A stretch of DNA of 64,000 nucleotides, taken from Podarcis vaucheri. Taxonomy: Eukaryota. This document shows positions 1 through 64,000 of this stretch, in pieces (positions within the stretch are counted from its first letter, which is position 1; each line of letters begins with the position of its first letter). The stretch lies in the NCBI GenBank assembly GCA_965113315.1, contig OZ220368.1. One strand, given 5' to 3'. Position numbers and translations under genes: made by a program. The notes beneath the pieces are model-generated. The model searched no databases. It worked only from the letters and a program-made list of their open reading frames with translations, and had not been told where the DNA came from.

Positions 1-1218
1 GATGGGGGTGGAGACGTTTTACTGAGTTCGAGTTTCAGTCTGACAACTCTTGAGAACCTACCGCTTCTTAGAAGAGTGTACTGATGCACTGGGAAAGCCG
101 TCACTGCTGTGCTTCCTGTCACATTCCTCTCTAGGTCGTGTTGCTCAAATTTCTCCTCTGTCTTCTGCGGAATACAATAAATGTAACACCCTGCTGGATT
201 TAGCATACTGTGGGTGGATGGTTAGGAATCAGATCTTCTAGAAATGGAATGAGATGTGTAGTGGTGGCAGCTTGTTTTGCTGAATCATCAGTGGTAATGA
301 AGACATCCCCTCCTCAAGGTTGTAATATAGTAACTGATATTGAGATCTCAGTCTGCTTTTGTTAAAGCCATGTTCATCTCTATTCTGATCCAGCAGGCTT
401 CTGAGCATGGTCTGAATGATACTTGGTTCCTATTGTGTCCAGGCATTAATCATGAAGAAAAGATGATTCAGGGAGTTTGCAGTTCCTTCTTGGGTTTTTC
501 TCAGTCTTTGTAATGAAGCATGTCTTCAAATGCGTGACTGTTTCACAAGGCAGGGTTTTTCCTCTTCCTTCCCCCTCCCCCAGGAAAGGGAAAGAAAAAC
601 CTTGTGATCATACTTTTTCTTACAAAGATCAAACAGTATTGTGGTGCAGAAAATCAACATTTTCTATGGTGGAATGATATCTTGGAATAATTAGGTCACA
701 TACAAGTTATCGTACCGTGTCAACAACTTTCTAGTCAGGAAACTGCTTCCCCAGTCCTCTACAAAGTCTGTCTGAGGACACTGGGAAATATCTTGAACTT
801 GATCAGAGGTCTTGCTACTGTAGAATCTCATTTAAAATAAAGCAGGAGTAGAATCTGCTTAATTTAAGTCCACCCAGACAACATGGTACCAGGTTGTTTG
901 GGATTCTATAAAATGACCTTGCTTCCACGCTCTGTGCTGCCCTCTGCCCTCCTGGCACCCACAAATTGACATGGGGAAACGCTGAGCACTGCCACACCTG
1001 CTCCCGCTCTTACTGCATCTTCACAGATAGCAACAAACAATTATCTTCCCAGGACCTAGGTTGGGTAGCTCCTCCCCACTACAAATCTGCAGCAGGCTTA
1101 ATGTCCACTCGAACCTTGTGCTATCATCCATTAGTGAGAAGGGTCAGTGGCTGTGTCGAGGGCACATGTCATTGCTGGGAGCTAAGCAACTGGTGGGGAG
1201 AAATAAGAGCGGATAGGC

Positions 1219-1538
1219 CATGGGTAGGCAAACTAAGGCCTGGGGGCCGGATCCGGCCCCATTGCCTTCTAAATCTGGCCTGCGGACAGTCCGGGAATCA
1301 GCATGTTTTTACATGAGTAGAATATGTACTTTTATTTAAAATGCATCTCTGGGTTATTTGTGGGGCCTGCCTGGCATTTTTACATGAGTAGAATGTGTAC
1401 TTTATTTAAAATGCATCTCTGGGTAATTTGTGGGGCATAGGAATTCGTTCATTCCCCCCCAAAAAAATAGTCTGGCCCCCCCACAAGGTCTGAGGGACAG
1501 TGGACTGGCCCCCTGCTGAAAAAGTTTGCTGACCCCTG
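1219..1538 (+). mobile_element. hAT (Charlie-like) MITE with internal tandem duplication
   Basis: Imperfect TIRs CATGGGTAGGCAAACT / AGTTTGCTGACCCCTG; 8-bp TSD GGATAGGC (1211-1218) / GGATAGGT (1539-1546); ~65-bp internal segment duplicated at ~1302-1435; second copy at 4323. Confidence 0.85.
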
Positions 1539-1589
1539 GGATAGGTCCTGCTTGTAAGCATCTGGAGACATCTGGCTAGCCTCTGATTC

Positions 1590-1720
1590 AGGCACCAGAA
1601 ACCTGTGGCTCTCCACATGCTGCTGGACTGCAACCTCCATCACCCCTGACCATTGGTAAGGACTGATGGGAGCTGGAGTCTGTCAACATATGGAGGTCTA
1701 CAGGTTACCCATCCTTGCCC
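1590..1720. mobile_element. Degenerate short palindromic hAT-type MITE
   Basis: Foldback AACCTGTGGCTCTCCACATG...CATATGGAGGTCTACAGGTT with core CCATCACCCCTGACC, resembling the ~135-bp MITE family below. Confidence 0.55.
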
Positions 1721-2842
1721 TATTTGAAACATAATGCTGCATGAAGTGACCCATCCAGAAAGGCAGTTCTCATAAGAGATGGGCAGGACACTGTATGTAG
1801 AAAGTTTCCCATGACAGATGTTATCAAGAAGCTGTAAGTTTTCAGAGTCCTAAAGTTAGGGTTATACTGTGGCTTCACGAAACTCCAAGCAGGTTACGAA
1901 GTTTCCAGTGTGACAAGGCAAAAAATCTTTGGTCTAGATCTATGTATCTTACATCTTGCTGTCGGTGTCTGGACTGTTCCACCTAAGATTGCAGACGGTG
2001 GAGTGGTTCATATAATTGAAAGTCTTTTTTAAATATAAAAAATAAACTCTGTACATAGAAAACTAGATGTTAAGGAGAGACATGCGACATCTCTATATGG
2101 AGGATTATAACTGTTGTCTTCCAGCAGAAGAACATGAATTCCATCATATGAGCTGCCAAATATAGTCTGAGGTGGAACAGGCAGGCATAGGTTTAGTGAC
2201 AGTATGGGCTAGCTTAGTTTGGACAATACTAATCAAGGAGATATTTCATCTGCAAATACTATTATAATATCTTTTAAAATGTGTTTTGTTGGCAAATGCA
2301 GTTTCAAAAACCATTGAGGTTAAATGTGACTGGTTTGTGCTGATGAAGGTATTTCTGATGGTCACAGCCTTGGTCCCCAGAAGACTCTTCTCAGAACTGA
2401 TTGTTTGGGAAAGGCCCATCCCAAAATAATCTCTTGTTCAGGGTCACCCTGAGGGTCTTTTTGCGTATGTTGCTTGCTTAGGAGGCTTGTTTCATGCTTG
2501 CTAGTGCCTAGCTTTAATTGTGCTCAACTTTTTGCTCTTGGTGTCTGATTTAATGAGTTGGACAATTCATCAAGTGCACTAAATAAAGATCTTTAAAAGA
2601 AAGACCATTTGTCATTTTCATCGCATTCTATTCATAGGTGAATTTGACTTCGCTGCTGTTCTACTTTAGCAGGAAGAAAAACCTACATAAAATCTCTAGC
2701 TAACACAAACTTAATACTACACTCTCTAAGAGCTTTTGTACACCAAGAGTTTTCTGATTAAGAAATTTATATTTTTTAAAAAAATAATATAAGAGATTGG
2801 TACTAGGCCCTCCAAGTTTGGTTTTGATACCATTACAGTATA

Positions 2843-3084
2843 CAGTGGTACCTCGGGTTACATATGCTTCAGGTTACATACGCTTCAGGTTACAGACTCC
2901 GCTAACCCAGAAATAGTGCTTCAGATTAAGAACTTTGCTTCAGGATGAGAACAGAAATCGTGCTGTGGCGGTGCGGTGGCAGCAGGAGGCCCCATTAGCT
3001 AAAGTGGTGCTTCAGGTTAAGAACAGTTTCAGGTCAAGAACGGACCTCCAGAACGAATTAAGTACTTAACTTGAGGTACTACTG
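2843..3084 (+). mobile_element. Tc1/mariner (Tigger-like) MITE, 242 bp
   Basis: TIRs CAGTGGTACCTCGGGTTA / TAACTTGAGGTACTACTG; TA on both flanks; inverted copy of the same length at 60275-60516. Confidence 0.9.
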
Positions 3085-3111
3085 TATACACAAATATATA
3101 GTTACGATAAT

Positions 3112-3297
3112 CTTTATTGTCATTGTCCCATACAGAACAACGAAATTGAAAAATCTACATAAGACATTCAAAACACAACAAGCCTGCTATCCCAACCTGG
3201 TTAGCCCCCTAAAAACTCTGATACCCCATTTTTAAATACAATATACTCCCATACAGACTCCTTACAATGCGTTTAAAACCAAAATCGCATTTGGGTA
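3112..3297 (-). mobile_element. 5'-truncated Rex1/Babar-like LINE 3' end
   Basis: Minus strand reads YPNAILVLNAL*, like the Rex1 C-terminus SFYPxAIxLLN; 3'UTR ends CAATGACAATAAAG; GATAAT on both flanks (3106-3111, 3298-3303). Confidence 0.55.
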
Positions 3298-4322
3298 GAT
3301 AATGTTGTGGAGCTGTCCTTTCATCAGATTTGCAAATTGGTCCATAACAGTTCCTAGCTTAAAATCTTACTTTGGGCCCACCTGCACACATGTACAGTAT
3401 CTAGTTTAGTCACTTGTGAAGCAACAAATTTACAAACAAACAAACAAATAAAATCCATGCCTGATAGCAGATCTTTATTTTATTTACAACATTTTTAAAA
3501 TCACATTCTTTTTGTCCTGCCAGTTCATTCTCACAACAACCCTATGAGGTATGTTGGATGGAGGGATGGCGACTGGCCCAAGGGCATCTAGTGAACTTCA
3601 TGACTGTAGCAGAATTTGTATCTTGAAAGGAGGCCAGGCAAGTGCCTTTTTACAAGGCTCGTCTCCAAACAACACAAACAAATTATGCCTTCGGCAGTAG
3701 CTTTTGAAGCCAAACAAAAACTGCAAATTAATTAAGACATAGCCGGTTAGCTGAACTGTGTGTTTTATTCCAGTGGCTGCATCTGGACACTCATCAAAAC
3801 TGAGCTGGTAAACAACAGGTGTAAGAGTAGAATCGGGCAAGAACTGGACTATGGGAGCCAAAAATGTACCAAACAATTGTCATGTGAGTGCAGATGAAAC
3901 ACAAACCTTGAGACCTTTCTGTGTAACACATAAGAACCCCAAACCTGTGTGTTTATGGAAATAGATTCTTTTAGTAATCCTACAACTATTTTTTTATTTA
4001 AAAAATATTATTAGCATTCTTTTGCATGCTAAAAGTCCTTATTAAGTGTCTCTGAAAGTACTTGCAGCAAAGGACTTATACAGAGGTAAATCACACAAAA
4101 ACTCTCAAAACAGCAAACAGTAGCACACGCATAAGGGTTTTGCATAAATGATATAATTATCATAAAATTAATGAAGCAGGTCGTCCTCCTCCCAAAGTTC
4201 TGTCAGGTTGTATCACCACAAAACCTATTCCTGAAGCCTTATCTTTCCGCTGGCTCAGTCACCCCAACTCCTCAGCAGTCTTCTCAGAAGGGTTGGCACT
4301 CAGGAAACTTAAAGCCCTAGAG

Positions 4323-4574
4323 TAGGGGTCAGCAAACTTTTTCAGCAGGGGGCCAGTCCACTGTCCCTCAGACCTTGTGGGGGGCTGCTCTCTCTCTCTA
4401 TATATATAAAATGTACAGATTCCTATGCCCCACAAATAACCCAGAGATGCATTTTAAATAAAAGGACACATTCTACTCATGTAAAAACACGCTGATTCCT
4501 GGATCATCCGCAGGCCGGATTTAGAAGGCTATTGGGCTGGATCCAGACCCCGGGCCTTAGTTTGCCTACCCAGG
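4323..4574 (-). mobile_element. hAT MITE, same family as 1219-1538, inverted
   Basis: Reverse-complement homology to 1219-1538; CCTAGAG on both flanks; has a single copy of the segment duplicated in the first element. Confidence 0.85.
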
Positions 4575-4925
4575 CCTAGAGGAATGTGCAGTGTTGGGAA
4601 ATTTTCAAACTGATTTTAAAACTTTAAAGGAAACCTCATTACTAACCTATTCTTAAGGTTTCTGGGCCTCACAGAAAAGAGGCAACAGGCACTATCCAAC
4701 TGGTAAGGTAATAAGCTGGTAGCTCATAATGGTGGCTGCTGCCTGCTGCAACGCTCGCACTGAGCATGTGCAGGCTTGTTGACGAGACATACGGCAGTGG
4801 GTTACAATTCTTTGTCCCTGTAATTATTGTCATAAGTTTAGGGACTAAAGAATAATCAACATTGCAAGACTAGTAGGTGTTGATTGAGTATGGCGCCCCT
4901 TTCCAGCAGCTGTTAAAGAAGCGTA

Positions 4926-5502
4926 CCGTATTTTTTGCACCATAACACTCACTTTTTTCCTCCTAGAAAGTAAGGGGAAATGTCTTTGCGTGTTATGGAG
5001 CGAATGCCTACAGATGGCGGAGGGGATCTACTGCAGTCATGAGCAGAGGATCCATGGTTCCCCTTCCTTCCCTCCTCCGTGGCTCGCTTTGAAACAGCAA
5101 AGCGGGAGAAGAGCCGCTGAGTGGGGAGGAGAGAGGGACAGAGAGCCTGCTTCTTTAAAGGAGCAAAGCGGGAGAGGAGAGGAGCCGCTTACACAAGTGT
5201 AAGCGGCTCTTGTCCGGTTGGCTCCTTTAAAGCAAGCAGGCTCTCTGTCCCTCTCTCCTCCCCACTCAGCTCGCTAAATAGCAGCAAAGTTTTTCAGCTC
5301 GCTAAGCCGGGGATGCGCGGGGAGGAGGGAGAAAAGCAGAGCCTGCTTGCTTTAAAGGAGCAAAGTGGGAGAGCAGAGGAGCCTTCTCCTCTTATACCCC
5401 TCTTCTGCATTATTAGCAGCATCCTTCTCCACCCACCCCACACGTGCTCCTTGTCCCTTGAGTGCTTTTCCTTCGGCTGGGGAGGGCAGGATATAAATAA
5501 AA

Positions 5503-5552
<50 letters not shown>

Positions 5553-5921
5553 AACGTAGTTACAAAGCACGGATCCACATGGATCCTCAGGATTTTTGCA
5601 CTGGGTCACCCCAAATTCACCATCAGATCACATAGCATGTCCATGGCTACATCTTGCACCAAAAAAATCACGCACCCACTGTTGCTTGGGGCTGCAGTGG
5701 TACAAAAACGTGGTTACAAAGCATGGATCCACATGGATCCCCAGGATTTTTGCATTGGGCTACTCCAAACTCACTGTCAGATCACATGTCTGTGGCCACA
5801 GCATGAACCACAAAAATCATACATCCACTGTTTCGTTTAGAATATTTTTTTTCTTGTTTTCCTCTTCTAAAAACTACGTGCGTGTTATGGTCGGGTGTGT
5901 GTTATAGAGCGAAAAATATGG
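4926..5921 (+). mobile_element. Tc1/mariner (Tc2-like) non-autonomous DNA transposon, ~1 kb
   Basis: TIRs CCGTATTTTTTGCACCATAACAC / GTGTTATAGAGCGAAAAATATGG; TA flanks; internal hairpin at 5116-5270 and ~154-bp-period repeat (5551/5705). Confidence 0.85.
5503..5550. repeat. (TAT)n microsatellite
   Basis: About 16 perfect TAT units; source of the poly-Y and poly-I ORFs. Confidence 0.98.
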
Positions 5922-8140
5922 TATTTATCTACCCATGTGTGACCACGTTTCTAGCTTTCTAAAGGACTTGGATCTTGCATATAGGTTTGAATGCCTATGG
6001 CTGGTGTTTGAATGCTGCCTTCTTTCTTTGGCACCGCAGTTGTGGTGAAGCCCACTGTGGAATTTAAGAAGAGAATTTAACTGCGATCAAATACATTAGA
6101 GTTATTACTATGCTCAATCATTTTTGACACTGAGAAATGGCGGTAGTTCAGTTGATGAGGGAAGGGAGTGAAAAGAGTCTCTCTGGAGCTGAATCAGTCT
6201 GATGGAGTCAACGTTGTATAAATTGTGTGAGGGGTTGGGTATAAGTCTTTGAGCTACTACAGGTCCGCTTAACAGTATTGTCATTGATTGGTGCAGATAA
6301 GTATAGTGGGTGATTGTGGTGGAGGTCTTCTTCAGCGTGCTTCTCATCGTTGTTTGAAGCATTAATCTGGTGTTGCCATGATGTTTTACTAGCCTAGAAG
6401 GCCAGCACTGGCAGTGTAGCATCTGCAAATTGTGATAACTTCAATTTATTTAATTCCACAACTGAAGGCCACGACGACAAATTATGTGGGAAATCTATGT
6501 CTGATTTCCCCCCTGCCACTCTGGTGCACAAAGATTCAGGCAGTGGAAGCAAATACTGGGCAGGAGGCCTAGACAAGCAGGGGAGCTGTCCAGCAGGGAA
6601 TGAGTAGAAGGAGCTAGATTGAAAGGCTGAGTGAGGGAGCTTCCTCCCCCAAAGCTGTTGGATTAACAGCTGGTCTCAGCTGAAGAGTTTTATAGCAGAT
6701 CTGATTCCTCAGTCGTTTCCTGGATCTCAGCAGGGCCTTGATCCAGCACATGCAGCAGTGCTCCTTCTGAGTAGGGTTGTTGACAGGGGATTCCTTGAAC
6801 ATTCAACGTACACTACCTGGACTTTGAGAATGACTCTAACGTTCTGGAGGTGAAAAGGTGATGACGCAAGGTCCAAAGCTTGGGGCAGGGGTGTGTCTGT
6901 CTGTCTTGGGAGTAGCTTCTGGGTGTTGATTCCACAAGGTGCCTTTGTTTCCTAAGGGATACAGTAGAATTCTGCTGTCCTTCAGAAGAGGTATCACTCA
7001 TGGGTTTACGGACTGTGGGTCAGCAGGCCCTGATAGAATACCCCAAAACTTATTCTCCCCCCTTTTGTTAACTGCAGCTGTAAGAGCTGCTAACTTCCAT
7101 AGTAGAGATAGGCAGGAATTGGGGGGGGGGCCTTCGTGCTGTTCTCCTAATCACAACCACGCTTTCCACTGGCTCTTTGCCCAGCCTGAGTCCCTGACAT
7201 GGTTATCTGGTGTTACCTATCCTCCTATAGTGGGTCCATCCAAACAAAACGGAAATGTAGTTTTTTTTAAAAAAGTCTGTATTGTACTGTGAAGTCTCTT
7301 TATTACACATTTCATGTGCTTCTGATAATCAGAATGCATAAATTAGACATGGCCCCAGGACACTATTGTCTGGATTCCAGCTACCATCATTCCCAGACAG
7401 CATGACCAATGCTCCAAAGTGACAGATGTAGTTCAGCAACATCTGGAAGGCCACAGGTTCTCCTGCACTACCTTATGCGGGGGAGTCTTAGCCACTCTGT
7501 GAATGTATATACCAGTGGCATCTGTCCTTTGTTTTTGGTTTGTGTGAAGAAATTATGTAGCCAATAACAGATCTGACGTCCCTTTTAACTGCTCTGATCT
7601 GGCACTGGGTTACAGGCAAACTGTTAGGTTAACCTGAAGCCTTCCAGCAGTCTGGGCATCCAATTAGATGTGAAATTCCTCAGTGTATAGATATTCCATT
7701 AGGCAGTAGGTATGAAAGAAACTGCTTGCTATCAGTTGCTATATGACACAACAACTGCTGCTAAGTTATAAAATGATACAATATATTGCATTGAACTCTT
7801 TCTTTTTTTTATTGAATATTTTTTATTACATTTTCTATGAAAACTTCCATCTTTCCATTTTCCACATCACTCTTTCGCTGAACATGCACTGGGAAATAAA
7901 AAGCATTTGAATCAAGGTGCTTCATGAAATCTCTGCATAGCCCATGCTATTATCGCTTACTCGCTGCTGCTGCTGTTTGTTGCTGCTTACACAAAATCCA
8001 TTGCATATGTAATGATCGTATGGTGTTCTAATACAGCTGTATCATCAGTGCTAGTACTTAAGAGCTGAGCTAAACTCCCAAAGCAGCATTGCTTCAATGA
8101 TCTGGCAATCTTGCAAGTAACTGCCTAACTGAGGTAGCTG

Positions 8141-8395
8141 AGGCAGTCACTGACAGAACACGTAGGTGTATTTGTGGCAAAACAAAATCTGATGCCAACT
8201 TCAATACCCAACAAGCGTACCAAATGTCTCTCTGTGTGTGTCAGCCATGCAGCTAAAGGAACAATTGCACTGGGCCTTGCATGCACTCGAATTGTAGCCA
8301 GTCACAGTTCCCTGCTGTGTGCACACATAGTGGAACAGATGCATGTGGCCACTTGAAAGGTCACACTCTTTGTCCTTAATGTGTGAAACTGCCCT
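8141..8395. mobile_element. Old foldback MITE (PIF/Harbinger-like)
   Basis: Ends AGGCAGTCAC... / ...GTGAAACTGCCC with partial internal inverted symmetry. Confidence 0.35.
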
Positions 8396-10804
8396 TAGAG
8401 GCAGAGGATGAAACGGAACTGGTTGGAGCAGCTGAAGAGAACCTCGTAGAATTGCTGAGCAGGTCTGGAGCTGCAGCTTCGGCTGAGTTCTTCTCAGCCC
8501 AAATCCCACAAATGCTTACTTGGATGTGTTCCTTTTAAGCAGCGGTGTTTACTTTTACCAGTTCCACCTCACTATAATCCTGTCTAATGTCTGAGATCAC
8601 ACTACTTTCTCTTCTAGATGGTAGGGTGGGAGAAGTTCATTGTTGCAGACACAAAAATTGTTGACTGTGATTTTCTTTTTTTGACACTGGTTTTAAGAAG
8701 AGGGCACTCTGCCAAGAATGGCACGCTGAGCTGTTTATTGCTTGGATTATTTGTAGCTGCCTCTTCACTGAACACATGCCAGAATGTGTTTTGTCTTAAT
8801 TTATAGCAAGCCAAATATACTTCACCTGGACTGATGGATGGATAGGGAGCTTGCATATGGAGGCTTTTCTTTGCAGGAAAACCTCTCTCTGCAATCCCCC
8901 GCCCCCCACTATTCTTTGGGAGAAAAGGCACATTAGCAAACATGTGAAGGTTTCTTTTCTCTCGCCAGTGTGCAACTTCTCATATTGGGTCTGCATCTGT
9001 AGAAAACAAATCTCCAGACTGGACCAAAGAGCAGGGTGTTAAATATTCCAAATATATTAAAAAAACAAACATATTGGTTCCGTTTTTGAGAGAAATGCAG
9101 GGAATTGGCAAGACATTACAGTGAGGACATAGTTTGATTTGTAAGGAACTGTCAGGAAGAGCTTTTGTAGTGCTGGAGTCTCTGGAGAGTGTGTCCCCAG
9201 GGCATTGTAACTCCCAGGATAATGTCTGTGTTCGTCTTCTCTGCAATAGGTTAATCCATTGTAAAGCTCTATTATTTCTTTTATCTGCTAACTTGTAGTG
9301 GTGAATGTCATAGTCTGCTTTACTGTTCCTTTTTGTCATTTTTTAAAAAATAAATGTTATAAGAAAAGAGTAATTAAGGCTGCAGTCCTATGCCACCTTA
9401 CCTGGGAGTAAATACCACTGAACTCACTGGGACTTACATTTGAGCAGACATTGCACTGTCTCTAAATCATTTACTCATGTAAGTGTAGAGTAGATTATAG
9501 CTAAAGGGGCCTGCTGTGCAACCTTATTTCAAAGGTGGTTGATCTGGCATCCTTCTGAAAACTTCTGCTTGTTTAAATTACTTCCCTCCCTAAATGAGTT
9601 AGATGAACAAGTCAACTTACTTACCATTAAACACAGTATGGTGTGCTGGATACTGATTGTTTACATCAAAAGTGTAACATAAACAGCTCATGAAAGAAAA
9701 GTGAATTCCTCCTATCTCAGTGGTATTTATGTGAACTTTGGGTTACTTATCAATGTTTAGTGATTTTACCTGTTCAGATGTAGCACCAAAGCATGGTGCT
9801 TCTTATTACTGAGTTAAACCCGTGAACTGAGGTTCCTTTTTTCCTAGTTTTGTGGCAAGCTAGGATTGTAAACCAAGGTTTAGTCATCGTCACTACACTA
9901 AACGTGGTTTTGTGTTTCATCTGAACCACGTCTATGACTCATAGACTCATTGTAATAGGATTTGATAGCTACATTGCAGTGTTTTATTGGTTGTAAACAA
10001 CTTTATGAGATGATTGTTTTGCAAAGCAGTATATAAGCCTATATAAGCCTTTAAAGAATAAATAAATTCATTTCCACCATCATGGTTTGGCATGATGTCT
10101 GAATATGGCATGGTGTCTGTATATCCGTGATGTCTTGCCAGATTTCCCTTTGATAAATGAATAGATACCTTTTAAGAGCACGTTCTACTCTTGGATTGTA
10201 CCCATGCAGTTAATGTTGAAGTCTTCTCATTGACAGATGCTTCAGTTAGATAAAACTTGGCTATCAATAAAAATGTTTCCTTGGCCAGATTTTTGTCTTG
10301 AGTGCTGATTTGTGAGGATGGAAATGTGTGTTTCAGAAGTGTGGGCAGGTGTGCAGAAGATAAATGGATAAGATAGAGTATGTGAAGCAATGCAAAGATG
10401 TGTCCCTATCCATCTGCTCTGTGTTGAATTGTTCTGATGTGACACCCTTCCTGGGTAATGTAATGAAAGTGTTGTCATGGCTGAGGAAGAGCCAGATAAA
10501 TTTGTTCCTGGAAAATGGAAAAGGAAGGTAGTCCAAGTGGGTGACTATATATTAGCAGTGTCATTATGTTGCCTCTTGAGAATTATATTGTTCTATAAAG
10601 AAACTGTTCAGCGAAGCAAACACATCATTTGGTTTCCCTTTAAAATTTTGACAATGATTTTGGATGTTTTAGAACAGGGTGACCTGTAAGGAACAATGTA
10701 AAGGATGCATGGGGAATTGGATCTGGCTTGTGGGCCAGAACCTTATCCCCTCCACTGCCCACAGGCTAAATCTGACCAGGGGGCAGGACCACCCACCCAT
10801 CAAT

Positions 10805-11247
10805 CAGTGGTGGAGGATGCTGCTGGAGCAGCCGGACTGGCAAATATGATGCACACCCGGGCGGGGGGCGATCCTCCTGGGGGTGCTGTTGGCACCACAC
10901 CAATCCTCCCACAAATATGCCCATCGTAGCTCTGGCTGCCAGGGATGCAAGCACTGCCCACTGGAGGGGCCTGAACGCCACCTACCTGGGGGTGCATCTT
11001 CGCCACCCACTGGGCATATTTGCATGATTGATGGGTGGCGCTGGCACCCCCAGGAGGATCTTATGCCAGGGATAAGAGTACCACCTGCCGATCAGCGGGC
11101 GGATTTTTGTGACGACGATTACGAAAATCCGCCCGCCGGGGGTGCGAGCACCGCCACGCTGATCCACCCAGGGGGATTTTGTCACACACACCCCAGGCAT
11201 GGCACCTGGGGCGCACCGCCCCCCGGCCCCACCTTCATCCGCCAGTG
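10805..11247. mobile_element. GC-rich hAT-type MITE (Tip100/Ac-like ends)
   Basis: Imperfect TIRs CAGTGGTGGAGG / CATCCGCCAGTG; 8-bp TSD CCATCAAT (10797-10804) / CCGTCAAT (11248-11255); CpG-rich interior explains the overlapping ORFs. Confidence 0.75.
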
Positions 11248-14200
11248 CCGTCAATGACCTCACATCAGAGTTTAGCCCTCACGCTGCTTCTGAAAGCTGG
11301 CTAAGTGAGGTGCTGGGCTTTGGGAAGGAGGAGTGAGGGCTCTAGGACCCTGCCAGAACCTCACGCCTCCTTCCCAAAGCCTGGTGACCTGCTTAGCTGG
11401 TTTTGGGAAGGCAGCACAAAGGCTGGGCCATGTGTCCAATTTGGCCTTGCTCCCCTCTCCCCGTGCGACAAAGCATTTGCACCAGTGCTCTTGCTAGAAG
11501 AGAAAATGAGGTGCCCTGCTACTGTATCCCTGTTAGTTTCAATTCATTCTTCCTTTGCTGAACCAGAGACATACCTAGACTCCCTTACACCCTTGGTAAG
11601 GCGCTCTATGGGCACTCCCCATCCCTTGCATCCTTGGCAAGGAGTTGTATTGGCACCTCTAAAGCCGGGAGAGACCATGGACCAGGAACTCAAAAAGTTT
11701 GCTTTTTGTCACCTTTTGTGCTCTGCCAGTGACTTCCTCCACAGCCATCAGAGTCGGGTCTGCTCTGTTCCACCTCCCCTGTCCCTTCCTCCTCCTCCTC
11801 CTCCTAGTGCTGCCAGCCAACTGGGGAGGGGACCCCACAGGGCCGCTGGGATGGCCCACACCAGCAGCCAGATTCCTCCACCGAGCCTTCCAGCTTGCAT
11901 GCATTTAATTTGTGCGAACACAGCTGGCCAAGTGCATAAGTGATCACACAAGCTTAATGCACACAGCAGTGTTTGAAATTCACCAAGCAGCAGGCACATT
12001 TTGCACTGAGCTATTGGTCACTTGCAACCAAGTGAAGATGTGTGGGTGCCAGGATGGAGGTTTATGCCTGCGGATCCTTGGATCTGGACTGTTTTCACAC
12101 ACTAGCAACCCATCCTGTAGAATTCTGTCTGTTATATTTTATCTGCACAATAAGAATGAATTTCAAGAACCAAAAATTCACATTGAAAAATTCGACTTTG
12201 GCCAAAAAAATTAGCAACTAGACATTCCATTTTGGTGACAGTAACCCTGGTTTAAGGAGCCATTTGGTGCCTAGCTTATATATCTGACTTTCTAACACTG
12301 TACACAAGTTGTGAGTCAACTGTACTGGAAGTTATAGTTGTGAAACAACTTAAAGATGTAATACAACCAGCCACGATGACAAGTTGCCTATACAAAGAAA
12401 CTCTACACAGGGAAAAGGAAATCCATGTGTATGATTTTCAGAAACAACCGAGTACTTTTTCCTCATACATAAAAATTATTATCCAAATAAGAACACATGA
12501 AACAACACTCAGTACTTAAATCTGGCTATTATTTTTTTAAAAAAGGGAGTTTGCATTTGTATATAATTAAAGTTTTTGCAAAACTGAAATGCCTCCTTTC
12601 AGGTGGAACAGCCAATTATTGATGGCTACTAGACGGTAAAATGGCAACAGCCGCAAACCCAGAATAATTACTGTGTTGATGTTAATGAAGAGAGACTTCC
12701 ACAGCTTAGTGAACAAACCTAGTGGAACTTTATATACCCTCCCAGGCCTCACTGAAGAGAACAGATTCTGCCTGCCTTTTATTACCTAGCAAACTTCATT
12801 TTGTTGACACACTGGCTAAAGATGAGATTGAACTTAAAAGTTGAGTGGCTAGGTAAGGAAAAGTGGTCATTTGAGGAAGGGCAGTTACAATCCAGAAGGT
12901 GTAAGTTTCAGGTGGAAAAGGCATACATTCCAACAGACACTAATGGGGGAAGCCCAAGTTCACATTCTCACTTAGGTACAAATTTCACTGGGTGATCTTG
13001 AGTTGCTCCTCCCTCCCAGCCTACCTTGCAGAGTGTTTGGGGGGTAAAATGGGAGGTCTTGTATGCCACCATGAACTCCTTTGAGGAATGATTGTTTGAA
13101 AATCTAGTAAAAGTAAAACAATTTGCCTCTTCTCAGTCATATTAGACCAACCCCTGTGTACAAAATAACTGAATAGTCAAAGGTGATGGTGGAAGAGTGG
13201 TGATGACAGAGAATGCCCCAGCCGTTAACATGTTGAATAGTTAACGGTCCAGAAATACATTGACCTATTGAGGAATGTAAAGGAAATGGTTATGCTATTG
13301 GCAGCATAGCCATTGCAGATCAAGATTACAAATCTTTTGTGCAGTCCACAAAAACTAATATATTGCTTTTTGCATAATTTTGTGTCTCATGTAGAAACAG
13401 AATGTCCTGCTCTTTAAGATAAATATGTAACTATTTAAAAAGCCTAGTTTTGTTTTAGTTGGAACCATACTTGAATGTTTGTGAACAGGTCCCCTTGCCT
13501 CAAACCACAGACAATAGCATATATATAGAGTCTTTCAGGGCTGCCACATTGGAATCTGGAATTCCTAAGACAGCTTCACACCTGGAGATAACTGAGTGAC
13601 TGGTATCCACAGTTCTGCAAAAGGGAGAGGACCTTTTGTCATAGTCTGCAGTTCCTTGTCCTGCATTCAGTATTCAATCAGCAGGGAGAAAAGGGTTGGG
13701 GGTGGGGAACCACCGCATGCTTAGCTTAGGCTAACATCATTTAAAGTTTCTTACCCAAACAGATACGTGTCTAAAGCTGCATTGGAAGATTTCTTTCCAG
13801 TCCAAGCAAGAACAAAAAACATCATTATTTTGGGGCATATTTGTTTTCCTGATAAAGCCAGCACATCATTATTGCGTTTGTGTCTGTCACATAGGATAGA
13901 TATAGAAGCCTTGCTCTGCTTTTCTCTTCGCTTTGGAATACCAGACATTGCTGGCAGCATTTTTACCTCTTGAAGTCTGATGTATAATAGAAAGTGTCTA
14001 AAAAGTCAGCCAGGCTATCAAAATGGTGCTTGGGTTGCTCATTAAAATGTGGTGGTTGGTAGATGCTTGGCAATGCTTGTGATCAGAGACTGGAGGATAG
14101 AAGCCCAAATAAAGATGTGTTCTTATTTAGGAACCGGGTGGGGAAGATGCTGGGCTTTAGCTGCCTATAAGCTCTGTTTATAAGCGGGACAAAAAGATTT

Positions 14201-14375
14201 TTTAATTTTAATTGTGTGTCTGAAAGATAGATATCTCTGGGACACAAATAGAACTTCTCTTGCATCTTTTGCTTCATGGAACAGGTTATGAGCATGTTGA
14301 ATAGCTAAAAAGGGATTTTACCAGCTTCTTTGCTCTCCTGATTTTTAAAATTTTCTTACTAGAGTTCATTGGAGA

Positions 14376-14984
14376 TGAAGCCCTTCTGGGAAATGATATA
14401 TAATGAACTTTAAAAAATGTTGAAATATACATTTGTAAAAAAACAAACCAGAAGCCTTCCTACTAGGAATCATAGGTAGAGAAATACACAGGCAGGATAA
14501 AACATTATTTTCATAAGCTACAACTGCAGAGAGAATATTATTAGCCCAACGATGGAAACAGGAAGAGATACCATCGAAAGAAGAGTGGCAGATGAAATTA
14601 ATGGACTATGCCAAATTGGCGAAATTGACTGGGAAAATTCGGAACCAGCAGGACCAGAATTTCTTGACAGACTGGAATAAATTTATGTTGTATTTGAAAG
14701 ACAACTGTAAACAACTGACCTTGCGAATAGGGTTACAAGAAGCTTTGTAGGTTTAAATTATCATTTATTGCTAAATGTAATTCACAAATTGTTTATTTAA
14801 GATTATGATCTAATGTTAATATAAATCAGAATAAAATGCATATTAGAGATTAATCTGGAAAACCATTAGTCGAGGAAGAGGGACGTTCTAGGCTTATATA
14901 GCCAAATGTTTCTTTGTTTTATTTATAAAATTGATGTTATGATGGAAAATATTTGGAAAAACCAATAATACCTATTATTAAAAA
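14376..14984 (+). mobile_element. 5'-truncated L1-clade LINE (ORF2 C-terminus + 3'UTR)
   Basis: Disrupted translation KPFWEMIYNEL..KPEAFLLGII..ILLAQRWKQEEIPSKEEWQMKLMDYAKLAKLT..DWNKFMLYLK; A-rich tail; perfect 15-bp TSD AGAGTTCATTGGAGA (14361-14375, 14985-14999). Confidence 0.85.
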
Positions 14985-15460
14985 AGAGTTCATTGGAGAC
15001 GCTGAATAAGGTTAGGACAATGAATGAGAGTCTTTATGTTCAGCAATATCATTAAATATAGGCCTGTGAAGACCGTGTCATTGCAGAATGCAAACACAGA
15101 AGAATGCATCCATATGCTTGAATTATTTCCCATGGTTTTGTTATGCATAGAAAAAAATTAGACTATCAGTGAGAAAGATAGGCACTGCTCCTTGATCATG
15201 CTAACTTTCTGTATGCAGGGAACTTTTGACATAAGGGGACATTCTATTATGTCATTCTTCATTTGCATTCTAAAGTGACACAATCCCAGGGCAGTTGTTC
15301 TGCTTAAAAATTGTAAGCACATTCAATCTAAGGTCCCAGAATAGCGTATAACAATTTAAAATACAGTTTTAAACAGATTTTTGAAACTTACAATTAAAAA
15401 AAGAGCTTGATGCAGGAATTTTACTTTACCAAATTTATATCCCATCTTTCCACTTCTAAT

Positions 15461-16352
15461 GTTGTTGTTTAGTTGTTTAGTCATGTCCGACTCTTTGTGA
15501 CCCCATGGACCAGAGCACACCAGGCATTCCTGTCTTCCACTGCCTCCCGCAGTTTGGTCAGACTCATGTTTGTAGCTTCGAGAACACTGTCCAACCATCT
15601 CGTCCTCTGTCGTCCCCTTCTTCTTGTGCCCTCAATCTTTCCCAACATCAGGGTCTTTTTCAGGGAGTCTTCTCTTCTCATGAGGTGGCCAAAGTATTGG
15701 AGCCTCAGCTTCACGATCTGTCCTTCCAGTGAGCACTCAGGGCTGATTTCCTTAAGAATGGATAGGTTTGATCTTCTTGCAGTCCATGGGACTCTCAAGA
15801 GTCTCCTCCAGCACCATAATTCAGAAGCATCAATTCTTCGGCAATCAGCCTTCTTTATGGTCCAGCTCTCACTTCCATACATCACTACTGGGAAAACCAT
15901 GGCTTTAACTACATGGACCTTTGTTGGTAAGGTGATGTCTCTGCTTTTTAAGATGCTGTCTAGGTTTGCCATTGCCTTTCTCCCAAGGAGCAGGCGTCTT
16001 CTAATTTCGTGACTGCTGTCACCATCTGCAGTGATCATGGAGCCCAAGAAAGTAAAATCTCTCACTGCCTCCATTTCTTCCCCTTCTGTTTGCCAGGAGG
16101 TGATGGGAGCAGTGGCCATGATCTTCGTTTTTTTGATGTTGCGCTTCAGACAATCTTTTGCGCTCTCCTCTTTCACCCTCATTAAAAGGTTATTTAATTC
16201 CTCCTCACTTTCTGCCATCAAGGTTGTGTCATCTGCATATCTGAGGTTGTTGATATTTCTTCCGGCGATCTTAATTCCAGCTTGGGATTCATCCAGCCCA
16301 GCCTTTCACATGATGAATTCTGCATATAAGTTAAATAAGCAGGGAGACAATA
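15461..16352 (-). mobile_element. 5'-truncated BovB (RTE-clade) LINE
   Basis: RT C-terminal peptide typical of BovB; (CAA)n-type tail; perfect 12-bp TSD TCCACTTCTAAT (15449-15460, 16353-16364). Confidence 0.95.
15481..16221 (-). CDS. BovB reverse transcriptase C-terminal fragment (not a standalone gene)
   Basis: 246-aa open frame with MAESEEEL..NIKKTKIMA..DFTFLGS..EIRRRLLLGRKAM..VVMYGSESWT..LQYFGHLMRR..GRQRTRWLD; NLRYADDTT lies immediately upstream in frame. Confidence 0.85.
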   Translation of the reverse strand: MMAESEEELNNLLMRVKEESAKDCLKRNIKKTKIMATAPITSWQTEGEEMEAVRDFTFLGSMITADGDSSHEIRRRLLLGRKAMANLDSILKSRDITLPTKVHVVKAMVFPVVMYGSESWTIKKADCRRIDASELWCWRRLLRVPWTARRSNLSILKEISPECSLEGQIVKLRLQYFGHLMRREDSLKKTLMLGKIEGTRRRGRQRTRWLDSVLEATNMSLTKLREAVEDRNAWCALVHGVTKSRT

Positions 16353-16589
16353 TCCACTTCTAATAGAGAGCTCAAAATGGCCTCCAACTAATAATAATTA
16401 ATAATAGGAAAATAAATTAAATTTATTAAGATTCATTAATAAAAATTAAACCACAGCAAAACAAAAATAATTTACTGGGAAACTAAAAGCCATCAGACAA
16501 AAGGCTAGCCAAATGCTTGTGTAATAAAGAAACTTGGTGGTGAAAAACAAAAACAATGGCAGAATGTTATTATGTGATGTCTTGGAGTA

Positions 16590-16729
16590 GGGTAACCATG
16601 GGAAAATTTTGGCGCTCTAGTCATTGTTAAACTACAGCTCCTATTAGCCCTAACAAGCATGGACAGTGGCCAAGGACGTTGGGAGTTGTAATTCAGCAAC
16701 ATCTGGTGAGTCCAAGGTTCCCACACCTG
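16590..16729. mobile_element. Degenerate short palindromic hAT-type MITE
   Basis: ACTACAGCTCCTATTAGCCCT...GGGAGTTGTAATTCAGCAACATCTGG...AGGTTCCCACACCTG. Confidence 0.55.
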
Positions 16730-16917
16730 TACAGGGAGTTCCACATATGACTCTTTCCTGATAGCCCTCTGTGTCAGATCTGGTAACTGATACTGCTAAC
16801 TCATGGAGCTTTAAAATTCCATCTCTTCCAATTTGTGGTGTATATATTGTCTTGTTCTATGTCATATAAAGTTCATATGACTGAAAGCTACATAGATTGT
16901 GGGAACTGTATAGATAG

Positions 16918-16918
<1 letters not shown>

Positions 16919-16950
<32 letters not shown>

Positions 16951-17004
16951 CATGTCTGTTACTTGGTGCTGAAACAGTTTTCTTCCGTGGGTTCTTCATA
17001 CATA

Positions 17005-17034
<30 letters not shown>
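16919..17034. repeat. Two (GT)n microsatellites (16919-16948, 17009-17034)
   Basis: Direct dinucleotide runs. Confidence 0.95.
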
Positions 17035-17035
<1 letters not shown>

Positions 17036-17328
17036 ATGCACTGTAAAAAAATTTCTCTGCTCCATTGCAGAAGAAAGTGTGTGTGTATGAGTAAAAGCAT
17101 TTTTTCCGAAGCAGGAAGCATACTTTTTATTTTAAGATAATACACACATGTTCCTAGTAGGCAACATCTTATGTGAGTGAACAGAGGGAAATGCCTCTCA
17201 AGATGGTGTTTGCCATCTGCTGTTTTTAGAAATACTTGTATTCAAAAAGAAAAATTACAGATAGAGCATAATAATAATAAACTGCTACCTAATTATTTGG
17301 GGACAACTTGGATGATATTCAACTAAGT

Positions 17329-17465
17329 CAGGCTTCCTCAACCTCGGCCCTCCAGATGTTTTTTGGCCTACAACTCCCATGATCCCTAGCTAGCAGGACC
17401 AGGTGTCAGGGATGATGGGAATTGCAGTCTCAAAACATCTGGAGGGCTGAGGCTGAGGAAGCCTG
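17329..17465. mobile_element. Short palindromic hAT MITE (~137 bp)
   Basis: TIRs CAGGCTTCCTCAACCTCGGCCCTCCAGATG / CATCTGGAGGGCTGAGGCTGAGGAAGCCTG; TSD AACTAAGT/CACTAAGT; nested in an older palindromic element (~17312-17570). Confidence 0.9.
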
Positions 17466-19357
17466 CACTAAGTGTTCCTAAGAGTAAAGCCACTGAGATT
17501 AATACAGATAAGTTAGGACTATTAATTTCACTGGGTCACCTTTGAGTAAAACTTAGTTGAATAATGCCCTGTCAGTTGTTGTTTTTAAATCAGTTAAACA
17601 CTGCGGTCTTGATATTTCCCACTTTTTTTCTTTAGCCAATGCTCAGTGAAAACTGATAAAGGGCAGCAGTTCAAAACACCTAAAAGCCTGGAGGACTAAG
17701 TGCAAGCTTCCAAATACTTGGAAAAGCCAAGGAATATCTTTTGGGACAATGTATTCTGGTGTTACTTTGGAAATAATATCATAAGCTTCCTGCTATTTGT
17801 GGAATGGCTCCTCTGTCCATGGGATGGCTTGTGATCCAGCAAAGAATCCTGTTGGTGAAAGGGGGAGCTGGGGGGGGGCATCATCCAGTGCCCCTCCCCC
17901 TACTCTTCTAGAGCCCCCCCCCAGCCCTCCGAAGCAGATTTTCATGGTGAGGAATCTGCAAAAGTCTCTTGATTTCCTTCTACTAGCGAAAGCAACCCAT
18001 GAGTTCTACTCAGGGGACTCTCCTGTCATCAGGCGGGAACTCTGTGTCCAAGGTTGAAGCAATTTTTTAAAGCAATGGAATCAACATTGCTCCGGAAATT
18101 CAGTAACTTTTTTTTTTATAAGGTAACATTTTTGTGTGTCATCCTCTCCATTTCAGAATGAAAAGAGGTGCAGTTGATTATTTATATGCAGTATATACAC
18201 ACGCTTCCAATAAATGTTAATCCCTGTAACTGCTTAATGTTGGTTAATCATCTATCTCTTTATCTCTTCCTCACTCACAACCCTGCTCTAAATCACAGTG
18301 GAAATACAAATGCTGTATTTCTTCATTCCGGGCTTGGGATCTGATCCTGCCCTCGTTGCAAGCTCATACAGTTAATTGCCATTGCTTATGTGTTCTAATC
18401 AGTACAAATAGCATGTATGTAATTAGAGTCGACTATTGTGCCAAAGTTTACTGCTTGGTTGATTTTTAAAATCAGTACTTTTATTTTAACGTTAGGAAAA
18501 ATGTGCATATCTCCCCTCCTTTCCAGGTTGCTGGGTTTGGTAACAAAAATGAGATTTAAACTGGGGGAAGGGAGAGAAAGGGGTTGAGGGAAAGCCAGTT
18601 TTCATGGAAATCAGCTGCCTCCTCCATTCTACAGATGGCAGCCTCTCCTTTGAATAGGCACTGGCATCGCCCAAAGTTGTGTTTCCTGTCTTTTCTTGGC
18701 TCCCTTGGCTCATTGCCTCGGAGGGATGAGGCTTTTTCTTTTCTTGTTTTGTACCACCACAAAAATCTACCAACTCCAAAATTTCAATCCAATTAACACA
18801 GCAGATTAGTGCTTGACTCCCCTTGTTAACTAGGGCACTTGTGAATTGAATGTTTTCAGAGGGGGGTGTTCACAAGTTTTATTGGTTGCTGCTAGATAAA
18901 AACAAAAGACCCCCTCCCTCTCCCCTCCTCCTGCTTATTCCCTTTGATAACACAGGCCTCAAATTAGAATGATAATGTTCCCTGTTTAGAGTAGCAGATA
19001 GGCACCTGCCAAAGGTGCCGGCTGGTCCAGTAGGGCTGCCTGGGCACAGCCCTCCCAAAGAAAATTTGAGTATTTTTAAACCACCAGTATCCCTCAGATA
19101 TCAAAGCCACAAACTCTTTCCTGCCCCATTTTATACTTTTATTAGGACTCGGAGCTCTACAAACACTTCTGCCATTCTCCTGTTCTCTGGCCAATCAGTT
19201 CTTTGCAGTGCTCAGCTAATCCTAATCCAAATTTATAGCTATGGCCAAATAAAAGTCTCCTCACATGTTTTTCTGGGAAGAAAAAGGATGTGACATGTGA
19301 GTATCAGCAGGACTGCCAGCTTTTCATCTCCATTTGTACAGGTTGCTCCTTGTGTTA

Positions 19358-19703
19358 AAGGTAAAGGTACCCCTGCCCGTATGGGCCAGTCTTGACAGAC
19401 TCTAGGGTTGTGCGCCCATCTCACTTAAGAGGCCGGGGGCCAGCGCTCTCCAGAGACACGTCCGGGTCACGTGGCCAGCGTGACATCTGGCGAGCCAGCG
19501 CAGCACACGGAAACGCCGTTTACCTTCCCGCCAGTAAGCAGTCCCTATTTATCTACTTGCACCCGGGGGTGCTTTCGAACTGCTAGGTTGGCAGGCGCTA
19601 GGACCAAGCAACGGGAGCGCACCCCGCTGCGGGGATTCGAACCGCCGACCTTTCGATCGGCAAGCCCTAGGCTCTGAGGCTTTTACCCACAGCGCCACCC
19701 CCC
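19358..19703 (-). mobile_element. Sauria (Squam1) SINE, subfamily A
   Basis: tRNA-like head with A/B boxes (GGTGGCGCTGTGG, GGTTCGAATCC); ACCTTT tail; 15-bp TSD TTGCTCCTTGTGTTA (19343-19357, 19704-19718). Confidence 0.93.
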
Positions 19704-20225
19704 TTGCTCCTTGTGTTACTACAAGGCAATTTCAGCCTCTTCATAGGAGCAGGTAGGGGCTGCTTTAAGAGCAGTCCTGAGCATGCCTAGAGTTGTTTCC
19801 TTTAAAGCCCCCTCCCCTCCAAAGAGCTCAAAGCATATTATTTGTGGCTACCCAGGAGAAGGGTGTGGAGTAATTAGGCTTGTGTTGCTTATTATTGATA
19901 TTTGCTCAGAGACAGCAATAGTGGACAGGGCGCATGAGATACAGTGCTTTTTTCAGGCAGTACTCAAGGGTACATAGTACTGGCACACCTCTTTTTATTG
20001 TTAAAAAGTGTGGAACTTGCTGTAACAGCTTCGTAGAAAAAAAGGACCGGTGACATCTATTTTTTTACTTATTCATTTTTATGTATGGAGGAGGAAGATC
20101 AGAATGCAAAATGGTGGATGGCTTCTGTAAGTGCTGCAACTTTCAACACTTGCATGTTATTGGAACTGTAGGGTTTGTGTATGTCTCTAGGTTTGAGAGA
20201 AGTGTGGAGATGGCACCTTTAACAC

Positions 20226-20361
20226 CAGGCATAGGCAAACTCCAGCCCTCCAGATGTTTGGGACTGGAATTCCCATCATCCCTAGCTAACAGGACCAGTG
20301 GTCAGGGATGATGGGAATTGCAGTCCCAAACATCTGGAGGGCCGGAGTTTGCCTATGCCTA
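20226..20361. mobile_element. Short palindromic hAT MITE
   Basis: CAGGCATAGGCAAACTCCAGCCCTCCAGATG / CATCTGGAGGGCCGGAGTTTGCCTATGCCT; closely similar to 55984-56119. Confidence 0.9.
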
Positions 20362-22683
20362 AGATTAACCAATTAATGCTGCAATCCTGTGCATACTTAC
20401 CAGGGAGTATTTCCTGTTGAATTCAGTAGGGCTTACTTCTGAGAAATGTATAGCTTCTTTGCCATGAACCAACACTAGAACTGTTGACAGCAAGAACCCC
20501 TTCTGAACCAAGGTAAGACACTTTTACCAACAGTTATCACCCAAGTAAATTTAAAATTGCAATGAAGTGTCCACAGCTTTGCAGGGGAGGAAGATGGGGG
20601 GTAAACCAGAACAACTTGGCCACCTTTCACCACTTTGTAAATGTGACTAGGAAGGGAATGACCCCGTCTTCAGCTTTAACAAGACTGTGCCCGTTTGCTA
20701 GTGTTAACAGTAGACAATACTGCAGCTTGTTCCTTCAACAAGATAAAAGTGAGCAATAACATTTGCAGTTTTCCCTGTGCCACCTGTCACAGTTTAAGAG
20801 AATAGCCCTGTGAGTATTTGGCAGTGAGGGTAACATCACATTTAAATGTCATCCCAGCTAATGGTTATGAACTCAGTTTGGTATGATAAAGGGGAAAGGG
20901 TGAGGTTGCTATCTGTGATCTCTTCATCTCCCTCCCTGATCCTAATGACAACCAGAATACCAATTGGGACCTGAGGTAATTTAGAGATGTTTAGGAACTT
21001 AAATTAAACACCGGCTGAGAACAGCTCTGCTAATTTGTTGGAACAACGCCCCATGACTGCCTTCAGCTAACCCCTAATATATTCTCCAGTGTTTGTATGG
21101 CTTTCTCTAGGCAGTTGTTCCCTTTCTTATTACATACTGGGCATTGGGAACTGATCTGCTGACCTACTTAATTGAGGATTGCACATTCTTTTCTGGAAAA
21201 TCAAATTGGCCCTTATAACTTTTGTAATCGCTCTGTAGTTAATAAATGTGTATAGCAGTTTAAAGGATTAATCTGTAATCCAATGTTAAAAATAGTTGGA
21301 TGCTTTAAAATAATTGCTACAAGTGTTTGCTAAATACTGTGATTCAAGTTAAGTGGCATTCAAAAGAGAAGTTGTATATTTATCAGCTTTTGGGGACCAG
21401 TTTTTATGGGAATATTGCTTTGGCACTCCAGCCACTTCCACAGATTGGGAAATAGTTTATGCTTTGTTCATCTTTTGTTCCCCACCCTCCTTGTGTGAGA
21501 AATAGTGTTCCACACTGGCCTCAACTATAACTATACGTAATTCACATAAACACATAAAAATTTGACATAGAAAATTACTAACGCTTTCCTTTGAAGGAAA
21601 AACCAGGGCCCTTTTTCTTTGTTAATGAGGGGAAATCTCTTGGGAACAGTTACAGCCCATGAAGTATAATAATACTTTGATAGAACTATCATTTCCCTAG
21701 TATTTTATACCAAAGAACATTTTTCCATGGGTCATCTCAAAGCACTTTGTTGAATTTAATTAAAGCATTATGACCTTGTGTGAGGCAACTTGAGAGTGCT
21801 CTTCTATCATTTTTTACCAAGAGGTGTCCCAAAAGCCAATTTGCCATACAGGGCATGGTCTCTGTGTGTGTCACTGTGGCGAGGCTATATGGCATTTAGT
21901 AACAGGAAGTCATCTTATTAGTATTTTGGTTTTGAATGTGGCCTTTTGGACAGATAGTCACAAAACATTTGAAAGGACAGCAGATGTTTTCTCTTTCTAA
22001 AGCTCTTTGAGGTTTGTTTCTTTAAGAAAAAAACAAATGGTGTATTAATTTTATGAATATATGGAGAGGGGTGTGTGTGGAATTGGGGGAGCATGGCCAA
22101 TTTGGTCACACTGAGCTCGGAGTCTCGGTAGCACCACCAAGGACCCAGAAACTACGAATTACAATGGAGCGTGAGAAGCGGAGGGGCAACACATTTTGGC
22201 ATAACACAAGGGGCCACTGAAATTTGAGACTCGGAGATACCCCCACCCACATACACACATTTACACACACACAGACACACACAAATAGTACTGCTCCCCT
22301 GAATTGAATTAGCAGACCAAACCCATAAGTCGTTGTCAACCAAGCTCTTGACAGCTTCCCTCGTCTAAACAAGTTTATTGAGTTCTGGGTTTAGGGTACT
22401 GTACTTTGCAGCTGGGCTCCCTTCAGTTTATTGCGTCACACATTTTGTAGGCCTGCACTAGGTTTATGTTGTGAGCTGATGAGCTTTGTGGATAAGCTCA
22501 AGGGAGGAATTATTAGTCACAAGACAACAAGGCCCTGTTTAAAAGTTGGTGCTGAAACCCCTCAGGTGAGCAGATTCATGAGAAGTGTTGACATTCTATT
22601 AATGTAGATTGCCTCTTAGTAGATATCTGCCCTCACTCCAGTGAGGGCTGTATCCCTAGTGTCTGCCATAAGATTGTTTTAGC

Positions 22684-22849
22684 CAGGCATCCCCAAGCTT
22701 CGGCCCTCCAGGTGTTTTGGACTACCATGATGTTTTTGGGTTCCCAGATGTTTTGGATTCCCATCATCCCTGACCACTGGTCCTGTTAGCTAGGGATCAT
22801 GGGAGTTGTAGGCCAAAACGTCTGGAGGGCCGTGGGTTGGGGATGCCTG
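22684..22849. mobile_element. Short palindromic hAT MITE
   Basis: TIRs CAGGCATCCCCAA / TTGGGGATGCCTG; perfect 8-bp TSD GTTTTAGC; small internal duplication. Confidence 0.9.
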
Positions 22850-23967
22850 GTTTTAGCCTTAATCTTGTGGTGTCTTGTGCTAATGTCAAGCAGTTAGGAG
22901 CTGATTTAAACATCTACCTCAAAGTGGAAGCCACAGAAAAGTGCTCCCATGTGGTGGGCACAGTAGTTTAAAATCTCCTTGCCTCCTGCATTGGCATAAG
23001 AACATGAGAAGAGCTCTCCTGGAACAGGCCAAAGGCCTATCTAACTCAGCATCTTATTCTCACAAGTGACCAACCAGATGCTTGCGGGAAACCAGCAAGC
23101 AGCACTTCATGGTGAAATATGAAAGGCGTTTAGCATATCTATGCCAGTGGTAATTGAAGAAAGAATTGGGTGTTATGTGTGCTCCCCGCTTCCCCTCCTT
23201 TTCTTGGGTGTGGGTGAGCTAAATTTAGCTATAGATGATCACATTTTAAATTCAGTTATTGTCTATTGTATTTTTGGGTGACTTTTATTTAAATGCAGAT
23301 AAACAAATTACTGCTAAATTTTTAATGCTTGATGAAAAACATTTACTAAAGTCAGCTGTTAATTTAAGGCTGAAAAATGTGTTTTGTCCAATATGAGGCA
23401 GCCCCAAACATAGGATTTTACACTGCTGTAGATATATTATGCATTCTTTTTGTTCCTACGTTCTCATGAATATGACATGGATTCATTCTGCTAGGAACTG
23501 GCATTCCCCATGGTTAGAACTGGGCTCATAGATCAAGAATTTGAACGAAGAAAAATGCAGAGAAGCCTTTGAATCAAATATATGTTCTAGGACCTATTTT
23601 GACAGTGGAGGAAAACCTTTGTTTTTGTCGCATGAGTTATCCAAAGAAAAATACACATTACAATTGTTAGTTTTCCTTGCTGCTAGAAGCTGTTCCCAAT
23701 TTATGCATAACCTCATTCAGTGCTTTTCATTGCAGAAACTTGCTATAATTAGCATGCAATCTCCTGCACATTCTAACTCAAAGAAAGTGATTCCTAGATT
23801 TTGAATGGTACATTGTCAAGATAAGATGGTAAAATCCCTGAATTGTATGATGTGTGTATATGTATTCTGCTTTGCTCACACAACTTCTAAATCTCAACTC
23901 TGATTGCCTGGTAGGCACATTGTTTGCTAAACCAAGTCAGTGTTGGTGAGATTCTACAGGACAACTA

Positions 23968-24285
23968 CCATATTTTTCCCTGTATAAGATGCCCCCAAGT
24001 ATAAGGCAACCCCTATTTTTTTAACCCAAAATTAAGAAATTACTTTATTTAGCTTTTGGAGAGGAGGTCACTTCCACCAATCGCTCACCTGCCTGCCTGC
24101 TACTGCCGATCGCTTGCCACAGCCACTGCCAATCGCACACCTTGCTCCAGCCGCCAATTGTCTGCCCGCTTGCCGCCACCAACAGCCCACCCGCCCACTT
24201 GCCACAGCCGCAAATCACCCACCTGCCCGCCTTGCCACAGCCCCCAATTGCCTGCCCAAGTGTGGCAGCCACAGCCAATCACCAG
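23968..24285 (+). mobile_element. Left end of Tc2-like DNA transposon with internal GC-rich minisatellite
   Basis: TA|CCATATTTTTCCCTGTATAAGATGC end resembles 4926 and 37065; ~27-30-bp degenerate units (CCAATCGCCCACCTGCCCGCTTGCCACAGCC) at 24075-24282; no right TIR seen. Confidence 0.6.
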
Positions 24286-24289
24286 CATT

Positions 24290-24353
24290 GAAGGGTTGGA
24301 CTAGATAACCCTCAGGGCCTCTTCCAACTCTGCAATTCTATGATTCTGTATGA
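24290..24353 (+). mobile_element. CR1 LINE 3' terminus
   Basis: GGGTTGGACTAGATAACC...TTCCAACTCTGCAATTCTATGATTCTG with the CR1 ATTCTATG tail. Confidence 0.8.
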
Positions 24354-24764
24354 TGTCACTTACACAATAATATTGCATTAATGGTGCATTTATACTGCAT
24401 CATTCATGCATCGCTCCACCTTAAAGGTTGTTCTGCAATGCTCATCCAATGTTTCTGCATTATTGCTGTCTGGATAACTCTTGCACCACAGTGCAACAAA
24501 AGTTGGGGGAAACCCTTGGAACCTAAGTGGTATGAGAAGTGACTGGATTTCAGCAAGAAGCTATGGGGCATGCCGTGATGGGAAACAGAGCAGTATGCTC
24601 ACCCGGAAACTTTTGCAGGCACAAACAGTCTTGGAAGAGGGATCATGTATCGTCCCAACACCATCATGAGCACAAATATTCATACATACACAATAAAAAT
24701 AAAGTCTGAGGGGACCCTGGTGACATTCTGTCACTCTTTCCCATGAATAGCTATGCAACTAAAG

Positions 24765-25038
24765 CATCCTTGAGAGTTGGCCATCTAACCTCTGCTTTAA
24801 AACTTCCAAGGAAGGAGAGTCCACCACCTTCTGAGGGAGTCTGTTCCACGGCTGAACAGCTTTTACTGTCGGAAAGTTCTTCCTGATGTTTAGTCAGAAT
24901 CACCTTTCTTGTAACTTGAATCCATTGGTTTGGGGCTTAGCCTCCAGAGCAGGAGAAAATAAGTTTGCTCCATCTTTCATGTGACAGCCCTTCAGATAGT
25001 TGAAGATGGCCATCATATCTCCTCTCAGTCCCCTCTTA
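24765..25038 (-). mobile_element. CR1 LINE ORF2 C-terminal fragment
   Basis: Minus translation KRGLRGDMMAIFNYLKGCH...NGFKLQER..LNIRKNF matches the CR1 ORF2 tail. Confidence 0.85.
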
Positions 25039-25340
25039 TAAACCTGCACACACGCACACACATGTGTGTCTGGAGGGGCTCTGAATAAAGTAATGCTCAG
25101 ACTGCAACATTTATGCATCCGGGGTTAAGCTACAGAGTACCATCATTTCTTTGCCCTTCTTCCCTGACTGGAAAATGAGAATCATCATAATAACTTGCCC
25201 TCTTGGTTTGTTGTGGGTGTAAGTGTGTGTAGGGGTTATTGTTTTTGGTTATTTTGTTATGTATGTTGTGTTTTTATGTTCTAAACTGCCCTGTGATCTT
25301 TGGCTGAAAGGGAGTATATATTATTGGGGTGGGTGGGTGT

Positions 25341-25342
<2 letters not shown>

Positions 25343-25378
<36 letters not shown>
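25343..25378. repeat. (AC)n microsatellite
   Basis: About 18 AC units. Confidence 0.97.
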
Positions 25379-25380
<2 letters not shown>

Positions 25381-27790
25381 CTTAAATCATGCCAGTTAAA
25401 GTTTGGTTTCAGAGAAGTAGGCATTACTTCTAGGATAGTGGAAGCTCGCAGAAATAAAGGAATTGGTGTAGAGAAAACTAAAAATCAAGTCATGATGTGA
25501 CAATCTAAATGATAAGTATTTGTGGAGAATCATAGCATTGGCAAACTTTCTGTATCTCACAAAAAAAACCCCCACAGGGTAATTAAAGGAGTATGTACAA
25601 TCGCATCTCTTTCATATCAGAATTGTTTATTCCTCATTTCTCTAACAAGGCAGATTTTGCAGCTGGGATTTTTGTTGCTGAGAGCTGTTGCTACTGTCCT
25701 CAGGCTCTATTCATAGGATACTGCGGTGTTGTTTTTTTCCTTTTTCCTTTCTCTCCTAGCAAGCTCTTATTTTAAGATCATTCACTATATGCTCACTCCC
25801 ACAGCAATTATTACGGTAGCAAGGGCATATTTCTAGTTCATTGGGAGAACTATCTGGCAGATGCCACTGGTGTAGCACCCCCCCCCCCCAAATTCAATAG
25901 CAGAAATCTCAATTTTGCATTTGGAAAAGACTAAGCAAATAAGACACCACCGCCATATATTTTGACATATGCTTACAATTCTACAGTTCCCTTTTGGAAA
26001 CATTTTGCAGCTGCAGAATTTCTAGAGTCACGCATTGTATCTTTTAGGGTGTTGGCTGAGATTCATCCTTGGAGGAAGAATGTATTGGGGACTTTCCCCT
26101 TTAAATACATAGTTACTAGCTGTTCCCTGACCTTAATCTTGTCAGTGCTTTCAACTCTCCATAGGTCAACTGACACAGAAAATGAGATGGCCTAATTGCT
26201 ATTACAGATGCACAGAGCACAGCTTCTCTTGGGATTTGAGTCATACCTGCTTCCTTTTCTGCCTTGTGAAAAGAACACACAGAAATAAGAGCCGATACTG
26301 TTATCTCTCCTCCTTGCCTCTCTCTTTCACATCCAAGGACAGCGCTGCCCTTGCTTGGAAGAGCGAGCATGTCGCCTGGTATGGCCCATCTCAAGGCATC
26401 TTAACTCTAGGAAATCGGGTGCTCCTCTCCATATGTCCTCCCTTGGGTTAGCCTGCTGTTAGCTGGAAGGAAATCTGGTTAGCCCTGTCACCTTGATAAT
26501 TGCATTAGCTTCTAGCTGAAGCAGCAGTGAAAATTGTGTCATTTAATTTTCCTCTGAAAGACTAGATAAGAGGAGCCGTGATTGCTCCTCTCAGGAGAAG
26601 ATGGAAGATTACCGATAAAGCTGGAGAATTATTTCTCTTTCCAGCTATTTAGATAGACAGGGTGCTAATAAGTCTCTTAAAGGTGTTCTTTCTCCTTATC
26701 ACATTTCCTGTCCATTTTGGTTGTGGTTGTGTTTCAGCAGCCCTGCCTCTATCTGCCCTGTGTGTTGTGTAACATCTCCCCTCCAGAACCGAAAGGTTTT
26801 AATTTGAAGGATAAAATTACATTTCAGCTGGTTTATTTAAGGCTGTGACTGGAATGTTCAGGTTGGATGTGTAAGGACCTCAGGATCTCATTCCTGTTCT
26901 GATACTTGCATTGTGGCGTTGGATAGGCCACTTTCTACCCGAGCCCCCTCACAGGGTTGTTGTGAAGCTGAACTACTGCTGTGAACTTAGAATAAGGTTA
27001 GCAAACAAATGATGCATTAAAACACTTTATTTCGGATTGAAATGGAGCTTTGTTTTTCATGCTGGCCACAACTTGATTTCACAGCATCCATGTTCCCTCG
27101 TTGTGAGTCAGTAATATCCCAATTGCACTGCCTTACTCTCGGTTTTCAAATTCCTCCTCAAAGCCTGTTTATTCCACACAGTATCCCATTAAGTTTTCAC
27201 TACAGGCCCTAAATCTCCAGCACCATGTGTGCATACAGTGTTGTTGTTTTTTTTTTGGGGGGGGTTGCTGTCTTGAAGGATAACTGTGATTTGTTTCTTA
27301 CATTTCCATTCAGTTTTAGACTTCAAGCTCCTCTGGCTAGTGCTTTGTCTGTCTTTAAGAATTGTAAAGTACCAGCTGGCTTGAGGGTGCTGTTGAAATG
27401 TTGGTGTGTAATAGTGATGTTTCAGTAGAACAATGGCTCATTACTCCTGAGCCATGCTAGAAAGAGGGGTTTCAAATCTGCTGAGGCACTGTGGTTCTTC
27501 AGACTTCATACCCTTTCTTTATCAAGTTATCTCTCCCATGGAACCCTAGAGGAACCTGGAGCATCTTCCAGGGTGTGGCCTGAGTTCATGGGGTACACAT
27601 TAGCCAGGCTTGTTGAGCCTTACTTCTGCCCTTCTTGAACTCAGTTCAACCTAGAACTTGCCCAGCATGCTCCTGCAGCCATGCATTGCAAAGGAAGATC
27701 GATAACGGTAGGCAACCAGTCCACTTGGAAAGTTTGTCCACCATTTTTGTTCTTGTCAGTGATGAACTCTCTTTCAGGAAGCTCCAGTTC

Positions 27791-28153
27791 GGACGCGGGT
27801 GGCGCTGTGGGTTAAACCACAGAGCCTAGGACTTGCCGATCAGAAGGTCGGCAGTTCGAATCCCCGCCACAGGGTGAGCTCCCGTTGCTCGGTCTCTGCT
27901 CCTGCCAACCTAGCAATTCGAAAGCACGTCATGTGCAAGTAGATAAATAGGTACCGCTCCGGCGGGAAGGTAAACGGCGTTTCTGTGTGCTGCTCTGGTT
28001 CGCCAGAAGCGGCTTAGTCATGCTGGCCACATGACCCGGAAGCTGTCTGCAGACAAATGCCGGCTCCCTCGGCCTATAGAGCGAGATGAGTGCGCAACCC
28101 CAGAGTCGGTCACAACTGGACCTAATGGTTAGGGGTCCCTTTACCTTTACCTT
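27791..28153 (+). mobile_element. Sauria (Squam1) SINE, subfamily B
   Basis: GGACGCGGGTGGCGCTGTGG head, GTTCGAATCC B box, CCCTTTACCTTTACC tail. Confidence 0.93.
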
Positions 28154-28479
28154 ACTTTGAGGAGGAGGTAGCATGAATTAAACTCTAAATTCATTGTCTT
28201 AAGAATAAAGGTCTGCTTTTCTGAGGAGGGACAATGAATCCCTTTATAATTAAAGACAAATATTCCAAGATTCTCATTTTTATCTTTGAAGATATCCTAA
28301 CTTTCTAGAAGGGGATAATCTTTTTTCCATTCTTAATCTTAGCAGAGGGTAAATGGGGAGAATACTGCAATAATTTGAGTCTGACAATTCACGGTGGAGA
28401 ATTTCCTGCCATGCAGATTAGCTTTACTATTATATTGCAGCCGTGAATTACTGCAAATGTTTTCATGTGTTCAATATCT

Positions 28480-28790
28480 GGGAGTTACTGTTGATGGGAA
28501 GCGTTAAGCATTTATATAAGAATAATTTACATGGCATTAACGAATGCAAAACTTCAGAAAGATTTGCAAGATTGGACAAAATGGAGAAAATGAACAGTGT
28601 GAAAATATGTATCTAGCCAAAAGTAAATATTTTATTTCAAAATGTACCATGCATGTTATCTGATCAAACTTCGCAAGGATGACAAAAGAAGTTTATCTGG
28701 GATAGGAAGAAAGCAAGAATGAATTACAGTCTAATAAGTGAATCACAGGCTAACGGTGTGTTAGGGATTCCAAATATTAAATATATTGTT
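28480..28790 (+). mobile_element. Old degenerate L1/Tx1-like ORF2 fragment
   Basis: Broken peptides NSVKICI*PKVNILFQNVP, KFIWDRKKARM and LGIPNIKY resemble the post-RT region of L1 ORF2. Confidence 0.55.
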
Positions 28791-30277
28791 GTTGATTGTG
28801 CAATAGTTTAAAGAAGAACAAAGTAAGCATTTCCCCATCATCAGATGCAAAGTAGATTTGGTGTGGATTTCACCACAGTTTTATCCACCAAAGTTATTAT
28901 GCCATAATTTATTTAAACACTCTTTAGGTCACTTGGGATGATGCAAAGAAATAGAGGGTATGAGAGTGTGCGAAACAGAGAGAACCAGTTATTGCTTTAA
29001 ATTTACAACAGTATGTGTGCCAGGTTGACTGAATGTGGCTGTGGTGGCCAGGTGAAGTTAACAAACTTGCCAGAGTGGGAATATGGGAGACAAGCAAACA
29101 TTTCATGTATCCTGATTTTTCCTGGTTGTTTGAGATGAGTAACTCCTGCAGCCACTCTAAACTCTGACCTTATGGTGCATAAGGTCCTGAGGTTAACCCG
29201 GAAAGTGGTCAGCTTTGCTCTCTTGCAATAGCAGAGCATTTGTCAAGCCGTCCGCCAGGCATGAAATGAGGCCATGGTTGGACAGGTTCTTCAGAGCTGG
29301 GGAAGAAGGTGCTGCTGTGATGTATGCCTTTGAACTTTTTCTTTGCCTTGAGTGATCTTCATTACTCTTCCCCTCACCCCCCCCCAATCCAGGTTTCAAT
29401 AAAGGTAAACCTTATCTGTAGCATAGAGAACCATACTTGTCAGTGGAACTTTTTCACATGCTGATCTGTGAGAGGGGCTGCATGTTCCCTCAGGAAATGT
29501 TCAATTTTCATTAAGATGCCAGCAAGTGCTGCTGCAAAGTTTGACGCTTTCTGACGAAAGCCCAAGGCTTTACATGATAGAGTTTGATGAAAATTCACAG
29601 CCACACAGAAAGCGTAAGTCTCCTAAATCCTTCTGTCGCCAGCTCTTTGTGTTTCCTCAGCCAGTGGGGCATACACCAGGCTTCCTTCCCAGCTGTCATT
29701 CTTTTGATACCTGTGGCTGCCTTCATAGCTTTTTTATTTTTTAAAAAATCTTAATAGCATAAGCAGAATAGATGACTTCATGATCTATTAGACAAAATAT
29801 TCAGTAGTGAATGCCAGAGATAATGGAAGTGGGGTCTGGTTCATTAGGGCGAATGGGGCACTGCCCCACCAACTTAGTCGGCTCCCAGCTGCCTGCTTTC
29901 TCACCTATCAGGGGGTGGCTTTGTCTTTCACTGGCTCTGGCTCCACCTAGTGGTGGTCTCCCTGCCTTTTACCCTACCAGCCTTAATGTGCACCAGCCAC
30001 CAGTGGAATATGTGGATGACTCTGGTTTTTATCTAAAATGAAACTTGTGGGGTAATTGAGACATGATGCTCTCCATTTAAGGAAATGTGATGAATGATGG
30101 GAATGCTTCTTTGTCAAGCAATATGATGAGAGACCAGGCTTCCTTACTGGGTAGCCTTGAGCAAATTGCTTCACCCAGCTTAGAGAGTGTCCTGACCAAA
30201 GTCTGTGAGACAGTTTAATCCCTCCTTCGTTTCTGTAACTTCAAAAATGTGTGCTATTTTATTCGGGTAATTTTATT

Positions 30278-30628
30278 CAGGTGGCGCTGTGGTCTAAACC
30301 ACAGAGCCTAGGGTTTGCTGATCAGAAGGCTGGTGGTTCGAATCCCCGCAACGGGGTGAGCTCCCATTGCTCGGTCCCTGCTTCTGCCAACCTAGCAGTT
30401 CGAAAGCATGTCAAAGTGCAAGTAGATAAATAGGTACCACTCCGGCGGGAAGGTAAACAGTGTTTCCGTGCGCTGCTCTGGTTCGCCAGAAGTGGCTTAG
30501 TCATGCTGGCCACATGACCCAGAAGCTGTACGCCGGCTCCCTCGGCCAATAAAGCGAGATGAGCGCCGCAACCCCAGAGACATCTGCGACTGGACCTAAT
30601 GGGCAGGGGTCCCTTTACCTTTACCTTT
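30278..30628 (+). mobile_element. Sauria (Squam1) SINE, subfamily B
   Basis: Full-length homology to the 27791 copy; ACCTTT tail. Confidence 0.93.
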
Positions 30629-33600
30629 AATTTGAATGAGCATTTGTACCTCTGACAATCAAGGATGACTGCTTCTTAAGTGCAATGAAGTAAATGAGGA
30701 ATCTGAGTGCCCTGATTCCTGCAGCCTCTTTTGGGGGGGGGGGTGTTTAGACTTCACTTTCAGTCCAAGTCCCAAAGGGATTCCCAAATCTAGAGTTATT
30801 AATTCAGCTGCTTTTTGAAACTTTACCCTCCCTGCATACTCCTCATGTTAATACTCAAATGTTTAAGCATCAAAGAATTTGCCAATCAGCTGTTAAGCTT
30901 TTTCATGGAGCAGCATTGCTCGTATGAGCCTCCATTTACTGGCAAAAGGTATTTCATGGTTTCCTTCTGCATGGCTCCTCCTCTGGTACCTTAAGGCTAT
31001 ACTTGTTTTGATTCCTTTGATTCAATGCACAGGCACAACACCTGATCTCCAGCTCTGGGATTATGCTCTGTTACTATGTTCAGTCTCTGAGCTACCATTC
31101 TCTCTCTCTCTCTCTCTCATTTATCAGAGACTTTTTTTAATCACGAAAGGCAGAAATGAAAACAGCAGTGATGCAGTGAAATCCACTGGCGCAAGAACCT
31201 TAAGCATACTTTAAACATTTTACAGGGCTAGCCTATGCAGATCTACTCATAAGTAAGCCCCACTGAATTCATTTGGGATGTACTTCTAGGTAAATAGAAA
31301 GAGCCCCTTTCCCTTGAGTCTACCAAACTCACTGATCTAGATAGCAGAATAGCAACTGTGGTTTACTGTTACAAGGATGAGTCTCAGTGAGCTTGATCTC
31401 CCTCTTCTGGCACAGCTGTGAGCAAGTTAACTTCAGTTTGTCGTGCTTGAAAGCAGCATGATTAGACTATGCTGCTGGCATCATATGGGCTTCAGTTCTG
31501 AGTTGGACCATACAGTATATCTGACACTTAGAATCTTAATCTCCAGTTCCCTTCATACACAACACTTTGTTCTTAGATGTTCACACAGCTTTGGTAGTGA
31601 TTTTTTTTTTTTTACATTTAACTCACTTTAAGGGTCATCCCCATTTGTTCAAGTTTGTATTTTAAACTGAGTGTGGTATACAGATCCTGAGGTTCTGCCC
31701 CCCCCCCCACACAACAAAAGGCCTGCCCCGCACATAAAAGTCCTGGCTATGCCCATGGCTCGCTGCTTTTACTTTACTATATTCTATGTCTACAGCTTCC
31801 CCTTGCCTGTCCGTTGACCTCAACTTGTCTGTCCCATTGCCCTCTAATTGACTCAACTTCCTGCTTTTGACAGACTGGAACAAAGTTATCCAAGGCTTTC
31901 TTGCCTAAATCCTGCACCACTGAAGCTTATTTCAGGCGTATCTTTGTTTGCATAAAGTCCTGTCATTTGACCTGTGATGGTATGAAAATATATTTACTGG
32001 CAAAGATTCTTGTGGAAAGCCTCACCCCTTTATATTCAGTTGCCGTTGTTTTTTTAAAAAAAACTGGTATTTCAGTCTTCATTCTCTGAATTGTGTGCCC
32101 CCCTCACCTCCTGCCAATCAAAAGATGAGAGCTAGTTTGTTACCTGGCTGTGTATGAACAGTAATTCTTTCTTTCAGCGTCTTTGTCCCTGAACTATATT
32201 TATTTATTGAAAGCATTCTGAACAGAATCCATGCAATTTTTGACTGGGAGACACCTCACCTTCCTGCCAACTACAAATTTGCCAAGGAAGCTTCAAGAGA
32301 CTGGGCTGATTCATGCACAAAGTCCTGGAAGGGATCACTGTTTCTTGCTATAAACAAGCAATATTACTTATTGTGACTGAGGAGTCAATTAACTGGCTAA
32401 TTAAAGCTATTTCTCATTGCATAATTGAATTCTTGTTCATCACTCTTTCTGTGCTGTAAGACTGTCCCAGAAATTAGAGCCCCAACCACAGGGCAAAGCT
32501 TCTCACAATGCAGCTGCTTAAACATTTGTTACTAGGTATTAACATTTTCATACCAAGGGACGTGGTCCTGATAAACAATGTGCTCTTTAGCTTGTTGGGC
32601 TAAGTATAAGGGGATGAAATGATTCTGTGGTTTCCACCATTTTATGGAAGTTGCCTGCTCACCTCATGCTTGCCAGCACAACTGAGGAAAATAGCACATT
32701 ACTAACAAACAAGAACTAAGCCATTATAAAGCCCAGAGGCCATTTCAAAGGGATTTTGCTCAAAAGGTTTACTTTTGAGAGAATAATAATGTATATTGCT
32801 GTTACCTTTTCGGGGGGGGGGGGATAATTTATTTCCCAACTTTGAATCAACCCTTCAAATTGGGGACTGGGGACCATTTCTTCCTTCACTGCCCACCCTA
32901 TACGTTCTCCTGCTGGTTCTGAAATGCAGATATACAAAAGCCCTCCAGCCAAGTGTGTAGTGAAATCAGCATGTAAATTCTGCTAGTATAAAGAATGGCT
33001 CAGGTTCCACTTGAGGTGGTGGTGAGCTCTATTGGGTTGCAGCATTGTGAAGTTCTTGAGAGCTTTTCTGTGCATTATCTGAAACCACTCCTCTGTTTTG
33101 GCTGTTCTGCCACTGAGGAGGGTCCAACATTTTTTGCTTTATCCAATGTTGCAGGTCTTCTGGTACAATGGACCTCTGTGTGCACAACAGAACTTTCTCC
33201 CCCTGTGTCCTCTGCAGCCCCCTGAGCTTGGGGGATCCTCTGGAGCAGATCTGGGGGGCAGCGAAAAGGGGGAACTGTTCTGTTGGTTTAGCACCAGGAT
33301 ACAACTCTGTTTAAAAACTAAAATTAAGTTTGGAGGCCCACAAAAAAAAACATTTTGGCATCACAGTGTCACAGCGGGAAACCTTTTAGAGGGGTATAAA
33401 TAATTTTAAATGAAAAATTGGGAGACATGTCTTTGGGGACCACCATGGACTGCCGGTTGGCTACAACTTCGAGATTAACTTTAGGAAGGTCTGCTTTTGC
33501 AGCAAAACTCCAGTTTTGTGAAAGGGGGATGATAATTAATAAATATAGAGAGGTGGGGGAGAGAAAAAAGGGCCAGAAGAAAGGAAAGGCAGAGTGCATA

Positions 33601-36596
33601 GCCTGCAAAGGTCCTGTTTGGTTGGTGCAACATCGGGAGACCTGTGTTTTGGCCCTCCTGCATTCTCTCCCCCCCACCACCACCCGAGATTCTCCCCACT
33701 TCTGACCTCGTACTGTATGACTTCCTCCTGCATGGTAAGTTAACATTCCTTCCATAGCAGTACAGTCCTCCACCCCCTGCCTGCCCACCCAGTAACTTCT
33801 GGAAAATAGCATGGACTATCTTATCATGGAACTGCTGATATCATTCTAAGCCTGACTCTGCAGATCTGAAGAGTCTATCAATCTCCAGAGAAGCAGGGAT
33901 GACATTTTAACCAAAGGAGAATTTTAACCAGAGACAATATGAGGTGATGGTCAGATTGTGGCTTCTCATGGTGCATCATTCAGTGCTTAAAATCCAGACC
34001 AAAAGGCAAATGAAACAAACATATGACAACAAATTTGAGGCATTCTAGAGCTTGCCATGGTGAATTTAATGTATGTGCGCATGTATATCTTAAAACTTTT
34101 CATTTATAATAATCTTAAAAGTTAATTTCCACAATATTTTCCTTGCTTTTGTGTTAAGATAACACAACAAAAAGATTAAATACTGAGACCCCAATGTAAT
34201 AATTAGGCAGGCTATACCCACTTTTTAAAAAATAGTCCAGGCCCACCTAGAGATGGGAAGGAATGGGAAAAACTGGGAAGGGAACTGGATGAGATTACTG
34301 AAACTAACCATTCACAAATCATTATTACTTCATTTATGAATGGTTTCCTATGAAGAAGCTTGAAGTGTTTTCATAGTACAATAAAAACCATAAATATAAC
34401 TCTGTATAATAGACTAAAATGTCTCTCTAACAAGAGCTTTCTAGGTTATGACTTTGTTTGCAGACAAGATCCTGTTTTAATTATGCTTTCCATCATACTG
34501 ATGCAAGGAATTTTTTGTAATTATATTAATAGTTATAACTAGTTTTCCCCTCTTTTGCATGCTTATAGAAAATGTTGGTTACTTAACAGTATCCTCAGTG
34601 TCATGTGACAAAATTAAAGTCCTTATTAATTGTGAGTAAATACTTGAATTTTGTCCATTGTATGCCATCCTTTACTTCTTTGCTCAGATGGTCAGCAAAG
34701 GACGTTAATTGAAGTTAATTGGTCTGTGACCATCTCTCCATTAGGTTACTGGAAGGGTGCCACAATATCCAGTCACATAGGTCTCCACAACAGCTGCCAA
34801 GTGGCAGTCGTTGTTGCTAATTTACTTCATATCATTTCCTTCCCGATTCATCTTTAAGTGATGTTGAATCGGGCAAAAAGTCAGAACAAATGTAAATTGC
34901 AAGAAAAGCTAAAGGGCGAAACATGGAAACAAGATTGACCTATTTCTTGGCGACAGCTTTCTGCTAACATTTACAGAGGGAGAAGCTTGGACTGACTGTA
35001 GAGGGAAAAGTATCTTAGGGCACCGCCTCCGAAATAAGTTAATGCATGCTTTTGTTCAGATATTAGAAAACGGGCTCATGACCCTTTATTATGCTAAGGA
35101 GGCTTGAGGTCTAGTAGGGATATTAAAGCTGACATACATTTTGCAAGACATTAGACAATACAGTAGAACTGCTGAGATATTGATTGGTCAACCAAACAAC
35201 CTCCAAGCTTCATATGCTCTCTTCTACTCTTCCTCAAGCTCTTGCTACTGGAATCAGACATACTGCTGACTGCTGGGGGGGGGGGGATAAAGACTATGAC
35301 AGGAAAGGATATGGGATAGCATAAAGCCTGGGTGGGGGGTAGGGGAAAATCAGCCTCTAGTATAATGTTCGCGGTATAAAAATTATATGCTTTATGGTTG
35401 GATACTTCAATTAGATTGTAGCTTCAAGTAAATGAAGATGCTGCCCAATGAAATACCTAATCATAGAAATAGAAACTTTACTTTTGAGACTTTTGAGACG
35501 TCTTCTGCTGAAACCTTTGAATAACCATTGTGAGACGGACCTTTGACTCCTATCTTGAACACATGGCTTGATGTTCTGCACCACTAGTCTGTTACGTTGT
35601 ATATATGAACTCTAATAGATTTATTTCCACTTTTTGAATGCCATCATTATTTTGTTATATATGCTTTAACAGTTATTAGCCTACGTGTTGTGTCTATATT
35701 TCTGTGATTGGTTCTCATTGCAACACAGGGGTTTGTTTTTGGCAATGAAATATCTATACATACAATCTCAGCAAATAATGCTAACATAGCCTTGGTTTAA
35801 ACAGAGCCACTAGTCATAATGGGAAATATTTCAGTTGGCCTCATCACTGAGGAAATATTTTTTGGCTGACCATGTTTATGGAACACCTTGAGAGAAAATT
35901 CACTATGACACGAGTTTGAGGATAGTAGCTAGAATTCAATGGACTTGGGTGGCAGTGGACAGAAATCAGACAAAATCCCCTTTGAGCCCATCACAACCTG
36001 ATTGAAATACAGTGAGATGATTTAACTTATAATATTAATTAAAATAAACGGTCAGTCATTTAGTCTCTTAGCATCTGGTTAAGCATTTGGTTTTACTTTA
36101 AGCATTCAATGTGTTGAATGAAGTACTTTTCTGGGTTGAAGCCTGTCAGCCACATTTGGCAATAGAATAGATCAGGATTATTTTGTGGTTGTGAGTGCAG
36201 AATGAAGCCCTGGCATGAATGTGTATAGATGATGGACTGCTGTTCTCTATGTTGCTTTCACTGGGTTTGGGGGTAGGGCATGGTGTGTCACACTTTAGTA
36301 CTAAGGTTAGGAGTGTGTGCATTTTGTACTCTTTAAAATTGCAAGCTACTAATGAACTTTAAAGTTCCATCTGTCCATCTGGCTCAAACCATTAATTTTG
36401 GAGTAGTTAAGGCACTTAAATGCTCTGTAAAATTGTTTGGAATGGACACTAAAAGGTCCCTTTAGTATTAGCCACTATTTTTAACAGAGTAACATTTGGA
36501 GTGATAATCGGTGTTATAATTTGAGTTACCATATTAATTATCAGAAGGTTAATAATAAACATGAACTAGATTTTTGTAGTGCTAATGCCAGGATAG

Positions 36597-36958
36597 GGAC
36601 GCGGGTGGCGCTGTGGGCTAAAGCCTCAACGCCTAGGGCTTGCCGATCGAAAGGTCGGCGGTTCGAATCCCCGCGGCGGGGTGCGCTCCCGCTGCTCGGT
36701 CCCAGCGCCTGCCCACCTAGCAGTTCGAAAGCACCCCCGGGGGCAAGTAGATAAATAGGTACCGCTTACCAGCGGGAAGGTAAACGGCGTTCCGTGTGCG
36801 GCTCTGGCTCGCCAGAGCAGCGTTGTCACGCTGGCCACGTGACCCGGAAGTGTCCCCGGACAGCGCTGGCCCCCGGCCAATAGATGTGAGATGGGCGCAC
36901 AAACCCCAGAGTCTGTCAAGACTGGCCCGTTTGGGCAGGGGTACCTTTACCTTTACCT
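36597..36958 (+). mobile_element. Sauria (Squam1) SINE, subfamily A
   Basis: CpG-rich intact copy; 14-bp TSD TAATGCCAGGATAG (36583-36596, 36959-36972). Confidence 0.95.
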
Positions 36959-37064
36959 TAATGCCAGGATAGAACCAAAAGCTGGAAGTTCCAGATTGTG
37001 CTTTATGTTTTATTTGTGAAACAGATTACTGTAAAACAAGGAAGGAAGCAAGGAAATGAATTTA

Positions 37065-37292
37065 CCATATTTTTCGCTCTATAAGATACACTTTTTCTCA
37101 CCTAAAAAGTAAGGGGAAATGTGTGTGCATCTTATGAGGCGAATGCAGGCTGCACAGCTATCCCAGAAGCCAGAACAGCAAGAGGGATCGCTGCGCAGTG
37201 CTCCCTTTAAAGAATATTTTTTTCTTGCATTCCCCCTCTAAAAAATAGGTGCGTCTTATGGTCAGGTGTGTCTTATGCAGCAAAAAATATGG
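37065..37292 (+). mobile_element. Tc2-like MITE, short relative of 4926-5921
   Basis: TIRs CCATATTTTTCGCTCTATAAGATACAC / GTGTGTCTTATGCAGCAAAAAATATGG; TA flanks; shares subterminal AAAGTAAGGGGAAATGT with the 4926 element. Confidence 0.85.
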
Positions 37293-37479
37293 TATTTTAA
37301 AAACTGAATACCACTTAATATAGTAAAAATGAAGAAGCTATTTACATAAAAACCATAGAAATCAGCAAAATGTTATTTAAACCAAATGATAACACAACAC
37401 AACTGCATATCACAAAACCGAGCAAATAAGCAACCTCCATGGGGAGAGTATTACACAAGCAAGGAACCACTGCAGAAAA

Positions 37480-38110
37480 GGTCTGTTCTTGTGTTTCTGC
37501 TCTCCAGACCTCTCATAGAGGAGATGCATGTAGAAAGTCCTCAGATGGTGATTGCAGGGTCCAGGGTGGTTCATATGGGGAGAGGTGGTCCTTGAGGTAT
37601 TGTGGTTCTGAGCCGTTTAAGGCTTTATAGATCTAAACTAGCACTTTAAGTTGGGCTCAGAAACTGATTGACAGCCAGTGCATTCGGGCCAGGATTGGCA
37701 TTATATGCTCAAACCACCTTGCCCCAATGAGCAACCTGACCGCTGAATTCTGCACCTGTTGAAGTTCCCATACTGTTTTCAGAAGCAGCCCTACGTATAA
37801 TGTGTTGCAGCAATCTAATCTATAGAGGTTACCAGAGTATAGACAACCAAAGTTAGGCCATGCCTGTCCAGATCCAGATGCAGCTGGGTAACCAGCTGAA
37901 GCTGATGGAAGGCACTCCATGCCCCTGAAGCCACCTGATCCTCAAGCGACAGCAAAGGATCCAGAAGGATCCCCAAGCTGTGGCCACACTCCTTAAGTGG
38001 GCAGGCAACCTTGCATCATTCTGGTCTGGAGAATCATCCACTAACAGTGCCTCAGTCTAATCAGGATTGAGCTTCAGCTTGTTGGCTCATATCCAGTCCA
38101 TTACTGAGGC
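37480..38110 (-). mobile_element. L2-clade LINE ORF2 C-terminal fragment
   Basis: RLDCCNTLYVGLLLKTVWELQQVQNSAVRLL...EHIMPILARMHWL matches the L2 motif RLDYCN..LQ.VQN.AARL..HITP.L..LHWL. Confidence 0.85.
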
Positions 38111-38171
38111 AATGCAGGGGTCCAGCACATTCATATTTTGGCATATTAAAGCATGGTACACTTTAGCCCTC

Positions 38172-38480
38172 CTTGGGGCAAATCACACATGTGAGCATGA
38201 GTGTGGAGTGGTGCTGACTATCCCCATCCTGACATTACTCACAGACTAGCCCTACGCACTGGTGTCCATGTGCACATTGTTGATGTCTGCAGGGAGGGAG
38301 TTTTTGCATGATTTGGAACTTCAGGTGATCTGGGTTCTAGATTTCATGGAGGCTTTCGTGAATACAGCCATACGCATGAAGACTCCCTCCCTGCAGGTGT
38401 GTGCTGCGTGTATGCTGGGGCTAGCCAGAATGCACAATGTTGGCATGGGCCTAGTCAGCACAACACTCAGTTTGCCTAAA
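38172..38480. mobile_element. Foldback MITE
   Basis: Inverted arms GTGCTGACTATCCCCATCCTGACATT...CTAGCCC / GGGCTAG...AATGTTGGCATGGGCCTAGTCAGCAC. Confidence 0.5.
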
Positions 38481-39763
38481 CAGAGCTTCTCTCGTAAAGA
38501 TTTTTTAAATGTTACAAATTTATTCTGGATATTTTACGCAAACAGCTTGTGCTCTCCGGTATGAATAACCTATATAAGCATATTAAAATTCACACCTCAA
38601 TTCCAACACTTGTTTAACCAAAGTCCCACAGAGTTCTATGAGATGGGAGTATATAGGATTGCAGCCACACAATAGCAGCTCAGAGTGGTGTTTATATTAC
38701 GGGAGGTGAGGCGCATTTTGCTAAGGTGCATTTTAGAGTGTGGCGAAAGTATGGGAAAATATGCCATTAGGAACTTGGGGAAATGGGGGAGAAGTGACTG
38801 ACGGGACTCCTCCATATCCATCTTCTGGTTCACACTTGTGAATATTGAAAGACATTTTGCTGCATTACAGGTGTAGTCTTCCGTTATTCTCTTATCTAAT
38901 GAACTGAGGCTTGTTATTGTTGGCATGCTGAATGCTTTAGAAAGGGTTAGTGATACTCCGGTTAATTTACAGGCTGTTATTCCTTACTAAAGTCCTTTTG
39001 TTGTTTGTTCTAAGTTCTACATTCAGTCCTTGTTCCCTTGCAATCACACTGCCCATAGCCAGACAAAACATTAGCCCTGGCTCCCAAGGTAGTTCTTCCA
39101 ACAATGCAAAGAAGTCTCATCAGGGTGTCAGCGATTTCCGTGGCTGCTTTTGTAATGACATTTTGATGCCAAGTGAAAACATATTTGTTTCAGTAGGGTT
39201 TTGACCTGAGTGGCTTGCAAATGATTATCCCCTTGGCTTTTTAAAGTTGATTTTTAATCTGCCACACTGTCTGTGTTTTTCTGTTCTACTCTTACATGAT
39301 ATGGTTTTTGTGTGCATTTGATAGGTGCCTTGGGGGAAAAAGGCAAGCTGGATAGAAGTATTTCATATAAACCAAGAGGAGTCTCTAGACCTGTTGAGCT
39401 TTGCTAAATTAAGGACTCTGCTCATCTAGCCAGCAACTGAACCAATCACCAGTTTTAGCGTAGGAGTTGGCCTGCCCTTTCCTTGATCTCCCAGTGGGCT
39501 CACTTGTCAGCTAGCAGGTGATAAGGCAGGAGTATACGTTTCCTGAACATTTGGGTCTGCTATTGCTGTTAAGATTCTTTGGAGTCCTTGTTCCTGCCAA
39601 CCAAACTAACAAACGGAATTATTAGCCTACCTAAACCACACTGGACAGGCCTTGAGCCTGTCTGCTTTACTTGTGTTCTGTTATTGGGTCCCATCCATAC
39701 CAAACGTTTAAAACACTCTTATACCGCTTTGACCGTCATGGCCTCCCTCCAAATAGTCCTGGC

Positions 39764-40150
39764 TGTTGGCTTTTTGCAGTATGGTAACGCTGCAGAGAGC
39801 TTGCTGGGGAGATCATGCATTAAAAAGAAAGGACTCAAAAAGTACTTAAAGGTTTTAATAAGGAAAAACAAAAACTCCATTTACACTAAATACATTAACA
39901 AACCAAACCAAACCAGACCCAACCACCAACCCATCCCCCAGGGTTATGGGAGAGCTAGGTGCTGCTCCTTATATACTCTACCCAGATGCTGACACGCCTT
40001 AATCAAATACAACTCAGCAGCACCTGCTATGTTTCACAGCTGTAAAGCTGGGTCTCGTTATCTTGCTCTGGCCCTTGCTCCGGCCCTTTAAAGACATACA
40101 CATGGAGTGGAACAATGATGAACCTTTACATTTAAAGAAACCATTCAACA
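39764..40150 (-). repeat. Copia 3' LTR
   Basis: TGTTG...CAACA; matches 43262-43648 except at one position by eye. Confidence 0.97.
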
Positions 40151-40158
40151 TTTCCCCT
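40151..40158 (-). other. Polypurine tract
   Basis: Minus-strand AGGGGAAA abutting the TG of the 3' LTR. Confidence 0.8.
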
Positions 40159-40324
40159 GCGGTTCATCCTTGTGGAACAAAAACATAAAGCATACTTTGT
40201 ACATGTCTTTCATGTGTGATGTAAACTGCAACCTATAATGTTTGGTATGTTTAAGGTACATTACCACTCTCTTAAGAGCAGAGAAACATTGCATAGTGGG
40301 CTTTTCCACACTGTGAAGCATCTT

Positions 40325-43144
40325 TTAAAAAAGCTTAACTGTTTCATATTTTACACTTGGTGAATAGCACAAATCATAATCTTCTCCTGGAATTTGTTGA
40401 AAGCCCCTAGCAACTAGTCTTGCCTTGTACCTTACAACTTCATTTTTGTCATTCATTTTAACTCTATAAACCCATTTTGAATCAATAAGTCTCATATCTG
40501 GGGTTTGTAGTACAAGAGACCAAGTGTTATGCTCTTTTAAAGAAGCTATCTCAGAGTTCATAGCTTTATACCAATTTACAGCTTGGTGCTTAGGTAAATT
40601 CTGAACATCATTGTAGTTTTTTGGCTCAAAAACCGCCTTATTGGCATACACAGTATTAAAATGTTCATCTGCGAATCGTTGTGGTTTCTGTCTCTTTCTA
40701 TCTGAACGCCTCAGTCCGGAAGTAGAGTCAGACTCCTCAGACTTAATGGGACTAAGTGAACCACTAGTTTCAGGTTGTAAATCATCACTGTCAGACTGAA
40801 GAGGTGCCTGTAGGCTAAGCTCACGGTCAGAAAACTCAAGAGGATCCAACCTCCCCTCGGGTGCCTGTGACTTTAAATCCTCAAACAAATTATCCGATTC
40901 AACAGGCTTTTTGTCTTTCCCCATTAATTCAGAATCACCATTTCCTCCTGCTGCTGCTTCTTCCTCTTCTTCCTCAGTATCATTTATACCATCAGTATCT
41001 TGGAAAACAGCAACTCCATTCCAATTTACAGTTTGTATCATGCTTCTGGTAATATGAAATTTGCCAGTTGCTTGTATGTAAATTCTGTACACCCCCTGCT
41101 GGTAGCCCATTAATTTTCCCTGAACACTACGTTCACCCAATTTCTGCTTAGCGGGATAATGCATAATTACATCTGAACCCCAAATGCGTAGGTATTTCAG
41201 ATTAGGGCGTTTTTTAAACAACTTCTCATAGGGGGTGACATCTAAACCAGAATGATAACTGCGATTTTTAACATAACAAAACACATTAAGCGCTTCAGCC
41301 CAAAAGTCTTTGGGCAGATTAGCATCATGTAGATAAGTTTTAACCCCTGCCTGCAAGTCACGCTGCACAACTTCAACAAGCCCATTTTGCCAGGGACTTC
41401 GGGGGCAAGATAACTCATGAGTAGTCCCCTGCGCTTCCAGGAATTTCTCAAAATCCTCAGAAACAAATTCCCCGCCCCGGTCAGAAAACAGGTTTTTGAT
41501 AGGTTTGTTAAAGTGTGTTTTTACCCAGTTGCAAAAAACCTTATACTTCTCAAATGCTTGGGACTTCTCAGCTATTGCATAAGTCCAACAGTATCTACTA
41601 TACTGGTCTATGAGGGTAAGCCAGTACTTAGAACCTCCTAATGATGGTGGGAGTGGCCCAACTAAATCACAATGTACACACTCAAATGGCTCAGTTACTT
41701 TCCTATCTGAGCACCTACCCTTGCGTGCAACCTTAATCTTATTCTTGCAACAGGATAGACATTGCATAAAGAATTTGCATGGTTTTAAGTTGAGGCCATT
41801 AACAATATTCTTTGTCTTAATTACATCAGCAAAATTCAGGTGTCCCAGAATTCTGTGCGCCATGTGGACACACCCAGAATGTGGTCTTACATTCCTCAAC
41901 CCCTGGCTTGACTGTGCTGTTCTGCAATTTATAGGTGATTGGGAGTAGGTGCGAAAATACAGTCTATATAAACCATCAGATTCCCGGGCATACAATAGAC
42001 GTTTGTTCCCATCGAAAAACTCACACATTGACTTTAAGAAACGCACAGTTATGCCTTGACGAGCAAAACACCTTACTGATAATAAATTGTCCACTGACGG
42101 GCAGTAAATGCAGTTTGCTATTGTAATGTTTAAAGAGTCAAGTTTAACAGTACCCCTGCCAAGCGACTGCAGGACTTGTGAATTGGCTAAATGTACATTA
42201 CCAATTTCCTCTTCGAAAGAAATAAACAAGCTTCGATCATTGCAAACGTGCTGCGATGCTCCTGAGTCGATAACAAAAGACTTCCACTTGGTACCTTTAG
42301 GTCTTTTACGATCTGTTGTCCGAGCATGAAAAGCTCGCAGTTCGTTTCTGTCTTTACGGTACGATGTCGGCTGCTGGGCTGACGACCGTGACTGACGAAC
42401 AGAAACAGGCTTGGGAGTACTTTGCTTTCTTTTGGATCTGCAGTCCCTTGCAAAATGTCCTTGCTTATTGCAGAACCAACAACGCTTTGCAGCTTTAAAT
42501 GCAGTTGTCTCACCACAGGTTTGCATATGGCGTTCCTCATTCTTTCTGGAAACAGGAGTGCTTATGGCACAAGCCTCCCTTCTATCCAACTCACCCATTA
42601 ATCTTGCCGTTACCCCTTCCACAGTTAATTGTGCTGGTGGAACGGCAGATATCTGGCTAGCTATACCATCAAAGTCCTCATTAAGGGAACAAAGGATGAT
42701 GAAAACATACTGAATATCAGGTACCTCCATGTCCCTTCGAATTAATTCGCCGCGTATTGCCTCCAGACGTCTCAAGTGTGCTGCCAAATCACCACCAGGC
42801 TGCAACTTTGTCTGGTACAACTGCTTGAAAAACATCAATGCAGACGCTGACTCTTTTCTAACATGCACTGCTGCAAGACTGTCCCACATTTCTTTGGCAG
42901 TTTTCTTATTTCTTATATAGACTACTTGCTGGTCGCTGACTGCCAAATTGATTATCGCCCTGGCTTTTGCATCTCCTTTCGACCAGGCATTAGTTACAGG
43001 GTTAGGAGGGTCATCAGTTACATAGGTCCCTACTTCTCTAGAGGTCAAAAGCGCCTCCACCCAAAAAGACCATAAACTATAGTTCTCATCTGTTAGCTGT
43101 GGGAAGACCAGAGCCTTCTCAGCTTCAGGAACCCGGTCAACCAT
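40325..43144 (-). CDS. gag-pol: Copia Gag-Pol polyprotein, truncated in early RT (Gag, CCHC knuckle, protease, integrase, RT N-terminus)
   Basis: UBN2-like Gag (W...DAKARAII..TAKEMWDSL); CWFCNKQGHFARDC; protease IDSGASQH; HHCC (HRILGH..CLSC); integrase HCDLVGP/SDRGGEF/QNGLVE; GKLMGY; RT start EPKNY..KWVYRVK..YKARLVARGFQQ. First ATG is at 43144 (the track start 43168 is TTG). Confidence 0.93.
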   Translation of the reverse strand: MVDRVPEAEKALVFPQLTDENYSLWSFWVEALLTSREVGTYVTDDPPNPVTNAWSKGDAKARAIINLAVSDQQVVYIRNKKTAKEMWDSLAAVHVRKESASALMFFKQLYQTKLQPGGDLAAHLRRLEAIRGELIRRDMEVPDIQYVFIILCSLNEDFDGIASQISAVPPAQLTVEGVTARLMGELDRREACAISTPVSRKNEERHMQTCGETTAFKAAKRCWFCNKQGHFARDCRSKRKQSTPKPVSVRQSRSSAQQPTSYRKDRNELRAFHARTTDRKRPKGTKWKSFVIDSGASQHVCNDRSLFISFEEEIGNVHLANSQVLQSLGRGTVKLDSLNITIANCIYCPSVDNLLSVRCFARQGITVRFLKSMCEFFDGNKRLLYARESDGLYRLYFRTYSQSPINCRTAQSSQGLRNVRPHSGCVHMAHRILGHLNFADVIKTKNIVNGLNLKPCKFFMQCLSCCKNKIKVARKGRCSDRKVTEPFECVHCDLVGPLPPSLGGSKYWLTLIDQYSRYCWTYAIAEKSQAFEKYKVFCNWVKTHFNKPIKNLFSDRGGEFVSEDFEKFLEAQGTTHELSCPRSPWQNGLVEVVQRDLQAGVKTYLHDANLPKDFWAEALNVFCYVKNRSYHSGLDVTPYEKLFKKRPNLKYLRIWGSDVIMHYPAKQKLGERSVQGKLMGYQQGVYRIYIQATGKFHITRSMIQTVNWNGVAVFQDTDGINDTEEEEEEAAAGGNGDSELMGKDKKPVESDNLFEDLKSQAPEGRLDPLEFSDRELSLQAPLQSDSDDLQPETSGSLSPIKSEESDSTSGLRRSDRKRQKPQRFADEHFNTVYANKAVFEPKNYNDVQNLPKHQAVNWYKAMNSEIASLKEHNTWSLVLQTPDMRLIDSKWVYRVKMNDKNEVVRYKARLVARGFQQIPGEDYDLCYSPSVKYETVKLF

Positions 43145-43241
43145 TCTGGAACTCTTCCAGACCCACAAAAACTACGCTAACAGGAGAAGGAGTTTTCAAA
43201 CCTTTCTCAGAGTCCAAAAATATGCAGTCATCCACTCAGCA

Positions 43242-43256
43242 GCTGGGCCCATAACC
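43242..43256 (-). other. Primer-binding site complementary to the 5' half (anticodon arm) of initiator tRNA-Met
   Basis: Sense GGTTATGGGCCCAGC, 5 nt downstream of the 5' LTR; complement of tRNAiMet GCUGGGCCCAUAACC; same PBS type as Drosophila copia. Confidence 0.9.
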
Positions 43257-43261
43257 AAAGA

Positions 43262-43648
43262 TATTGGCTTTTTGCAGTATGGTAACGCTGCAGAGAGCTT
43301 GCTGGGGAGATCATGCATTAAAAAGAAAGGACTCAAAAAGTACTTAAAGGTTTTAATAAGGAAAAACAAAAACTCCATTTACACTAAATACATTAACAAA
43401 CCAAACCAAACCAGACCCAACCACCAACCCATCCCCCAGGGTTATGGGAGAGCTAGGTGCTGCTCCTTATATACTCTACCCAGATGCTGACACGCCTTAA
43501 TCAAATACAACTCAGCAGCACCTGCTATGTTTCACAGCTGTAAAGCTGGGTCTCGTTATCTTGCTCTGGCCCTTGCTCCGGCCCTTTAAAGACATACACA
43601 TGGAGTGGAACAATGATGAACCTTTACATTTAAAGAAACCATTCAACA
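43262..43648 (-). repeat. Copia 5' LTR
   Basis: 387 bp; its inner end reads ..CCAATA rather than ..CCAACA, the only LTR-LTR difference seen. Confidence 0.97.
43467..43473 (-). promoter_or_regulatory. Putative TATA box of the Copia LTR
   Basis: TATATAAG on the sense strand in mid-LTR, with candidate ATTAAA poly(A) signal ~115 nt downstream. Confidence 0.6.
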
Positions 43649-45636
43649 CTGGCAACTGTAGTTTGTTAAGGGTGTTGGGAATTGTAACTTATTGAGGGGC
43701 GCCACCCTTAAACTACTTGTTCCCAGGATTCTTTAGAGGAAGCCATGACTGTTAAAATGGTATAATAATGCCTCAAATGTATGGTGTGCGTGTGACCTAT
43801 ATTCAGCTGCACTGGGGCGAATTTTGCAAATATTGATACCAGCCTTTTGTTGTTGGTTGACAAGAGCCTTGCTGTATCAGACCAAAGGCCTTAGTCCTGT
43901 TTCCCACAAAGGCCGATCAGATACCTCTGGGAAGGCTACTAGCTGGACATGAGGGCAACAGCCCTACCGCTTTCTTTCTCTCAAGAGCAGTCCTATCTAA
44001 AAGCTTTTGATTTCCTCAGCTGCAGTGATCATTCCAGCGTAATGCTGGAGCCCACAGTCTTTGGGGACAAAAGCAAATGCATTAATGACTCAACCATATA
44101 GTCCATAAGCAGATTTTGGTAGTTACCAGCTGATATTGCTTGGCAGGGAAAGCCCAGAGTTCTTTGTACATACTCCACACATCTTTCCTCCGATTCAGAG
44201 GGCTGGCTGGCATTGTACACTGTGAAATAATATGCTAGCTATCAAAACAACGTGGCGAAAGCAGTGTGTGCAGCCTATGGGCTCATTAACATCCACTGAC
44301 TATGTGGCGTGACAGGGAAGCACTTGAAGTGCTGGAGGATCCCTTCAATTAAGAGCCAGCGCAGCGATTATAGCCCATCGTTTCCTGAAGGCTTCTGAAT
44401 GGCATGGATTAGAGGGGAAGAGAAAAGTGGTTAATTGTAATGAGTGTGCATCATCCAGCACAATGTGACCAACTGCTCTATTGCCAGGGTCCAGGAAGGA
44501 ACCAGTCCCAGTCTGAGCCAGCTGCTTGGCCTGTACATGTCAAGTCAGGCTGGCTTGGCTTGGCAGCTTGCCACAAACTTCTGAAGCATGAGGACTAATC
44601 TGGGGGGAAATTGTTGTAATGTATGCAAAGAGCCATTACACTAGCTGCAGAGCAGCATAATACAAATGATTATGCATGGATGAGGGTACAGTCTTAGCCA
44701 GCTCAAAACACTGCCTCATGAATTTTGTGGATGCAGGAGTTGGAGAGCAGGCTGGCGGAAGTTTTGTGGCTGTCTCTTGTAATCTTTTAACCAGACAAAG
44801 CTGCTCTCTTATGAGGAATACCGTTCTAACCTGCATGGGTTCATTGATCTAGTATGTACGGCCCATTGGTTTTGGCTGAAAACGCACAAGATTAAATTAA
44901 TGTTTGCAAAGCACCTCTGTGGCTTAGCATCTGTTTTCCATGATGGCTTTGCCCCTGTAGCCTTGAAACTACAGACTGAGAGTAATGTGCTGAAATGTTT
45001 TATTCCTTAGGAAATGATGCTAGCCAGGCTGGTATTTCCCCAAGAATGAGTTTATGGAACTTTGTGCAGGATGGGTGTTTTGATGCGTTTTGATGATGCG
45101 ATGCAGTAAACCACCAAAGGCGATTTCTGCTCAGCCTTCTCTTGCTCTGTTACCCTCTCTATGTTATGGTTGCAAAGCATGTTTTTTCTGCATGTTAGCT
45201 TTCTTGCTTTGGCACTGACTCCCTCATGGGCTATGCCTTCCTCAAGACCTCCTGCGGTCATCCACCATACAAAAATTCCTTGGCTCAAATTATAAGATAA
45301 GTGGACAAAATAAAGTTTTTCACTTCATCCCTGCATCAATCTGCAAAGCCCCTCTGGAGGGTCAGGGGAGCAGGGCTCTACTGACGGAGGGGGAATTATC
45401 TCATTCTTCAGGGTCCTCTTCTTGTAACTTCTCCTGTGTCTAATTTTTGTGTGTGTGTGGCCTTGGTAAAGTAAAATCAGGACTTGGGTAATAGCACTGA
45501 AATAAAAGCAGCTAGCCTCAATGCAGTTTGCAAATTTTAATGACGTAGCTGTCATCTGCAACAGTGGAGGGAGCTTCTCACTCATAACAATTGCTTGCTG
45601 TACTACAAGCCTCACATTGGGCAAAATATATTTGCT

Positions 45637-45694
45637 TTGCAGGGGGTTGGACTAGATGCCCTTTGTGGTCCCTTCTAACTCTACAATTCCATGA
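45637..45694 (+). mobile_element. CR1 LINE 3' terminus
   Basis: GCAGGGGGTTGGACTAGATG...GGTCCCTTCTAACTCTACAATTCCATGA. Confidence 0.75.
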
Positions 45695-46062
45695 ATATTG
45701 GAGACATTTGCTTCTCTTCAGAAAATGAGAACCTGGAAATCAATTTCCACTAAATACTTAGTGCTGATTTATAAGAAAGGGAAAACAGCCTTGCTGAAAT
45801 AAACAGCTGTTTTAGATGACCACTATCAGATGAAACAAGTGTAAACATTATTTTCTACCCTGGAGAAATCCATATGACTTCAACAGAAAGCATAAATATG
45901 TATTTGTTGTGACCTACTACAAAATATACTTCATTAAGGTTTAAAATACAAATAATAAAAAACCAGTAAGTGCATATTGGAGGCTATCATATCCTTATCT
46001 ATCCAGCACCATCTGTTATCTCAGTTTTTAAAAGATTATGGAAGTGTGTATTGAGTCTAGAC

Positions 46063-46272
46063 CAGTGGTGTCCAAACTTTTTTCAAAGAGGGCCAGATTT
46101 GATGAAGTGAAAGGCCATGGGGGCCGACCAAAGTTGTTGACCTTTTTTTAGGATTGAAGTTGTTGAGGTTTTTTTCCAGGATTTTACCCCAGGAAATAAA
46201 CTGCCGCAGGGGCAGGATTAAACCAGCCGGTGGGCCGGATTAGGCCCCCGAAACGGACTTTGGACATGTCTG
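46063..46272. mobile_element. hAT (Charlie-like) MITE
   Basis: CAGTGGTGTCCAAAC / CTTTGGACATGTCTG ends; GGGCCGGAT subterminal motifs; partial GTCT flank match. Confidence 0.75.
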
Positions 46273-46800
46273 GTCTTACAAAGCAGGGAGCATTTTTCTT
46301 AGAACGTTAATAAAAGCAGCAAAATGACAACTCTCCTTACCACCCCTGTTATGCCACTTCTTATTTTTGGCAAGGCATGTGTCTGTGTGGTCCCCTTCCT
46401 GCCGCCTTCTTGGTTTTTGTAGTGTTAGAAGTTCTGAAGAGACAAGTTGATTTGTCAGTTCTTAAGCTTCATCTCAGGTGACAGCAGCTGAATTGATGTA
46501 GATGGAATGGAGCAGATAAAACGATCACCCAGTGTTAAGATAAGCTTTAATAGGAACAATTTAGGTGTTGATGCGCTTGGTAAATAATACTTCTGTTTAC
46601 TAATCCTAATGGCTCTCTTTGTAGCTAATCAGTCATAAATAAACAAAGCTGATTAATACTCATTTTACTGGATTTCACCAGTTGTCAGAAAACATGGAGG
46701 TTCTGACAGAAGTTTTGCATTATTATTGTTGTTATTCAAAGGAACTGCATCAAAGCAAGTGGAACTGATTTGTGCCCAAGTAGAGGATGTGTAGAGGATG

Positions 46801-47144
46801 GGACGCAGGTGGCGCTGTGGGTTAAACCACAGAGCCTAGGTTTGCCAATCAGAAGGTTGGCGGTTCGAATCCCCATGACGGGATGAGCTCCCGTTGCTCG
46901 GTCCCTGCTCCTGCCAACCTAGCAGTTCGAAAGCGTGCCAGTGCAAGTAGATAAATAGGTACCGCTCCGGCAGGAAGGTAAACAGCGTTTCCGTGTGCTG
47001 CTCTGGTTCGCCAGAAGCGGCTTAATCATGCTGGCCACATGACCCGGAAGCTGTACGCCGGCTCCCTCGGCCAGTAAAGCGAGATGAGCGCCGCAACCCC
47101 AGAGTCAGCCACGACTGGACCTAATGGTCAGGGGTCCCTTTACT
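46801..47144 (+). mobile_element. Sauria (Squam1) SINE, subfamily B
   Basis: Full-length homology to the 27791 copy; flanked by TAGAGGATG(TG) repeats. Confidence 0.93.
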
Positions 47145-50100
47145 TAGAGGATGTGCAAGAAGGGAGGAGGGCCCTGTCTGAGAAACTGATCTGGTTTCAA
47201 GCACTTCTGCTTCTAAGGTCTGTCCCACTGTACTTCCTAGAGGCAGATGATTGTTGTATTTCTCTCCCTCCCACACCTCTTTTCTAAACTTTCACAGAAA
47301 TGTACTGAATTGCACAGTTGATTGCTGCAGCCTATCCAATATGGTTTCTGAACACATTCTTTGTCTTACACCCCACCACCACGATGTGTATAATGCACAA
47401 AGATTTGGTTTGGGTGCTTCAGTTCAGAAGTGGGGCTAATCAGTGTTATCACCAGAGGGCCTTTAAAAAACTAATTTAAATAATAAAAAATAAAACTCTG
47501 ACATAACAATGCTACACTGAACTGATAACAAGCTAATGTTATGTATAGCATTACCTGAATCAGTGATTCTAAATTTATAAAGCTGTCTAATCCCCCCCAC
47601 CCCTAGATTATTTGGGTCAGGGTAGTGAGTCTTGGCCGAGACCCTTGAGACAAAAGGATTCTTGCTGGGGGATGGGTCCCCCCATAGCTGGTAGGGGGCA
47701 AGCACACAGCTTTCCCCAGGCAAATCAGTGGAAACATCTTTGCCTTCCTGGGGTAGGAGGAAGAGCTGTATCATTTAAATGGCTGCTAGTTGGAAAGCTT
47801 TCCCCCCAAAAAGGATCCCTGGGCCAGTGCAAGACTGTGTGTGTTTACTCTGAAGTAAGCCACACTGCCTTCAATGGAGTGTGCATACTGTTGCAGCCAC
47901 AGTGTGCCCTGGAAGATGGTATTTACCTATTCTTATTTTATTTTTATTTAGTTAATTTTTATATTACTTCACAGAAGACAGAAATGTCTTAAATGATTTC
48001 GATGTCCCAGCAAGAAGGGAATGAATATTAGAAATTCACTATAAATTCCACTTTCAAAACTAAACAATACCACTAAATAATAGCAACAACTCTACCTAAT
48101 TAAACAATAAATGTCTAAACAATTTACATAAGTAAGACAACTAAGAACAACAAAACCAAATCATAAACATCAAAATACATAAATATACAAAAAAAACAAC
48201 AAACAAGCTAGATCTTGTGTATTGTACCGTTAATACTAGCAATCATAATATAGAGCTGGAGAGTCAGCAACATGATTGAATACAATTTTGCAAAAGGGAT
48301 ATTGTTTTAGAATAATAAAAGATGGGCATAACCTTGAAAGTGATACTGATCCTGTGGTGTTCAAAGCTGCTATGATAGCCATTGGAGAAGAAAGGTGGAA
48401 TAAATGTGGAAAAATAACAAAGAAGAGAGTTCGTCTTATAGCATTGCCATATGGTTTGTTTTCATACCAGTTGGATATCTTTTTTTAAAAAATGACAAAA
48501 ACACACCAGAGTTGTGATACTAGGCAACAAACAACAGTAAATGTGCATACATATAAATTAATTAAGAGATGCAAATAAATTAGAGGAACAGTTTCTTTTG
48601 GGGAAGGTGGAAGAGCCAATTAGACACTGTGCATACTTTTTCGAGCTGTCATCCTTTGATAAAAGGATTCTTGGCTTGCTAGAAACAGTTTCTTACATTG
48701 CCAGTTTTCAATTTCTTCAGCTCTGCAGAACTGTTCGTTTTGTGTTTCCTTTTATTTCAGCCCATTCATACCTCATTATTTCAAGAAACCCCCATGATAT
48801 GATCTTGGGTTGTTCTTTTAACGAGCCTTTCATCATAGGATGAAAAAGGGATCCCAACCCAAGCAGCAGTTGCCTCCAGCATTCCATGTGATTACTTCTA
48901 ATGCTGTCACTCATGTCAAGTTGCTTAATTTTAGGATTGATTAAACTTGCCACTGTCTGGTTCTGAAACTACCTGCTAGGTGCACCTGTACAACACCTTC
49001 GGTTTATACAATTTATACACAGTGTTATATATGCAATCCACTTCTTAAAGAAAGCATTTCTATAAGATGCCTCTGGCAGTGTGATATTCATGCTTCAGGA
49101 TGCTCTTTATGGTGTTAATAAATCCTGTAGACGCATCAGCATGGCTTTTACTAAAATCAAGGAAAACAACTGTGCTGTAATTAGGTAGCAAATTAACCCT
49201 TTGAGTTTCTTTGATGGAAAAGCAATCTACATTTTGACCTCTCGTGAGTTGCAAGACCAACTATCTGAAGGAGGGCTATGTATTTGAGACTGCTAGTTGG
49301 TGGTAAGGCTGGGCTGGCTATTACGCTTCTCGATGTTTCCTTATGTGATCATTTCTACATTTTTTTGTGATCTTTCACATGATGTAAAAGCCACTTCTGA
49401 ATATCTAGTGGAAGTTTGTATGTGCTCATTGCTTCCAGGGGGGAGGGGGGGGGAATTGCAATCCTGTCCACACGAAGAATTGCAGGAGTTTTGCACTGTA
49501 ATTTTCCCGCCATTTTCATAGATCATGAGAAGTAATGGAGCTTACTCAGCTTTCTTATACATCCAGACAGTTTACCAAGCAAATAGATCAAACACCTTTG
49601 TGTGGCAGATAAAGAGTGTTGGCTCCAGGCTTGATTCAGACAAAAGAAAAGAGAATTAGTTCACTTCTTGGATGAACTAGTTCCTGAGCTTGGATGCTCC
49701 GGAATGGTCCATGCCATCTATTTACTAAAGTGCATAAATTTTTAAAGCATGTTTCTGCCTTTTTTCATCTCAGCCATGTGTGTGGGTTTATTTTGCCTCC
49801 TTTGTGCTATAGGCCAAGAGAGAATTTGATCAAACACTAGTACCTTTTGGAGGACCAAAAGTACGTAAATTTGGATGAAACGAAATTCCTGTTTATTGTT
49901 CTGTAAGCAATTAGATGAGTAACTACCAAATTACGATTTTCTTGAAGGGCTTGAGACTTTCTTAATAATTTTGTAAACTAGAGCAGAATGCAGGCAAGGC
50001 AGGGAGGATTGTTGGCTTTTATAAAGAAGCGTGGTAAATTCCACCTTTAATAGTTTTGTAATTTTGAAACAGGTTTCTAGCAAGGGCCTAGTGGCCCACC

Positions 50101-50841
50101 TGACACCATTTATTTTTTTAACTGTGTGGTGCATCCTGGCTACTAGGAAAAGTGGCAAGGAATAGCCACAGAGTATGAGTGAATAATTCTGGATCATGAT
50201 AGGGGGAGCAGAACCGACGTGGTTGGTCAGTTAGTTAAATATTTCTATTGTTTCACTTGATGGGAGGGAAACTGCCTTGTCTACGCCCATGCTTTTCTGA
50301 GTGTGAAATCTCTCCCTGAAGAGTTAATAATCCATTGGCAAGCCACTCTTTGCTATGTCACTGCTTTCACCTCCTTCTGTGCTGCTCAGTTTATACAGGG
50401 ACTGTTAAATTTTGACATCTATTTTTTGCTTGACAGTTTATAGCTTTAATTGTAGAAGGCAAGCAGGGGCTGTGAGCAGAGATCAGGGTGGTTTGGCTGA
50501 CAGCAGTGCACACACAGGATGGGAAGCTTCTTTCTGTTGCAAAATAGGCATGCAACAGACCTCCAAATTTCACATTGGTGTCATTATTATTATACTTTTC
50601 ATCCTCTCTATTTCTGTGTACATGGTCACACATATAGGGGTACAGCATATGCAGCAGGAGTCCAGTACAGAAGAGGATTTCCAAATATAGGAACGCTACT
50701 CTTGTTACTTTACATTTAATATTTTTCAGTCAATCTCTGATTTTATACCTTTAAGAAAGGAAGGCGGGGAATGAGAGAATATTCTAGTTGAATAATCTGA
50801 GTCACTCTGTTGTCAAAACCAGTATACCTTCTTCTTCTTCT

Positions 50842-50950
50842 AAATTTATTATTATTAATTTATTGAATTTATATACCGCCCTATACCCGGAGGTCTCAGG
50901 GCGGTTCACAGAACAAAATCAAAATATAAAACCACAAAATATATAATCAA
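50842..50950 (-). mobile_element. L2-type LINE/SINE 3' tail
   Basis: Minus strand GTGAACCGCCCTGAGACCTCCGGGTATAGGGCGGTATATAAAT followed by (AAT)n. Confidence 0.6.
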
Positions 50951-51189
50951 AATGTATATGCTAGATACATTGCAGAGGATTGCAGAAGGGGAGTAGCATT
51001 AGAAAAAGGCACTAATTGGACATCCATGGTTAACTCTTCCCATTCGGAATTTGTGACCTTAAGTAATTACATAGACATATTGCTAACTCTAAAAGTCTCT
51101 GAGTATTCTTCAAGGACAAACCTAGTCTATGTCCCAGAGTGATCACTGAGAATCCCCCCCCCCCGGACCAGAAGCATAACTTACACCAA

Positions 51190-51415
51190 CAAGGTGTCAC
51201 TGTAGTACATTCAATTCTGTGGAACCCTCTCCCATTAGAAATCAGACAGGCATTCTTCTTGCCAAGTTTCAGGTGCCACATTAAAACAGTTTTATTTCAG
51301 GAGGCCATTGTTCTGTATATGCTGTTCTAATGCTTTATTCTTCAGTGCTTTAATCAATGATTTGATTTTTTAAAAGCTGCTTTGAGATCCAGATATGAGA
51401 AAAGGAGGGGTATAG
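51190..51415 (+). mobile_element. Old L2 LINE 3' end
   Basis: LWNPLPLEIRQA..SFRCHIKTVLFQEA matches the L2 ORF2 terminus LWN.LP.EIR..F...LKT.LF..A. Confidence 0.65.
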
Positions 51416-52858
51416 TTTTTAAAATTAAAATAAACAATCAATAGAGTTAACCCTCTTAGATTAGCAGTTGTTGCTGTTTTACAGATAGATGAAAACCCAT
51501 GGCTAAAAATAACAACTTGCTTAGAGTTGGCAGGGTTGAGCTCAGTAAAGAAAAGAATAATTTACATTATTCATGTAATCTGGAATCTTGGGGGAAATGT
51601 GTGCACCGCTATAGTTCCTTCCATATATATTTTTTACAAGTACGTGGCTGCTTTTTTTGAATGAGTGTGCTAAATGTTACCTTGTAAATTTCATTTCTAA
51701 AGCTTCATATGGATAGATCTTGACAAGAATGATCTAGAGTCTACTACATAACCAATAGCTATATTGTTTTTTTATTGAGCTGTATTGTAATCTTACAGCC
51801 TCACCAGCCTCTTATAACAACTGAAGACAACACTTCATATTTCAACCTGTAATTTCATGTGATCTGCTGATCGTCATAGACAATATTGGCAAATAGTTTC
51901 TCACTGCTGAAATGAAGTATTGGCTACTTGGTGCCAATTAAATGGGAGGCTGGGAGGAAAAGCTTCCCAAGTGTAGATAGATGTCATGGGCACATGCTTA
52001 GGGTAGCAAGTTGGCATTTGGAAAGTTGTCAATAGCTCTTAATGCTGTTAACTGATGGGTGTGATTAGGTGGGCGCTTTCTTTCTTACTTGATGATACCG
52101 GTACCTATAGCTGTGACACCTTCAAAATTCCTATAATTTTGTAGCATCCACTGTAATCCCTCTAATAACCCCTGTACACTGTAACTGATTGTTCTTTCTC
52201 CCTGTGCTGCCAGCTTGATCTGCTTGGCAATATCAGAATATGTTGGAGGGGGCACTGGGTGAGACGGATCTTGGAAGTGGAGCTTTCCGTTTTATTTTGA
52301 GAGTCTGATTCAAAAGGCTAAAAATGCTGGGAACAGGAAAGAGGGTTATTTTGCTTGAGCTGAAAGCTGTCAGTGTGTCATTTTCACTGTTGGAGAGAAA
52401 TGGGTCGGCTTATGGTATTTAAAGCCTGGTGATGCCAAAGGGTGTAGGAGTGCCTCAATCATTCTGCTGGGCCGCTGTGGGGTACTTTATGGAGGAGATC
52501 CAGCAAATACATGAGCAAGGTACTGAAAATAATTTTCTCCATAATATCAGAGCCACAGCACGTTTACCTATTAAGGAAAAGACATAGGCACAGATTTCCA
52601 CCCCCACCCCCCCGTAAATTGCTGGTTTTTTGTTTTTAAACTATACTGGGTGGCCTTTTGTCTTAGCAGCTTTATAGATATGTAGAAGGATTCACTCTGA
52701 TTTTTGATGGGTGCCTCTTAAAACTCATTCTGTCTACCTGCTAAGTGATATTGTGTCCCAATATAGACTTGGTACCTTCATTTTGTCATGGAACTCTACT
52801 CAATATTGATCCAGAGCAGAACTCTTGATGTATAGTTAGCAGAGTAAAAACTTAAACA

Positions 52859-53226
52859 TGTTGCAGGATTCCCAAAAAAAATAGACCAGAGCCAATTGTA
52901 TTTCATCCAGCAGCGTTTTACTGCTACTGAAGACAAATGAGTATAATGGTCACAAATCGAATACATTCAGGATTGGCACTGTCCGTAAGAAATCCAGTTG
53001 CAGCCGACTTAACTTAAACTTACAATAACTTATAATAACTCTAAAACTAAGCACTAAGCATACTATGTACCGAACACCACACCAGAAGAAAGAGAGATCG
53101 AGGGGGAAAGGGAAACTCGGGCTCCTTCTGGCCTTACTAGTATAGTCAGCAGGACCTTGACAGAAAGAGATAACAGGGCCAGTTTAAGCCAGCTGTACTC
53201 AGCTTCTCTGAAGGAATAACCCAACA
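52859..53226. mobile_element. Possible solo LTR (368 bp)
   Basis: Bounded by TGTTG...CAACA like the Copia LTR and of similar size; no clean TSD. Confidence 0.4.
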
Positions 53227-53676
53227 TCATGAACCTTCTGCTTGTTTCTTTAACACAGAGAAGCTTCTAGAACCCTCTTAAATTAATTAGAATAGGAAAG
53301 ATCTCTACATATCAGATCAATACTTTCTGTGCTAAAAGAATGCAAACTGACACATTTGTGGTATATCACCAACAAGGTAACTTAACTAAGAAATTCAGGT
53401 ACACTACAGATGCATTTTAAATATATTACTGCTTTGGCACTTTCATCTGACATCATGCCACAGTAAACCAGATAGCTTCTCAAATACCACTGTACACTTT
53501 CTGCTTCTTTGTCTTTACTCTCTGAATCACAGGCTGAGAGAGCTACCTAGGAGTGGAGGTCAGATAAAGATGAAGACATGGAAGAAAAACCCAGAATAAG
53601 TGGCTATGAGCCAGTGTAGGAGCAAAGAATGAGTATAAATCTGTAAGCCTCTGAAACTAGCCCTGTTTTCCCAGTA

Positions 53677-53998
53677 CAGTGGTGCCTCGCAAGACGAAAA
53701 GAATCCGTTCTGTAATTCTCTTCATCTAGCGGTTTTTTTGTCTTGCAAAGCAAGCCCATTGAAGGATTAGCGGATTAGCGCTATTAGCGCTATTAGAGGC
53801 TTTTAGCGGCTTATCTGCCGATCGGCTTAGAAAAGGGGGGGGGGAGGAAAAAAAACCCAGCAGGAACTCGCAAGACATTGTCGTCTTGCGAAGCAAGCCC
53901 ATAGGAAATTCGTTTTGTGAAGCACCTCCAAAACGGAAAACTCTTTCGTCTAGCGAGTTTTCCGTCTTGCGAGGCATTCGTCTTGCGGGGCACCACTG
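53677..53998. mobile_element. Tc1/mariner (Tigger-like) MITE
   Basis: 22-bp TIRs CAGTGGTGCCTCGCAAGACGAA / TTCGTCTTGCGGGGCACCACTG; TA flanks; repeated internal CGTCTTGCGA motifs. Confidence 0.92.
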
Positions 53999-54076
53999 TA
54001 TTCAATATTTGGGGAATGGGGTGGGAGGCAATATGAAACTGTGTGATATGGAACTGTCCCCTGCACATCCAGAATG

Positions 54077-54462
54077 GGCCTAGTTCACAGGTAACACTAA
54101 GCCAAACTTTGGCCCACGTAAGAGCTCCTGGAACGGAGAGCAGGGCCACTTCGCTCCTTCTCAACCCTTTTGTTGCTGCACTGTGGTAAACTAAGCCATA
54201 GTTTGGCTTAGCACGTCATCAGAACCCGGACTTGTGGTTTAGCTCTCTCCAGACAACCACGAGCAGTAACCAAGGATTGTGTTTTGATTTCCAATTCATT
54301 CAAGCCTAGGTTTGAATAACACTTTAAGCCAAACCACATTTTAGCTCCATGCAGTAGCAAAACTATCAGGGAGAAGCGAAGCAGCCTCCTCCCGGGAAGC
54401 TTCCAGATTTGCTCCTTTGTGCCAAGCCATAGTATGGCTTAGCATTATGTGTGAATGAGAGC
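54077..54462. mobile_element. Foldback MITE with repeated TAAGCCA/TGGCTTA motifs
   Basis: GTTCACAGGTAACACTAAGCCA / TGGCTTAGCATTATGTGTGAAT arms; related degenerate copies near 9830-10110 and 60830-61120. Confidence 0.5.
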
Positions 54463-55983
54463 ACTGTGGCATGCACCTGTAAGTCATAGAAGAATGCCAT
54501 GCAACAGAATGGACCTGGAAGTTCTTTTTTCCTTTTGGGAGCTGAGATTCACCTGACCATCTCATGTTGTACATATCTGCTGGAGATGTGCAGTTAATGA
54601 GGGTGTTGTGCCCCCTATAGTGGAACAAGGGAGACTGAAACACTCTTTTCTGAAATCATTGCAGAACAGTTGTGCCAAGAGATTAATATCTCCCTCTAGC
54701 TAAGTTAGCTGAAAACTACCATACAGTGTGCATTAGCTGGGGAAGGAGTCTGAAGGGAGAGAAGTAGAAATGAATAGGATTGGCTTGAGTGTGCTGCTCT
54801 GTGCAGCAGGCAGCAGCAGTTACTATGAGACGGAGTAAAAGATGTGCTCTGTGTGTGTCAGCTGACAATGCAAGGGATTTGTGTTAACACACTGCAAACA
54901 CAAACAGCATGTGTAATAACAACCCCCTTTTCCCTCTGTTCCTGCCAAGGTGGCAACGACAAAATGGAATTTGCAACCGGGTCTCGGTGAAAGGCAAAAA
55001 ATGCATTGCGATGGTGGGTCAAATGAATGAGAAGCATTGTTGAGGTACATGCTGGATTAATGTGTTGCTGGGAGAACAGGGCATTAGTCTATTAATGGTC
55101 ATAGGAAACCTCTGTGCGACAATTGAGAAAGGAGTTTGGACTCGGCAGCGAAGCATGGACTCCCCCCTGCTCGCACTCCCCGCCCCACGCCTTCTGCTTG
55201 GAGCCTGTGTTTTTCTATCGTCTGTCTGTCAGCATCCCTTGGCGATCAATGCCCAGACACTGCTAATGCTGTGTGGAGAAAAGAGAAATGATTTGTAACA
55301 GACAGCTAAATACAGTCATTGTAATGCTCCATAGTAGGAGGGCGGGGAAGAAACAATCCAAATGAAAGTGCTTTAAAGCCAAGTTGGTAAATGTCTACTT
55401 CATAGATGCCTCCCCCTATGCCACTGTCATGACAACTTGCTTTTCAAAGACCTGGTTAAAAGTGCAAAAGGTCCAAAAGAAAAGTTGACTACTGCGCGCC
55501 TAGCATTTTAATACCTCTTGCCAGGGACCCCCTTGGTCACAATCTTGGTCACAAATTGTCCTTTTAATGTGGTCAGTGTTTTGTTGCTCCTCTTGTAGCT
55601 GAAAGCTCGGTGTGAATGAGGAGTAAAGAGGCAGAAAGGCTCAACTTTTGACCAGAGCAGTTTTTTCTTAATTGTTGAGGCACAGCCATAGCAACTATAT
55701 TCATTATTATAGGATTATTCTTTTGGCTCAGGCTAGGAATTCACGAATAACTGTGATCTGTCTAAGTTCTAATTCCTGGCTACAAAAGAGAAGAACAGCT
55801 CGGCAGACATTCTGTTGAGGTGGACTGAGCAGTGGTGAAGTATTTCTGACTTTTGAGTACAAGTCATCTAAAAGTGTGTAGTGAGCTCCGGAGTCTGGAG
55901 ACTGCAAACTTTGTCATATATGAGACCTCTTCAGGAGAGTCATTCCTCTTCAATATCATTTCTACAAGGATAAGCTGCTACAT

Positions 55984-56119
55984 CAGGCATAGGCAAACTT
56001 GGCCCTCCAGATGTTTTGGGACTACAATTCCCATCATCCCTAGCTAACAGGACCAGTGATCAGGGATGATGGGAATTGTTGTACCAAAACATCTGGAGAG
56101 CTGAGTTTGCCTATGCCTG
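55984..56119. mobile_element. Short palindromic hAT MITE
   Basis: TIRs CAGGCATAGGCAAACT / AGTTTGCCTATGCCTG; perfect 8-bp TSD TGCTACAT. Confidence 0.93.
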
Positions 56120-57252
56120 TGCTACATGTTGTGAAAAGCTGGTCACTGAAATCCCTCTTGAGTGGCAAAGAAAAGGGATGAAGAAAATAGCTGTGCCTTT
56201 TATGGCATATTTTGGGTACATAGTTGTTTAGAGCATGTTACTACTACCAATTTGCCATAGTCCTTGCTAATTCCAGAATAAATCCAAACAATCCTGCACC
56301 ACAAACGGTAACCATGACAGCATAAGAGTTTGGCTTATATACACAGTCTTGCTGCAAGTATGGTGGACCAGGAGAGTTTAGGGTCTGCATGGATGGCACA
56401 GCCCCATGGTGGAAAGATGGTCATATGCAGCAAGGTGCTTTCCTGAATATAACTTCCACTTTTACGTTAAGGTTTCATCCAGAGCATGGAGAGTCCATGG
56501 ATTACAACTTGTATCCTTCTGGTCATTGACCATGCCAGCTGGGGCTGATGAGAGTTCAACTGCAACAACACCTGGAGGACTACATGTTGTCTATCCTTTA
56601 CATAAAATAGTGGTCTTCAATCTGGTTTCCCCTTTATGTTGAAAGACTACAGTTCCCATCAGCCTGAACCAGCATTTGCGGGGGGGGGGGGGGGAGATAC
56701 AGGTTGTAATGCCATAGAGTTGCAGTCCTAAAGATCTGGAGGGCACTTGGTTGTTGAAGGCTGGAGTAAAGAAAAGTCTCTGAGTTGACATGGTCTTGTA
56801 GAAATAGTCTTGGGTTTGGGAGAAATCATTTGAATTGCTGCTCTAATTTCTTCAGTAAACTGAAGACACTGCAAGCAAATTGGCACTACTTGGAACATTC
56901 CAGTTCATCTATCTTCTCTATGTTATATGGAGAACATGTTGAGATAGAAAGAACATACAGTTCCTTATGGGGTAAATGAATTCTCTTCACACTTGCTTCA
57001 ATTAAGCATCTCTACAGGAGTCGGAACCACATTCTGCTCTCTTCCTGCTCTTTTCCTCTCCCATTCCCTCCCCATAGTCAATGAAAACAACAGTTTCATT
57101 CTTGTGGACTCTTAAGTTGCTGCTAGATAAGGATATTTATAGGTTTTGCTTGAGGATGACTAGATAGATAGCCTAATGAAGCGAATGCTTTGCAGTTACA
57201 CGGGTCAAATGTAGTACCTTGTTCCTACTTTAAAGTTAGCTGTTTTTGCTTT

Positions 57253-57326
57253 CATAGAATCATAGAATCATAGAGTTGGAAGAGACCACAAGGGCCATCG
57301 AGTCCAACCCCCTGCCAAGCAGGAAA
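57253..57326 (-). mobile_element. CR1 LINE 3' terminus
   Basis: (CATAGAAT)n followed by GTTGGAAGAGACCACAAGGGCCATCGAGTCCAACCCC. Confidence 0.85.
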
Positions 57327-57491
57327 GCAAAATCAATGGCAAAAGAAGATAATTCCCAACCTTTGATTGTAAATGCCAGCTGAAAGGGATGTAGCTTTAA
57401 ACCTGTGTGCTGAAGTTTAAAGGGGGAAATGCCTTATGGCGTTAATAATCACAGAGCAAGTGAACGGGTCTGTAGGCTGGATTTAAGTTTG

Positions 57492-57600
57492 TGTCTTCGG
57501 ACAGCGCTGGCCCCCGGCCAATAGATGTGAGATGGGCGCACAAACCCCAGAGTCTGTCAAGACTGGCCCGTTCGGGCAGGGGTACCTTTACCTTTACCTT
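57492..57600 (+). mobile_element. 5'-truncated Sauria SINE, subfamily A
   Basis: Near-identical to 36851-36958, including the ACCTTT tail. Confidence 0.9.
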
Positions 57601-57941
57601 TTGAAATTACTGGGGGAGCAGATTAATCTTACAACTAGCAGTGCAACAATGATAAAATCACATGTTTTCATTTTTATTCTTTTGGTCTCTGCTCCATTCA
57701 GCTGGTATGATCTAAGTCCTATTTATTAATGGAGATATCTGTGAACCCCAGGTGGCAAATAATTTTAGGTGCTCTATGTGTTTTTGTACCATCCCTATTA
57801 ACATTTATACACTAGGGAGCTGGTCACTAAAGTGCTCCATTGGCTAACTGGAGTTTGGAGCAGACAATAAGCATCTTCTGAGTAGTTTCTTGTAAATTTG
57901 ATAATCTAATCAGATAGACTTACAAACTGCTTGAGGTGCTT

Positions 57942-58183
57942 GAGAGAGCCAGTGTGGTGTAATGGTTAAGAGTGGTGGACTCGTAATCTGGTGAACTGGG
58001 TTCGCTTCCCTGCTCCTCCACATGCAGCTGCTGGGTGACCAGTCACACTTCTTTGAAGTCTCTCAGCCCCACTCACCTCACAGAGTGTTGTGGGGGAGGA
58101 AGGAAAATGAGAAGGAAAATTAGCCACTTTGAGACTCCTTAAGGGGAGTGAAAGGCGGGATATCAAGTCCAAATTCTTCTTCT
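57942..58183 (+). mobile_element. tRNA-derived CORE SINE (Squam3-like)
   Basis: A box TGGTGTAATGG, B box GGTTCGCTTCC, CORE-like CTCAGCCCCACTCACCTCACAG, (CTT)n tail. Confidence 0.8.
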
Positions 58184-59058
58184 CAAGTATGTGCAAACAT
58201 GTATTTCTTTGACTTGGGCACAGTCATCATTAGCAAACAGCATTGGAACAGAGAGAATGTGTTTAATAACTTAGTAGCAGCAGGCTATGTAGGATTGTAT
58301 CATATTAGATGTTTAGGTTTTCCTCCTTAAATTCAGAGTGCTTGATCAGAAGGTAGGACTTGTAATTTGCTGGAGTATATGGGGGTGGGCTGTAGACTGC
58401 TGTAGACCAGTCAAGCCAGTCTCATTGACTGTGGGTACCAGCTCAGATAGTGGAAAGGGCAAGAGTGCTGGCAGCAAATGTTGAGGAGCCCAGCCAGAAT
58501 TGCAAACAGCCCAAAGCATCAGCCAGACGGTTGTTTCACTGCGGACGACAAGTTGCTGGAATGTTTGTGGGTCATACTTAGCAGCTCACTGTTATGTTGT
58601 AGAATAGAATTGAAGTGTTCCTCCCAATGAAAACTATTAACATGGCAACCACAAGTGTGCCTAGCCTTTTCTTATGCACAGTCGTAGGCTGTGTCTGCTG
58701 TGGCTCTTCAACGGAGTTTGCAAAAATATCTCAACCCCACTTTTGTGGGAGAAGCAAGTTTGGGGGCACACACATACATTGGTTTTTAATAGAACCTTCT
58801 GATCTGTAAGTGGTTCTGTAAGGGGCGTTCCAGCAAGGGCTAAAGATAATAGAAAGCCATCACACCTGGGAGGCTGTGTAAACATTGATGTGCTTATTTG
58901 GCATATTGTGTGTGGGTTTCTTCGCTTTTCTTCTTCTTTGAAAATGTTATTAACTAGAGCATTAAATGTTGGCCTCCAGCAGGGTCCCTCCATATGTTTG
59001 GAACAAATGTTTCCTCTACAGAGATAGTGTATTGTGTGTTTGGGGGGGAGAGGGAGAG

Positions 59059-59062
<4 letters not shown>

Positions 59063-59096
<34 letters not shown>
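59063..59096. repeat. (AG)n microsatellite
   Basis: About 17 AG units. Confidence 0.97.
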
Positions 59097-59097
<1 letters not shown>

Positions 59098-60274
59098 CTG
59101 TGCACAAGAGCGAGAGAGAGAACACTCTTATACGTCCCAAAGCCAGGTTTCTCTGTAGACAGGAAGAGATGTATTTGGAAATGTGGCTCCGTTTAGAGAT
59201 ATTCATATAGCAGCAGATTGCAAAGTTTTCCCCTGTTGTCCTATCCACCCATGGCAAAAAGAGAAGTGAGATATGTGGACCAGATGTATCTTTTTGGTGA
59301 TGCATGAAGATTGGCCTACCCCCTAAGGCAGGAATGAAAGGTTCACATTCTTTCTATAAGGCAGATACACTGAACGAAAGATACGCTGGAGTGAAATGTC
59401 AGTATTCCACTTGAGTTCTCGCACTCTCCACCCCCATCTGGTCCCCAACTTCACCTGCTCTTAATATATTCATTCTGCTCATACACATAGGAGTTGCTGA
59501 TTTCATGTCTCCAGTTAAAACAGCATTGCCCTTTCACATGTGAAGGGGGGGTACTAACAGCTATAGATGCTTAAAATTTGTTTGTCTATTCCACTATCCA
59601 TCAGGCTTGCTGCAGTTTTGGCAACTGCCTTGATTCAGTTACTTGTCTCTGGAAATTATTTTTAAGATAATATGGTGTAATGGAGCTGGCCCAAGGAGAC
59701 CTGCATTCAAATTCCCATTAACCTACATCTAAGGGTTGTCGAAAGGATAAAATGAAGATACAGATCCTAGATATGGATATGATTGATGATTTCATCTAAT
59801 GCAATGTTTTATTTATAGTGTAAATAACAGAAAAACAATATTCATCTGCTTCCAGTTTAAGTGTTCCAGCTTATAAACTATACTTTAAGTCCCTGCTTTG
59901 GGCTACTGGAGGCAATTAGTATTGAGTGAGCCTCCACATATGTCAGTGGACATGTGTGTGTCTCCTCCACTATGGAGGGACCAAATTGAAAGTGTGGGAA
60001 GGCTTGTGGAGAGACCCAACATGGAGCATGGAACTGGCTGGCCATGGATCAGCTGGTACAGCTTCTGGAGAGAGGTCCCTCTACTGTACTGGCCTGGAAC
60101 TAGCACAGCTGAAAACAATGTGAAAGCAGGGCTTTCAATGAAGCAGCGGCTCCGCTGCTCCATTCCAACCCATGGCTCCCTGTCTAGAGTTTGGTTGCCT
60201 TAGTTAAGGTACAATTGTATGCACAGTTACCTGGACTAAGCTCCATTGAAAATAGTGAGATTTACTTCTGAGTA

Positions 60275-60516
60275 CAGTGGTACCTCTGGTTACGTACTTA
60301 ATTCGTTCCGGAGGTCCGTTCTTATCCTGAAACTGTTCTTAACCTGAAGCACCACTTTAGCTAATGAGGCCTCCCACTGCCGCTGCGCCACCGGAGCACG
60401 ATTTCTGTTCTCATCCTGAAGCAAAGTTCTTAACCCGAGGTACTATTTCTGGGTTAGCGGAGTCTGTAACCTGAAGCATACATAACCTGAAGCGTATGTA
60501 ACCTGAGGTACCACTG
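60275..60516 (-). mobile_element. Tigger-like MITE, same family as 2843-3084, inverted
   Basis: TIRs CAGTGGTACCTC / GAGGTACCACTG; TA flanks; 242 bp; interrupts an older short repeat (TTACTTCTGAGTA|TAGGAATGCACTG). Confidence 0.92.
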
Positions 60517-60605
60517 TATAGGAATGCACTGTCAGGTACTTCTCTTACATCAGAATATTTGTTCTCCGTTTGTAAATCCTGGACCCCAGGGCCATTCAAG
60601 GGAAA

Positions 60606-60626
60606 TACTACTACTACTACTACCAC

Positions 60627-60672
<46 letters not shown>

Positions 60673-60790
60673 TTTATTTATACCCTGCCCATCTGGCTGG
60701 GTTTCCCCAGCCACTCTGGGCAGCTCTCAACAGAATATTAAAAATAGAATCAAACATTAGAAATTTCCCTAAATAGGGCTGCCTTCAGAT
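60606..60790 (-). mobile_element. L2-type LINE 3' end with compound (CTA)n/(AAT)n tail
   Basis: Microsatellite at 60606-60672, then TTTATACCCTGCCCATCTGGCTGGGTTTCCCCAGCCACTCTGGGCAG stem-loop and AGGGCTGCCTTCAGAT. Confidence 0.65.
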
Positions 60791-62379
60791 ATTGACACTA
60801 GATTTTATTTAGGATATTGGTACCCAGTGGGCTGGTTTCGATATCCTGATGAATCACAATTTGTCTTAAACTATGGCTTAATTCAGAGCATGCCTCCTCC
60901 TGTGACGTGAGTCCCTGCACAGCACTGCATGTTCAGACAAGACATAGTTTGGCTTGTCATGTTATCTGAACCTGGACCATGGTTTATTTGTTTCAAGCAA
61001 AGCACTAATGGTAAGCCAGAAATAAACTAAGAACAAACCTTACTTTATTTCTGGATTACCATTCTGGGGTCTGGGTTTGAATGACATGAAAAGCTGTGCT
61101 ATGCCTTGTTTGAGCTGCGTGCGGGTTGAGGTGCAGCCTTGACTAAGAAGCATTTCTCAGAATCACTCTAACAGCCCCACAGGGATGAGGCACTTGCTTT
61201 GTTGTTGTTCCCGACACGTTTCTGAAGACCCTGCCTCCATGGAGCTGCGGTGACCTGGCATGGAAGCTGGAGAACTGAGTGCATAATCAATGGAGCTGTC
61301 ATATGAAATATGCATCTCTTCTCTTCTGAAGACTTGTTGCAAGGGGGTGAAAATCCTCCCTCTGAATGAAATATGCGTGTGGCGTTCCTTTCCCCTCTAG
61401 TTTTCAAATCTGTTTGATTGTGTGATGTTTCTTTCATTAGGCAGCTGGAAGACACATGATACTAATTGACATTGGCTTCTGTCCCTTTTCATACCAAAGA
61501 CAAAACTAAAAGCCAGAACCCAAAAGGAAAGGAAAGATGGTGTGAATGAGGCCCCCTTCCCAGGCTAATAGACAAGACACAGCAGGGCAGAGTAAAGTCT
61601 GCCTTCCAGTACAGTGCTGTGTTTTCCTGTTCTACTGGTTGTGTATACAAAGGATAAGGATGGGTGAATACATCAACTTCAGTTTCTATCAGTTTCCCAC
61701 TTCTTTCTAAACTTGGGTTCAGTTCTCTGTACATTAGTTTGCATTTTTTCCTTTTAAAGGCATTGTGAAAATTTGTCAGAATTTTTGTGTGACTTTTTCT
61801 TAATAAGCACATGTCTCTGAGCAGTTTTGCCTGTTATACACATTTTGTGGAACAGTTTTCCCAATGTAAAGCATTTTACATTATTTATTTATTAATGTAT
61901 GCACACGTTACCCTACTATATGCAGTGTTCTAAATATCACCTTGCCTGGATAAGTGCATTGCGAAATTTGGAGAAGTGCAAATTTCAATGGATGGATGGA
62001 TGGGTTTCAGAAAGTGTGAATTAGAGTGGCTCACTTTTAAATGCAAACTGAATAAAAAAAATTCCCAATCCACAACCAAGGAGGAAAAGCAGAAGACAAA
62101 AGTGCTGCCTACTAAACAAGCAAATATGGATTACTGGTGGGATGTCCCCACTATGAGGCCAAAAGACAGAATATATACATGTTAAATAAATAAACATGGA
62201 GATGGGTGCTGAATCATTATGGTGGGATGGTCACATGTTTTCTCATCAGTAAACTTTCTGTGTCAAGTAAGGGGAAAGGCAGGGCCATATGGGGTAGATT
62301 ATTTTGCATTTAAGCAAAACTATTTGTGGCCTGCTGGTTGGGCCCTGGAGAACTGGTACACCAATGACACTTAGAGGTA

Positions 62380-62619
62380 CAGTGGTACCTCAGCTTTTGA
62401 GCATCTCGGAAGCCAAACGTTTCGGTTTTCGAATGCCAAAAATCCGGAAGTATTTGCTTCCAATTTCGAACGTACCTCAGAAGTCGAACATCTTCTGCTA
62501 TGTCCCCCCCTCCCAATTTTTCCAATTAAACTTGCAGCCAGCCCTTTGTGCCTTAATTTTCTAATGTTTTGGAAGTCAAAAAGTTTTCCGGAATGGATTT
62601 GAGAACCGAGGTATCACTG
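62380..62619. mobile_element. Tigger-like MITE (third family)
   Basis: TIRs CAGTGGTACCTCAG / CCGAGGTATCACTG; TA flanks. Confidence 0.8.
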
Positions 62620-62769
62620 TATAGCAATGTTGTAAGATTATACAGCATTTTTGTCTGAGGCAGTGCTACTGAATGTTACTTAAAGTTGTGTGGAAAGCGA
62701 TAGTGCTTGTTACCAATGTTTAAGTTTAAAAAAAGGCACAAGTGTGCCTAGAAGCCCTTGGCTGGAGAT

Positions 62770-62772
<3 letters not shown>

Positions 62773-62855
<83 letters not shown>
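62773..62855. repeat. Compound (AC)n(AG)n microsatellite
   Basis: Direct dinucleotide runs. Confidence 0.97.
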
Positions 62856-62859
<4 letters not shown>

Positions 62860-64000
62860 AGTTGGTGGTGAACAAAGAAGGCTCTGCATGTGTTCAGAGG
62901 TGCACTCTTGAGTCTTGTTTCCAGATGCAAAGGAAGCAAAATCCCCACTGCAGCATTCAGTGTAAGACCTTAGGCCAGACATCATCTTCTGAAGCAGAAT
63001 CCAGGGAGTGGAAATCGACCACTGAAGCGGGCATTTTGATTATTCTTGCCGTAAAAGTAATCTGGCCATATCAACCTACCCAGAGGTTATGATATGTCTC
63101 CTCTTGCTGGATGTAACCTTGAGTAATAGGTATGTTGTATCACATATTTATCTATATATCACATACACACATACAGTTACTGGGTGGGATGGGGATAAAT
63201 GCTGAAATGCTGCAGGTCATTTGTGAGAGTGGGCAAGAGAGATCACATTTCTTCAGTCTTATATTTGTTTCGTGAGATGCCTATGTTGCTTTCCAACCTA
63301 ATTCAAGAAACAAGTTAGGGCAGAGGGAAGATGAGCAGGGGAGGTGGGTGGTTAATGGGAAGGAGGCTAAGAGACAGTCCTGTTTCATTGTAACAATGTG
63401 AAGGCCCTAATAAACGATTAGATTTTAAAAGAGAAACCAGTTGTCTTCTTAAAAGCCTTCCTCCCCCAGTATTTTAGTCTGGGTCCTTGGCTGTGTACTT
63501 TCCACTAATTTTTTAAGACATTTTTGCTTTACACCTGGATTTTGCTGAGCAGCTTGGGTATTTCTTTCATTTTAATTTTTGCTGCATTTAATGGCATTGA
63601 GAGGTGCTGTGTGTTGCTTGATAGAAAAGCAACAAAAGTCCTCCCCTGCTCCCCCAGTGTCTGAAAAGCAATGTCAGCAGTTTGCGGCAAATTGTTTAAC
63701 AGTCAATGCAAATCCTTTTAGGATCTTTTCTCATTTGGGAGTTGGGTGCTGAAAATAGTTGCAGGTAGGCAGCCCTGACCCAAGTTAACCCTTGCACATT
63801 GCTGAAGACCTCAGGTGAGTTGAGGACCTCAAAGTGGCCTATGGCCATTTTTCTGAGGTATTAATGTATATTAACCTTTCAAAGGTGGCATTTTTAGGCA
63901 TGGACTTTTAGTAGAAATTATTGTCTTTTTATAACATGAGCAGTTGTTCTGCATGTCAGGAGAACAACACATTATTTTTTTCCAGAGAGTCAAAAGCAAC

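What the first reader, a model, noticed from the sequence alone, without database searches (positions are those of the whole stretch)
40151..40345. Very young Copia copy with intact Gag-PR-IN but RT core and RNase H removed by two deletions
Seen: the frame is open for ~940 codons and stops at ..SVKYETVKLF*, before the RT motifs DVKTAFL, LYGLKQ and YVDD. A few codons later the same frame gives SVEKPTMQCFSALKRVVMYLKHTKHYRLQF, which resembles the Copia RT C-terminal end (P...H..A.KRV.RYLK.T). The PPT follows within ~70 nt with no RNase H motifs (DADW, EAEY, ADIFTK). Both reverse-transcription enzymes are therefore lost, while particle proteins, integrase and all cis signals remain and the LTRs are 386/387 identical. 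Inference: the deletions probably predate this insertion. That would make it a non-autonomous lineage that builds particles and supplies integrase but borrows RT in trans, and it might also interfere with the autonomous parent.
Basis: partly seen in the sequence, partly recalled or inferred. Interest (0 to 1): 0.7.

Follow-up and report, generated by a model that had tools for sequence, protein, structure and literature searches.

The report
Freeloading RT-less Copia outnumbers its helper
About two thirds of the copies of a young jumping-gene family in this lizard-like genome have lost reverse transcriptase and yet keep spreading, likely by sharing particles with complete copies, with which they swap sequence freely.

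Summary
Confirmed, and not a one-off. The window holds a Ty1/copia element (LTRs 386/387 identical, 5-bp TSD) with an open gag-protease-integrase frame. A 644-nt deletion removes the RT core and a 439-nt deletion removes RNase H. The 644-nt deletion is at 102 fetched loci, beside 67 RT-intact loci; among 100 PBS-bearing places, 62 were RT-deleted and 31 RT-intact. Four deletions have amplified (644, 439, 422, 1327 nt), all inside RT/RNase H; the one gag-through-RT deletion found is single-copy. It is not a separate lineage: deleted and intact copies share allele frequencies across gag-integrase, linkage fades within 50-100 nt, and single copies are mosaics, while paired LTRs stay about 99.6% identical. 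This points to co-packaging and template switching with helper RNA. Selection on Gag/integrase in cis is suggested, not shown; interference with the parent is untested. Non-autonomous LTR elements and copy-choice recombination are known, and the scan noted RT-less elements in fungi before (judged ordinary). New here: a vertebrate family where RT looks like a shared good. Interest 0.5.

The parts
43649..43653 (.). Target-site duplication, 5' side (5 bp)
   Evidence: identical to 39759-39763
43262..43648 (-). 5' LTR, 387 nt; its terminal CA carries the one LTR mismatch (43263)
43243..43256 (-). Primer-binding site, complementary to nt 26-39 (anticodon arm) of a tRNA-Met gene of this genome, not to its 3' end
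   Evidence: the same PBS flank in 41 of 41 two-LTR RT-intact loci and 43 of 52 two-LTR window-type loci
42280..43144 (-). gag with CCHC zinc knuckle (about 42440-42481), intact
   Evidence: PF14223, PF00098; C-C-H-C present
42020..42279 (-). Protease, catalytic Asp present
   Evidence: PF22936
41040..41975 (-). Integrase (zinc-finger region, D-D-E core, SH3-like domain), intact
   Evidence: PF13976 (weak, below cut-off), PF00665, PF25597; D, D, E present
40325..40530 (-). RT N-terminal remnant (RVT_2 positions 2-66), ending in a stop caused by a 1-nt loss shared with one other insertion
40305..40309 (-). Junction 1: 644 nt of RT core missing, 5-nt microhomology
40218..40304 (-). About 90-nt remnant of the RT C-terminal end (untranslated)
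40217..40217 (-). Junction 2: 439 nt of RNase H missing
40151..40216 (-). Last codons of the pol frame and the polypurine tract (40151-40162)
39764..40150 (-). 3' LTR, 387 nt
39759..39763 (.). Target-site duplication, 3' side

Best explanation
The element is one of about a hundred copies of a young Ty1/copia family that carry the same RT deletion, and these copies likely spread by being packaged together with full-length RNA whose reverse transcriptase copies them and switches between the two templates. Shown: the deletions are shared by many separate insertions; an RT-intact parent with the same LTR, PBS and PPT is present and equally young; gag-PR-IN alleles are at the same frequencies in both classes; single copies are mosaics. 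Inferred: each deletion arose by a template jump at a short repeat during reverse transcription; the deleted RNA is translated into Gag-PR-IN and joins mixed particles; RT/RNase H comes from helper polyprotein. The deletion behaves as an allele in one recombining population, not as a lineage. Gag-PR-IN stays intact partly because recombination refreshes it from selected copies, and probably also because its translation helps the deleted RNA get packaged (about 45%).
For: Counts: 102 fetched loci with the 644-nt deletion (63 with the 439-nt, 22 with the 422-nt, 17 with no second deletion) and 67 RT-intact; 94 and 59 after removing duplicated insertions. A 1327-nt deletion is at 6 loci. In the first 100 of 189 PBS places listed: 62 RT-deleted (61 mapped, 1 likely), 31 RT-intact, 6 truncated, 1 gag-through-RT deleted. 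TSDs perfect in 41 of 52, 9 of 16 and 5 of 9 two-LTR deleted loci, and 35 of 41 RT-intact. Microhomologies of 5, 8 and 5 nt at the 644-, 422- and 1327-nt junctions. The tree of 134 copies on gag-IN is star-like with classes intermixed. For 93 non-CpG sites in 136 copies, r2 falls from 0.21 (<10 nt) to 0.024 (50-100 nt) to 0.01 (permutation p 0.001); r2 with deletion status is 0.003-0.007 over ORF 0-2600 and 0.14 within 75 nt of the junction; pairwise distance is 3.1% within deleted, 3.2% between classes, 3.3% within intact. L141 is identical to L155 over 0-300, to L182 over 300-600, one base from RT-intact L230 over 600-900 and identical or one base from L135 over 1500-2835. Paired LTRs differ by 0.2-0.5% against 3.2% plus 2.4 indels between copies, which argues against gene conversion after insertion. 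Purifying selection: N:S 46:87 in common gag-PR-IN variants against 243:109 in singletons of deleted copies; 38:41 in rare variants shared only by deleted copies (p 0.0006), against 15:5 in the RT remnant (p 0.044). Copied stops, frameshifts and start losses with a shared haplotype: 4 of 6-7 events lie in the 280-nt RT remnant, 10% of the target (p 0.001-0.003). Contigs of public runs of coded organisms A, B and F join across the 644-nt deletion, C shows its junction as a loose end, A and C join across the 439-nt one, B and F across the 422-register one.
Against: No particle, cDNA or mobility data. In the RNA reads laid (organism B, three raw-read runs, 6-12% of each read, tissue unknown) the two bulk runs show mostly sense-strand reads along the whole element including the RT core, and no 644-nt junction was listed; that junction contig had depth of only 5 in a DNA run of organism B. 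Cis dependence on Gag is not absolute: two separate insertions share loss of the start codon (L141, L155), two share a zinc-knuckle Cys change (L265, L266), two share a stop in the IN-RT linker (L136, L148), each on a shared haplotype. Rare deleted-only variants have the same N:S as rare variants shared across classes (38:41 vs 51:65, p 0.66), so selection in RT-intact copies plus recombination can explain much of the signal. Only one assembly was analysed in depth. Recurrent mutation adds some homoplasy (CpG stops, a poly-A slip).
Confidence: 0.85

Rival explanations
1. Pure passenger: the deleted RNA needs none of its own proteins. Gag-PR-IN looks intact only because the copies are young and are refreshed by recombination with selected full-length RNA.
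For: Gag-damaged alleles were copied at least three times. N:S of deleted-only and mixed rare variants does not differ. Gag-PR-IN is intact in 55 of 86 deleted and 24 of 43 RT-intact copies, a similar share. One gag-through-RT deleted copy with a matching TSD exists.
Against: All four amplified deletions lie in RT/RNase H and none in the 2.5 kb of gag-PR-IN (crude odds 0.004); the gag-deleted junction is at 1 locus only; lesion density in deleted copies is 1.0 per kb in the RT remnant against 0.21 per kb upstream. RNA signals inside gag or integrase could explain the first two points without any protein. This rival shares the trans-RT core of the best explanation and differs only on the cis step.
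Confidence: 0.45
2. A separate non-autonomous lineage that split from the parent and evolves on its own.
For: The same 644-nt register in all 102 loci, and deleted-only alleles within about 60 nt of the junction (ORF positions 2788, 2831), fit a single origin.
Against: No clade in the gag-IN tree; no frequency difference between classes beyond about 100 nt from the junction.
Confidence: 0.05
3. DNA-level copying (segmental duplication, ectopic gene conversion) spread the deletion and mixed the sequences.
For: 16 of 177 loci are duplicates of another insertion, and some two-LTR loci lack a matching TSD (11 of 52 window-type).
Against: 58 distinct right flanks among 63 window-type loci; TSDs differ; paired LTRs are about ten times more alike than LTRs of different copies.
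Confidence: 0.07
4. Assembly collapse or a deletion private to this locus.
For: None found.
Against: 86 and 63 pattern hits; junctions in contigs of independent runs.
Confidence: 0.01

Closest known systems
Mouse IAP I-delta-1 subtype (PMC1331978, PMC7472028; passages read)
   Same: [quoted passage not shown]
   Different: IAP is a betaretrovirus-like ERV and I-delta-1 is a minor fraction of IAP copies; here the element is Ty1/copia, gag-PR-IN is whole, only RT/RNase H is lost, and deleted copies are the majority. Recalled, not read (paper not held): I-delta-1 makes a Gag-integrase fusion whose translation is needed for its mobility.
ONSEN/COPIA78 and Ty1 'clan' recombination (PMC5668417, abstract and passages; PMC6894440, passages)
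   Same: New insertions are mosaics of co-packaged family members, and defective members take part through both parasitic competition and recombination.
   Different: Those studies follow induced bursts with a few parents carrying point defects; here a large deletion allele sits at about 60% of a natural vertebrate family and is in near linkage equilibrium with everything more than about 100 nt away.
Non-autonomous LTR elements with coding remnants: TR-GAG and partly decayed POL families (PMC13570524, passages); BARE-2 and soybean SNRE/SARE (recalled; SNRE title seen in reference lists only)
   Same: Amplified LTR elements that keep part of the coding region and borrow the rest.
   Different: TR-GAG keeps GAG/PROT only; BARE-2 lacks Gag (recalled). 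Here integrase with its D-D-E triad is kept in 84 of 88 deleted copies and the partner is the same family at about 97% identity.
Defective-interfering genomes of RNA viruses and retroviruses (recalled)
   Same: Shorter genomes made by polymerase jumps at short repeats, nested second deletions, dependence on helper polymerase.
   Different: Interference with the helper is not shown here; both classes are equally young.

Membership tests
Ty1/copia LTR retrotransposon | Domain order gag-PR-IN-RT-RNase H in one frame | tested here: met
   Pfam order in the window ORF; RT-intact relatives with ORFs of about 1354 aa
Ty1/copia LTR retrotransposon | LTRs with TG...CA ends, 5-bp TSD, PBS, PPT | tested here: met
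   the window's 5' LTR has one change in its terminal CA
Ty1/copia LTR retrotransposon | Priming by an internal part of tRNA-Met, as recalled for Drosophila copia | tested here: met
   PBS is complementary to tRNA-Met nt 26-39 of 72; whether it is the initiator tRNA, and priming itself, not tested
Non-autonomous LTR retrotransposon | Lacks an essential enzyme | tested here: met
   RT core and RNase H deleted
Non-autonomous LTR retrotransposon | Amplified by retrotransposition after the loss | tested here: met
   same junction, different TSDs and flanks, near-identical LTR pairs
Non-autonomous LTR retrotransposon | Autonomous partner sharing cis signals | tested here: met
   67 RT-intact loci; 21 of 43 well-covered ones have a whole open frame; same PBS and PPT
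Non-autonomous LTR retrotransposon | Forms its own subfamily or clade | tested here: not met
   intermixed tree, no frequency difference in gag-IN
Non-autonomous LTR retrotransposon | Mobilised in trans in an assay | not testable with these tools
   needs particles or cDNA
TR-GAG | Keeps GAG/PROT only, lacks the enzymes including integrase | tested here: not met
   integrase present and intact; definition from PMC13570524 passages
Defective-interfering element | Lowers helper replication | not testable with these tools
   62:31 excess of deleted copies but equal LTR ages
Spliced subgenomic RNA retro-copy | GT...AG ends of the missing segment | tested here: not met
   644-, 439- and 1327-nt segments have no AG end in any placement seen; the 422-nt one could be read GT...AG only because its 8-nt repeat contains AGGT

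The most novel reading that the evidence does not exclude
In this family reverse transcriptase is a public good and Gag-PR-integrase is a private one: RT-less 'cheater' genomes are selected to keep translating their own Gag-PR-IN, have lost RT/RNase H four separate times, now outnumber helpers 2:1, persist across related species as an allele in one sexual population, and RT-positive, RNase H-negative recombinants are purged (0 of 67) because a polymerase without RNase H blocks the particle. It would be a natural, countable test of cis versus trans action for each retroelement protein in a vertebrate germ line.
Probability: 0.35. Interest if true: 0.72.

Novelty: new variant of a known kind. 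Interest (0 to 1): 0.5.

Why it matters
Which retroelement proteins act in cis and which in trans decides which defective copies can spread. This family gives about 170 dated, paired copies in which that question can be counted rather than assayed. It also shows that labelling a deleted subfamily as a lineage, or dating it and reading selection from a tree, misleads when co-packaged RNAs recombine every few hundred bases. If the cis step is wrong, it remains a clear vertebrate example of a helper-dependent deletion allele overtaking its parent.

Tried and rejected
A PF07727 search of the genome returned other Copia families (about 30% identity), not the parent; the parent was found with a junction-excluding pattern. 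The translation was out of frame and was not used. A first binomial test (6 of 7 shared lesions in the RT remnant) was dropped after the haplotype check and replaced by 4 of 6-7. A junction-anchored block test had too few variants to decide (core N:S 2:2). Splicing as the origin of the deletions was rejected except as a weak option for the 422-nt one. No stable hairpin at the clustered 3' breakpoints (z +1.25). Rows dropped: 16 duplicate insertions, L124 (junction 1 outside the fetched stretch), L210 and L270 (poor alignments) and copies with under 2300-2500 aligned gag-IN bases, leaving 124, 129, 134 (duplicates kept) or 136 copies. Only the first 100 of 189 PBS places were listed and classified. 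No RNA holder on record was listed by the run search; RNA reads of organism B showed no deletion junction, which is no evidence on expression in this genome. Literature: 10 full-text searches, aimed at RT-less, integrase-keeping or cis-preference cases, each found 0 papers; some searches gave listings. The library lacks most subscription papers and Repbase-type annotations, so absence from print is not shown. Three look-ups by id were not held. No supplements were read. Pfam on eight other window ORFs found only one LINE-type RT fragment.

Full report
Observation. The window holds a minus-strand Ty1/copia element from 39764 to 43648 with 387-nt LTRs that differ at one base and a 5-bp TSD. One frame runs 939 codons from the Met at 43144 to a stop at 40325-40327. 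Pfam gives gag, zinc knuckle, protease, integrase, SH3 and RVT_2 positions 2-66 of 244. The CCHC, protease Asp and integrase D-D-E residues are present. The PBS is complementary to nt 26-39 of a tRNA-Met gene of this genome. The host looks like a lizard; that label comes from earlier scan notes on this genome and from recalled repeat types, not from a test of mine.

The parent. A pattern that excludes the deleted junction found 66 loci; many carry frames of about 1354 aa. Against these natural copies, the window lacks 644 nt of the RT core (5-nt microhomology, window 40305-40309) and 439 nt of RNase H (window 40217). Both lengths are out of frame. Most deleted copies read on for a few codons to ..CGKAHYAMFLCS*; the window's earlier stop comes from a 1-nt loss seen in 3 of 30 top loci, which are two insertions.

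The deletions are replicated. Junction 1 matched 86 places and junction 2 matched 63, with 0 control matches. I fetched 180 stretches. With the window, the mapped classes were: 644+439 nt, 63 loci; 644+422 nt, 22; 644 nt only, 17; RT-intact, 67; 1327 nt, 3 fetched of 6 found; 1291 nt, 1. Perfect 5-bp TSDs were found in 41 of 52 two-LTR window-type loci, with 37 different sequences, and 58 of 63 right flanks are distinct. A less biased census used the first 100 of 189 PBS places: 62 RT-deleted (one inferred from its RNase H junction only), 31 RT-intact, 6 truncated, and 1 deleted from gag through RT, whose junction occurs once in the genome. LTR divergence in TSD-bearing, non-duplicate copies is 0.41% (RT-intact, n 34), 0.32% (n 37) and 0.18% (n 9) for the two double-deleted classes; the difference is not significant. 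Contigs of public runs from four coded organisms show the same junctions, which rules out an assembly artefact and suggests that the alleles are older than, or shared across, those species labels.

One population, not two lineages. A tree of 134 copies on ORF positions 0-2830 is star-like, with deleted and intact copies intermixed. Of 225 variable sites, those in gag-PR-IN have nearly the same frequency in both classes; only sites within about 60 nt of junction 1 are linked to it. With 93 non-CpG sites in 136 copies, r2 decays from 0.21 to 0.024 by 50-100 nt and to 0.01 beyond (permutation p 0.001), and 93-97% of pairs more than 25 nt apart show all four gametes. Single copies are mosaics: L141 matches four different copies in turn, one of them RT-intact, and the window shares only its last 270 nt before the junction with L180, differing at 80 sites upstream. 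Paired LTRs are about ten times more alike than LTRs of different copies, so most mixing happened before or during insertion. By established retroelement biology this means co-packaged RNAs and template switching, as reported for ONSEN/COPIA78 and Ty1 (PMC5668417, abstract and passages; PMC6894440, passages). This step is inferred, not observed.

Is gag-PR-IN selected in the deleted copies? For: all four amplified deletions lie in RT/RNase H (crude odds 0.004); lesion density in deleted copies is 1.0 per kb in the RT remnant against 0.21 per kb upstream; 4 of 6-7 copied null events fall in that 280-nt remnant; rare variants shared only by deleted copies have N:S 38:41 against 243:109 for singletons. 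Against: the same ratio holds for variants shared across classes (p 0.66); recombination repairs distant lesions faster than junction-linked ones; a lost start codon, a zinc-knuckle Cys change and a linker stop were each copied into two insertions; RNA signals could protect gag and integrase sequence without any protein. I put cis selection at about 45%.

Two unexplained patterns. None of 67 RT-intact loci carries either RNase H deletion, although the three junction-1 variants are spread over all three RNase H states among deleted copies (chi-square p 0.14), so crossovers in the 94-nt middle piece do occur. Selection against RT-positive, RNase H-negative genomes is one reading; the youth of the second deletions and the short homology is another. 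Also, the 3' ends of four independent deletions fall within 12 nt, about 65-75 nt before the 3' LTR, with no stable hairpin there.

Expression. In two bulk RNA runs of a related coded organism the family is read mostly on the sense strand along its whole length; no 644-nt junction was listed. This says nothing about the deleted class in this genome.

What is known. Helper-dependent deleted LTR elements are well known: IAP I-delta-1 needs complementation in trans and causes most new IAP insertions (PMC1331978 and PMC7472028, passages), and plant surveys list families with GAG/PROT only or decayed POL domains (PMC13570524, passages). Five searches aimed at an RT-less, integrase-keeping or cis-preference case found no paper; the library is incomplete. 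The scan noted similar RT-less elements in fungi and judged them ordinary; no look-alike of this protein was found.

Verdict. Real, replicated and largely of a known kind. What lifts it is the scale and the clean population picture: RT-less genomes are the majority, arose several times, and recombine freely with their helper. New variant of a known kind, interest 0.5.

Noticed in passing
L251-L253 (G000:C1:102459200-102463400, C17:117755600-117759900, C26:69321800-69326000) and three more places: A second, independent RT-less class: one 1327-nt deletion at a 5-nt repeat removes nearly all of RT and RNase H; two of three fetched copies keep a 919-aa gag-PR-IN frame.
   Followed up: partly
All RT-intact loci L185-L250, L269: None carries the 439- or 422-nt RNase H deletion (0 of 67), although crossovers in the piece between the two junctions do occur among deleted copies.
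   Followed up: partly
ORF positions 4006-4018 on the L212 ruler (near window 40217): The 3' ends of four independent deletions cluster within 12 nt, about 65-75 nt upstream of the 3' LTR; a jump hot spot or the edge of a required cis signal.
   Followed up: partly
L255 (G000:C19:93999700-94001700): A 1.3-kb mini element deleted from the leader through RT, with both LTRs and a matching 5-bp TSD; found once only.
   Followed up: yes
L141 and L155; L265 and L266; L136 and L148: Pairs of separate insertions share a lost start codon, a zinc-knuckle Cys change, or a linker stop, so damaged gag-IN RNA can be copied at least once.
   Followed up: yes
G000 genome-wide: Other Copia families with open frames of 1300-1500 aa are abundant (2373 RVT_2 candidates, 150 scored), about 30% identical to this family; contig C41 (41 Mb) holds many of them and many older or duplicated copies of this family.
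   Followed up: no
L116-L119 (G000:C17:8.71-8.75 Mb), L150-L152 (C26:14.37-14.48 Mb), L231-L232 (C33:41.89 Mb): Tandem or locally duplicated copies, some sharing an LTR.
   Followed up: no
window 15484-16305 (-): LINE-type reverse transcriptase fragment (PF00078, E 6e-7), unrelated to the finding.
   Followed up: no
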